DNA of 64,000 nt from Octopus sinensis. Its lineage: Eukaryota. The DNA is taken from assembly GCF_006345805.1 (NCBI RefSeq), contig NC_042997.1, positions 11,036,001 to 11,100,000 of the forward strand, read 5' to 3'. Shown piece after piece: positions 1 to 64,000 of the stretch (position 1 is the stretch's first letter; the number at the start of each line of letters is the position of its first letter). The notes under the pieces are model-generated. The model had not been told where the DNA came from. It was given only the letters and a program-made list of their open reading frames with translations, and ran no database searches. Position numbers and translations under genes: made by a program.

Positions 1-1058
1 AAAGGTGAATTAGTATACTTGGATCAATTTATCAGTTCAAGTTATTTCTCCCTAAAGAGAATTGTAAAGAGGTCATCAAATCTTGTGAAATTAAATCTGG
101 ATGTAATAAATCATTGTTTGCACAGTGAACAGCATGAATGGAAATGATGATTTCCAGCAGATTTGAACACAAATATGCAAATCATGGATCTGTAAGATCT
201 TGAAGAAAGTTTTAGTGAAGGAGCTGTGCAGTTTGCAAAACTGCATAAAATGATATTGCATTAAACACGGTAACGGGCATTTCCTTGGAGTTTTGTTTTA
301 TAAACATAGTTAATGCCTTATACATCTATTTGTCACCCAACTGCAGTAGATAATATTCGTTTCCAAGCTAAAAAAAATTATTAAAAAAGAACTAAAGAGC
401 ACCATGACTCTAAACAGATTGAACAATTCCAGTGAAATTAACTTCTGTGTGAAATAGACATTTACAGTACCATCAACACATCTGTTTGTGTTAATTATGC
501 AACTTTAAATTGTACTTTACTCTGCAAATAAAAGATTTATGTATTTATGTATATTTTTAATTTAGGACTCCTTTGTAATATATGCTATGGTTCTGTGCTA
601 CATTAATCCATCCCAACACCAAGTAGTTCCATATGATTCTAGCTGCTTCAAAGTAAACATTTTCTGCTTATTCAACACTTGGATGAGTCTCACATCATCC
701 CATCACATGTCGTTTAACACCCACATAAACAGAGAAAAGCTACTAATCTTCATTGTTGTCAATGTCTTTCTATCAACAACACATTACAGTATCGAAAAGG
801 TACATTTCATCATGCCCCATGGAACTAGAGAGCTTGTCTGCAACAATCTAAAGAATCCCTTTCATCCTGTATCAGTTTTTATTCAGAATTACTACATCCT
901 CAGATAGGATGTCTGTGGAGTTCATGTCTGTTCAATTCAGATTTTTTTTTATTTGTACACTTGGGATGAAGAGAAGAATTTTTTCATAATCTTAAAATAA
1001 CACTTTAATCTTTTTTGTATGTCATAGAATAGTCAGTCCTCTGTTCTCAAGAAGAATA

Positions 1059-1098
<40 letters not shown>

Positions 1099-1308
1099 AC
1101 AGAATGGGTGTTCTTATTTCAGGGAAAACTCATCCAAAGTTAAACATTTAAGCTGTTAAGTGACAGAAAAGTATTTGCTAAAAGCTTTATCTGTTGACTC
1201 ATTAATTGGTGAAAGAAATCAAGCTTAATTATTATGAAAATAGAAAATAAGAAAAAGAAAGTTGATGAATAGTAAATAAAGTTCTCTGCTTCTTTTTCTC
1301 TTTCACAG

Positions 1309-1515
1309 ACATAAGCAAATGTTCATTTAAAGAAAACAACATAAGAATACTGAAGTAAATATTTTCACGCTATTTTAAATCTCTTCTTAAAATAATGATT
1401 TCTTAGGATTAAGGGTTATTTTTGAAATGGATAATTAAAATAATTACTTTAACCAATCCAAGTATTTTACAGGTATTATTTTAAAACAAAGACAGTAGAT
1501 AGCAAAGCTTCTTAA
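1309..1515 (+). CDS. Possible last two small exons (1309-1354, 1473-1515) of a plus-strand gene entering from the left
   Basis: Strong pyrimidine tract ttctttttctctttcacag|, donor gtaaat, second acceptor ttttacag|. Phases join to ISKCSFKENNIRILKYYFKTKTVDSKAS*. No homology recognised. Confidence 0.22.
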
Positions 1516-2539
1516 CTAACCTCTGCTCCTACTTCACTGGAGGAGGATGTATGGTGTTGAAAAACCCGAAACACCCAATGATACCAGGCACATCAATGAA
1601 GATGTGTCCAGATGCATTAGTCATTGATGTATGCACACAATGTAATAGTTCTTAGTAAAAATTATGATTTCTTACATTGGCACACAGCCACACATTTTGG
1701 TGTGCAACATTGAATATTGACTACTAATTGTTTTATCAATTCTGATGAAATAATAGGCAAAGACAATTTGGCAACATTGGAACACAAGCAAATAGCTAAA
1801 TATTCAAGCTGCCAACCACCCCTTCTTCATAATAATAATAATGATGATGATGATATAGATTTTTAACACAAAAGGTTGCAAATTTTGTGGAGGAATATAA
1901 TTGATTATATCATCTTCAGTCCTAAACCAGTATCTATTTTATCCAGAAGGATACAAGGTAAAATTGAATGTAGTAGGGTTTGAACTTAGAACATAAAGAC
2001 ATACATCACAAAGCAAATAACAATGATTTAGAAGAAGCTATAATCTTTAATTCTGAGAAGTTTAGCTGCAAGAAATAACCTAATTCTTTTGTCAATTTAA
2101 TCCTAATCCTCCCTAGTAAAGTGTAATAATATGTTGACAACAACAAAATAATACTCAGGTCTTTCAATTTCAATAGAGTAAGTTTTCATTAAGATAACTT
2201 GAAAGCAGGTGTGAAATGTAAAATATTAATGTATTCCTAAATTTTCAAAATATATGTTAGGGCATTTCCATTCGATCATAATATAAATAATTTTTTATAT
2301 ACCAGACATTTGAGGATATTAGTAATATATAATCACTTAATATCCTAAATTGAAGCTATATTATGTCAATAGCTTCTTCCTATAATGCTATAATCTCAAT
2401 TTATCAAGATTATTATAATAGCTAATATCCTTCACAAAACATATCTTACATATTTAAGTTTTTCCATTTTCACCAGGTCTAAAACTATTTTCTCTTCTAA
2501 GTTATTAGTCTAGAATCAATCTACTTTATATCATGTTAA

Positions 2540-2743
2540 ATCTTTAGCATTCAGATAACTGTCAAAAGTAATAGTTATATATTCATACTGTTTTGAATTA
2601 ATCCTGCATTAGCTTGTAACTTTGAGATTTTAATGATGCAATTGTTTATTTTTAGAATGACAGATGTGAAAGACTGGATCTGGGCAGTTTGAATATAAAA
2701 CAGTGTATTTAGACTCAATATGACTAATTTAAATGCTAAAAGG
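2540..2743. mobile_element. TTAA-flanked (piggyBac-type) MITE; relatives at 19811-19985 and 31897-32114
   Basis: Three mutually similar copies of about 200 bp bounded by TTAA (right end missing in the 19811 copy). Confidence 0.65.
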
Positions 2744-3284
2744 TTAAGTTATCTATTGCTGATATCCAATCACTAACTTACAGTTTTCAGTTTACATTTC
2801 AGTGGTTCTCACTCAATGTTTCACTCAGCTCCATAGTACTTTCAACAGGCCCCAATCTCATTCTAACTATCAGACTGCAAGATACAATATGGGAAATACT
2901 TGTTTCTAGTTTAGGTACAAAACTAGCAATTTTGAAGAGAGGGATGATTGATTACATTGATCTCAGATCAAGACTGATACTTTAGTTTATCACCTTTAAA
3001 GGGATGAAAAGAAAAATTGACTTCAATGGGATTTAAATTCAGTATGCAAAGAGACAGAACAAATACCACAAGGTTTTTTAATGCTCTAACTATATGGAAA
3101 ATATAGAGAGTCTGCCTTTTACACAGATAAACCCTTTGTTTTCAAACAGGCAATAACTCCCTGAACTTCTTCCAGATCTTCCTTATTTTAGCTACATTTT
3201 TTTCATTACAGTCACTTCCAGCACTAATTAGATAACCTAGAGGAGAGAAACTATCAACATTTAGCTAACCATCAAAGTAGTTAA

Positions 3285-3323
3285 CCTATTGAAAAGGTTG
3301 CAAGACGCAACGAAAATTATAGG
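3285..3323 (+). ncRNA. Minimal type I hammerhead ribozyme, U3:A8 core variant
   Basis: CCTA-TTGAAAA-G-GTTGC-AAGAC-GCAAC-GAAA-AT-T-A-TAGG: stem I CCTA/TAGG, stem II GTTGC/GCAAC, palindromic AATT stem III, UUA cleavage triplet. Confidence 0.65.
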
Positions 3324-3497
3324 AAAATAAAAATAAGGAATAAGTGGAAATTTTACCGGTGAGTGTGTTAAATTATAAGGCACAAAAAGAAAATGACTCT
3401 CCCCAGACACAACAGAATATGCTTCAACACACGAACTCACATAAAGAATCTTGCAAACCAAATCCAAAAATGAAATATATGGAAAATAATAGCACAA
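3285..3497 (+). mobile_element. Family A small element (Penelope pLTR-like) starting with an intact minimal hammerhead
   Basis: Same family recurs at 46676-46850; hammerhead parse at 3285-3323. Confidence 0.7.
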
Positions 3498-4426
3498 TAA
3501 TTATTTTTAATGATCATTAAATTCATAATTTATTAAAGTGAAATACATACTATGACTTCATACTTTGTAACCATTAATCTAGTCAATATTACATACCATC
3601 TCATTAGTGAAATTTAGCATATTGACATCTGACCTTGATAATTCTCAAATCTTCTTTCAACTTCCTCTGCATGGATACCCTTCACTGACACCACATCCAA
3701 TTTTACTATCTATCTTTATCAGAATATAATCATATTTCTCTTGCTGATATCACCTGATACTTTAAGTGCACAGCTGCCCTCAGATCACTTGTACTATGCT
3801 TTTTATATAGGTTAATATTCAATATATCAAGTTTACCATATTTAGATCCAATTACCACTATTTCCAACATTTAATGCCCATTAAGAAAATCTAAATGTGC
3901 TCAATCATACTTGCTACACATGCTTCATGTAGTCTGCCTTTTACACAGATAAACCCTTTGTTTTCAAACAGGCAATAAACTCCCTGAACTTCTTCCAGAC
4001 CTTCCTTACTTTAGCTACATTTTTTTCATTACAGTCACCTCCAGCACTAATTAGATAACCTAGAGGAGAGAAACTATCAACATTTAGCTAACCATCAAAG
4101 TAGTTAACGAACTTTATTTCATGAGTACTTTTACTGCTAACCAGTCTATCTAACACATCTGAAACCCTGATACTCTGCTAAACTTACGAATTCCAGGACA
4201 TCTTTTATGCATGCATTATTTGCACTTTGAGGACAAAGTATTAAGCTATTTTCTCTGTTTCCACATATTGTGCAAGACCACTTCAAAGATGAAACAATGT
4301 ATTGTGTTCTCCATAACTAACAAACACTTCAATCTTTACAGCATAGACTTTTAGGCCCTAAAACTTTACACTATTCTTTCAAATTTGAAATGCTTTTGAA
4401 ACTCAAAAAATTCTGTTGTAAGAACA

Positions 4427-4954
4427 GACCCATATTGGAGTACGGGATTCAAGCCTCTTCTCTTTATCTCCTCAAAGACACACAGCATCTCGAAAGAGTC
4501 CAGAAGCTGGCTACCCGCATGGTTCTTGGTCTCAAGCATTTGTCTTATGAAGAAAGGCTGAAGACGTTCGACCTTTATTCTCTAGAAACACGACAACGCC
4601 GTGATGATCTCATTCTTGCTCACATCATAAGCGGAAAGTGTAACCTCTCGAAAGAGCTGTTCTTCACTCCTGCTCCAGAGCGTCGGCTGCGGAGTCACTC
4701 CGAAAAGCTCTATCTGCGACGATTTCATCTCAATTGAAGGAGAGGGGCTTTCTCTGTCCGGGTTGCAGATCTGTGGAATAAGCTGCCAAAAGAGATAGTG
4801 AAGATGCCGACGACCGCTCGGTTCAAAGTCTCCCTTGACCACAAGTGGCCTGAACTCTTTACATGAATGCCACCCTGTACATAACTCCATGTCCCCCTAC
4901 ATGGCCTTGCTTTTTGCTTTTTGAGCCAAAAAATTAACTAACTAACTAACTAAC
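4427..4954 (+). mobile_element. CR1/L2-group LINE 3' end with (TAAC)n tail and 8-bp target duplication
   Basis: RPILEYG...LERVQKLATRMV.GLKHLSYEERLK...RRDDLI...RGAFSVRVADLWNKLP; TAAGAACA at 4419-4426 and 4955-4962. Confidence 0.9.
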
Positions 4955-5261
4955 TAAGAACACATAATCAATATGGAGCAAAGCAAACCAATCCTGTATT
5001 TTAGCCTCAGTAACTTTATAAATAGAAGCAAGAATATGTTGGTTTTGATGTCATTTGTAAGATAACTGCATTGATCATAGTTAATCTCCATAATGTAATC
5101 TCAAAAATATAAACATTTTTTTTAATGTCCACTTTTCCATACTGACATGGATCAGGCGGAACTTACTGAGGCAGATTTTTCTGCAGCTGTCACCTGTCTA
5201 CAACTATCATGCAAATTCAAGACAAGGAGATAGTAACACATATATATATATATATAGGGAC

Positions 5262-5638
5262 AGGAGTGGCTGTTTGCTAAGTAGCTTGCTTACCAACCAC
5301 ATGGTTCCGGGTTCATTCCCACAGCGTGGAACTTTGGGCAAGTGTCTTCAACTATAGCCCTCGGGCCGACCAAAGCCTTGTGAGTGAATTTAGTAGTTGG
5401 AAACTGAAAGAAGCCTGTCGTATATATGTATATATATGTGTAAGTATGTGTTTGTCCCCCCAACATCACTTGAAAACCGATGCTGGTGTGTTTCCGTCCC
5501 AGTAACTTAGCGGTTCGGCAAAAGAGACCAATAGAATAAGTACTAGGCTTACAAAGAATAAGTCCTGGGGTTGATTTGCTCGACTAAAGGCGGTGCTCCA
5601 GCATGGCCACAGTCAAATGACTGAAACAAGTAAAAGAA
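5262..5638 (+). mobile_element. tRNA-derived SINE family S1; other copies 42476-42898(-), 55395-55745(-), 57145-57534(-), 58281-58688(+), diverged 22285-22560(+), 23085-23295(+), head only 31215-31296(+)
   Basis: A/B-box-like head (GGTTCCGGGTTCAGTCCC), internal TA/TG microsatellite, tail ...GACTGAAACAAGTAAAAGA, repeated many times. Confidence 0.85.
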
Positions 5639-5696
5639 TAATATATATATCATCAGCACACTCCAAAGGATAAACCAGTAATGTATTTACATGCAG

Positions 5697-5823
5697 TTAA
5701 ATATGTTTGGTCATAAAGTGACCAATAGTTTCACATCCATAAAGCTAAGGGGTTCACATCCATAAACCCCTTAGCTTTATGGATGTAAAACCATTGGTCA
5801 CTCTATGACCAGACATATATTTA
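5697..5823. repeat. Family E: foldback with about 57-bp arms containing the 3' half of a hammerhead
   Basis: ACATCCATAAA/TTTATGGATGT stem, then (G/A)AAA-CC-ATT-GG-TC. The CUGANGA strand is absent. Confidence 0.6.
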
Positions 5824-5828
5824 ATTAC

Positions 5829-6970
5829 AGAAAATAGATTCCGTCACATACCAGGGGGAAAAACTAGAAGTAGATGATAGCTTCTGCTACCTAGGCAACC
5901 AAGTCTGTAGTGGGGGTGGATGCTCTGAGAGTAGCTGTTAGAATAAGAATAGTATGGGCAAAGCTCAGAGAGCTTCTACCTCTTCTAGCAACTAAGAGCT
6001 TCTCACTCAGAGTAAAAGGCAGACTGTATGATGCATGTGTGCGAACTGCAATGCTACACAGCAGTGAAACATAGGCCATGATTGCTGAGGACATGCATAG
6101 GCTTGAAAGAAATGAAGCTAGTATGATCTGTTGGATGTGTAATATCAGTATGTATAGAGAAATGTTGGACATAAGAAGTATCAAATGTGGTGTGCAAGAG
6201 AGATGACTGCGCCAGTATGGTCATGTGTTACGTATGGATGAGGACAGCTGCATGAGAAAGTGACACATCCTAACAGTGGGAAAAACCTGTGGAAGAGGTA
6301 GACCCAGGAAGACATGAGATGAGGTGGTGAAGCATGACCCTTGAACGTTGAGCCTCACAGAGGCAATGACAAGAGACCAAGACCTTTGGAGATATGCTGT
6401 GATTGAGAAGATCTAGCAAGTAAAGTGAGATTGCAGCCATAGCCAATACTAGTGCTGCATGACTGGCCCATTTAAAAGTACCCTTGAAGAGTCAGATGAT
6501 ATAATATGCTCGAGAAGACCTGTTGAGTCAAGTAAAATTGAAAACATAGCCAAGACCAGTGCCCCCTGCCTGGCTCCCATGCCAGTGGAACGTAAAAAGC
6601 ACCATCCAAAATTGGTCGATGCCAGTGGCCCCTAGCTGGCTCCTGTGCCAGTGGCATGTAAAATGCACCATCTGAACATGGTTGATGCCAGTGCACCCTG
6701 GTTGGCTCCTGTGCCAGTGGCATGTAAGATGCACCATCTGAACGTGGTCGATGCCAGTGCCCTCTGACTGGCTCCCGTGCCAGTGGCACATAAAAAGCAG
6801 CCACTATACTCTTGAGGTGGTTGGCATTAGGAAGGGCATCCAGCTGTAGAAACATTGCCAGATCAAATTGGAGCCTGTTGCAGCCCACTGGCTTGCCAGG
6901 TCTCAGTCAAACCATCCAACCCATGCCAGCATGGAAAGCAGACATTAAATGATGATGATGATAATGATGA
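5829..6970 (+). mobile_element. Older RTE LINE 3' end with the same UTR organisation
   Basis: Colinear with about 10140-11340, with stop codons and CpG decay. Confidence 0.85.
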
Positions 6971-9900
6971 TGATATATTATATATATATATATGTGATGG
7001 GTTTCAATTTCTGCTTACCAAATCTACTCACAATGCTTTGGTCAGTCAGCCCAGGACTATAGTAGAAGATAGTTGCTCAAAGTGCTACACAGTGGGACTG
7101 AACTCAAAATCATGAGGTTGGGAAGCAAACTTCTTATTTCTTTATTGCCCACAAGGGGCTAAACATAGAGGGGACAGACAAAGGAATTAAGTCGATTACA
7201 TCGACCCCAGTGCATAGCTGGTACTTAATTTATTGACCCCAAAAGGATGAAAGACGGAATTTGAACTCAGAACGTAACAGCAGACGAAACACCACTAAGC
7301 ATTTTGTCCAGCGTGTTAACGTTTCTGCCAGCTCACCGCCTTGGGGACCAAACTTCTTACCACACAATCACCCTTGCACCTAAACAAACACACGCACACA
7401 TCATTTGTATAAAGCAAAACACTTAAGTGCAAGTTACTCATCAGTAGGGAGAGCATAGTGTTGCTAGACTGTTTCTGTGATGCCTAGTAGTAGTGTGTGT
7501 CTTGGTGTTGTTAATAAAGACTAAGTTGTTATTTTTGAACTTGTAGATGTTTCCCTGACCTCAGTTCATGGAAGAAATGAAATACACATGTGTACACAAA
7601 AGCTTATCAATGAGTGATGAGTGGCATGACCTGTATAACAGTATGTACCAATATAAATAACAGGGGAAAGGTTATTAATTCTTAACAAATCAATTTTAAA
7701 AGTCAAAAACCTAGTCCCATAATCATTCTGTTACAGAACAGATGAATTATAAAGGAAATTAAAATTTTCTCCCTTAAATTTAAGAATTCTTCACATCCTT
7801 CAAAATGAATGTAAACAAGGTTAGTACAATTTTTGTGATATTGTGTATTCCAAGATTGGTTGGGTAATACAGTACTGTGCAGTGCAGGAAGTTGAGAGAA
7901 GTTAATATAGAGAAGAAAAAGCATAGAAGGTATAACTGAGTCCTGAAACCGGCCAGACTTCATAGAACACACTTTGATTGAGCGGTCTAACAGAAAACTT
8001 TCAGTTCAAGTAAGCTCAGAGAAATAAAGCTCACAAAGTTACTAGAAGGTCCTCACATCGGACAATAGACAATGGTGTTAATAGTAACAATGTTGCTTTC
8101 AACAAAATCTTCAAAATTGAGAGATCACTAGTGATGGATATCCTAGGAGTGTGTGAATATACTCAACCATTAAACACAAAACTATATATGACCTAACCGT
8201 GATTGTTAATGTACTAAACAATATGTATGGACAATTATAAATACACATTGAGGTAAAAATAATATTTGTAAATGACACTGTGAGACTTTGACAAATGTAA
8301 AAATTATAAATTTTCCATGAACAGAAAAATGCCCCTTTTTTGTCTATGAAAGAGTTACTTACTATAATTTGTTGATATTTATTAAAATCTCACAATGTCA
8401 GTTAAAAATATTATGCTTACCTTAATGCATATTAATCATCTGATTCTGGTTCTCATTCTTATATCACAAATAATGAGCATTTTTACCTTTTGTTAAACAG
8501 TGTTTCAGCATAGTGGTTTAGTAAGTTGTATAGCCTGTTAAGCTGTTCAGGTGTCTAGTCAAAAGTGCCAATAACATCAGGCTATTACACAGTTCTATAT
8601 AATTGGTGGCATTAGGTTAATTACCCATGATTCATATTATTTATCAAAATCTATGTAGAATAATTAAACATTTAGTATTTGGGTATTATTTACACTAGTA
8701 TGAAATGAAGAAGTTATATGATTATTAAAATTGTTTATTTGGAATTAATTACAATCAAAGCTCAACATTTGAATCTTAGCAACCTTAATGTAAGCTTTAG
8801 GGCAGTGATGGAGAGAAATGGTAAAATACTAGATTAAATGTCTAACACTATTTAGTTTCATTTCAACTATTTAAATTGTGAGTTCAAATTTTAGTAAAAT
8901 TGATGACACTATTATACCAAGCGAAATGACTAGCAAAGCTAAAAAATTTCTGTATTTTAACCACTCATTATTCATTTATCTAACTCGTAATACTAACATG
9001 CTGTACTTTGATTTAAAATAACTTATAATGGAATGGAAGGTTTATGATACCTGTGGAGTATCTCCTTTTCCCATCATAATTATTTTTGTAGCTTCAAGGA
9101 TCTAGAACACAAAGAAGTTCACAAGCAGAGTACAGTAGCATGTAAAAAAGCATCTTTCAAGTGTTAAGCCCCAAGGAGGCAAAGTGGATGACGGCAGCGG
9201 TATGTAAAAAGCTCCTTTCGAGTGTAGGGCCTTGCGGAGGCAATGACCGAGACCTTCGGCATTGTCATGCTTGAGAAGACCCATCAAGCCAAATAAAATC
9301 ATAGTCATGGCAGATACTGGTGTCACATAAAAGTACCCATTACACTCTCAGAGTGGTTGGCATTATTAAGGGCATCCAGCCATAAAAACCATGCAAAATC
9401 TGACTAGAGGCTGGTGCAACCTTCCAGCTTGCCAGCCCTGGTCAAACCATCCAAACCATGCCAGTATGGACAACAGACACTAAATGATGATGATCTTAAT
9501 TTATATTTTCCACTCAGCCAATAAAAGAAATACCATTATTATGCCATGGTGGCTTCCCTTTTTCACATATCACTTCTCCTTAGATAGAACTAAAATTGTG
9601 CCTGGTAAAAAAAAATCAGAATCAATACTGTTCCATTCTAACTGAATAGCATTAATATGGTGGACAAGAAAAGTATCAGAAATACTTTAAAGTATTTTAG
9701 AGAGGAAATTACTGAGAGATGTCATCTGCCTGAGTGTGAAGATTATCAACAACAAATTTGAAGAAAATACAAGTGAAATCATACAAGTACCCTGCACTGA
9801 ATGCCCTGTTTCTTACAGCAGAAACACTATAAGCTAATAAAGTTGATTACGTAATTCTTGTTACATTGTCATTCAGTTAATACACACACACACACACACA

Positions 9901-10027
9901 CACACCTGTATTCATCTGATATCACAAGTTAATGAAGTGAATTTGGTAGTGATAAAAACATATTTCAAAGACTACCTCCAGTGCCTCAATAATTGTTAAT
10001 GTAGGTACATCTCTATAAGATGTACCC

Positions 10028-11340
10028 AGTGTAAGCTATGGACACATAAGAGGTGCAGCAATGTCAAAGGTAGGCTAACTGGGAAGATAGTTTTTGTATG
10101 TGGCAGATGCTCGGGAGCATTGACCTCCGAAAATCTGCAGAAAATAACTTCCGTCACTTTCCAGGGAGAAAAACTAGAAGTAGTTGATAGCTTCCGTTAT
10201 CTAGGTGACCAAGTCAGTAGTGCGGGTGGGTGCGCTGAAAGTGTAACTGCTAGAATAAGAATAGCCTGGGCAAAGTTTAGGGAGCTCTTACCTCTGCTGG
10301 TGACTAAAGGCCTCTCGCTCAGAGTAAAAGGCAGACTGTATGATGCATGTGTACGAACAGCCATGCTACATGGCAGTGAAACATGGGCCGTGACTGCTGA
10401 GGACATGCATAAGCTCGTGAGGAATGAAGCCAGTATGCTCCGATGGATGTGTAATGTCAGTGTACATACTCGACAGAGCGTTAGTACCTTGAGAGAAATG
10501 TTGTACCTAAGAAGCATCAGTTGTGGTGTGCAAGAGAGACGATTGCGCTGGTATGGTCATGTGGCGAGAATGGATGAAGACAGGTGTGTGAGAAAGTGCC
10601 AATCCCTAGCAGTTGAGGGAACCCGTGGAAGAGGTAGACCCAGGAAAACCTGGGACGAGGTGGTGAAGCACGACCTTCAAACATTAGGTCTCACCATGGA
10701 AATGACTAGAGACCGAGACCTATGGAAGTATGCTGTGCGTGAGAAGACCCGACAAGACTAGTGAAGCCATAACCCGTGGCCCCTACCTGGGACGTAGTCA
10801 GTCCACTTGTGCATACCTTCCTCCTTGTGACACTTGTGAAGACCTGTTGAGGCAAGTGAAAATCAAAATCAAATCAAATCAAACCAAATAAAAATAGATG
10901 AACATCAATGGAATTTGTATCCTTGTGGGTGGCACATAAGAAAACCATCCGAACGTGATCGTAGCCAGTACCGCATCGACTGGCCTCCGTGCTGTGGGCA
11001 CGTAACAAACAACATCCGAGCGTGGCCGTTCGCCAGCCTCGTCTGGCACCTAAGAAAACACCATCCGAGTGTGGCCGTCTGCCACTTGTGTCGGTGGCAC
11101 ATAAAAACACCATCCGAGCATGGCCGTCTGCCAGCCTCGTCTGGCACCTGTGTCGGTGGCACATAAAATCACCCACTACACTCTCAGAGTGGTTGGCGTT
11201 AGGAAGGCATCCAGCTGTAGAAACACTGCCAGATCTGACTGGCCTGGTGCAGCCTTCGAGCTTGCCAGACCCCAGTTGAACCGTCCAACCCATGCTAGCA
11301 TGGAAAGCGGACGTTAAACGATGATGATGATGATGATGAT
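10028..11340 (+). mobile_element. RTE-clade LINE 3' end with long 3' UTR (about 60-bp tandem units, conserved core, (GAT)n tail)
   Basis: ORF 10120-10761: VDSFRYLG, ARIRIAWAKFREL, AMLHGSETW, RRLRWYGHVARM, GTRGRGRPRKTW; then tandem units, the core TGGTTGGCGTTAGGAAGGCATCCAGCTGTAGAAA and (GAT)n. Confidence 0.9.
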
Positions 11341-12445
11341 GTAGCTAAGCCCCTGGGCTAGCTATGATCAAGGTTTTTTGTATCATAGATTTATTGTTTA
11401 ATGTATTCCACCCTATTTTAAATCATAAAGCATGAGTTGCAGGAGATTTGGCTGCCATTTCTAGTATGCTGAGTAACTGCACAAAAGCTGGAAGTGTCAT
11501 AATTACAGATTAAAATTGTATTAAGTGGAAAATTAAAAAAAAAACAAACAAGATAATATTAATATACACACACACATTACGACTGAGATAAATAATTAAA
11601 AGAACTGATAAGATTAATTGTACAACATATCTCATTTAGTAAAATTCTGTCTGTGTGTGTGAATCTCAGTACATATTTCTAATCTGTATGATACTACAAA
11701 AGCAAAAAAAAAAAAAACGGAAATCTATCATTGTTTTCCAAAAGTTTTTGTTGTTTCCTTTGTAGCAAATAAAAATTTATATTTGTTATGTCTGATTCTC
11801 AGCCACCTCTAATCTATCATAGTTCTCCAGACCATAACAGAGGAATTTAAAACTGATTGTCCAAGGGAACTCTTCTATGTTGATGACCTTGTTCTTAAAG
11901 ATAAATCTATAGTAGAATTAAAGAAATCTCATGTGTAGAAGCAAGGTATGGAATCAAGGCAAGTTGGCAGAATTGCTAGTACACTAGACAAAATGCTATG
12001 TTTACATTCTGAGTTCAAATTCTTCAGAGGTTGACTTTGCCTTTCATCCTTTCAGGATCAATAAAATAAATATCAGTCAAGCACTGGGGTGGATAAAATT
12101 GACTGGTTCCCTCCCAAGTCTTATTATTAGATTGTCATAATTATTAGAATGCTACACAAAATGGCTCGCAGTATTTGTTCCAGTATTTTACAGCCCGAGT
12201 TTGAATTCTTCTGAGGTCAGCTTTGTTTTCATTACCTCCAGGATTGATAAAATATAGTATCAGCCAAGTCCTAGGGTTGAATTAATCAACCAACCCAACA
12301 GTTTTTTTTCCTAAGATTAACATACAAGAAGGAAGTTTCTTTGGTTTCTATTACCAGCACGGAACTTCAGAACAACTGGATATTTATCCCATTGCCTTAG
12401 AGTACAGAAAAGGATTATTTCAAACATTCTTTTACAACTATTATA

Positions 12446-13431
12446 TGAGGGAGAGTCAAAAATTATAAACACTTTTGGTTTTTCAATGTATTTACACAAA
12501 AGCAAGAGATAAACAAGTACATCATTTTTTTCAATATTGTCACCTTCCTTTTTGATACACTTGGTCCAGCAGTCCACAAGCTTGTGTATTCCCTCCAAGA
12601 AGAAAGTTTTCAGATAGTCATGCAACCATTTATGCACCACTTCCTTCACATCTTCATCCGTAGGAAATAGACGACTTCAGAGACCATCTGAGCAGTCCAA
12701 AGATATGATATTCGGAAGGGGCAAGATCTGGGCTGTAGGCAGGGTGTTCCAGCACCTCAAAACCCAACTGATTAATGGTTTCAATGCTCTGGGCAGCCGT
12801 GTGTGGATGTGCATTGTCATGCAGCAACAAAACTTTCTTCGACAATAGGCGTTGGTGTTTGGTGTGAATTGCTAGCTTCAGTTTGTTGCCCAGCAAAGCA
12901 CTGTTGTAGCAATCAAGTTGGCAGACCTCAAGATGTTTGTATTTGAGCTCTCTGTAGCAAGCTCTCTTGGCCCCCATCTAGCACAGACTTTATGGAAGCC
13001 AAGCTCATCATGGATGATTTGACAGGCAGAACCATGACTAATCTGAGGAGAATGAGCTCTCCCATCAATGATAACTCACCAGTTCACCATTACCATCTCT
13101 TGAGAAAACTTCTCAATTTACTCATACACACTTCTATGTGGTAGTGCACTGTTCTCATATTGTGCTAAAAGCCTCCAATGAATTTCAGCACCTGACACAC
13201 CTTCCAGCCAGAGAAATCGGATCGCTGCTCTTTGTTCTTCTTTGGCACACATTGCTAGTGGAGTGGCCATGCTTACACTGTAAGGCCAGTAGGTAAATGG
13301 TGTGATCAGGCTCAAATTTCAATCATGTGACCACAATAGTATCAACTGTAAGCACACATGCACAGAAGGCAGTATGACAATAATAAAGATATGTTATGGC
13401 TAAAGTGTGGATAATTTTTGACTTCCCCTCA
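12446..13431 (-). mobile_element. Mariner transposon with both TIRs and an internal deletion
   Basis: TA-flanked TIRs TGAGGG(A/G)(G/A)AGTCAAAAATTAT; EQRAAIRFLW helix-turn-helix, CARWGPREL (WVPHEL-like), LLHDNAHPH, YSPDLAPS. The first catalytic Asp region is missing; 986 bp. Confidence 0.9.
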
Positions 13432-13515
13432 TATATTTTTGGCATTTGCAATATTTACACACTGCAAGATAACAACTTCACAATTGTCAGGAAGAGATAC
13501 TCCTGATAGTAGTAA

Positions 13516-13985
13516 CTAGCAGTATAGCCCGGCTTTGCCCAGGATTAAGTTAGGATTATTAAGCTAATAAAGTTCTTTATTTCAAACCAAACTAAGTAAC
13601 ATTGGCGTCAAATTTGGGTGAAATCTGTTGAAATTGGTAAACTTTTGGCTGAAAATGAGTTGCAGACAACTTGATTGGGAAATCCCATAAGGAATTGGTT
13701 TATCAATTTTTTTCCACTCATCAATTCTTACTCGTCGCTAGAAGGGGACTTAACTCCTGTTTGTAAACAATGGCAAATTCTCCAATTTGAAAATTGCTAA
13801 GTTTTAGTTGAAAATTTATTTTTACTGCTATTCACTGGTGTCTCTGGGGAAAATAAGTTGATGAAAATACAGCTAGGATCATGACAAATGTCCTCCTAAA
13901 ATTGGAGCGACATGTGTGCTAATTTGTGGACGTGCATAAATTACATTCACGTACACACACACATCCTGCCTTTTATATATACAGA
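13516..13985 (-). mobile_element. Non-autonomous Helitron
   Basis: A|TC start, terminal hairpin, CTAG|T end; interior differs from the other two copies. Confidence 0.7.
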
Positions 13986-15844
13986 TATCACTAACAGAGG
14001 AAAACAAACATGACCTTAAATCAAAAATATAGAAAACTTAAAACTTACACATGAGCAATAGAGAACATGAAAAAAAAACTAGTGCTGGAAAAAATATAAA
14101 AGCAAATAACATTAACAACACCAGCAACATTTCATCACCATTATAACAACACCAACATTCTATCATCATTTGTTGCCATTGTGGGGGAAAAAAGGTGAAT
14201 CATTTGATATGAGCTAGTCCAAAGAAAAGGAAAATCAGTGAATTGGATATGTCACAAAAAATTGCACTTCCTCATCCAAGAAATTTATCAAAGAAAGAAT
14301 ATGGAGGATAATATACCTCTGTTTTTCAACAACTAATGGACAGAGGGGGCTTTGTATGCCCCTGAATGAGAGTTGAAGGAAGCTTTAGCTAATGTATGAC
14401 AGATATTGTAGTCTATTGACTGGAGCAGAACATATGGAAGTATGTACCTGGTCTTTAAAAGTAAACACAAAACAAGGAGACAGGAGGAATTGGTGCACCA
14501 TATGACTGCTCACAGGTTGGTGTTACAATACATGTGGGATTTAGAAACAAGAATTACAACCAGAGAAGTTGGAACAGATACCACATTTGGTTAATTACCA
14601 CTTTTGTGCAGCATATAGTGAGTAAACCTGCAACAATATGAGCTGAATGTCTGTTTGGACAGTCAGCTTCTAATAACCTCCATAGACAAGGCCATCCTAA
14701 AGCTGTACCCAACTGAAGGAAAAGAAAAAGGTCAATTAGAGTGGTTGCGCAGGCCCAGTTGCTACACAGAGTAGTAAGAGCCATTTAGGGGCTTTCTGTC
14801 TAGAAGAGTTAAAATCTTTGTCTTACTTCATCTGCTCACTGCTGTTACTGTTTGTAAAGCACCACCAGTCACAGCTTCAGGAATGATTGAAGCCAAAACA
14901 AATGAAATTGCCTCATCTTTAGTGCCACCGTCACCAAATCCAAAGAGTTTCTTCCTCAAGCAAGAGACCAGCAAGAGACTATATTGAATAATGCCACCCA
15001 AAAGTGCTCTGACAACTAGGACCAAATGGTGATTGGAGAAGGGTAGCCACCAAGAAAAGAAGGAAGAAAGAGAATGAAACCAAACAAAAGCAAACAAGAC
15101 AATGAAAGCCCTTCATGAAGAGATGCCTTCCTTCAAAGAGTGCCTGAAATTTAGCGCTTCAAAAGTAAAACAGTGATCTACTTGATCTAACGTTGACCTT
15201 GAGAAGAAAACAATGTAAATATGTTGATTGAAGAGACAGAATATGATAACCAAGAGCTTCTAGATGATATATGTTTGATAAAGACTATGTTAAGTAGTTT
15301 AAAAGTGATTGAGAGATTACAACTCAAAGGATGTAGGGCCCTTCATGGGTTGGCTAAAGCCAAAAACACTTTGTGGCAATTTTGGATGGTTCACTTTGTG
15401 GAAAAAAATCAGACCAGAAGGTGGTCAGAGTTGTGGTGTGCTCTGATTCCACTTAGGTGGCAACTTATCTATGTAGGGAGGGATCTCCCTTATTTGATTT
15501 ATCTATGTTTGCTTCTGCATATTGAAATTTTAAGATTTTAAGATATCACATTGTACTTCTCCCAATCAAAACCATATATACATGATTGTGAGAGGAACAT
15601 AATATAGCATGTTAAGATATTAAATATGCATGTACATCCCCAGATATCTTGTAATAGAATCTGTTGAAAAAAATCAGTAGACCTCATGAATAAAATATCA
15701 AGTACTATTTGCATTTAATCTCTTTCAAGATTAGATAACAATAAATAAAAGGTATTTTAAGATTATTTTTCTCATTCTTTTACTGTATCAAAGATATACT
15801 TAATATTTGTTATATATTAGTGTACTGGTCGGACTTTACCAAGT

Positions 15845-16310
15845 TTTGATTTTCAGCCATCTCTTATTTATCATAGTCCTCCAGGCTATAACAGGAATTT
15901 AAAACTGGTTGTCCAAGGGAGCTCTTCTACGTTGATGACCTTATTATTATAAATGAATCTATAGTAAGTAGAATTAAAGAAGAAATCTCAAGTATGGAAG
16001 CAAGGTCTGAAATCAAAAAGCCTTGGAGTTAATTTAACAAAGGCTAAAGTACTAATAAGCAGGAAAGCAAACAAATACTAATCCCTTCATGGAAATGGCC
16101 TTGCTCAATATGCAGAAAAATGTAAGTAGAAACTTAGTATGATGTACCCAGTCCTAGTGCAAGCTACATACACATAAGAAGTGGAGTGGAATCACAGGAA
16201 GGTTAACAGAGAAAGTAGTTTGTGTGTGTGACAGTTGTGGAGGAAAAGTAAACACTAAGAACATGAAGGAATTAGATTTCCTCAAATGCCCAAGGGACTT
16301 GTTCGAAGTA
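15845..16310 (+). mobile_element. Degraded RTE RT C-terminal fragment (related piece at 11795-11955)
   Basis: Decayed LFIIVLQAIT...GCP.ELLY.DDL and NLTKAKV motifs. Confidence 0.65.
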
Positions 16311-16914
16311 GTATTTCTCTCCTTTCCCATTCTCCTCATGAACCTACTAGCACTTAATATGTCCCTGTTGAATCTCTTCCCCACAATATATTCTCCAGAC
16401 ACTCCCTCTCTCTACCTGTATCCACTCATTATATTCCTTACCTTCCCTCCATTTCCCAATCTCATAAACTTACCCACCCACTCACCTTATCCAGTCCCCA
16501 GTTCCACTTACATACACCTCCCTACAACTCAAGAGTTTGCACCATCACATCTTCTCTCTCTCTCTCTCTCTCCAATTAAGGTAGCTATGTATCTCCTCTA
16601 CTGCAAGACACCTATTTCTGTCCCACTATCCAATACTCTAACTTCTCATTACCTGGCACAAAGCCACCTCCTTCAAAACTATTCCCTGCTCAGCTGAGGG
16701 GTCATGGTAATCTCACTGCTACCACATAAAAAGCACCCAGTTCACTCAGTAAAGTGGTTGGCATTAGGAAGAACATCTAGTCAAAGCAAATAGTAGGGCT
16801 TGGTTCAGTCTTCTTATTTGCTAGCTCCTGTCAAACCATCCAACTCATGCTAGCAAGGAAGAACATTAAATGAAGGTGATGATGATTGCCATTTTAGGTT
16901 ATATCTCTACTATA

Positions 16915-17215
16915 AGAGGTCTGATCAAAAAATATTGGGGCTGTTTCTAGGGTAACGGAACTAAAGTACACAGAGTGAAGTCACTTGGTACAGAGTGACC
17001 TTGAATTCTGTTACACATGTACACTAAGTTAAACATTCTTACTCACTTCTGTTGTTTATAGCAGTGCTTGGAAATAACGTGTGTGGGGGTATGGTCGTCT
17101 CACCAAGAAAATTGAGCAGAGAGTCTGCATCAAATTTTGCCAAAAGTTTGGTGATACCTACGCAGAGACCTACATAAAGTTGCAGAAAGTGTATGGAGAG
17201 GAGTATATGAGCTGT
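16915..17215 (+). mobile_element. Mariner 5' fragment
   Basis: TA|AGAGGTCTGATCAAAAAATAT terminus, then IEQRVCIKFCQKFGDTYAETYIKLQKVYGE. Confidence 0.7.
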
Positions 17216-17291
17216 GTTATGCTTATCTTTTTATAGCACCAGTTCTCATACTTTTTGATCAGGCCTCATATTGACAATGGTCATCTATTAA

Positions 17292-17505
17292 CCCTTTCAT
17301 TACTGTATTTATTTTGAGATTCTTTGTGTTTCTTTCAATTATTTTAAATATAACAAAGAATTTAGTAAAATAACTTAGTTATCATTAAGCTAGTGTTAGG
17401 AACGTAAATTGTAACTAAGGCTAGGTGGAATATTTTAATTCAAAACTTATGAAAACAAGACATTTTACCACAGAGCCGGTTTTGGCCGCGTTAGTAACAA
17501 AAGGG
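17292..17505. mobile_element. TTAA-flanked MITE of a second family; relative at 19261-19438
   Basis: TTAA|CCCTTT...AAAGGG|TTAA termini. Confidence 0.65.
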
Positions 17506-18159
17506 TTAACGGCAGTGAGTATCCGCACTGGAAAAGCTTCTTACAAAGCCACAAACCTAGCAAAGAATTTTTGTAGAAGACTAGTAGGTGCCAGTGCTTG
17601 CAAGTCTTTTCTCTTCTTATCACCAATATTGTCTAAGGGAAAGCCGACAATACAATGAAAGGTAAAGTTCACCATGGCAGGATTTAGTAGAGAGAGTTGG
17701 AATACACATCAGTTATTTCATTTAATGTTTGAAAAACCCTGCCATTTACTACCTGTATTGTATGCTCCTATAAATATTGATTTCTAACACTGATGCACAG
17801 CCATAAATTTCGGAAGGGAGACTATTATAAATTAAATTAATACCATATCTTGAAGTTCAAAGTTGACCCAGGCAGAATTTGAACACTGAATGTATAACTG
17901 AAGTATTGCAAGACATTTTGTCTGAGGTTCAGATGGTTCTGCTGATCTGATACTTCGATGTAAATACTAAAAGTGAATCCATTTCAACTCTCTTACTCAT
18001 AGCAGAATCTTTAGACACAATTTCAGTTGAAATGAAGTGGTTCTCAGCCAACACAATCGCTGATAATTATTTTTTCCATGCAGGAAAATATATCCCCCCA
18101 CCACTTCCAATGCTTCCTAAAATAATAGATTTTAGTAATAAGGCTTCTTAGTTTTAGGT

Positions 18160-18640
18160 CCTGTGTCATGTTACGCAATGGGCAGCAAGGCTTCTCCAAC
18201 ATGGTCGATCAGCCATGGTGATTTCGGCTTCATCCCATGAAATGTCAATGGTTTTGAGGTCATTGACGATGGTGCAGCACCAAGTCACTTTTGGTCGCCC
18301 TCGTTCTCTCTTGCCATGTGGTGGCTTCCACAAAATGGCAGTTTTCATATGCCATGACAATGGTAATCGGAGAACATGGTCTGCGAATCACAAGCAGCAC
18401 TCAGTGACAATGTCATGGAGTGGAAAGGTGTCGGTTCAGCAATGTATCTTGTCATTGGTGATGTGGTCCTGGTATGATATTCACAGTATCCATCAGAGGC
18501 ATCATAACTGAAATACATTGAGCCTTCATGTGAACTTTGCTGACGTCTTCTATATTTCCGATGGTATGACGATGCTGTTGAAGAGGCGCACTTTGGTCTT
18601 GATGGAGACTGCCCTGACTGCCCAGATGGGTTTGAGTAAT
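18160..18640 (-). mobile_element. RTE (BovB-like) LINE 3' fragment of a different family
   Basis: KTKVRLFNSIVIP, RLNVFQ..ISYQDHITND, WKPPHGKRERGRPKVTW, DRPCWRSL. Confidence 0.75.
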
Positions 18641-20249
18641 AAGGCTACTTAAACTAATTTATGCAGTTTAATCAATTGTATATCTAGAGATTTTAAAATG
18701 AAAATTGAAATATTTGTAATTTATTGAGCTATCCCATTCTTTTTCACATTCTCTGAACTTTTTTTGGTAGCTACAACAAAACAAAAAATAGTTATTGATT
18801 TTTTCTAGAATTACAAACTCTAGCTATTTATGCCTATCCTTTTTCTCAAATGATATATATATATATATGTATATATCCCCAATAAAGCTGCTAGATAGAT
18901 ACCATTTCATCATTGATTGATTGCAAGTTTGCTTATTAGAAAAGGCTAGATGCACACAAGATAAGTCTTTAGCCATATTTGAAATCACTTGCAAATTATA
19001 TGAACTGACAAGACATGCTTTTTGGCATTTAGAGTTACAAATCCAACTTCAGCTTTCAATAAAATCATTTGCTCTTTGTGCAACAACACTATCAAACAGA
19101 AAAAAAAAAGTATATGCTATTACTGAAATAAAGAATTTATGAAAATAGAAATATTTCATAATAACTCTTTTAATGTTAAAACATTTCTATTATGACTTCA
19201 ATTTCTCTTCTTTGTTACAATCAAGTATGCAGTTAAAAGACCCAGTCCAGGTTGCCTTAACCTTTTTGATACTAACCCCACTCCCTGGTTCTATGACACA
19301 AATTTACTGCTTTAAAGTGATCTAAATTATAATCTTTTATCAGAATTGCAGCTTAATAATGAGAATGTTATTTTACTAAATTCTTCACTATCTTAAAAAC
19401 AAAAGCATTATATGTCAACAAAAACAGTAACAAAAGGGCTAAAGCCATTTTTTCTTACTACTAATATTTCTTAGGATTCTTTGACCATAATACACTTTTC
19501 TTAAAGCCCTTTTATTCAACAACTAAAACCAGAGAAACTAAAACAATCATTCAAAGAGGAATTACATTTTCATTTTTAGCAACATCTTAAAATATAAAAA
19601 AAGACTCTAAAGCTCTCATCTACAAAGAGACACTTCTGATTTTCAGAGAAATTGTTCTAATGTATTTTCTCTAGATCATTACATTTCTTTGAATAAAAGA
19701 AATCTTAGAAATCCTATTGAAAGAATAGTAATGACATTGGTAACTGCATTGAGAAAAGACTTCAATTCAGTTTTTTTTTAGTGTAAAGAATACTAAAGTT
19801 TGTACTTTAACCCTTCAGGTTACTCTATCTGTCAAATGTAATGCTTGTTTATTCACATTGTTTTGAATTAATCTCATAGCTTTCAGATTTTGATATGTGA
19901 TTGTTTAGTTTTAGAATGGCATTCTAGGGTAGGTGTGTAAGGCTGTATCTGGCCAGTTTGAACGTAAAATAGGTAGAATATGGCCATTCATTCTAGTGGA
20001 ATAATCTTCTAGAAATATGTAAAACATCTCTTTATGAGACAAAATATATCAAAGTCTATTTACATTAAGTGACTGCCCCTATGTGAACATTTGAGAATAG
20101 GAGTGCCAGAGCTTGAAAAGAGATTCAGAGACTGAATAAGCAGAAGAAATCTTTTTGTAGTTTGTAGAACATGCATAAAAGAAAATCAACCATATTTGTC
20201 AATTATGATAATGCAACATCATTTCAAACTGTAAAACATACTTAAAATG

Positions 20250-20822
20250 TAAACCTACTGAGATCTTTGTTCCAGCTGTTTTCAAATTTGGTATATGGAT
20301 TAAGTTTTGAAAACTAATTATAAAAATGAAGTTCATTTATCCTATAAACCCATAATTAAAAAAGTTATTAGCCTTTAAAATTTGCAAAATTTGGGTATTT
20401 TAGCCAATCAGAAGCAAGTATTTTACACATCCCCATGGCAAAGAACTCTGTCTCCATAGTAATCAAAGCAAAGGAACATCATGTGTTCCATACCGACTGC
20501 AAAGAACTGTTTTCATAGTAACCAAAGATGCTGCACATGCACACAAGGAGTGTAACTATCGCGTTTTGACTGTTATTTCTAGCAACTCTTGTTGGTTTGT
20601 TCGTAGCTTTTAAATATTTAATTTACTTGTGAATCTTTTAATGTTTTTCACGCTTCACATTACTGGGACAGATGATGGAAGAGGCAGCAAATGCGCTGCT
20701 TTCTGATTGGTTGAAAACTCTGTAAATTATCAAATTTTGAACACCTGTAACATTTTCACAAAATTTTTCTGGTATAAATGAATAACAAATTTGGATTCAG
20801 CTTCAAAAATTAGATCTGTAGG
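20250..20822. mobile_element. Degenerate MITE-like element
   Basis: Subterminal inverted motifs CCAATCAGAAGCA (about 20404) / TGCTTTCTGATTGG (about 20697) and weak terminal symmetry. Confidence 0.35.
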
Positions 20823-21070
20823 ATACATTAAAATTATTCAAAAAGATTTTGACATGCAGTGATGTTGACTGTAGATCTGTTGACTGTAAGCATGTTTTCC
20901 TACACTTAACTACTTCCTACAAACTCTAGCATTATTACAGAAATATCATAATGATAAAAAACATTCAAATGTTAGGAAGTTGATTTAGTCTTTTTCAACT
21001 TAATGCAATTAACAAATATAGTTGATTTACCTTCTACAAGCTAGAAACAATTGTTTCTCTTTATACAATA

Positions 21071-21468
21071 CTAGCAGTATCGCCCGGCGTTGCTCAGGTT
21101 TGTAAGGGAAATAACTATAAAAGCATTTTTAGAGATGTAAAGTATAATAGCCATCTCACTATGGCTAACCACAAGGGGGGGGGGAGTTACTGTAGCTTTT
21201 AACGTTCTGAGATTTAATAATAAATTTTTAGAGAGTTACTTCCCTTATATATGCCAAAAATGCATTAAAAATGGAAAAAATTGATGGTAATTTTTTTTTT
21301 AAATCGTAGACTCATAGTAGACGCGCGCTAATACACAGAAGGGCTCGATATGAATCACGACTATAAGATACCCGGTTTTGGTTAAACTGCACCGCAAAAT
21401 GTGGGAGTAGTTAGGAATCTAAATCGTAGGAGACAGACAGCACACAACCTCACTTTTATATATAAAGA
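21071..21468 (-). mobile_element. Non-autonomous Helitron
   Basis: Minus strand starts with TC and ends with a GC hairpin followed by CTAG|T; 3' end shared with 56686-57067. Confidence 0.75.
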
Positions 21469-22565
21469 CGTGAACCTCTTTCCCAACCTATGGCACTCCT
21501 GCTTTCATGTTTATTTACATAGAGGCAAGCAATTTATGTCTCAAACGAGGCATATCTTACAAGATCACATCCTGTGATCATAGTGGGAATGGTGCAAATA
21601 GGACACTATAACAAAGTTCTTTCATGTTTCCTATTACAATTATATTCAATCAAAGATGCATTAAAAGAACAAAAACTGATCCCATTGCTTGGCTGTCTTC
21701 TTCTTTATTGTAATCCTTAATATATTTGAATGATTTCTTTTAACTGGAAGCACATATATGACACAAGGCATATATAATGAGAGGGGGAAAAATCAATCAA
21801 ATAATTCTGTCTTTGTACCAATAAAACAAAATCTCAATCTAAATAATTTCCCTAAGCATCCAGTGGATTATTTTGAAAGTATCAAAACGATTGTTTTGTG
21901 GCGAAAGGCATATTTTTACATTTCAATTTGCAGATCTAATTTTCCGTCCGTTCAATGCCAGGTAACTCAGTTTTTATATAACCGCTAGATAATACAATTT
22001 ACCAAAGTAAACTACAGCCAAATGGGAAAGATCCGATGTGTCAAATAAATAAAGATAAATAAAGCATGCACATTGCTCCAGTTATACATCGTGCAAATAA
22101 TACTGCTTGTTAAGATTATTTCTATAGAACAAAATGTTTGGGACAAACCAAGACAGGCAGCATTAGGCACTGTGTCGAGCATCACTTGATAATTCGGTGC
22201 CAGCAGTAAAGCTCCTTAAACATCTCAAATGCCATAGGTTTTAAAAAATGCAATTTACCAAAAATTATGGTATTGGGTACAGATAATACTGTGCTTAAGG
22301 AGTTCGCTGCTTTGCAGACACGTGGTTTCAGGGTCAGACCCTCTGAGCGGCATCTTGCGCAAGCGTTTACTACTGTAACCCTGGACTGACCAATGCCTTA
22401 TGAATGAATTTGGTAGATGGACACTATGTGGAAGCATATTTTATATGTGTGCGAGTGTTTTTGTGTTTATCTCCATACCGCTTGTCAACAGATGTTGGTC
22501 TGTTTACGTTTCCGTCACTTAGCGGTTCGGCAAAAGTTCGATGTAATAAGTGTCTTCTACAATAG

Positions 22566-23066
22566 CCCTGGGAAAGACTTCCACTTGTCCCCACCCATTT
22601 TCTCCAAAATTTGTTTTTTTTTTTTTTTTTTTGCCAAAAACCCGTTTTCGGATACGGTGGTTCCGAAAAATCGGCATTGTTAAATTCCCCCCACCCCAAA
22701 TTAAAGAATTTTGACTTTTTTCCCCAACACTAACCCTAACCTTAACCGTATGTACAGAAATGTTTTGAAATTTTTATCCGAATCATGTCCGTATTTTTCT
22801 GCATATTTAGAAATAAAAAAAATTTTACAAAAGTTTTAGGTAATTTTTTTTCAGAACCATAATCTCCATATTTTTCCGCATATTTTGAAAAAAATATTGT
22901 GAAAAAAGTTTATAAAAAGAATGAAATGGGGGTGGGGTGATAATTTTAAAATGCCGATTTTTGCAGATTCGTATTCCCCGTAGCCGAAAAGGGATGGGGG
23001 TTGTGTCGAAAAAAAAAACTTTAAAAACGGGTGGGGTTTGGTGGGGGGGAGTCTTGCCAAGCCCTG
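22566..23066. mobile_element. Unclassified foldback/MITE with long imperfect TIRs
   Basis: About 130-bp ends are reverse-complement similar (AAAAATCGGCATT...CCCCCACCCC). Confidence 0.55.
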
Positions 23067-23606
23067 AACTAACCAGTTCCTTGTGAGAGAATTCGGTCGA
23101 TGGAAACTGTGTAGAAGCCCTGTGTGTCTGTGTCTACGCCACTTGACAACTGGTGTGGGTCTACTTATGTCTTTTTAGACGTTCGGTAAAGGAGTCAATT
23201 GAAAAAGTACCAGACTTGAAACAATAAGTAATGCGGTGTATTTGTTCGCATTAAACCCCAGCACGGCCACAGTCCACTGACTGAAAGAAGTAAAATAATA
23301 TTTTGGTCCCTTATTCCGTTCACCTATGGACACAATAATCCCACCTCTAACACAGAATTAAGGGTTCGTGTTTGAGCAAGACAGTCACTGACTGTAGACG
23401 TCCCTAAAACAATTAAATCTGAAAATACCATACTGTAAATGAACGACTAAATAAGTCCAGCTTATTTGTTGTACTTTAATCACTTTGAACAAGGCGATGG
23501 AGTGTAGGCGAGATGATTACAAAACAACTTGACAGGGAAAACATGAGACTTGTTTTCATTTTTTATTGATTGTTTATATGAAATCTAATTAATAATTCAA
23601 CACAAT

Positions 23607-23856
23607 AATAGCTATTTGTATATATGCATATACGCATATATGTATGCATGTGTGTATATATATATATATATATACATATATATATGTATGCTTGTGTGTA
23701 TATATATATGTATGCTTGTATATATATACAAGCATACATATATATATACACACAAGCATACATATATATATATATATAACACACAAGCATACATATATAT
23801 ATATACACACAAGCATACATATATATATACACACAAGCATATATATATATACACAA

Positions 23857-23913
<57 letters not shown>

Positions 23914-23983
23914 ATATATATACACATATATATATACACATGCATACATATATGCGTATATGCATATATACAAACAGCTATTA
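23607..23983. repeat. TA-rich foldback with mirrored CACAAGCATAC units
   Basis: About 55-bp complex ends are reverse complements; the interior is (TA)n with units in both orientations. Confidence 0.8.
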
Positions 23984-23990
23984 TGTACAC

Positions 23991-24191
23991 CAGTGGTTTT
24001 CAACCAGGGTTCCACCAGTACAGTCCAGGGGTTCCGCAAGAAGTTACAAAACTGCTAAAATCGGCAGTAATTTTTAATTCTCTTGTGCTGATATGTGTGC
24101 ATAAGACTATTAAATTATTGCACAGGGGTTCCTCGAGCCAGTGGAATGTTTCCTTGGGGTTCCGCTCCAGCAAAAAGTTTGAAAAGCACTG
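23991..24191. mobile_element. hAT (Charlie-like) MITE
   Basis: TIR CAGTG(G/C)TTTTCAA; 8-bp flanks ATGTACAC/ATATACAC. Confidence 0.8.
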
Positions 24192-24674
24192 ATATACACA
24201 CATACATATACAGATATATATACATACATGCATATACACAAATATATACACACACATAAATATATATACACAAACACACACATATATATATACCTGCAGG
24301 CTTCTGTGCTTAAGATGTAGTAAGTTGAATATACAATACTTTCTAATCAAATATTATTACATACACATACACACAGGCATACGTGCATAAAATATATACA
24401 ACATAATATACACACATATGCACATCTATACGCGCACAAATGCATACATGTATACACATATGTGAATGTAAGCGCGCACACATTTTTCATTTATACACAC
24501 GCGTGTATGAGTGTAAGAAAGAGAAAGGGATAATACATCGATGAGTTAATAAAAACAAACATTTAGAAAAGAAATTGAAGTTTGGAAGATGTCGCAATCA
24601 AAACACGTAAGGCGAAGTCAAATGAATTGTTTTCGTTTTTTTTAATTTAAATGTAGAAAAATTAAAAAACCTAC

Positions 24675-24780
24675 CTGAAATCACTGAGCTATCCCCCGTA
24701 TATGTCCTTCTTCCATCGGAATTGAGTTGTGATAGAGGACTGTCGAGAACTGTTAATGATGGGTCAGACCATGCCGCCAT
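24675..24780 (-). CDS. Probable first coding exon of an unidentified gene (MAAWSDPSLTVLDSPLSQLNSDGRRTYTGDSSVIS...)
   Basis: aacataatATGGCGGC start context (A at -3, G at +4), 35 open codons, donor CAG|GTAGGT, CpG-rich setting. Protein not recognised; downstream exons not securely found. Confidence 0.55.
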
Positions 24781-26648
24781 ATTATGTTGTAACGACCCCT
24801 ATCAGCTGATGTAGGCTGATGCAGTTTGGCCTCCACTATCAACTAAAACACAATACGAGGTGAGTGTGAAAGAAGGAAAAAATAAAACACTACCGATAAG
24901 TATTAACCAGGTCAATCATTGCGATATGTTTACTTAAAGTGGTTGTTACAAAGCGCCTGATTTTTTTTTTTTTTTTTTTTTCGATAGCAACTAAATGCCG
25001 GCTAAATGTTTAAATAATAGTAATAAATAAATAAAGATTTCTGTTTTGACATAAGCACATGGTCGCAGTTTGGGTCGAGATGAGATACAGGCGATTTAAA
25101 CTACATCAATATTTTTGACAGATACTTCTTTATTTTCCGACTCCAGAAAGATGAAAAACAAAGTTATCCTCGGCCAGATTTGAGTTCCGAATATATAAAA
25201 TCAGTGAAACTTAATGCTGCTAGGAGATTTTTGTTTTGCTACTGATTCCGCCACTCCTCCACTTGAAAGCTAAATAAATAATAACAAACTCTCTGCATAA
25301 ATATAAAATTTCTTCCCTTTTAATGGCCTAATATAATGAATTGAATTAGTTTTCTTCATTGTAAACAATTTTAAATTTTAAATTTCGTGGGTAGAAAAAC
25401 ATCCAGCAATTGTTGCATCATCATCTCCAGGTAACGACGGAGTTAACTACGTTTAGAACAGTGATTGAAATAGGCAGGTACGCGGATTAAGGCGTTCACC
25501 TCCTTTTCAGCTCAAAGAGGGGAGTGGTTTAGCGTGCCTCGTCCCACCTTCCTTAACTTCAACTCTTCAGGCCTTATGCCCCATCCCATCGCTGATTCAT
25601 AACATATTCCCCTTCATACTTATTTCTTTATTACCCACAGAGGGGACAAACAAGGACAGACATAGGTATTAAGTCGATTAGATCGACCCAGTGCGTAACT
25701 GGTACTTAATTTATCGACCCCGAAAGGATGAAAGGCAAAGTCGACCTCGGCGGAATTTGAACTTACAACGTAACGCAGACGAAATACCGCTAAGCATTTC
25801 GCCCGGCGTACTCACGGTTCTGCCAACTCGCCGCCTCCCCTTCATACCACACATATACGAGGAGAGAGAAAGTACATATAACTGAACTTGGAATGAAAAC
25901 TCAATATTTTTTTTTTTTTGGCATCCCATGAGTTAATCGCCACAATTTTTGTTTCATTTAAAAATTTTCGGTGGTTTATTGAAGAGGAAGTGGACTGCGA
26001 CTATGACATACATCACTTCATCCGAGACAGGTAATATTGTCAGTCGATATTTAGTTTGAATATCTGTAAGTGAACGACAGCAGGAAAAAAAACGGGCGGC
26101 AAGGGGATTTCAAACAGTTGAGACAGAGAGCTTAGGAAAGTGGTTAGACTGGGGCCTGGGGAGACAGAGTACAAATGACTAGAGGAAGAGAAACAAGTAC
26201 AAATATTCGACTGAGACTGATATGGTATGTAACTGGTACATCCTGAAGAACTTATGATATTGTAATTATGATAGAGTGAAGGGGTAGTGTTTCGAAAGAC
26301 TAAAGTAGCTAGATGTTTTGCTTTTGAAGGTGATTTAAGACGTTTGTATGTATAGCAAACAGTACTGTTCTAGATATGGAAGTAGTTTTCCATTGTGGAT
26401 CTTGAACGTTTGTAGAAAATAAGCACCTACTGGGAGTTGTAGTATTTCCAAACTTAAAGAGGAAGGTTAGTCTTTGGAATATAGTTTTTCTTATGGTTTG
26501 AATGTGTAATTGACAGGAGATATGAAAAATTGTGAGGTCTAACATTTGTAGCGACATTGAGGGTTTTAGCTGTATCTTGTAGATTAGAGTTGATGAAGTA
26601 CAACATAGCTTTCTTTGTCTTTTGTGTTGTTGAAGCAGTTAGATTGTC

Positions 26649-26869
26649 ATGCCATCATTAGAGAATGTTGTCCAAGTTTCTGCTAATGGAAGCGATACAT
26701 GTTTAACTAGAGGTATCTGGGTTCTGCGTAGATGATGCCTCTGTCATTCTTCCCCCTTCCTTAACCTTCTACATAGTGTCTACATAGTGTGGAACCCAGA
26801 TACCTCTAGTTGAACTTGTATCGCTTCTATGAGCAAAGACTTGAACATCATTCTCTAACGACGGCATGA
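26649..26869. repeat. Imperfect inverted repeat (arms about 77 bp)
   Basis: 26649-26725 pairs with 26792-26869 (AACTAGAGGTATCTGGGTTC / GAACCCAGATACCTCTAGTT). Confidence 0.75.
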
Positions 26870-26920
26870 AAAATAATAGGAAGAGGAGAAGTAGCCATTA
26901 ACAACGACATTCTCTAATCT

Positions 26921-27350
26921 GTTCTATATTTAAGAGATGAGGAATTATGTACCTTATTTACAATTGACGGATATTTGTCCTCATCTTGTTTATTGTTAAC
27001 ACAGCGTTTTGTCTGATATACCCTCCAGCCTTCACCAGGTGTCTTGGGGAAATTTCGAAGCTGGGTTCTCATTCCTAAGGTATTTTTCGATGTTGTTGTT
27101 GTTGTTGTTATTATTCAACGGGCATATGGCGTTGTGGTTAAGAGCGCGGGCTACTAACCCCAAGTTCGATTCCAGGCAGTGAACTGAATAATAATAATAA
27201 CAACAACAACATCGAAAAATACCTTAGGAATAAGAACCCAGCTTCGAAATTTCCCAAAGACACCTGATGAAGGCTTGGGGGGGTATATCAGCCGAAACGT
27301 GTTAACAACAAACAAGATCAGGACAAATATCCGTCAATTGGAAATAATGT
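26921..27350. mobile_element. Family B: tRNA-headed, hammerhead-bearing foldback element with 12-bp target duplication
   Basis: Arms about 26950-27116 and 27185-27350. Spacer holds A-box-like TGGCGTTGTGG and B-box GTTCGATTCC. CTGATGA...GAAAC at 27264-27298. ATTCTCTAATCT at 26909-26920 and 27351-27362. Confidence 0.8.
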
Positions 27351-28020
27351 ATTCTCTAATCTCTCTTGATTTGTCTCCTTCCTTAAGGACAGCAAGTAAG
27401 GTTTTAATGAAGCCAGACCTACTGGCCACCTACTCTCCTGTATTATTCACCTGTAGACTCTTGCTCTTAAGAAATTTACTGAAAGCCATGTTGTTGCTTT
27501 CAACATGAGCCTTCTTATCCTAGCTGCTTGTCTACGGGCTTCATTCATATCTCATCTCTTGGATCAATGACTTCTTGTAAGATCACACTATTAAAAGGTA
27601 TGCCACTGATGCTCTCTCTCTCTCTCCCTCTCTCTCTGACCAACACTCTATCAACTCTTGTGTGCACCAGAATTTAGTTTTGACCACCTACAGTTTTCTT
27701 CTTATACATCAACAACGTACTTTTTATCACTTCCAACAATACCCACTTCTACATACATCGTTGATACCTTCCTTTACATCAGATCTGCATAGATGCTATA
27801 AAAAGAGATATCTATGAAAACATCCCCCAGTATGGTTATGCTAATCTTGTCTACTTTAACAGTAAAAAGACCCAATCACTTTACATATCAAGAAAATACA
27901 ACACTCCTTAAACATGAGCTGCACACAACTAGAACCCTTATGATTGCTTCAAATGAGGAGAGATCCTCATTATCAATCAGGATCTCTCCTAACAAATGCA
28001 CATCCTCAATATAACGAATG

Positions 28021-28694
28021 TGTAACGGTTAGGTTTTAATTAGTGTAGTTACCAATTGTAATGGGTAAGATTGATTAATAAACAATAATATGAAATGTCA
28101 GAGTCAGCAGTTGTGACAATAAAAATTTGTTGTTATAATTGCATGTTGTAGGATGTGAAAGATAAACAATGCCTGAAGTTTTAAGGAAATATTTATTTAC
28201 CGTTATGTTACAATACCTTGCCTCGATGGGCAGGTTTTGATAAATCCAAAAGCATGAGAAGTAAAGTTTGTGTTTGTGTCCTCTTCATTGTTTAGTAGTA
28301 ATTACAGAAAGAGATAGAATGATGTTGTAAGAGAACAGAATTAGAGCTAGAGAGAATTGTAGGGTGTTGTGTCACAGTTGCTGACAGTAAACTTCATTTC
28401 TCCCTCTGACCAAGGTTCTAGCTGGTCAGCCAAACTTCGTTCTCATTGAGTCATCACCATGTGACTGAACTTGTTGAGTTGTCACCAACTGATTTTTGCT
28501 TTTATAACTATCCAGAAGGATAGATATATCATTGAGAACAATAGATTTAGTTGATGATCTTTTTATCTCTATTCTAGCTTTTGGTGAAGTAGAAGAGGTT
28601 AGAAAGGGTCAAGTGGTGAAGACATTATGTCGGGCCTAGCTAAAGGCATCTGGAAAATGTAAAACTGCTGTCAGAGAAAAACCATTGTTCCACA
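28021..28694 (-). mobile_element. Possible solo LTR
   Basis: TG...CA ends, TATAAAAG (about 28500) and AATAAA (28192-28197) on the minus strand; no matching target duplication found. Confidence 0.3.
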
Positions 28695-29680
28695 GTGGGA
28701 AAAGGTCTGTCGCAGTGTTAATTTAAATTTGGCTATGGTGGATTGAATTCACTTCATGCTTGCAAGGTCCACTACAATTGCATCACAAAAACTGGCCTTT
28801 CTCTTTAGGGCCAGAAAGTACTTCAACCCCCCCCCCTGTACTAATGTTCTACAAAACTTAGGTAAGACTCACAATGGAAGACTGGTTCCATATTTAGGAT
28901 GGTACAGTTACTACCCACACAGATATCCTTGACCACATCCAGAGAAATGTCATTAGACTGACTGGCATGAAGTTACTCACAAATACCAACCTCTTCCCCA
29001 TAGACATTCTTCTTCCTGTACATTTTCTACTGCTGTAACAATGACCTCTACCCTTTCAACATGGCTGGTCTTGGGCCAATTCCTCTCAAGTACTTTCAGT
29101 TTACTTCTCCCATCTCTCATCACCCATATTGTATCTAACTGCTAGATCATACACTAACCACAACACGACCTACATTCTTCTCAGTATGTCAACACTCTGT
29201 ACTTTTGTCTTTTTATATGGTTTTCTGGCAATTATCAAATTACAGCAATTAAAATGGAATATCAACAGTATTGATCTCACCAATCTCAGCGGGCCTGTGA
29301 AAGTTATAGTCATAGCTTCTTTCTCCAGACTAAAAGCTAATAACAGAAAAAAAGATAAGAAGAGTGAAATACAGACTGTTAGTACAGAACAAGTATGAAG
29401 GAATACTGTGTTTCTTAATTCCACTTCCAAGATTTTGGTCAGCCAGAGACTATGAGAGAAAACAATTGTCTATTAAATGATTTAATTCTTTTTCGGTAAA
29501 TATGAAATATAAGAAATGTGATTTTTATATAGGTGTAAAATACATAGACAGTGAATGTGGAGCAGCTATAAAAATTAATACATGTATGTACGTATGTGTG
29601 TGTGTATATATATATGTCCAACCCATGCTAGCATGGAAAGCGGACGTTAAACGATGATGATGATGATGATGATGATGATA

Positions 29681-29919
29681 TATCTGTAAATGTAATATGT
29701 GGCAATTATTTGGTAGCCATGATAAAACTCTGAGTTTTGGATGTTGGAGTGGAAATCCCCGCCGCTATCTCTTCAGTTATCCGGCCATCAGAAAAATGCA
29801 GCATTTTTCCGATGGCCAGATAACTGAAGAGATGGCGGCAAGGATTTCCACTCCAACATCCAAAACTCAGAGTTTTATCATGGCTACCAAATAATTGCCA
29901 CATATTACATTTACAGATA
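29681..29919. repeat. Family C: 239-bp near-perfect palindrome, each arm with a hammerhead-like motif
   Basis: 119-bp arms around base 29800, 5 mismatches (all transitions). GATAA-CTGAAGA-...-AAAA-CTC-A-GAG-TT-TTATC at 29819-29879, mirrored at 29721-29781. Confidence 0.9.
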
Positions 29920-30689
29920 AATTCCTCTATTTACATAATATCGAGGTCTCTATCATTCTTTTGTTGTCTTACCTTTTCTATCAATATATATATATATATA
30001 TGAGAAAAGGTTGAGTTCTATTTCATCCTTTACTTGGGGTGGGATCCAAAGGTCGATTTCTAATAAAGATTCTTTATATTACATTGGTAGCTTACAGTTG
30101 TAAGTATTTTTCAAATATGAAAATGTTACAAGTATAAGGTCTGTTGTGAGCATTTATAGAACTCGTATCCTATAGAGACTCAACAAACAATTAAAAATAG
30201 AGAAGAGAAGGTGTTAAAAGTTTTAAAAACATTTAATCCATGCATACAATCATTTCAAACAATAATATTAACATATAAATAACATGATAAAAAATTAGAA
30301 ATAATTTAATTATAATCATAATTAATTAATTACAAATTACTGTTTTCCTCAGTATTTGGATATACATAATATCCTTATGAAAGATTAAAAAAAAACATAC
30401 TAAGATAGTGTTGAGTCTAGTTGTGTATGAATTATAACTGATGTGGCTAACGGTTGTTTGAAAATATAAGTGAAAAATGTATAAGAAACATTTTCTCTAT
30501 ATGAAGATAAGTAATTGATATACATTCCATATAAAGCACTTATCATAAGAAGTAAAATATTATATATGTGTGTGTGTGTGTGCATTAATCTGGTGCTTAT
30601 TCTATGAGTCTTTTTTGTCAAACAGCTATATTACAGAGATGTATTCAAACCAAAACTGGTTGTCAAGCAGTGGTAGTGGGGACAAGCAT

Positions 30690-30895
30690 ATAGAGAATCC
30701 CCATTATTGACAACATATACAAGCATCAACACAAGGAATATTGGTGGAACATCTGTCAAGTGTAAACATAAGAGGCCAGAGATAGTTGTTTGGGACAGAC
30801 AGGAAGTATGTATTGTCATGAACATCAGCTGTCCTACAGATGTGAATATCTCTTTGAAAATAAAAGAGAAAGAGGATATTATATGGCATTGTTTT
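30690..30895 (+). mobile_element. Dong/R4 endonuclease-region fragment
   Basis: Clear nucleotide similarity to about 34880-35080 (KHKRPEIVVWD...ISCPTDVNISLKIKEKED). Confidence 0.7.
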
Positions 30896-31296
30896 AGTTA
30901 TCTACATTTCAATGTTGACGCTTTGTATCCTCAGAGGAAGAATCTAAAAAAAACAGAAGAGAATATACACACACACACACACACACACAACACACACACG
31001 CATGCACGTGCGTACATACACCAAGATGGCAGGAAACTACAGGCTCATTGCTTGCCTAAACATTATGTACAACCTGGAAAGAAGGAACTTCCAAGTACCA
31101 ATAAGATGTGGTTTAAATCCATTGGGGAATCTTTTCTGGAGAAAGCTAAAGAAACTCTCAATAATTATCTCATTGTAAGTTCTTTCAGTGTTTAACATGT
31201 AAATAACAATACCTGTTGTGACCAGTGCACGCTTACCAACCACATGGTTCCGGGTTCAGTCCCACAGTGTGGCACCTTGGGCAAGTGTCTTCTACT

Positions 31297-31864
31297 GTAT
31301 GGAAAGCTAGCAGTGCCAAAATCACAAAGTATGGAAACCTAGCAGTGCCAAAATCACAAAGTATGGAAAGCTACCAGTGCCAAAATCACAAAGTATGGAA
31401 ACCTAGCAATGCCAAAATAACAAAGTATGGAAACCTAGCAGTGCCAAAATAACAAAGTATGGAAACCTAGCAGTGCCAAAATCACAAAGTATGGAAACCT
31501 AGCAGTGCCAAAATCACAAAGTATGGAAAGCTAGCAATGCCAAAATCACAAAGTTTGGAAAGCTAGCAATACCAAAATCACAAAGTATGGAAAGCTAGCA
31601 ATACCAAAATCACAAAGTATGGAAAGCTAGCAGTGCCAAAATCACAAAGTATGGAAACCTATCAGTGCCAAAATCACAAAGTATGGAAAGCTAGCAATGC
31701 CAAAATCACAAAGTATGGAAACCTAGCAGTGCCAAAATCACAAAGTATGGAAAGCTAGCAATGCCAAAATCACAAAGTATGGAAAGCTAGCAATGCCAAA
31801 ATCACAAAGTATGGAAAGCTAGCAATGCCAAAATCACAAAGTATGGAAAGCTAGCAATGCCAAA
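31297..31864 (+). repeat. 32-bp minisatellite, about 18 copies
   Basis: Unit GTATGGAAA(G/C)CTAGCA(G/A)TGCCAAAATCACAAA in direct tandem with no spacers. Confidence 0.95.
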
Positions 31865-32883
31865 GATTTATGTGGATGCTTATGGTGCAACTTTAACTCT
31901 TGAACTATCAGATTTCTTTGTCAAATGTAAACCTTATTTATTCACATTGTTTTGAATTAATCATGCATTTTCTCATAGCTTCACAATTTCTATGATGTGG
32001 TTGTTTATTTTTAGAATGACCTTGTAGTGTAGGTGTGAGACATTGGATCTGCTCAGTTTTAACATAAAACCAGGAAAATATCTGGACCAGAAATGGCTGG
32101 ATTAAATGCTAGAGTTAAGCCCACTTTCACTATCAAAGCAGGGATTAGCCTAGGGGTCCCATGACTAAATGTTTTAGGGGACTATCTATCTTTTATCCTT
32201 TTCTTGTTTCAGTCATTGGACTGTGGTCATCCTGGGGCTCTCTCTTTAAGGGTTTATTACATATACATTAGCAATAAGTAGATATCAGTTATTAGTGGTC
32301 AGTTACATAGTGACCTGGTAAACTTGAAATGCCAGTAGTGATAGTCATTATAATAGAGGACAGCTGATCTGTTGATGTCAGTGTTGGATGGTCAAGAAAT
32401 ATAATGACCAGCTGAATGGTAAAAATACAATTTTCATTCTGATATTTTGTTCATTATATTGTCTATTTTGCAGTGGTAGTAAAGGTCAGACGAATAAATA
32501 TTACTAAAGCATTGCTTTACAGTCAGATGCCTGTCCTGTCATTAAAGATACTTACTTCACATGCTTGTAACTGAAACATTTTTCTTTCTTTTTCCATCTC
32601 TTCTGATTTTCATTTATGCATTACACTTTACCATTTCTCACTCTCTTTCTCCGTAATTGTGTGTGCAATTACACACACACGCACAAAACATGTATGTATG
32701 AATGGATGAATGAGTGAAAGAATGAATAAAATGACAATTCCTTAGTGTTTAGCATGTCTGCACAATTTATGGTGTGTCTGGATTATGATTCCAGTAGGCA
32801 CTGAAAAACATTTTTGTCCAACCCATGCAAGCATGGAACATGATTATATACATACATGTGTATATATATATATATATACATAT

Positions 32884-32919
<36 letters not shown>

Positions 32920-32948
32920 ATATACATACATACACACATACATATATA

Positions 32949-33245
32949 CGTAACAAAGACCATCCGATCGTGGCCGTTGCCAGCCTCGCCTGGCCTCCGT
33001 GCCGGTGACACGTAAAAAGCACTATCCGAGCATGGCCGTTCACCAGCCTCGTCTGGCACCTGTGACGGTGGCACATAAAAAGCACTCACTACACTCACGG
33101 AGTGGTTGGCGTTAGGAAGGGCATCCAGCTGTAGAAACACCGCCAGATCTGACTGGCCTGGTGCAGCCTTCGGGCTTCCCAGACCCCAGTTGAACCGTCC
33201 AACCCATGCTAGCATGGAAAGCGGACGTTAAACGATGATGATGAT
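32949..33245 (+). mobile_element. RTE 3'-UTR-derived repeat ending in (GAT)n; other copies 9115-9493, 16715-16885, 29615-29678, 51320-51450, 52145-52541, 53675-53825, 55880-56045(-)
   Basis: Same core and tail (CCAACCCATGCTAGCATGGAAAGCGGACGTTAAACGATGATG) as the RTE copy at 10028-11340. Confidence 0.85.
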
Positions 33246-33246
33246 G

Positions 33247-35370
33247 TACAAAAGTTGCCTCAACCAATTCCTCCAGGACCATTGTGAGTCGAACAACATT
33301 GTGACTAATGAACAGGCTGGTGGAAAGGAGGGAGTGTGGGGATGTGCCGAACAACTTTTAATAAACAAAGCTGTACTGTCTGAAGAAAACAGCATAGAAA
33401 CCTTATGACAGTATGGCTTGACTATAAGGATGCATTCGACACTGTCCCTCATTCGTGGCTGTTGAACTGCCTACATCTGGCAAAAGTACCTACCACCCTA
33501 ATTGCTGCTATAGAGAGACTCACAAAGACATGGACAACAATTCTCACCCTTCCAACTGAGAACAGAATAATTGTCTCAGATGCTATAGCCATTTTAAAGG
33601 GAATATTCCAGAGAGATAGTCTTTCTGTACTTCTTTTCATTTTGGCACTGAATCCATCATCATTCCTACTGCAGAAAACAAATGGTTACATGTTAGGACC
33701 TTCAACTGCTAGAAATATCAATGTAACTCATAATTTCTTTGTAGACAACTGCAAGATTTATGCTGAAAGTGTCAACAATGCCAAAAAAAAAAAACAACTG
33801 GAATTTTCAGATGATATAGGTATGGAATTTGGCCAAAAGAAATGTTCGTATTTGGTTATAGAGTGAGGGACGTTAGTCCCCCAAACCCAATGCCTGTGCA
33901 TCAATGGTCTCTCTATCTCCCCCATTCCACACAAAGAATGTTACAAGTATCTAGGCACATACGAAAATGTATCATATGAAGGCACTGTGAATAAAGATAG
34001 AGTGATCTGAGAATATTACACCAGATTTAGGAAAATATGACAGTCAGAACTCTCCTCTTACAACAAAATGATATCCCACAATGCATTTGCAGTACCAGTG
34101 CTGATCCCAACATTTAGGATACTTGATTGGTCTGTAGAGGAAATCCATTCCATAGATATCAAAACCCGCAAAATCCTGACAACAACTGGGAACTTCCACA
34201 GAAACAGTGATGTTGACAGGCTCACCCTAAGGGAAAATGAAGGTGATAGAGGCCTGAGATCAGTGCAGACGGCTTTCAAATGCCGTATGGTATCACTCAA
34301 GCAGTACCTGCTGAACAACAGCAACAAAAATAAATATATTAATGCAGTCCTGAAAAGTGAAGTGAGCAACATTACACAAGTTGGCAGTGAGCTCCTCAAG
34401 AAGCACTCTCTTCCTGATGATCTCCTATACAGCTCCAAAACAGCTGGGCTCTCTTACCTGATAGAAAACCTGGGTGGAAAGCATTCAGCATGCAAAAAAA
34501 TAGACTATGCATGGATATGTTGCCTGGAAGCTTGAAGAAGACAGTAGAATTGCCATGAAGCACAGCCTCTCTTGACACAAGACCACTACATCACATCACA
34601 CTTTGAAGGTTATGCATTTGCAATCCAGGAAAAGGAGACTGCCACAAAATACCTGGTGAACAAGCAAGACAGTGATGAACTTGCAATCTCAAGGTGCAAC
34701 TGCATGTGTAGGCTATGTCATGTTTCTGTGGAAGACATCATGCATGTGATTAGCAGCTGTCTTAAAATGTCGTCACAGTACTACCTCCCTATGTGGCATG
34801 ATGTTGTTGCTAAAACAATTTACAATGCCATCCACAGAAAAGACTACCTTGAAATAAACTTAGAAAATCTCTCTTATGGAATACATTCATAAACACCAAC
34901 TCAAGGAATACTGGTGGAATATTCCCATCAAAACTTCTGTGAAATGTTAACATAACAGGCAGGATATTGTTGTTTGGGATGGATGGGCAAAGGTATGTAT
35001 GTCATAAAGGTCAGCTGCCCTGCAGATATAAATATCTCTTCGAAAATCAAAGACAAAGAGGATATCTATGGACAACTGCTTCGAAACCTCTAGCTTCTAT
35101 ATCCAGAATATGAATTCATATTCATACCAATAATAATTGGGATACTAGGTTTTGTTAGTAAATGCTTAACGGAGAATCTGGATAAACTTGAATTTTCAGA
35201 AAGAGCAACTAACCATTTAATGCATACATTACACATGCAATCTGTCAGTGGAACAGTAAAAATATGCAAGACTTTTCTTAAGTTCCAAATGTGTCTGTGT
35301 TAACTACATCCCAAAGACAGAGCCTTGTATCTTTTTAGGAAACCGACTCCCTCCTCAGTGGAAGATGAGA
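33247..35370 (+). mobile_element. 5'-truncated, degraded Dong/R4-type LINE of a second subfamily
   Basis: EQAGGKEGVWGCAEQLLINK, WLDYKDAFDTVPH, GIFQRDSLS, FFVDNCKIY, YKYLG, CRLC...HVISSC...WHDVVAK, IPIIIGILG; ends at a CA/CATA microsatellite. Confidence 0.85.
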
Positions 35371-36399
35371 CACACAGACATACATACATACACACAGGAA
35401 GGATGATGAAGCTAAATTTAAGGATGTTTTGGTTGACAGATTATATAATGCAAGATCAAGATGAGCCATCATAGCAAAATGGATGTTATATCCATGCCAT
35501 CATAATAATGGTGGTGGTGGTGACTGTATATTCAGGATTAAGCAAAATAATTGTGGTTACACAATGATATTGGATAACAACAGATTACTAATTATGTGTC
35601 TGTACTCATTTTCAAAAGGCATGTTTTCTGAACGGTCTAGGTATTCCCATCATACCCACAAATATCAGGGAAGTAAATGTTTATTATTTATTTGTTGCTG
35701 AGTTCAGCTTGTTGGCATAAGCATTAATATAATGTGTTAAGTGCATTACAGTATTTGCCTTTTCTCTCCCTTTTTAAAGAGTTTAAATCCCTAAAGTCTC
35801 AACTTTAACTTTTCTCATTCTAGGAATGATAAAATATATACCAGTAATGTAATGAGGCCGATTGAATTAATAATGATATCTCACCATGAAAAATCAGTCT
35901 TGTGACTAGACAAAAGAAACTATTATTTTTTGTAAGTACATATTCATATATGTTTCTAATTTATAATAAATTCTAAAATACCTTACATGTATTAACATGC
36001 ATTTGTAACCCAAAATTTTATCTATGAATAACTGTTGTTAAGCTAACCTGTCACCATTCTCCTTGAGTCAAATGGTTAGACAATAGAACATAACTTTGGA
36101 TTTATTGTTTATTTGCTTTATATTTCATATCCACTCACAATAAAAGCCTGCTCTTCCTTCAGTCTATTTAGACAAAGATCAGTTTAACCCTTCTTCCACA
36201 TATTTGTATTATTTGTATTATAAACACAGTAAATTTCCTTTAAATACAAAGTACTTATTTTACAAAAAGCTATTTAGGTTTGGCTTATATACACTATATA
36301 TCATATTTCAATGTCCATGAAGTATTCCAACTCCTCAAAATATTATGTCACCCAAATCTTCTAACTCAAACATACATGCCTTCATACATACATACATAC

Positions 36400-37070
36400 A
36401 TGATGGCTGCCCCCTCGTTATCGAGTATGGCCATTGCACGAAGCTTAACTGTTATTGGTGTTGTGATCGAATGTGACTTTTATTTGCTTTTTAAGGCTAC
36501 AGCCAGCCATTCAGTTGAGACTCACAGCACCATCAACAATCATGAACAATGTTGTTATCGTGCAATGCCTGTGCAAAAAGATTTTTTTTTAACTGAGGGA
36601 AGGCTGTGCACTGACTCAATCCCACTCACTAAGCAACAGCAGCCATAATCCGAAAAGAAGAACAAGTCAACATCATTGGTAACCACTGAGCCGCAGGTTT
36701 TATGTCGGAGTTATCCCAGTTATCTGAGTTACCTTCTCCTAGAAGGATGCCCTAACAAAGGCTAGGAGTCCTTCACTCCCAATGGTTTAACCGCGCGATC
36801 GAGTATTCAGTCCGATTATTTCTATGTCCCCGCACATGATACAGCCTTAAGCCTTAAGAAAAAAAAATACACATTTATTGGATGACCATTGACTCTCAAG
36901 AGTTCCTCCACCCTTTGACGGGTTAGGTCACTTTCCAGTGCTACTGGTAACATGTAACCCAGTACAACCTGTTGCATGGTCGGGCTGTCGGCGACTAAAC
37001 CGGCAACCCCACCAAGCTTGCTTGGTGAGGAGGGTGTTTATTGGACACCCTGCAGGATGAAAAACAAAAC
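36400..37070. mobile_element. Unclassified CpG-rich repeat with an RTE 5'-UTR-like motif
   Basis: Bounded by (CATA)n on both sides. The motif CCTTCTCCTAGA..GATGCC.TAAC.AAGGCTAG resembles invertebrate RTE 5' UTRs as I recall them. Confidence 0.4.
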
Positions 37071-37109
37071 ATACATACATACATACATAATACATATGTA
37101 CGTACATGT

Positions 37110-38120
37110 ATGCTCTACTTATGAAGAGATAAAGATGGTTGAGGCTTGAAATCAGTGCAAACAGTTTTTGAATGTTGCATAGTCTCTCTCAGACAGCACT
37201 TGCTAAACAACAGCTGCAAAAATAAATGCATTAACATAGTGCTGAAAAGCGAAGTGAACAATATCCTATGTTGCCAGTGAACTCCTCAAGGAACATTCTC
37301 TTCCTGATGACCTTCCATACAACCCCGAAAAAGGTAGACAAGCAAACCTTAAAGAAGACTTATGTATGAAATATTCAGCATACCAATAAAAAAAAAGACC
37401 ATGTATAGGTATGTTTCCCAAAGCCTTGAAGAAGATAATAATATTCTTTTCTACTCTAGGCACAAGGCCTGAAATTTTGGGGGAGGGGGACAGTCGATTA
37501 GATCAACCCCAGTATGCAACTGGTACTTAATGTATCAACCCTGAAAGGATGAAAGGCAAAGTCGACCTTGGCAGAATTTGAACTCAGAACATAAAGCCAG
37601 ATAAAATACCAGTAAGCATTTTGCTCGGTACGCTAACATTTCTGCCAGCTTGCCACCTTTTTTAAATATTCTCTTCTACTGTAGGCACAAGTCCTGAAAT
37701 TTTGGGGGGAGGGGGCCAGTCGATTAGATCGACCCCAGTACATAACTGATAAGAAGACAGTAATATTGACATGAAGCAAAGCTTCTTTTGGGCTCATCAC
37801 TGCTACATCACATTAAACTTTGAAGGCTGTGCATTTGCAATCCAAGAACAGGAGATTGCTACTAAATATCCAATTAACAAAAGACAGTGAAGCCTTCGGA
37901 GCTTCAAGATGCAACTGAAAATGTAGATTGTCATATTTCTGTGGAAGGCATTATACATGCCATCAAGGTACTGCCTCCTTATGTGACACAATGTTATCAC
38001 AAAAATTATATACAATGCCATTTGGTAAAAAGGCAGTTCTGGAATAAATACAGAGAATAACCTCTATTATTGAATACATGCATACACAAACATCAATACG
38101 AGGAATACTGATGGAACATT
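37110..38120 (+). mobile_element. Dong/R4 3' fragments interrupted by SINE copies
   Basis: 37110-37440 and 37750-38120 resemble about 34230-34920; SINE pieces lie between. Confidence 0.7.
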
Positions 38121-38137
38121 TCTTACAAGTTTACACA

Positions 38138-38500
38138 GTCCTCAGTAGTCACAGCCCATGTTTGATTGCCATGTAGCATGGCTGTTTGTACACAGGCATT
38201 ATAGTCTGCCTTTCACACTGAGAGAGAGGTCCTTTGTTACCAACAGAGGTAGGAGCTAATTGAATTTTGCCCGGCCTAATCTTATTTTAGCAGCTATACT
38301 CTCGAAGCATCCACTCCCACTACTGACTTGGTCACCTAGGTAACAGAAGCTATCGACCAACTACTTCTAGTTTTTTCCCCCTGGAATTTGATGGAGTCTA
38401 TCTTCTGTACATTTTCAGTGTTAATTGTACCTGTGCACATACCACCCCCAAAGACTATTTTCTCTGGTGCTGCACCTCTTATGTGTCCTCACTTAAGAGG
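38138..38500 (-). mobile_element. RTE LINE fragment
   Basis: Reverse complement resembles about 10060-10410. Confidence 0.75.
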
Positions 38501-39017
38501 TGCAACCTGAACTCACAGCCAGTGATGTTTCTGTCAACTAAACTCCTTAAACAAATATCTTATGTTAAATTTCACCTATTGTTTGGCTCTAGGTCAATCA
38601 TACTCAAATAGACCCCAGCCATGACATTCTCATATTTTTAGGTAGGACAGTAGAGTGTTGCCTAAGGGAGAACCTAGCTATCACTTCCAGCAAGAAATGC
38701 AGTTAAACAGAGGCTCTCTCCTGCCTCACTGGCTCATTTATCACGATGTAATTGTCATTATTGTTTATATTGTTGGGTCCCAGAGCAGCCCTGGTTAAGC
38801 TAAATCTTTGATTAAAGGTATTCTATTCATAACCCATCTGACATTTTATGGGTTGTCTAAGACTATATTATTTAATATGTTCTTTCTTATTTAATCTAGT
38901 AACATGTAATTTAAAGGGCACTTGGCTATCATTTCTCAGTTCAAGCAACCACCTAAGGTTCTTTAATTCTTTTGTTAGCTTGAATATAACTTTAAACTAT
39001 AGGTTTTTATATATATA

Positions 39018-39235
39018 CTGGAGTAAGTACATAAATGTGAAACAAGGTGGAAAAAAGTACTCAAATACCTGAGATAGAGTAATATACTCTATTTAAAAGC
39101 AGCAGAAATATAACAAAGTTGTTACTCAGAGTTTTACGTTCCCGTTTGTCAGACAGTTTTGTTAAAAAAAAAACGAACGGAAACGTGAAACTCTGAGTAA
39201 CAACTTTTGTTATATTTCTGCTGCTTTTAAATAAA

Positions 39236-39238
<3 letters not shown>
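39018..39238. mobile_element. Family D: foldback element inside (TA)n with hammerhead remnants in both arms
   Basis: Arms 39090-39147 and 39175-39233. Combined consensus TGT-CTGACGA-ACG-GRAA-CGT-GAAA-CTC-T-GAG-TA-ACA. Confidence 0.75.
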
Positions 39239-39272
<34 letters not shown>

Positions 39273-39451
39273 TAATTAATAAGGGAGTTCTCCAATGTTT
39301 ACTGGTTTGCTCACAGTTAGGTATTCAAAATAGGTTATTCATAAATCCAGTAACAATCATTATTTGATAAGAATTCAGAGATAGATATATTCCATTGGAT
39401 TATTCTAAATATATCACCTTTAACCATATAGGTTCCCTGGAATATTTAATA

Positions 39452-39497
<46 letters not shown>

Positions 39498-41303
39498 TAA
39501 CAACAACAACAACAACAAAGATTATGATGAAATAGCATTAGCGTTACCTTTAATTCACATTTACATATAAATACAGCCTCAAATAAACTTACATATGTTT
39601 CGACTGCATTGATTAGTAACCATTGAAATTGTAGTTTTACTATAATACCAGTGTAGTTCTTTAGGGTCTTTACTGTAATATCCTTTGAGATTTAACTGGG
39701 TAAAGTTTATGTTGATTTTAACTGATTTTAGTTCAATGAAGTGGAGTTGTATGTTAATTCGGACGTGAACAATTTTCAATTCCAAGTATTGACTGGATAA
39801 TCACTCATTTATTCCTTATAGTCAGTTATTTCAAAAAAATTTTGTTGTTTAAATATTTATAACTCATTTATATTGAGTAAAGGTAAATTTTCTCACACAC
39901 ACAGCCGTCAGTGGCTTTCCATTTACCAAATTCCACTCACAAAGTTTTGCTCAATCCAAGGCTGTGACCAAGGGAACTTGCTCAAAAGTTCATGCAATGG
40001 CATTGAACCTTCAAACCATATGGTTGTGAAACAAACTTCTTACCCACACAGCCATGCCAGCACCTTTAGCAAAGTCTGTTGCAAGCATTAATAGCACATC
40101 TCTGGTCTAAGAATAACTTCCTTACTTCTTCCAGTCATGGTGACTTTGGAAAGGATCCTGGATTCTTCCTCTGAGTAAGCAGAAAAGAAAAAAAATGTTC
40201 TTTCCTAATTTAAGACTGCAGGATATATTTTGAGGAACATTTGGTTGTTATATTTAGGTGATCAAGTAACTACGAAGAATCTCTTTTACTGGTCTTGCTG
40301 TGGTTGTTATTGTTTTAATTCTTAGTCTTGGTCTTACTATCAAGCAGACTCATGAGCATGCCATCTTTTTAGGAGTCTCTTGGACTGCATATTCAATCTA
40401 AGATGGCAAAGTGTGATTTGAGGAAAATTTGCCTGCTATTTCCAAGAGTTCAAGACTTGTACTTGTTTTTCAAGTAAAGCATTTCAATCCATAACTTTGC
40501 ATGAACGGACAAGCAACTGGACTTTTTGTTCATGTAAGACATAAACGTTGTCACCATTGGCAGTGAAGTACCAATGCAAAGACATACACAACATGCACAG
40601 CACACACAGATACATGCTCACACATGAGTGTGTGCACATATGCATGTGTATTCATGCACACACACACACACACACACAGGGTAACAGCAGAAGTCACCTG
40701 CCTAAAGTGCCATGTAAGTGGAGCCAAATCAGAAATTATGAAACTGCAAAGCATATCACTTAACGACATAGCTATATTTGTTTCTTATCATCATACCTGA
40801 CCTCACAGCCACAGATGTTTCTGCCACTAAACACCTTAAACAAATATTATATGTTAAATACCACCTATTGTTTGGGTCTAGGTCAGTCATAATCAAGCAG
40901 ACCTATGCTCAAAGGCACTCCAGCTGTGACATTCTCATATTTTTAGGTAGTATCTAGGACAGTAGAGTGTTGCCTAAGAGAGAACCTAGCTGTCACTTCC
41001 AGCAAGAAATGTAGTTAAACAGAGCTTCTCCTGCCTCACTGGCTCATTTATCAAGATGTAATTGTCATTATTGTTTATTATTGTTGGGTCCCAGAACAGC
41101 CCTGGTTAAGCACATCTTTGATTAAAGGTATTCCATTCATAACCCATCTGACATTTTATGGGTTGTCTAAGACTATATTATTTAATATGTTCTTTCATAT
41201 TTAATGTGTAATTTAAAGGGCACTTGGCTATCATTTCTCAATTCAAGCGACCACCTAAGGTTCTTTAATTCTTTTGTTAGCTTGAATATAACTTTAAACG
41301 ATA

Positions 41304-41360
<57 letters not shown>

Positions 41361-41619
41361 AGGTAATTAATAAGGTATTTCTCCAAACATTTACTGATTT
41401 GCTCACAATTAGGTTAGGTATTCAAAATAGGTTATTTATAAATCCAGTAATAATTCTTAATAGGTAAGAATTCAGAGATATATTTCGTTGGATTATTCCA
41501 AATATATCACCTTTAACCAGGTAGGTTTCCTGGAATATTTAATATAGATAATAAAAATAATAAGGATTATGATGAAGTAGCATTAGCATAACCCTAATTC
41601 ACATTTATATATAAATACG

Positions 41620-41830
41620 ACCTCAATTACACCTACATATGTTTCAACTGTATTGCTTAGTAACCGTTGCAATTGCAACCTTATTATAATACCAGTGCAG
41701 TCTCTGTAGGGTCTTTACTGTAATATCCTTTGAAATTTAATTGGTTTAAATTTTATGTTGATTTTACTTGTATTCAACAAAGTAGAGTTGTATGTTAGTT
41801 CAGACATGAACTATTTTCTATTCCAAGTAT
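41620..41830 (-). mobile_element. Penelope-like GIY-YIG N-terminal fragment (duplicate at 39560-39790)
   Basis: Reverse complement aligns to 42200-42360 and encodes TVETYVG. Confidence 0.7.
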
Positions 41831-41903
41831 TGACTGGATAATCACTCATTTATTCCTTATAGTCAGTTATTTCAAAAAATTTTGTTGTTTAAATATTTAT
41901 TAT

Positions 41904-42368
41904 TCATTTATACTGAGCAAAGGTAAATTTTCTCATATGCAAGCATCTTAAAGCTTGTTCTTGTCTAGAAATTATTATATTATATTCTGATGTAAAAATG
42001 TGGTAAAATTCTTCTATACATAAATCACATTTATTAGTTCTTGGTCTGTAAGGTTTTGCAGTGCTAATTAATTCCCAGTTGATAGTATAATCTTTGTTTC
42101 TGTCTTTAAGAGACCAGGTTAACCTACTTAGACTTGTTTTTGAATTTTTTTTTTTATCTTCAAATGAATTTAAGTGTTTAGCCAGTCTTTTATTTTTTAT
42201 TTTTTTGAATGCAACTAAAATCAACATAAAATTTAAGCAGTTAAATCTCAAAGGATATTACATTTAAGACCCTGAAGAAACTACACCAGTATTATAGAAA
42301 AGTTACAATTGCAACAGTTACTAACCAACGCAATCAAAACATATGTAGGTCTACTTGAAGCTGCATTT
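41904..42368 (-). mobile_element. Penelope-like element GIY-YIG endonuclease fragment with inverted 5' part
   Basis: Minus: RLAKHLNSF...TSLSRLTWSLKD...INWELI..AKPY...CDLCIEE...CLHMRKF. Plus strand 42200-42368 encodes the preceding ...KTYVGLLEAAF segment. Confidence 0.85.
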
Positions 42369-42418
42369 ATTTATAAATGTGAATTAAAGGTAATGTTAAT
42401 ACTGCTTTGTCATAATCC

Positions 42419-42476
<58 letters not shown>

Positions 42477-42711
42477 TCTTTTACTTGTTTCAGTCATTTG
42501 ACTGTGGCCATGCTGGAGCACTACATTTAGTCGAGCAAATCGACCCCAGGACTTATTCTTTGTAAGCCTAGTACTTATTCTATCTGTCTCTTTTGCTGAA
42601 CTGCTAAGTTACAGGGACGTAAACACACCAGCATGGGTTGTCAAGCGATGTTGCGGGGACAAACACAAACACACAAAAGTATACACACACACACACACAC
42701 ACACACATACA

Positions 42712-42774
<63 letters not shown>

Positions 42775-42905
42775 GAATTCTTTCAGTTTCTGTCTACCAA
42801 GGCTATAGTAGAAGACACTTGTCCAAGGTGCCACACAGAGGGACTGAACCCGGAACCATGTGATTGGTAAGCAAGCTACTTACCACACAGCCACTCCTAC
42901 ACCTA

Positions 42906-42968
<63 letters not shown>

Positions 42969-42969
<1 letters not shown>

Positions 42970-45900
42970 TTTCCTTCTTTCTTCAAATTTTCTTCCGTTT
43001 CTCGCCAAGTGTTTTCTGTACACCTAGGGCAGAGAAGCTCATTGTATGCATTCCCAGATTACACATGCAAATTCACAGTAAAATATGTATTTAAAAATTA
43101 ATAAATAAATAAATTCATGGATGGATGTTGTTTTCACAACGACAATACTCTTCTCAGTACATGTGTCATTCCAGTTAACATGACTTTCTGCACTTCTTGT
43201 AGGGATGGTAAGCCTGGTATCATTTTCAAATAGGTTTCAGTACCTTTTTTTATTATTCCTAGAGATCCTACAATCACTGGTACTGTAGTCGCCTTGAGAT
43301 GCCACATTTTTTCAATTTCTATTAGCAAGTCTTTATACTTACTGATCTTGTCAAATTATTTCGCCGCTATATTGTGATCGCAAGGAATACTCATGTCAAT
43401 TAATAAACACATCCTTTTTGTCTGATCTTTTATAATAATATCCGGTTTATTAGCTTTTATAGTTTTGTCGGTATGTATGGGGAAGTCCCATAGAATCGAC
43501 ACATTTTCTCCCTCAGTCACAGCTTCAGGATGGTGTTTATACCATTTCTCAGTGGTTTTGATTTTATAATGCCGACATATTGTCCAGTGTAAATACTGGC
43601 CGACTCTGTCATGTCTTGCTTTATATTCTACAGGTGCTAAAACTCTACACCCTGAGATTAGGTGGTCTATAGTTCAATCTCATTGTTACAGAATCGGCAT
43701 TTTGGGTCAGCTCCATTTTTTATCACATTGGCTTGGTAGTTCCGGGTTGATAAGCATTGGTTTTGAGCAGCTTCACTCTCTGCTTTTAGCCCTGAGCTTC
43801 GTAACCATTTGTGCGTGTGTTTCTGGTCGACATCAGCTTGTTTGCTATGGGCCACATACTTGCCATGCAGAGGTTTCTGTTCCCATCTGCTAGCTAATTT
43901 TTCGTGTGCTTTTGTCTTTGCAATCAATTTTATTTTCTTTGCAGCAGCAGTTGGCACATTTCTTTCAGCCTGATCAATTTGGTAGGTATCTAAGAGATCA
44001 GTGGCGAATTTTTTGCTCTCTTTCAGAATAGAGTGAAGTTTTTTCGGTCTTTCATGTTTTTCAACAAGTTTTAGCATCCAATTGTTGGTTGCTTCAAGGT
44101 ATTTGGCCAGCCCGATTGTAGTGCTTTTGTACAAACTGGATCAAATCTCGTCCTCCCTGAGCTCTGGGAAGGTAAAGACAATCCACGACTGCCTTTGGAT
44201 GGTGCATCTTATTACAAGTCAGTAGCTTGCGGATTTTTCTGTCAATTTTCATTATTTCACTGGTATTCCAGTTAAGCACATTGAAGCTATAAAGAACAAC
44301 TGGGACTGCTAAGGAATTTATGGCTAACACCTTATTATATGCATTCAGCTCAGACTTCAGGATTGCTCGAACTCTTCTATAACATTCCTTCCTTACCTTC
44401 TCTTTCATGCTTGCATGCTGGATACCAGAGCCTTCATTTATTCCTAGGTATTTATAGGTTTGTTCCTGCTCAAGTTTCTTTATTACTGTTTCGACATCTA
44501 ATTTGATTGAACTTGACTTTACTAATTTCCCTTTCTTAAAAGAGGCTTTGGCACACTTTTCAAGGCCAAACTCCGTCCCGATATCATCACTGAATCCTTT
44601 CACAGTATGTAAGAGTCTGTCAAGCTCTTCATCATCTTTGCCATATAGTTTTAAGTCATCCATATAAAATAGATGGCTTATTTTCCTGTTGTCAATTTTG
44701 TAGTCATACCCTGTTCTATTCAGTTCACTTGCGAGTGGTATTAGTGCTATGCAGAAAATTAGTGGTGAAAGTGAGTCACCTTGGAAAATACCACAGTTTA
44801 TGCTAATATTGTTTGAGCGCAATACTCCATTATGGTATAATTGGAGCTTCGTGTTCCATAGTAACATATTATACTTTAAAAAATCTGAAATCACAGGAGA
44901 AATTTTGAAAATGTCCAGCGATTTCAGAATCCACGAATGTGGTATGCTGTCAAAGGCTTTTTTGTAATCAATCCAAGAAGAGCTGAGATTTCTGCGCTTG
45001 TTATGACAGTTCTCAAGGATCATGCGATTAATTAGGAGCTGATGTTTACATTCGTATGAACCTCGTCTGCATCCTTTTTGTTCAGTGAGAAAGAGGTTAT
45101 TCTCTTCCATAAACGTATATGTTTTCTCCACTAGAATAGGTGTCAAATTCTTATAGGTAGTAGACAAACATGTTATAGGCCGGTAGTTTTTTTGATCTTT
45201 TGTTTCATTATTTTTGGGGAGGAGGTAAGTAATACCATTTGCCATCCAATGGCGAGTTTTTTCCGGGTCTTTCATAATACTATTAAATAGTATTACTAAC
45301 ATTTTGTGTGCGGACGAGAGTGATGAGAACCAGAAATTTGGTACTCTGTCAATACCAGGGGATTTCCACTTATGAGCCTTCGTTAGTGCCCTCCTTAGGT
45401 TGATGATTGAGATGTCTTCCCATACCTGTTCTTGTAGATTTTTGTAGGTGTCTTGGATGCGTTTGATCCAGTTTGCATTTTCACTGTATGGTTTCTCATC
45501 ACTCCATCCTCTTTCCAAAAGTTTTCAACTTCTTCCATTAGGGGTGGATTTTCAATAGTTATTTTTTCTTTCCCTATTTCCCTGTATAATGATTTGGCAT
45601 TGGATTTGAACATCTTATTTTGCTTGTAGCATTTAATTCTTTTCTCAAATCTGCATATTCTCTGAGCTTTTGCTTGAACTTTTTGTTTGTTTCTTTCGCT
45701 GAGATTAGGTCTTCTCTTGTTGAGAGTCCATGTTTTCTCGCAATCTTCCTGCCTTTTCTTGATCTTACACCATTTCCAGAGATTAGCTCAGTTAATATTG
45801 ATATCTCCTTTTGCGATGATTCAATTTCAGTTTCAATTCTACCCCTCCAGTTTGATTTTCTTTTTGAATTTGGTACTGTTGGCTTTTTGGGCATTAAACA

Positions 45901-46538
45901 GCATCTTTCGATTACCTTAGCAACGGAGTAAATAATTTCATTTAACTTATTAAGATCGGGTTTTAGTTGTTGTATGATTTCTTGTGTAACGCAGTTGCCA
46001 ATTTTTATTTGTGTTTTATGTTGGTGTGCATTTGAGAGTTTATGGAGTGGTTCCCTATCATTCATAGTTGTATGCCCTACAACTGCAAGCTCATTCAGAA
46101 CTTCCTGCTTCATTTCAATGATAGACTTTCTGTATTGTTCAGCGAATATGTGGTCTTCAAATTCTGTTTCGACATCATTTTCCGGGCTGTTTTTTCTAGG
46201 GTCATTATATTTTCTTCTTCTTCAGGATCTTGAGTCTTTTCGGCAGATGTTCGCCTTTCAGTCAATGCTTGCAGTCCAACATTCCTCCCCTCTGCTTCGT
46301 TATTTCCTTCCTGACTTACATTTAGGTCATTCTCTACCACTGCATCTGTGGGTCTGATATTTCTGAAGATATCTCTTCTAACATTTGCTAATCTGTTTTC
46401 ATCCGGGTTTGGTCTGCTAGCTGGATTCCGGCTCCTCCAAATTCTGTAGGAGTTTGCGGTGTGTTTCTCTTGGGTTGGCCTACTTAATGCAAAGTAATAA
46501 GCATATATTACTTCTTTATATTCTTCCTGATTCCATTT
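42969..46538 (-). mobile_element. Near-full-length Dong/R4-clade non-LTR retrotransposon (RT plus restriction-like endonuclease), frameshifted
   Basis: Consecutive minus ORFs: N-terminus KWNQEEYKEVIYAYY...RNP...ENRLANVRRDI; RT motifs KSPGID, NYRPITCL, WIDYKKAFDSIPH, GIFQGDSLSPL, LFYMDDLKLY, YKYLG; CRFC...HLISGC zinc finger; RHD; KPDIII...LIDMSIP endonuclease. Several frameshifts and one in-frame stop; (TAA)n on both sides. Confidence 0.92.
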
Positions 46539-46565
46539 ATTATTATTATCATTATTATTATTATT

Positions 46566-46850
46566 ATTCTGTTGTGTCTGAGGAAAGTCATTTTCTTTTT
46601 GTGCCTTATAATATAACACACTCAATGGTAAAATTTCCACTTTTTTCTTATTTTTATTGTCCTAAAGAGTCAAAACTATTGAAAAGGTTGCAAGATGCAG
46701 CAAAAATTTTAGGACAATAAAAATAAGAAAAAATTGGAAATTTTACCGGTGAGTGTGTTTTATTATAAGGCACAAAAAGAAAATGACTCTCCCCAGACAC
46801 AACAGAATATGCTTCAACACACGAACTCATATAAAGAATCTTGCAAACCA
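46566..46850. mobile_element. Family A foldback: inverted arm 46566-46666 plus direct copy 46676-46850 with decayed hammerhead
   Basis: About 100-bp arms (46566-46666 vs 46708-46808). The 41-bp spacer holds CTA-TTGAAAA-G-GTTGC-AAGAT-GCAGC-AAAA. Confidence 0.8.
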
Positions 46851-48771
46851 CTAGAAATTAAAGCCTAAAAGAAAAGGTACTGAAAAATAACAAGGTTCAC
46901 TGTAAACAAGTTGTAAAGAGAAAATTGTTGAAAAAAATTTTGTACTTGTAAAGAGCTTAAAAATAAATTACATAAGCTAAATGTCTTCTGTTTAAAAGCT
47001 CAGAGTATGGAAAGTTGAAATGAAACAAAACAACTTGAATAGTGTTTAAAAAACATTTATTTCGCATTTATGTATTCTTTTATGGAAGATATTTCCTTGG
47101 AAGCTTTTGTTATTTTGTAATTTTTTAAAAATTGAAATGAGGTTAAACAACTGTATCAGTTTACAAACAGACAACTTAACATTGATTTGAACAATTAAAA
47201 TGGTCAACATACACTAGAATTAATAATTATTTAAACATAATTATTATACATTAGCAGAACTATTGTAAATATAGCAAAACAGCATAAGTTCATGTTAATC
47301 AGTTAATATTAATTTTGCTAGTAACTTATAAATAAATTAATAAATAAACTAATTGATATTATCCCCAACACCTCTATGGCTTGTAATCAGTATTGGAACA
47401 GTGTAGTTCACACTTCAATAAGAACTTTATAATGCATCATGTTATATCAGTGGTATATACTATCATGACAAGCAGAGCATGTTACATTAAACATTGAATG
47501 TTAGTTGTAAGATGTCAAGCCATGTTAATTGCCATACTAACAATACAGTAACATGCCAGGCCATACTAGTTGTCATATCAATAACAACGCACATAACAAA
47601 CAACAGAACATCGAACCATACTAGTTAACATGTTGATAAATCTTGTTTCAGGAAAACCCATACCAGTAGTTAACATATCATCATAACAAACCATAAACTT
47701 TTCAATTATATTACTTGGCATAAGCATAACATATAGAATATCAAACCATACTGCTCGACAAGTCAATGATTAATCTTGCAGTTAGTCAAAACTATATTGA
47801 GCAACATATCAATAACAAACCCTATAACAGGTCAAATTCACATTAGTCTTGTGTCAATAACAAACTCTATAACACCTCAAATCATATTAACTGACTTTCC
47901 AGTGATAATAACAAGCTATATTGAAGTTGCAATTGCAGCAATTGAGAAATCATTGATTAAATTTAAAACACTTCCCTAAATCTGTAAATTTGAAGATCAC
48001 ATAGCTTACATACATACATACATGCAACGGTGGGAGTTTAACGCAATTAACATTAGAGCCAAAACCTGAATGGTTTAACTGTTGTGCGTTGAGCACACCC
48101 AATCGTGTGTGTGTGTGTGTATATATATTTGTTCCTTGATATAAAAATTTAAAAAGAAGTGAAAATATAATTGCTCTAAGAACTTAATTAGCACAAGTGG
48201 TATAAATATATATCACAAGTGGTATATATACTTCCATATAAGTAAGTCGTTAGTTTCCAATAATAACATCAATATTGATATTCTGCTGTAGAATCTCAGC
48301 AATGTTACAACCATAACAACCTTTAACTTTTTGGTTAGTCATAAAATTAAAAAAATGAACAAAAAATGCTAATTAGGCATTAATTAAATAATTTCTCTGA
48401 AAATATATATGGATATAGTTTAGATTAAACAAGTATAAATTGATTGTTTAATCCTTTTTATCACTGCATTATGCTTTCTTAAAATAATAAAGCTGCCTGC
48501 TTGTATAATTTGTGTGTGTAAAAGGTGACAGACAGGAAGACAAACTTTGGTAAATCAACAATGAAGTAGGTGTTAGGAAGAGCATTTGGTTGTAAAATTC
48601 TGCATAAAAAAAGTTCATCTCTGAACTTAAAAAAAAAAAAGATCCTTAATGTTTACCAAAAAATAAAACTCCTTTAAAAGAAGTTAAAAAAAATTCATTT
48701 GCAAGTTATAAATAAAGCTACCATTGTTATAGTTTGAAATCACATGATAATTTATATTTTTCAAAGCTGAA

Positions 48772-48777
48772 TTTATT
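48772..48777 (-). terminator. Candidate polyadenylation signal of alpha-tubulin
   Basis: AATAAA on the minus strand about 75 nt after the stop codon. Confidence 0.45.
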
Positions 48778-48852
48778 CTTGAAATTTATAAGTAATAACG
48801 TGGAAGAATATTTTAAGCTATGATAATGCTGCAGGGGAGATAATATTTCTAT

Positions 48853-49985
48853 TTAATATTCTTCTAGTTCTTCTTCTTCAGGATAAATATCTTCTGTATC
48901 AAATCCAACTTCTTCATAATCTTTTTCCAATGAAGCCAGATCTTCTCTTGCTTCTGAAAATTCTCCTTCTTCCATACCTTCACCAACATACCAATGAACA
49001 AATGCACGTTTAGCATACATGAGGTCAAACTTAAAATCTAGCCTGGCCCAAGCTTCAGCAATGGCTGTTGTGTTACTTAAAAGACACACTGCTCGTGGTA
49101 CTTGAGCCAAATCTCCACCAGGCACTGCTGTTGGTGGTTGATAATTGATACCAACTTTATATCCAGTTGGACACCAGTCAACAAATTGTATAGACCTTTT
49201 GGTTTTAATTGTAGCAATAGCCGCATTGACATCTTTTGGTACTACGTCTCCACGATATAACATGCAACAAGCCATGTATTTTCCATGACGTGGATCACAT
49301 TTAACCATCTGGTTAGATGGCTCAAAGCATGCATTGGCAATCTCTGAAACTGTCAACTGTTCGTGATTAGCTTTCTCAACAGATAAGATTGGAGCATAAG
49401 TTACCAATGGAAAGTGAATTCTTGGATAAGGTACAAGGTTGGTTTGGAATTCAGTTAAATCTACATTAAGGGCTCCATCGAACCGTAATGAGGCTGTGAT
49501 GGAACTGACTACTTGAGCAATCAATCGGTTTAGATTGGTATAGCTTGGACGATCAATGTCTAAATTACGCCTACATATATCATAGATGGCTTCATTGTCA
49601 ACCATAAATGAACAATCGGAATGTTCTAGTGTAGTATGAGTTGTCAGAATAGAGTTATATGGCTCAACAACAGCAGTAGCAATTTGTGGAGCTGGGTAAA
49701 TGGAAAATTCTAATTTAGATTTCTTACCATAATCTACGCTGAGACGTTCCATTAATAAAGAAGTAAAACCACTACCAGTGCCACCACCAAAGCTATGGAA
49801 AATCAAAAATCCTTGCAGACCATTACATTGGTCGGTCAGTTTGCGAATCCTCTCTAATACTGAATCCACAATTTCTTTACCAATCGTATAATGTCCTCTG
49901 GCATAGTTGTTAGCAGCATCTTCCTTTCCTGTTATCAATTGCTCAGGATGAAATAAGTGGGAATACTTGCCAGTTCGGACTTCAT
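48853..49985 (-). CDS. TUBA: Alpha-tubulin, last coding exon (codons 76-452 plus stop)
   Basis: Translation [33 protein letters not shown]...GGGTGSG...[19 protein letters not shown]...EEELEEY* is colinear with alpha-tubulin. Acceptor ttttcacag| at 49986-49987; phase 1 joins the G of the upstream exon to give GAT (Asp76). Confidence 0.97.
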
Positions 49986-50159
49986 CTGTGAAAATAAAAT
50001 AAAATAAAATAGTAGTTTCAAAAGTCATTTCATGGGTTTCTCCCACTTCTGCTTCCCCTTAGTCTCCCTTTCTCCTCAATCACCCACCCTCTCTTTCTGA
50101 CACATTTTCACTCTCATGATATGAATGGTGCATTGTCTATGAACCTAAGCTTATGAATA

Positions 50160-50330
50160 TATGTATGTAAGCATGTGGAAAAGGGAGACCCAGGAAGACA
50201 TAGGACAAAGCATTGAAGGCTGATCACAAGACGTTGAGCCTTACAGAAGAGGTGACAAAGACAGAGATGATTGACATTTTGCTGTGCTCAAGAAGACCTG
50301 TCCATTACAATAAAAATGATATCCTAAAAC
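50160..50330 (+). mobile_element. RTE LINE 3' fragment in tubulin intron 2
   Basis: Matches the GRPRKTW-encoding end of the RTE ORF and the following gaagacctgt motif. Confidence 0.6.
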
Positions 50331-51459
50331 CACTTGGTTATTCTAGTACATGCAAGACCCTGTCCCCACTCCTCTCTCTCTTCTCTCTAACACATCAAAC
50401 ACCCCACCAGCACTACCACCACCACTATCACCATTTTCATCCCTCTTATATCATTGGTAATACTTGGCTGTTGTACTTACTTGAGAGCAGAATTGGCACA
50501 CGTATTACAGCCAATCCTCTGTAATGGTCGGCCCCACACCCCCAGAACCACTTCTATACTTTCAACCACTGCTCTCCCCCTCTCTCTCTCCTTCTCTCCC
50601 TCTCTCCTTCTCTCCCTCTCTCCTTCTCTCTCTCCTTCTCTCTCTTTCTCTCTCTCTCTCTCTGTGTCTCTGTCTGTCTGTGTGTGTCTCTCACTCTCTC
50701 TGCTATACTCTATTCTAAACAACTCTTGTCTGCTATCATTCTCAATGCCCCTCCCCCATATCTACCATCTTATGTATCCCTATATCTTCCACTCCACTAC
50801 TTCTACACCTCTCACATCATCCCACTATATTCTGCTCTATCCTTCTTCCTGAGTTACTCCTATGCCTCCCAAATTACACCTCTACATACTTGTGTTTCCC
50901 ATCATCTGCACCCTCACCCTTGTTCATAATTTACTACATTAATCTCGACCTCCAACTGTTTACTCTTCTCTCACTCTCACACATTAACAAAAGCTTCCAT
51001 TCTCTCATCCTCTCCCATGACCCACTCACCATGTCCTCTTTTATGCTCACCTTGTTCCTTGACAATTTGCTGTAACATCCCATCACTATCTTCCTTTTAT
51101 CTCCTTAAGCCATGCATCTCCTCTATAGCAAGATGCTTGTGCTTCTCCCTCTATCATACTTTAGCCTTTCAGCATCTGGCATAAAGCCACCCACCTCCAC
51201 CTTCCCCTCCCAAATCCTTCATCTTAAGAGTAGGAGCTTTTTTCCATTTCCTTTTTCTCTCTTCTTTTCTGTCTTATAGGTTACATGACAATCCCATTAG
51301 TGTTGTTGACACAAAATTTTAAAAAAGCACCCAGTACACCCTGTAAAGTGGTTGGCATAACATTGGAACTTGATGCAGCCTGTAGCTCTCAAATAGTGAG
51401 AGTCAAATCATCCAATGCATGCTAGCATGGAAAGTGGGCATTAAATGATGATGTTGTTG

Positions 51460-51557
51460 ATGGTGGTGGTGGTGGCAGTGGTGGTGGTGGTGGTGGTGGT
51501 GGTGGTGGTGGTGGTTGTGGCGGTGGTGGTGGCAGCGGTGGTGGTGGTGGTGGTGGT
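51460..51557 (+). repeat. (GGT)n microsatellite
   Basis: About 30 near-pure GGT units in tubulin intron 2. Confidence 0.95.
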
Positions 51558-53638
51558 GATGATGATGATGAAATATGCTTTACATGCATGAATATATCTA
51601 TTTTGCCAATTGTAAATTACTAATGATTACCACAAGGCTTTTGATTCCTTTCTCCTACTACAAGTAGAAATTTCAATTCAGTAAGCATTTTTGCATGACA
51701 TTCAGCATATTAACACCTACATGATGTATCTTTATCCATGCCATTGGTTTATCCAAGTCATTTCCTTTAGCTCAATTGTAATTATTATTATGAAAATTAC
51801 TTCTGGCCAAAAGTCTTCATAACACTTTTTCTCTATGTAAAAACTATTGTCTTTTGATCATGCAGCTTCATACTGGCTGTGTTCTGCTGATGAGGTGCAA
51901 TAAGACTGAAACATTTCATGTCATTACTGCCCCTGCTAACAACAATCAGATTATCTCTAACGCACGAGGATTAAATTTCTCAGAATGAATTCTAAATATT
52001 CTTGAAACTATGTTTCCTTATGTGTCATAAGCAATTGTAGCCTGATTTGTTTTCAATCTCCAACTAAGACAGAAATTTCAATTCATTAAGAATTGTTCAT
52101 GTACGTCATTCAGTATTCCAACATTCACATGATTTGTTGGCAGAGCAAAAAGCTGGCCTCCGTTCCAATGGAACGTAAAAAACACCATTCAAGCGTGATC
52201 GTTACCTGCATCGCCTTACTGGCACTTGTGCCAGTGGCATGTGAAAAAACATTCGAGCGAGGTCATTGCCAGTGCCACTGGACTGGCTCCTGTGCAGGTG
52301 GCACATAAAAAGCACCATTTGAGCGTGGCCGTTGCCAGTACCACCTGACTGGCCCTCGTGCCAGTGGCACGTAAAAACACCCACTACACTCTCGGAGTGG
52401 TTGGCGTTAGGAAGGGCATCCAGCTGTAGAAACTCTGCCAGATCAGATTGGAGTCTGTTGCAACCATCTGGTTCACCAGACCTCAGTCAAATCATCCAAC
52501 TCATGCTAAGCATGGAAAGCGGATGTTAAACGATGATGATGATATACATGTCACAACTTGTTATGGCATACAGTTTGTCTTGTATGACTCTTATTTGTAC
52601 ATAAGATGTTGGAACTGCTCAAAGGACTTGATAATTGGTGAAAATTTATATTTTCTTGAATAAAACAAACTATCTGAAACTTTGAGATCTATTCTGGAAA
52701 TACAGTTTTACTTAATGGTTAGAATTGTTTTAAAACTGTAAAAACTCTTTGATGAATATATAAAATAAGACAGAATAATAAATATAGTTTGATTCACCAG
52801 CATGATGCAGCATACTCCAAACTTTGACCGCATTGACATATTGTTTCACTCTGCTCTTCAGAACTAGATGGTCTCTAACCATGTGCACCCTGGTCCACCC
52901 AGGTCCACTAGACTTATTATTGACATTTGTCTCTCCTCTTTACATCACTCATATTGCATTTATTCTCTGTGCCTTACAACAGATGCTCCAAACTTTCTTT
53001 TCAGAGTGTCATCCTCTGAAATATACATCATTTGCATCAACTTTACTGGTTTTAGATGGTCTTCAAAGGCCATGTACCTGCTTCTTCCCCCAGACCAAAT
53101 CATTGCAAAAAAAGTAAAAATTCGATTTTCTGTTCCATTGTGCCTTTGATTTCATGTAGGAAAAGGCAACCAGTAGCCATACTAATGTATCTTCTCAATA
53201 GACTACACTATTGTAAGAAAGAAGAGGCAGCCAGTATCAACCAGTTCTGTACATAAATATCTGTTTATGTTTCATTATAAACTTATAAAGCACATGTATG
53301 GCTAAGTTGACAGAACACCAGACAATCAGCTGAAAGACTGACATTTCATGTCCTACACCTGTGTTGTGGCTTCAAACAAAACATTCAACTCTCAAGTAGC
53401 CCAGTCTACTTAGTTTCACTAAACGACAGTGTAAACACTGGAAAACTCATAAGAGCTTTATTAGTTTGTAGTGCAAAATTCAACACTGTCTATGGGTATG
53501 GGAGTACAGCTTGAAAAAAAAGGCATGCTCTGCTAAGCTGATTTGGACATACTACATGAAGATATAGTGTTCAGTGAACTATTAGGTTATGAGATTCACT
53601 GTGTAACTTTATAGAGTGGAACCCAGTTACAAAGAAAG

Positions 53639-53677
<39 letters not shown>

Positions 53678-54234
53678 GTTAGGAAGGGCATCCAGCTGTA
53701 GAAACATTGCCAGATAAGACTGGAGCCTGGTGCAGCCTTCTGGCTTCCCAGATCCCCGGTCGAACCGTCCAACCCATGCTAGCATGGAGAACGGACGTTA
53801 AACGATGATGATGATGATGATGATATATGATGATATATATATATATATATACTGAACAAATCGCCCCCGAAATTTGGGGGGAGGGGGCCAGTCAATTAGA
53901 TCGACCCCAGTATGCAACTGGTACTTTATTGACCCCGAAAGGATGAAAGGCAAAGTTGACCTTGACGGAATTTGAACTCAGGATGTAAAGACAGACAAAA
54001 TACTGCTAAGCATTTTGCTCGGTGTGCTAACATTTCTGCCAGCTTACCGCCTTCTCATTCAAGTCACATTGCTAGGTAGAGTACAGTTGACAATAAATTA
54101 GGTCAGTATCTGATGCTATGAAAGTAGGGTAAAGGAAGAAGCTGAGGAGTTGGAAAAGGACAAGGAGGAGAAAGTAGTGACGATAATGAAAATGTTAATG
54201 ATGACATGGCCATAGCAATGAGAAGATGCTGCAG

Positions 54235-54271
<37 letters not shown>

Positions 54272-54305
54272 TTATAATAATAATAACAACAACAATAATA
54301 ATAAC

Positions 54306-54858
54306 TGCCCTGATGCAGTACCAGGCAGTGGCTCTCATGGCTCCTGATCTTAACTGATTGGAAGTGTTACCATGTATATTGTTTTGTCTTGGTATAAAAG
54401 ATGGGCTAGAGCAAATATTCTGTTCAATACCACAGATTTGCTTGTCAGTTGTTTGACCGTAACCAGTTGAGCATGTCCCTTAGTGGCTGACAACATGTGC
54501 ATCTCTGATCACGACCAGAAGTAGTGGGGGAGCATCATAGCCGTGTGTTGAGAGGGATTCTTTTGGGTTTGAATAATTCACCTCTGGAAACACGGGTGAT
54601 TCGTTCATCATCCTTAAACAACCCTTATTCGGGGACATTTTGAGCGGGATGGATTACTCGACCAGAAGATTATTCTAACTGGGCCCTACCTGCAAGGTCA
54701 TGTGCTGTTTATCTTGATATGAGATCACCATGTCGTGCACATATGGTCGTGATGCATGTGCCTGGTGTACCTTTATCAGACGGGTAGTCATGATGGGTAT
54801 ATTGGGCTTCATATATTTTACCTCAGTGTCACTTTGATGGCATGTACTGCTCTCTCAC
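54306..54858. mobile_element. Unclassified 553-bp element lying between two (TAA)n tracts in tubulin intron 2
   Basis: More GC/CpG-rich than its flanks, sharply bounded by (TAA)n at about 54234-54305 and 54859-54897; no recognisable ORF. Confidence 0.5.
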
Positions 54859-54924
54859 ATAATAATAATAATAATATAATAATAATAATAATAATAAAGG
54901 GACAGAACAAAGACCAATACTTAC

Positions 54925-55147
54925 CAATTACAGTAGGTTCCAAATCTATGAATATGGCACGAGGTACATGCATTTTTTTCTCTGTTTCACAAAAGAAAGT
55001 GTTACAAGAGTCATCTGTATTCTCAGCATTTTGTTCTTCAGACTTTTTCCCATCAGGTTCAATCCCGTGCTCCAGACAATACAACTCCCAGCATGAGTTG
55101 CCCATTTGCACACCAGCCTGTCCAACATGGATGCTGATACATTCTCG
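54925..55147 (-). CDS. TUBA: Alpha-tubulin, internal coding exon (codons 2-76)
   Basis: [33 protein letters not shown]...[15 protein letters not shown]; acceptor ttttctag|CGA and donor G|gtaagt; 223 nt. With an ATG exon and the last exon: 3+223+1133=1359 nt = 452 aa plus stop. Introns after codon 1 and within codon 76 match known conserved alpha-tubulin positions. Confidence 0.97.
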
Positions 55148-55259
55148 CTAGAAAATGAAACGACAAAAATTATAATTTAAGAACATGAAATGGAAGATAT
55201 TCTAGTTTAAGTATACTTTCAATTTAAGTACATTAGTTTCATGTCCCTTACAGGATTAC

Positions 55260-55262
55260 CAT
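55260..55262 (-). CDS. TUBA: Candidate ATG-only first coding exon of alpha-tubulin (alternative at 55347-55349)
   Basis: Minus strand ATG|gtaatc, giving a 112-nt intron. A second candidate ATG|gtaatt at 55349-55347 gives a 199-nt intron. Cannot be resolved without RNA data, and the true exon could lie further upstream. Confidence 0.4.
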
Positions 55263-56685
55263 ATAATTTTGTTTGATTATTCACTGGTGGCTAGCAATAA
55301 TGAATAATGGTAATACAAAATTGAATGTAAATGTACGTAGAATTACCATATCTCAACAGACACTGCATTTATTATTTGATTTATCTTTTATCGTTTATCT
55401 GTTTCAATCATTAGGCTGTGGCCATGCTGGGGCACTGCCTCGAAGAACTTTTACCTGAATGACTTAATCCCAAAACTTTCTTTTTTTTTTTTAGCCTGGT
55501 ACTTATTCTCATTTTGCCCAACCACTAAGTTATGGGGATATAAACTTACCAACACTGGTTGTCAAGCGGTGGTGAGAGACAAACACAGAAACAAAGACAC
55601 ACACACATATATAGGACAAGCTTCTTTCAGTTTCTGTCTACTAAATCCACTTACAAGGCTTTGGTTAGCCCGGTCTGGGAATCGAAACCGCGATTCTACA
55701 ACTGCGAGTCTGCTGTCCTAACCATCGGACCATTGCGCCTCCACACTTTTGCTAGAAATAAAAGCAATAAATCTATTGCTGGCAGATTCAGAGACATTAT
55801 CTCTTTTTAGTATATGACTGACTGTTGCATATTTCTATAGATTGGAATAGATGTCCATAAACATAAAAATGCTGAAGCAAGAAGCCATACCAGGTTCCAT
55901 AGTCTGTTTTGGCATGGTTTCTACAGCTGGATGCCCTTCTTAATGCCAGCCACTATACAGAGTGTGCTGATTGTTTTTATGTGGCACTAGCACCAGTGCT
56001 TTTTTTACATGGCACCATCACCAGTGCTTTCTTCTTGGCACCAGCACTGACAACACCCCCCTCAACAGGCAGTGGGAAGTAGTATTGAGGGAGCATGGCT
56101 TTGTGCCTATTGAGAGATTTAAGGTACAGAGGGAACAGATATAGGTGACTTGCTGCAGAGTAGATACATGGCTATCCCAGTTTCAAAACACAGAGTCCAT
56201 GAATAGAGACCTTGGAAACATCCTTTGTTTCCTTCAACAGCATGACTTACACTTGAACAACAAAACTAAACCCTTCAAACTTGCTCCAAATTCTAGGCTT
56301 CACAACCTCTGAAGATTTCTGATAGCAAAACTACATCCAAAACTAGTATTCCACTATAAAGCCTGGAAATAATTCAGCTCTGATCAGTTGCCAACTCTCA
56401 GCAAAGCTTACATTCAACCTTAGAATTATAGAGTATTACTTAAATATCTGGGGAAGTCCAGCTACACCTCTTCTCTACATAAATATCTAGTAATTATATA
56501 TTTAATGTTAATATCTGAAATGATCTGATCAAAATGTTTCCAATGAATTATTAAAGCAACTAAACCAGGCTTCCAGACATGTGATTTCTCTGTCTCACTT
56601 TTACACACACTTGTGTGTGTGTATGTGTATATATATGTGTGCATACACATACACACACTCACACACACAAACACACATATATATA

Positions 56686-57067
56686 TCTCTCTATATATAA
56701 ACGGCAGTTTGTCTGTGTGTGTTTCTGTGTGTCTGTTAGGTTGTACCCTCACCCTGACCACGGCTTTCAACCGATTCTGATGAAACTTGACACACACATA
56801 GCCCAATGTCATAATTCAAAACTAACGCAGCGAAAATTTTGAAAAGTTCCCCCAGTTCTGAAATAAATCGATAAATTCGACATGGGGTCGAGAATCAGAA
56901 ACACAAACCACAGACTGTCTAGGGGACGCAACTCCACCTTTTTAACTCTCAAAATAAATTTACCATAATTTTTTCCATTTTTTTGCTATTTTTTGGCTAT
57001 AACTCTCTAAAAATGCTTTATAGTTATTTCCCTTACAAACCCGAGCAACGCTGGGCAATACTGCTAG
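56686..57067 (+). mobile_element. Non-autonomous Helitron
   Basis: A|TCTCTC start; CCCGAGCAACGCTGGG hairpin, then CTAG|T. Confidence 0.8.
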
Positions 57068-59205
57068 TATATATATATATACATACACACATGTGCAAGT
57101 GTATGTGTATATATGTATATGTATATATATATATAGTCTCTCTCTCTTTACTCTTTTACTCGTTTCAGTCATTTGACTGCGGCGATGCTTGAGCACCGCC
57201 TTTAGTCAAGCAACTCGACCCCGGGACTTATTCTTTGTAAGCCTAGTACTTATTCTATCGGTCTCTTTTGCCGAACCGCTAAGTGACGGGGACGTAAACA
57301 CACCAGCATCGGTTGTCAAGCAATTCTAGGGGGACAAACACGGACACACACATACATATATATATACATATATACGACAGGCTTCTTTCAGTTTCCGCCT
57401 ACCAAATCCACTCACAAGGCATTGGTCGGCCCGGGGCTATAGCAGAAGACACTTGCCCAAGATGCCACGCAGTGGGACTGAACCCGGAACCATGTGGTTG
57501 GTTTGCAAGCTACTTACCACACAGCCACTCCTGCACCTATTAATGTTTGTTTTTATGTAAAGTTATATAAAAAAAAGACAATTGAACTTTAAATTTAAGG
57601 ACTACTAGATACTTTTTAGAAGAGTGTCATATTCATTAATTGACAGTGAACCCAAGGTTTTGGCTTGCAAGCTGTCAATAGAGTGTCGGGTAGTGGCTAG
57701 GAAACTTTCAACAGTTTGCACCTTCATCTTGTACTGTTGGAGCATCAGTTTGTATATCCATAGCTTTCTGCAGCCAATACCAATGCTGATGAAGATTATT
57801 CTCCATTGCTTTCCTCCATCTTTTGTAAAAAGCTTCAATGGTTAGCTTAAATCCTGAGACAAGAGCTGCAAGCACAGAGGTTGCAATGAAAGTAAGAAAC
57901 AGTTTAAAAAAGAACTGACATGACACTTATGAATGTCCATGCTTATACATTGCTTTTGTATTCTTGAACATTTGTAATTTTTATTCCTTTTCCTTCCACC
58001 CTGCTCTTTTTTCTTCTTCTTTTTTTAACTTTTGTTATTTTCTTTTGTTTCTTTTTGTATCTTTGTGTTTACCTATATCTTTATTTTTTGTTGTTGTTTA
58101 ATTTTGGTACACGTCAAATTCTTCAGTTTCATTTTTTCCCTCTTTAATGTTTTAATGCCCCAAACTTTTCTATTATCGCACTTCTGCTACACAATGGCTT
58201 GGCTGGATGTTGCATTGACAGTCTGTCGAAGGGGAGGAAAAACAAAGTAAAATTAATTAAAAAGTTTTGAGCCATGGAGTGGCGCAGGAGTGGCTGTGTG
58301 GTAAGTAGCTTGCTAACCAACCACATGGTTCCGGGTTCAGTCCCACTGCATGGCATCTTGGACAAGTGTCTTCTGCTATAGCCCCAGGCCGACCAATGCC
58401 TTGTGAGTGAATTTGGTAGATGGAAACTGAAAAAAGCCTGTCGTATATATGTATATATATATATGTATGTGTGTGTGTGTGTGTTTGTGTGTCTGTGTTT
58501 GTCCCCCTGGCATTGCTTGACAACCGATGCTGGTGTGTTTACGTCCCCGTCACTTAGCGGTTCGGCAAAAGAGACCGATAGAATAAGTACTAGGCTTCCA
58601 AAGAATAAGTCCCGGGGTCGATTTGCTCGACTAAAGGCAGTGCTCCAGCAAATGACTGAAACAAGTAAAAGAGTAAAAGAGTAAAGAGTATGTGACGAGT
58701 AACCAGGAGACCAACATGGTTAAACAATTTTGTCACACCCTACCAGCTTTTGTCCTCTCGCTTCCTACCTCCTCCATCACATTCTAGGGAAGTTAATTCG
58801 CATCCCCCCCCCTATTTCTCCCCAACCCCTTCCACCATCAGATTCGGCTGGTATTAGGCCTGATCATCCCTTTATTCACCCTACAACTCCCATAATAGCC
58901 AGTCTACCGCCATCACCTCCTGCACCCCCAGCCAAACCCCACTGCCAGTATTAACACTCTTCATCCAGCTTTCCTCTCTACCTCCATCACTAACCTTCCC
59001 CACCTCCCCTTATTCATCCCAACACTCCTGTTATAGCTAGCCTGCCTGCATCACCTCCTGCACCCCAATCGAATCCCACCACCAGAGTTAATGTTGTTCA
59101 CTCAGCTACCCCCTCTACCGCCAGTCCCATCCTTCCCCCCCCCCCTCACCATCTGATCCTAATTCTAATGCTGACCCCAATGATAGTGCCATTTCATCTC
59201 CAAGC

Positions 59206-59346
59206 TGTGTTCTATGCACCCGTACAAGTTGCTATTTGAAGACCATCAAATACCACTTGTGTAGTCTAAGTTACCACCGGAGCTGCCTTGGCATAACTAA
59301 GGTTCAAGTCAATAATTTTTCTAACTGGACATGCAACTAATGTCAC
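59206..59346 (+). pseudogene. Decayed PHD-finger-like coding fragment after a Pro-rich stretch, probably a LINE 5' remnant
   Basis: CVLC...(Y)HLC...YHRSC...WTCN*C spacing, with one lost Cys and an internal stop. Confidence 0.45.
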
Positions 59347-60576
59347 TTCAGCTCTGACATCCTTAGTAGGACAGAACCTTGCTCTGAAGTCCACCCACCT
59401 CTAACCCTAACCCTAAAACAGATTGAAATGCAATAGATCGATACTAGGGTCATAATTATGGGTGACAATTTCATATGACACCACTAGAAAAAACTACCGT
59501 TCAAACCGAAAGGATCCTGAAAATAAAATAGTTGTATAAAATAACACGTTTAGAAGGAGTGTGAAATAACATGGCTTCAGCCATAACCATTTTGGTTTTC
59601 AGGGCTTTTAGCAGACTTCTTTCTGCTGCAAGTACTCAGCCCACATCTCCGCTCTGAGGATAACTCAGTTATTTGATGTTTGGCTTCGCAAGCTCTGTAC
59701 AGAATAATGGATGCTCTGTGTTTTTCATTCTGTAACTAAGGTATTAATGATGATAATGGTAATGAAAGCTGTGAAATAAAAGAAACAGGAGAATAACAGA
59801 GAATACCATATTCATTTTACGACCCTTTACAAAATCCGACGATTACGACTTTACCTTTCATCCTTCGGCAAAATCGGTAAGTCATATAATCGTATTGACC
59901 TGTGCTAATGTTCATTCACCGTGGATTATGGCATTGAGTCAAAGATAAAAATTATTGATCATGATGATGGTGCAAGGGAAGCAACTGTAAAAGATTATGT
60001 ATTACAATTATTTCCCTTACACTATGACTAAGTTGTCTTTATGTTTTTTTGTTATTTTTCTGCATTATCCGCACTAAATTTTCGGAACAAAAATTAGCAA
60101 AAGGAAGTAATTAAAATGGGCCGATGGCATGAATTTGTATAAATGACTTTTGGAGTCTAAGACCCAAATCCAAACCCATCTATATCGTCTTTTATTTTCT
60201 AAAATTTTTTGTTTCGGAAACCTTATTGGAGTAAATGTTTTTAAATTTTAAACACTCTGAACGGGAGTCGTTGCCCGCTAATCGGATAATTAATCGAAGT
60301 TTTTTAACCAACTGTTTTACATATGAAACTCTTCCTTCTATTACTATCATCACCAGTTCAGTTGGCGGTAGGCTGGACGAGTGAATTGTAATGGATTGTT
60401 AAATAATGAAACCTATCAATTTATCATTCATCCTAAGCTATTGAAAAGGCCATCTTGGGTCAATTTCGCAACGACACTAGATGCAAATAAACTGTGACTG
60501 TGTATTCATTTTCATTGAAATCTCAATAAAATGAAAATTACCTTTATTCCTATGATATCTATAAAATAAATACCTG

Positions 60577-60804
60577 TTTCTTTACTACCCACAATGGGCT
60601 AAACACAGAAGGGACAAACAAGGACAGACAAACGGATTAAGTCGACTATATCGACCCCAGTGCGTAACTGGTACTTAATTTAGAGACCCCGAAAGGATGA
60701 AAGGCAAAGTCCACCTCGGCGGAATTTGAACTCAGAACGCAGCGGCGGACGAAATACCACAAAGCATTTTGCCCGACATGTTAACGTTTCTGCCAGCTCG
60801 CCGC
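60577..60804 (-). mobile_element. tRNA-derived SINE family S2; other copies 7140-7342(-), 25628-25836(-), 37445-37657(-), 53865-54052(-), 11962-12115(+), 12150-12295(+)
   Basis: B-box GAGTTCAAATTCC followed by TTCATCCTTTCGGGGTCGATAAA...GTACCAG, which from memory resembles the Meta/MESC central domain. Confidence 0.8.
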
Positions 60805-61994
60805 GAAATAAATACCAGTCTCGATATGACAGACGATCAATGACATCTGTAACATACTTCGAGATGGAAGTGGCTGCCTAAACGACTGTCACTGGCTATT
60901 CTCCACGGCCATACCACAGCAGTCATTACTGCGTTGCACGACTGAATACACCATTCGTTCTGGAGTATGTGGTCCATCGCCTCTCCTTCTCCAGCTTCTG
61001 TTGCTTTACCCCCAACTCACCCCTTTTCCTTTCTTTTCCCTGTTTCTTTGTATTTAAATGTTATGAGTAAATAGAGATTATTTTGTCTTTCAATTGTGTG
61101 TCCAGTTTTCACGATTTGCATTTGATCTCAATAATTATCTCTTGGATTCTAAACAAATGAAGCGAACTTTTTTTCAAAGTTAATTGTTTTGGAAAACTCT
61201 CTTGTGACTACCTAACTATTTATCAACTATTAGTACCCGTGAAAATTGCCCGGTTATTTTGAAAACTGTAAGATTGTTGAAATTATGTAAATTCCACAGC
61301 TTATTGAAGCTTCTTTCACTGAGATTGTGGGTACAAGCTCAGTCAAAAGACATTTTTTCGATATGAAAATAAGAATTAGTAAATGCAGTTTAAGATTTGT
61401 TATAACGTTACCAACACTGCCGTATCGTGTCAGAATAATACTATAGATAGATTATTTTTTCGATTGCCCATAGCTAAGATGGATTGTTGAAAGCGTTACA
61501 TCTATAGGCCATGAACAAACCGTAGAAGAATATCATGTATATATTTTCCTCGTAAGCACTGGAGTCATATGTTTTAGAACAACCGAAGGATTCAATTTCA
61601 ATTATAGATGTTCACTTTTAGGCAAGATGAAAGGTAAAGTTGACTTCAGAGAGATGTTAATACAAGCAGAAAATACCATAAGCTAGACACAGTAAAATAT
61701 CGGACTCGGGTTTATGAGAGTATCATCAATTATTCTTCAAACTAATGAGGGAGTTTCTATGAGGTGGTACGAACTGGTAAAGGAACTTTTAATTCAGTAG
61801 TGGTAAGACAATCGCTCGTGGGTGAAGTTTTGCTCACGCTGCCGAGAGGATCATGGAAAGGATCTTTTCTGCTTGGCTATACTTCGTAACTATGCAAAAT
61901 CAGAAATTACTCATTTTCCCCCAGTTACCAATTTTCCTCCACCCATATATATATATATATATATATATACTCTTTAATTGTGGGTTAACAAGAT

Positions 61995-62191
61995 AACCAA
62001 TGGTTTCATGCGAATACATCTTTACAATTGTTCAAGTGTGTAACAAGGAAGTGCTGATACTCGTCTCCATTTTGAATGAGAATACACGAAGTTACTTCAT
62101 GTATTCGCTTACAAAATGGATGAGAATGCAAACACTTCCATGTGGCACACTTGAATAATTGTAAAGACGTCTTTGCCTGAAACCATTGGTT
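61995..62191. repeat. Old palindromic MITE, probably TA-flanked
   Basis: Imperfect arms of about 97 bp centred on 62093; ACCAATGG...CCATTGGT ends. Confidence 0.7.
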
Positions 62192-63070
62192 AGCGTATTC
62201 GTACGTGCGTGTGTATTCTTGCATCTTTGATATATTTTTGCTATGTAAAAAGCTGCTTTAAATAATATTTTTTCCATTGTTTTCATAATTTTTTCTTCCT
62301 GGCAATGAAAATAGCCAATAAATTTAAATCCTAACTGGATGCTTTACAGTTTGCAGTTCGATATTTTATATCAGGATCGATTTTATTTTTTTTATCTCGC
62401 TGGGATCTATGAAACAAGTACTAATAAAATGTTATAAGTAGATTTATTTGTCTATATACATCCCCCTAAAAACATTGACCTTGTATCTCCTTCTCAGAAA
62501 TCAATATCTTAACAAACATTTTATCTAAAATACAACTATTACTACTGTAGAGTGGATTTCAAGTTGCATTTTGTCGATGGAACATCGCGGCATAATATTA
62601 AAAGAAATTCTATCGTAAAGTATAGAGTAAACATAGATTTCTGTAACAAGCCAATTTTCATACGAGTAATTACAATGTTTTAATGAGTATATTACTGGTA
62701 TTGTGTATTTATCAGTTCGAAGAATCTTTTGAGGGTTGGGTAAAATGGCTGTTGCTCATCTGAGTTGAATTGCTGCCGATATCAACTCTGCTTTTGTTCT
62801 TTTGAGTATCGATAAAGTACTAGTGAAGTACTGAAGTCGAGTTCTATAATACATCCTAAATATAAATGGAATTATAATTGAAGATAAGAGCATGAAAGCT
62901 AAAGTGAACCCAACAGGACTTGAAATGATAACAACGAGGGATAGAATTAAATATAAGTTTCTTTTGACAAGAATTAATATTAGTCTGGTGTTCTATTGTT
63001 TCTGTCCATTCTGTTGCCTTATATAAATTTTAATTTAACATTAAATAGCTTGTCGGATTTTAGTTAAGAG

Positions 63071-63309
63071 CAGTGGTTCTTCTCAACCATTTTTACCTAT
63101 GGACAGACCCTTTGATTCCTGTTTTACTCGGATAGACCCCTATAAGTCCTATTATATTTTTATAATTAAATATCATTAGGAATTGTATAAAAAAAATAGT
63201 TAAAATATTTTGTGTATCGTAGAAGTGTAACCGATTTATAGCACATAAAATTCTCACAAAATCTTATATGGGCCCGTAAAGGTCGTGTGGGTCCCCTTGA
63301 GAACCACTG
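63071..63309. mobile_element. hAT (Charlie-like) MITE
   Basis: TIR CAGTGGTTCT..CAA / TTGAGAACCACTG; flanks GTTAAGAG/GTTTAGGG. Confidence 0.75.
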
Positions 63310-64000
63310 GTTTAGGGCAACAAACCCAGAGATTATAAACAAAGAGATGACTTCGTAGTTTGTATGATTGTTCAATTATTTCAAGTCATAGGGGAGAGAG
63401 AACAGCTACACATCAATTTAGAGAAAAGAAATGAAATTTTGACAGCATTATTAAATATGAATGATTAACAAACAAATGAATAAATTGCTAATTACATTCG
63501 CTCTCTGGGGAATATGTTTTAACAGATATATTGGAAAATATGATCATTCATTACATAGCAGAGTAAAACTATAGGCTGAATTTTAGAAAATACATTCTAA
63601 AATAAGTTCGATATTAGTGAAAAGATAAAAGATTCGGGAATGGGGAAAATGAATCGAAAGAAGAGAGAAATGAAGAGAAGATAGGAAAAGAAGGTGGTGG
63701 TGGGGGTCAAGTATAACAATACTGAGAGGGAAAGAGAGACAGACAGAGAAATAGAAACAAAGACAGAGAGAGTGAGAGAGACATGCGAATATGCAGACAG
63801 AGAGAGAAAGTGACATACAGAGAGCGAGAGAGAGAAGAGGAGGAACTGCAAGGAAAAGGAGCATTGAGCACCCATTGGTTAATTTCTGGCTGACGTAATA
63901 GACAATGCGGTTTTAGCAGACGATGAACGAAGGTTAAGATCAGTAAAATAACTGAACATTTGGCAACAGCGTTTAAGTAATCTTTCCAACACCTTGCTTC

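Follow-up and report, generated by a model that had tools for sequence, protein, structure and literature searches.

A divergent alpha-tubulin isotype of Octopus sinensis with a rewritten H1-S2 loop, in which Lys40 is absent and Gln40 looks incidental

Is a glutamine at position 40 of an alpha-tubulin a natural counterpart of acetylated Lys40, or one of many changes in a loop that has been rewritten as a whole? The question is raised by a tubulin gene of Octopus sinensis on contig NC_042997.1, which we analysed within a stretch of 64,000 nucleotides (positions 11,036,001 to 11,100,000), in the following called the window. All coordinates refer to this window. The region at issue is encoded on the minus strand, in the second exon of the gene:

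55016..55048, minus strand: codons 35-45, the rewritten core of the H1-S2 ('K40') loop, which faces the lumen
54971..55048, minus strand: full remodelled H1-S2 part, residues 35-60

The reverse complement of 55016..55048 reads AAAAAGTCTGAAGAACAAAATGCTGAGAATACA and encodes residues 35-45, with codon 40 being CAA (Gln) at 55033..55031. As reference, the majority consensus of the 28 other full-length alpha-tubulins retrieved was used, which has QMPSDKTIGGG at residues 35-45. A gapless alignment revealed that 11/11 residues of this segment differ from the consensus, compared to 43/425 in the remaining core (Fisher p = 4e-11 for the excess in the loop). The divergence is strongly localised to the loop and is not a matter of chance. 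We could reproduce the original prediction in this respect, including the replacement of QMPSDKTIGGG without an indel and the CAA codon at 55033-55031, and its residue numbering is correct. The remodelling continues beyond residue 45 with F49C, S54C, G57E, A58K, G59K and K60M; changes are found in the C-terminal tail too. The K40-acetylatable class is characterised by Lys40 in the consensus PSDKT; here Gln40 is found and the flanking SDKTIGGG is wholly replaced. An origin of the new loop by a compensated frameshift was rejected, since the other two frames of the loop DNA encode no peptide resembling QMPSDK, neither in this gene nor in that of P0086, the closest relative described below. Within the remodelled part, Cys49 and Cys54 flank the residues NTFF (SCNTFFCE; 54980-55006, minus strand), and both are kept in P0086. 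Cys49 occurs in 0/43 other alpha-tubulins, Cys54 also in TUBA4A-like proteins. This luminal cysteine pair may be a redox or metal site.

The gene to which the loop belongs is composed in the window of the following elements:

55147..54925, minus strand: coding exon 2, 223 nt, codons 2-75 and the first base of codon 76
49986..54924, minus strand: intron 2, 4939 nt, phase 1, gtaagt...tcacag
49985..48853, minus strand: last coding exon, codons 76-452 uninterrupted (377 codons), followed by the stop codon TAA at 48855..48853
48856..48903, minus strand: isotype-specific C-terminal tail, residues 437-452
48772..48777, minus strand: AATAAA polyadenylation signal, beginning 75 nt past the stop codon

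Exon 2 is bordered by canonical splice sites on both sides (acceptor ttctag/CGAGAA, donor ATTG/gtaagt) and opens from 55147 with the codons CGA GAA TGT, corresponding to R2, E3 and C4. An in-frame TAG (55150..55148) stands directly before it at the acceptor, so that the ATG must be supplied by the end of a further exon upstream. In the classic layout of animal alpha-tubulin genes, exon 1 comprises the 5′-UTR and the ATG, and exon 2 has a length of 223 nt. With the initiating methionine assumed from such an exon 1, the start of exon 2 matches the alpha-specific N-terminus MRECI, and the product, counting this methionine, has 452 amino acids. The last coding exon holds the GGGTGSG motif, E254 and the Tubulin_C domain. 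Throughout the coding sequence of 1359 nt neither stop codons nor frameshifts are present. A tblastn search of the 64 kb detected these two tubulin exons only, that is a single tubulin gene without a tandem duplicate, and a retrocopy origin is excluded by the presence of introns. The local RNA fold of exon 2 is unremarkable (z = +1.0), and a duplex in this exon serving as editing substrate was rejected on this ground.

As judged from its sequence, the gene product has kept what characterises an alpha-tubulin. PF00091 (Tubulin) matches residues 3-213 with 210.6 bits (cut-off 33, 3e-62) and PF03953 (Tubulin_C) residues 263-392 with 171.5 bits (cut-off 26.6, 1e-50). Among solved structures, 69 distinct alpha-tubulin sequences were matched at E <= 1e-150, the best with 916 bits over residues 1-448, and the identity to these proteins is about 85%. 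The nucleotide-site and catalytic residues G10, Q11, A12, D69, E71, D98, N101 and S140 agree with the consensus of 28, and the same holds for G143-G146, T179, E183, N206, Y224, N228, D251, E254 and K394. Glu254 of alpha-tubulin activates GTP hydrolysis in the adjacent beta subunit. The acidic tail ends in EEEELEEY and has retained the terminal tyrosine; unlike usual tails, it is free of glycine. An AlphaFold2 model built on an alignment of 30 sequences was too low in confidence for use (mean pLDDT 37.5). The gene is structurally intact, and there is no sign of a loss of function in its sequence.

Outside the tubulin gene the window abounds in repeats, among them microsatellites, SINE-like copies and ORFs for reverse transcriptase:

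43667-46640, minus strand: LINE-like retroelement remnant with a 474-aa ORF and an RVT_1 domain (44094-45518)
33405-33866, plus strand: retroelement fragment (RVT_1, 3.6e-09)
10120-10761, plus strand: retroelement fragment resembling the C-terminal part of a reverse transcriptase, no Pfam match
23589-24192: TA/TG-rich microsatellite block with spurious ORFs on both strands

Between the tubulin poly(A) signal and the start of the LINE-like remnant downstream of it lie about 2.1 kb. At least three more ORFs, in other frames, border the 474-aa ORF of the remnant, and one of these has a weak match to DUF5891. In intron 2 we found an array of the (GGT)n type, an extended CT-rich tract and (ATT)n runs (51428-51580, about 50450-50900, 54240-54320 and 54860-54900), as well as SINE-like repeats; one (ATT)n run starts about 25 nt past the exon 2 donor. 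Scans of the window for tRNAs and Rfam families delivered no matches. Shortly upstream of exon 2, a stretch resembling a tRNA (55568-55760) received no call by ARAGORN or Rfam and is, by eye, probably the head of a SINE. SINE-like copies are located at 55568-55673 and 57329-57434. Further upstream, an inverted pair (57186-57537 and 58281-58650), 92-93% complementary and about 750-1100 nt apart, belongs to the tubulin gene's 5′ flank or its intron 1 and, if it is transcribed, could fold into an extended RNA duplex.

Relatives of the protein were sought in a database of 5.8 billion proteins with three queries, namely the full length, residues 1-100 and residues 1-266. The full-length query was dominated by fused double-tubulin gene models and residues 1-100 yielded short fragments alone; residues 1-266 were chosen to drop the fused models by length. 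In each informative search a single protein, P0086, was closer than ordinary alpha-tubulins. It shares 91% identity overall with the octopus protein, 93.6% in the core and 90% over residues 1-266, and is followed by canonical proteins of many phyla with 85-87%. The core identity to named taxa is flat (89-91%). A cephalopod orthologue was not found in these searches, and the sole cephalopod alpha-tubulin retrieved, P0111 of Enteroctopus dofleini, is canonical, carries K40 and is 87% identical. P0086 is encoded by a JGI metatranscriptome sequence (L001; 3300018952, contig Ga0192852_10037595) of 1556 nt, which comprises a 5′-UTR of 113 nt, an ORF of 450 amino acids and a 3′-UTR with AATAAA. Being intronless and bearing both untranslated regions, it is a mature mRNA, and it shows that the isotype lineage is expressed somewhere in nature.

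The relationship between the two proteins is visible in residues scattered over the whole length. Fourteen of them are common to the octopus protein and P0086 and missing, or almost so, from 43 other full-length alpha-tubulins: K36, E38, C49, E57, T126, N130, N282, Y351, S427, F437, I442, Y443, P444 and an extra Glu. C54 is likewise common to both proteins, and so is the unusual C-terminal tail. K36, E38, C49, E57, N130, Y351, S427, F437 and the tail occur in at most two of the 43 others each. A set of eight signature motifs was complete in P0086 alone among 349 retrieved proteins, and none of 347 others had two or more of them. At the nucleotide level the synonymous sites of the two coding sequences are saturated (pS 0.865) at an overall pN of 0.057, which points to an old divergence with purifying selection since. 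The sequences indicate that both proteins belong to an isotype lineage of their own, which is old and has been subject to purifying selection, with the reservation that dN/dS averages over a long history and is compatible with a recent loss of function. The lineage has no representation among the named proteins of the collection searched. A collection of 15 billion proteins, transcriptome assemblies included, contained neither the exact octopus protein nor the exon-3 ORF nor any of seven products of alternative gene models or ORFs. A degenerate DNA scan of JGI metagenome contigs for CNTFFCET returned 13 loci, none of which proved to be tubulin by tblastn.

A recent inactivation or missing expression of the octopus gene, for instance by loss of exon 1 or the promoter, would make the odd loop a product of relaxed constraint. 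Exon 1 with the 5′-UTR and the ATG, as well as the promoter, could not be located in the 8.8 kb upstream, where 16 ATG/GT sites are present and none is distinguished from the rest, and where no similarity to the 5′-UTR of the P0086 mRNA was found. Moreover, flanks and introns are packed with SINE and LINE copies, and none of the forms of the protein that were tried occurs in the protein collection. However, alpha-tubulin genes can have a long first intron, and exon 1 may therefore sit past position 64000. The 1359 nt are open, splice sites and poly(A) signal are intact, and every catalytic or nucleotide-contact residue that was checked is conserved. The 14 lineage residues and the tail are shared with the expressed P0086 across saturated synonymous sites, which requires long-term selection. 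On balance we regard such an inactivation as rather unlikely.

A further reading gives more weight to what the two members of the ancient lineage have in common. The loop changes (K36, E38, Cys49 and Cys54 around NTFF, E57) together with the glycine-free tail containing Ile-Tyr-Pro might amount to a novel 'code' of lumen and tail, used in a specialised array of microtubules. Examples could be a redox-sensitive or metal-binding pair of luminal cysteines, a relocated modification site at K36 or dedicated luminal partners. We consider a code of this kind to be unlikely.

Another proposal concerns Gln40 itself. The original prediction regarded it as possibly constitutively acetyl-like, and an adaptive, hard-wired mimic of acetyl-lysine would be independent of ATAT1, weaken lateral contacts and increase the resistance to mechanical damage. 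K40Q is indeed the standard experimental mimic (PMC8987236), CAA is one base away from the Lys codon AAA, and the loop has the same length as the canonical one. However, the sole relative of the lineage argues against selection for glutamine. In P0086 the loop reads HKPEDADQG, which is shorter by two residues and contains no Lys at positions 38-45; the column of Q40 is occupied by a gap (MAFFT, global alignment) or by Ala (ungapped from the N-terminal side), never by Gln. Residues 39-45 differ between the two proteins, as do residues 58-60 (KKM in the octopus protein, NNR in P0086), and only K36, E38, C49, C54 and E57 are held within the loop. Codons 31-62 have a pN of 0.24 in this comparison, about six times the value of 0.041 elsewhere, which makes the loop the part of the protein with the top non-synonymous rate. 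In addition, all ten neighbours of Gln40 are replaced, including D39, T41, I42 and the Gly hinge, and with them the context is gone in which K40Q mimics acetyl-K40. Among 46 full-length alpha-tubulin cluster representatives, K40 is missing in seven, with S, T, L, E or H in its place and no residue being preferred. An acetyl-mimic is therefore, in our view, very unlikely.

With regard to position 40, the absence of Lys40 and with it of the canonical ATAT1 site was borne out by the Gln codon CAA, and it is a trait of the lineage, because P0086 lacks Lys40 as well. The comparison supports a protein that would be non-acetylatable at the canonical site. The statement that K40-less isotypes exist in nature holds for TUBA8 (PMC5384676), for C. 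elegans (PMC8987236) and for 7/46 proteins of our own sample. The constitutively acetyl-like character of Gln40, on the other hand, is not supported in view of the missing Gln, the loop shortened by two residues and the pN of 0.24 versus 0.041 seen with P0086. Variability of position 40 among orthologues, which had been named beforehand as refuting selection for Gln, was observed in one relative, P0086. Concerning the other loop features, the loss of GGG is real, and so is the gain of K36, which is common to P0086; the gain of K35 is real in the octopus protein and is not shared with P0086. With the single relative P0086 as basis, position 40 and its neighbours look weakly constrained and Gln at this position looks incidental.

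A shift of the acetylation site, such that Lys36 or another loop lysine is modified in the lumen, is highly improbable: K36 is present in both proteins of the lineage and in 0/43 other alpha-tubulins, and a similar question has been posed for K42 of TUBA8 (PMC5384676), but ATAT1 is described as acting with high specificity on K40 in the native loop (PMC11039541) and the surroundings of K36 (DG-K/H-K-S/P-E) are unlike SDKT.

We therefore favour, as the likely explanation, a divergent alpha-tubulin isotype of an old lineage, unannotated in the protein sets searched, that has lost Lys40 and acquired a remodelled H1-S2 loop, with Gln40 as a by-product. The glutamine would have arisen in the course of a fast, weakly constrained evolution of residues 39-45. 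Assuming expression in this species, which we infer, one would expect a protein able to fold, to take up GTP at the N-site and to polymerise together with beta-tubulin, since it has kept all residues for catalysis and nucleotide contact as well as the acidic tail with its tyrosine. The resulting dimers would present a lumen-facing loop that ATAT1/MEC-17 could not acetylate at position 40 and that is more acidic and lacks the Gly-rich hinge. Microtubules rich in this isotype would escape acetylation of K40 and presumably its methylation (trimethylation) as well, so that the isotype may dilute or exclude K40-dependent regulation in an array built from it. Terminal tyrosine and Glu run are retained, and detyrosination and glutamylation would remain possible.

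Luminal partners, for instance microtubule inner proteins, would moreover encounter another surface in the altered loop. The K40 loop of doublet microtubules serves inner proteins for docking and turns ordered when a protein such as FAP52 binds via D39, T41 and I42; K40 and D39 have been proposed to form a salt bridge (PMC6994238). Contacts of the FAP52 type should be changed or abolished by the rewritten loop, because they run through these three residues. Antibody 6-11B-1 is known to label octopus tissues (PMC4458049, PMC9712504). K40 acetylation is present in the group, and this staining reflects canonical isotypes.

The closest precedent is TUBA8, in which residues 35-45 are rewritten at unchanged length, K40 is replaced by Ala, a new lysine lies nearby and the tail is divergent (PMC5384676). 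The octopus protein resembles it in the replacement of a peptide of about ten residues at 35-45 at constant length, in the loss of K40 with a lysine nearby and in the divergent tail. However, the loop of mouse TUBA8, TFGTQASKIND, shows no similarity to the loop described here, and TUBA8 ends in Phe, whereas our protein ends in Tyr and should still enter the detyrosination cycle owing to this residue. Neither the TF-x-TQASKIND loop nor the C-terminal Phe that mark TUBA8 orthologues was found. TUBA8 is a parallel case and not an orthologue; the resemblance would be a functional one only, and the tissue specificity of TUBA8 (testis, muscle) is not transferable to the octopus protein.

In C. elegans, K40 is present in MEC-12 alone, one of nine alpha-tubulins (PMC8987236). 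The nematode likewise has functional alpha-tubulins that naturally lack K40 (TBA-1, TBA-2 and the rest) next to one acetylatable isotype. The K40-less forms are the majority there, whereas in our case canonical K40 is the rule among the nearest named taxa, for example in P0111 of Enteroctopus, and the K40-less lineage the exception. With canonical metazoan alpha-1 tubulin (PDB 3j8x, 7rro) the octopus protein shares about 85% identity over the full length, the domains, the nucleotide-site residues and the logic of the tail. It differs in all 11 of 11 loop residues at 35-45, at positions 49, 54 and 57-60, and in a tail with Ile-Tyr-Pro and without Gly. About 10% of its core positions differ, whereas canonical forms are very highly conserved among themselves. 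The best-scoring solved chain, 6tis_A, reads QMPSDRTVGGG and has Arg instead of Lys at position 40.

What is new is the specific lineage only, consisting of the octopus protein and P0086; K40-less isotypes as a kind are already known. The finding reveals no new principle, and the idea of a 'natural acetyl-mimic' is not supported by the sole relative available. If expressed, the gene would give the octopus a genetically encoded means of building microtubules that are unable to take the K40 mark. Mammals, with TUBA8, and nematodes reached the same solution independently, and the lineage adds one more data point for the tubulin code. It also provides a natural loop variant that may be used for probing the role of the K40 loop in the microtubule lumen.
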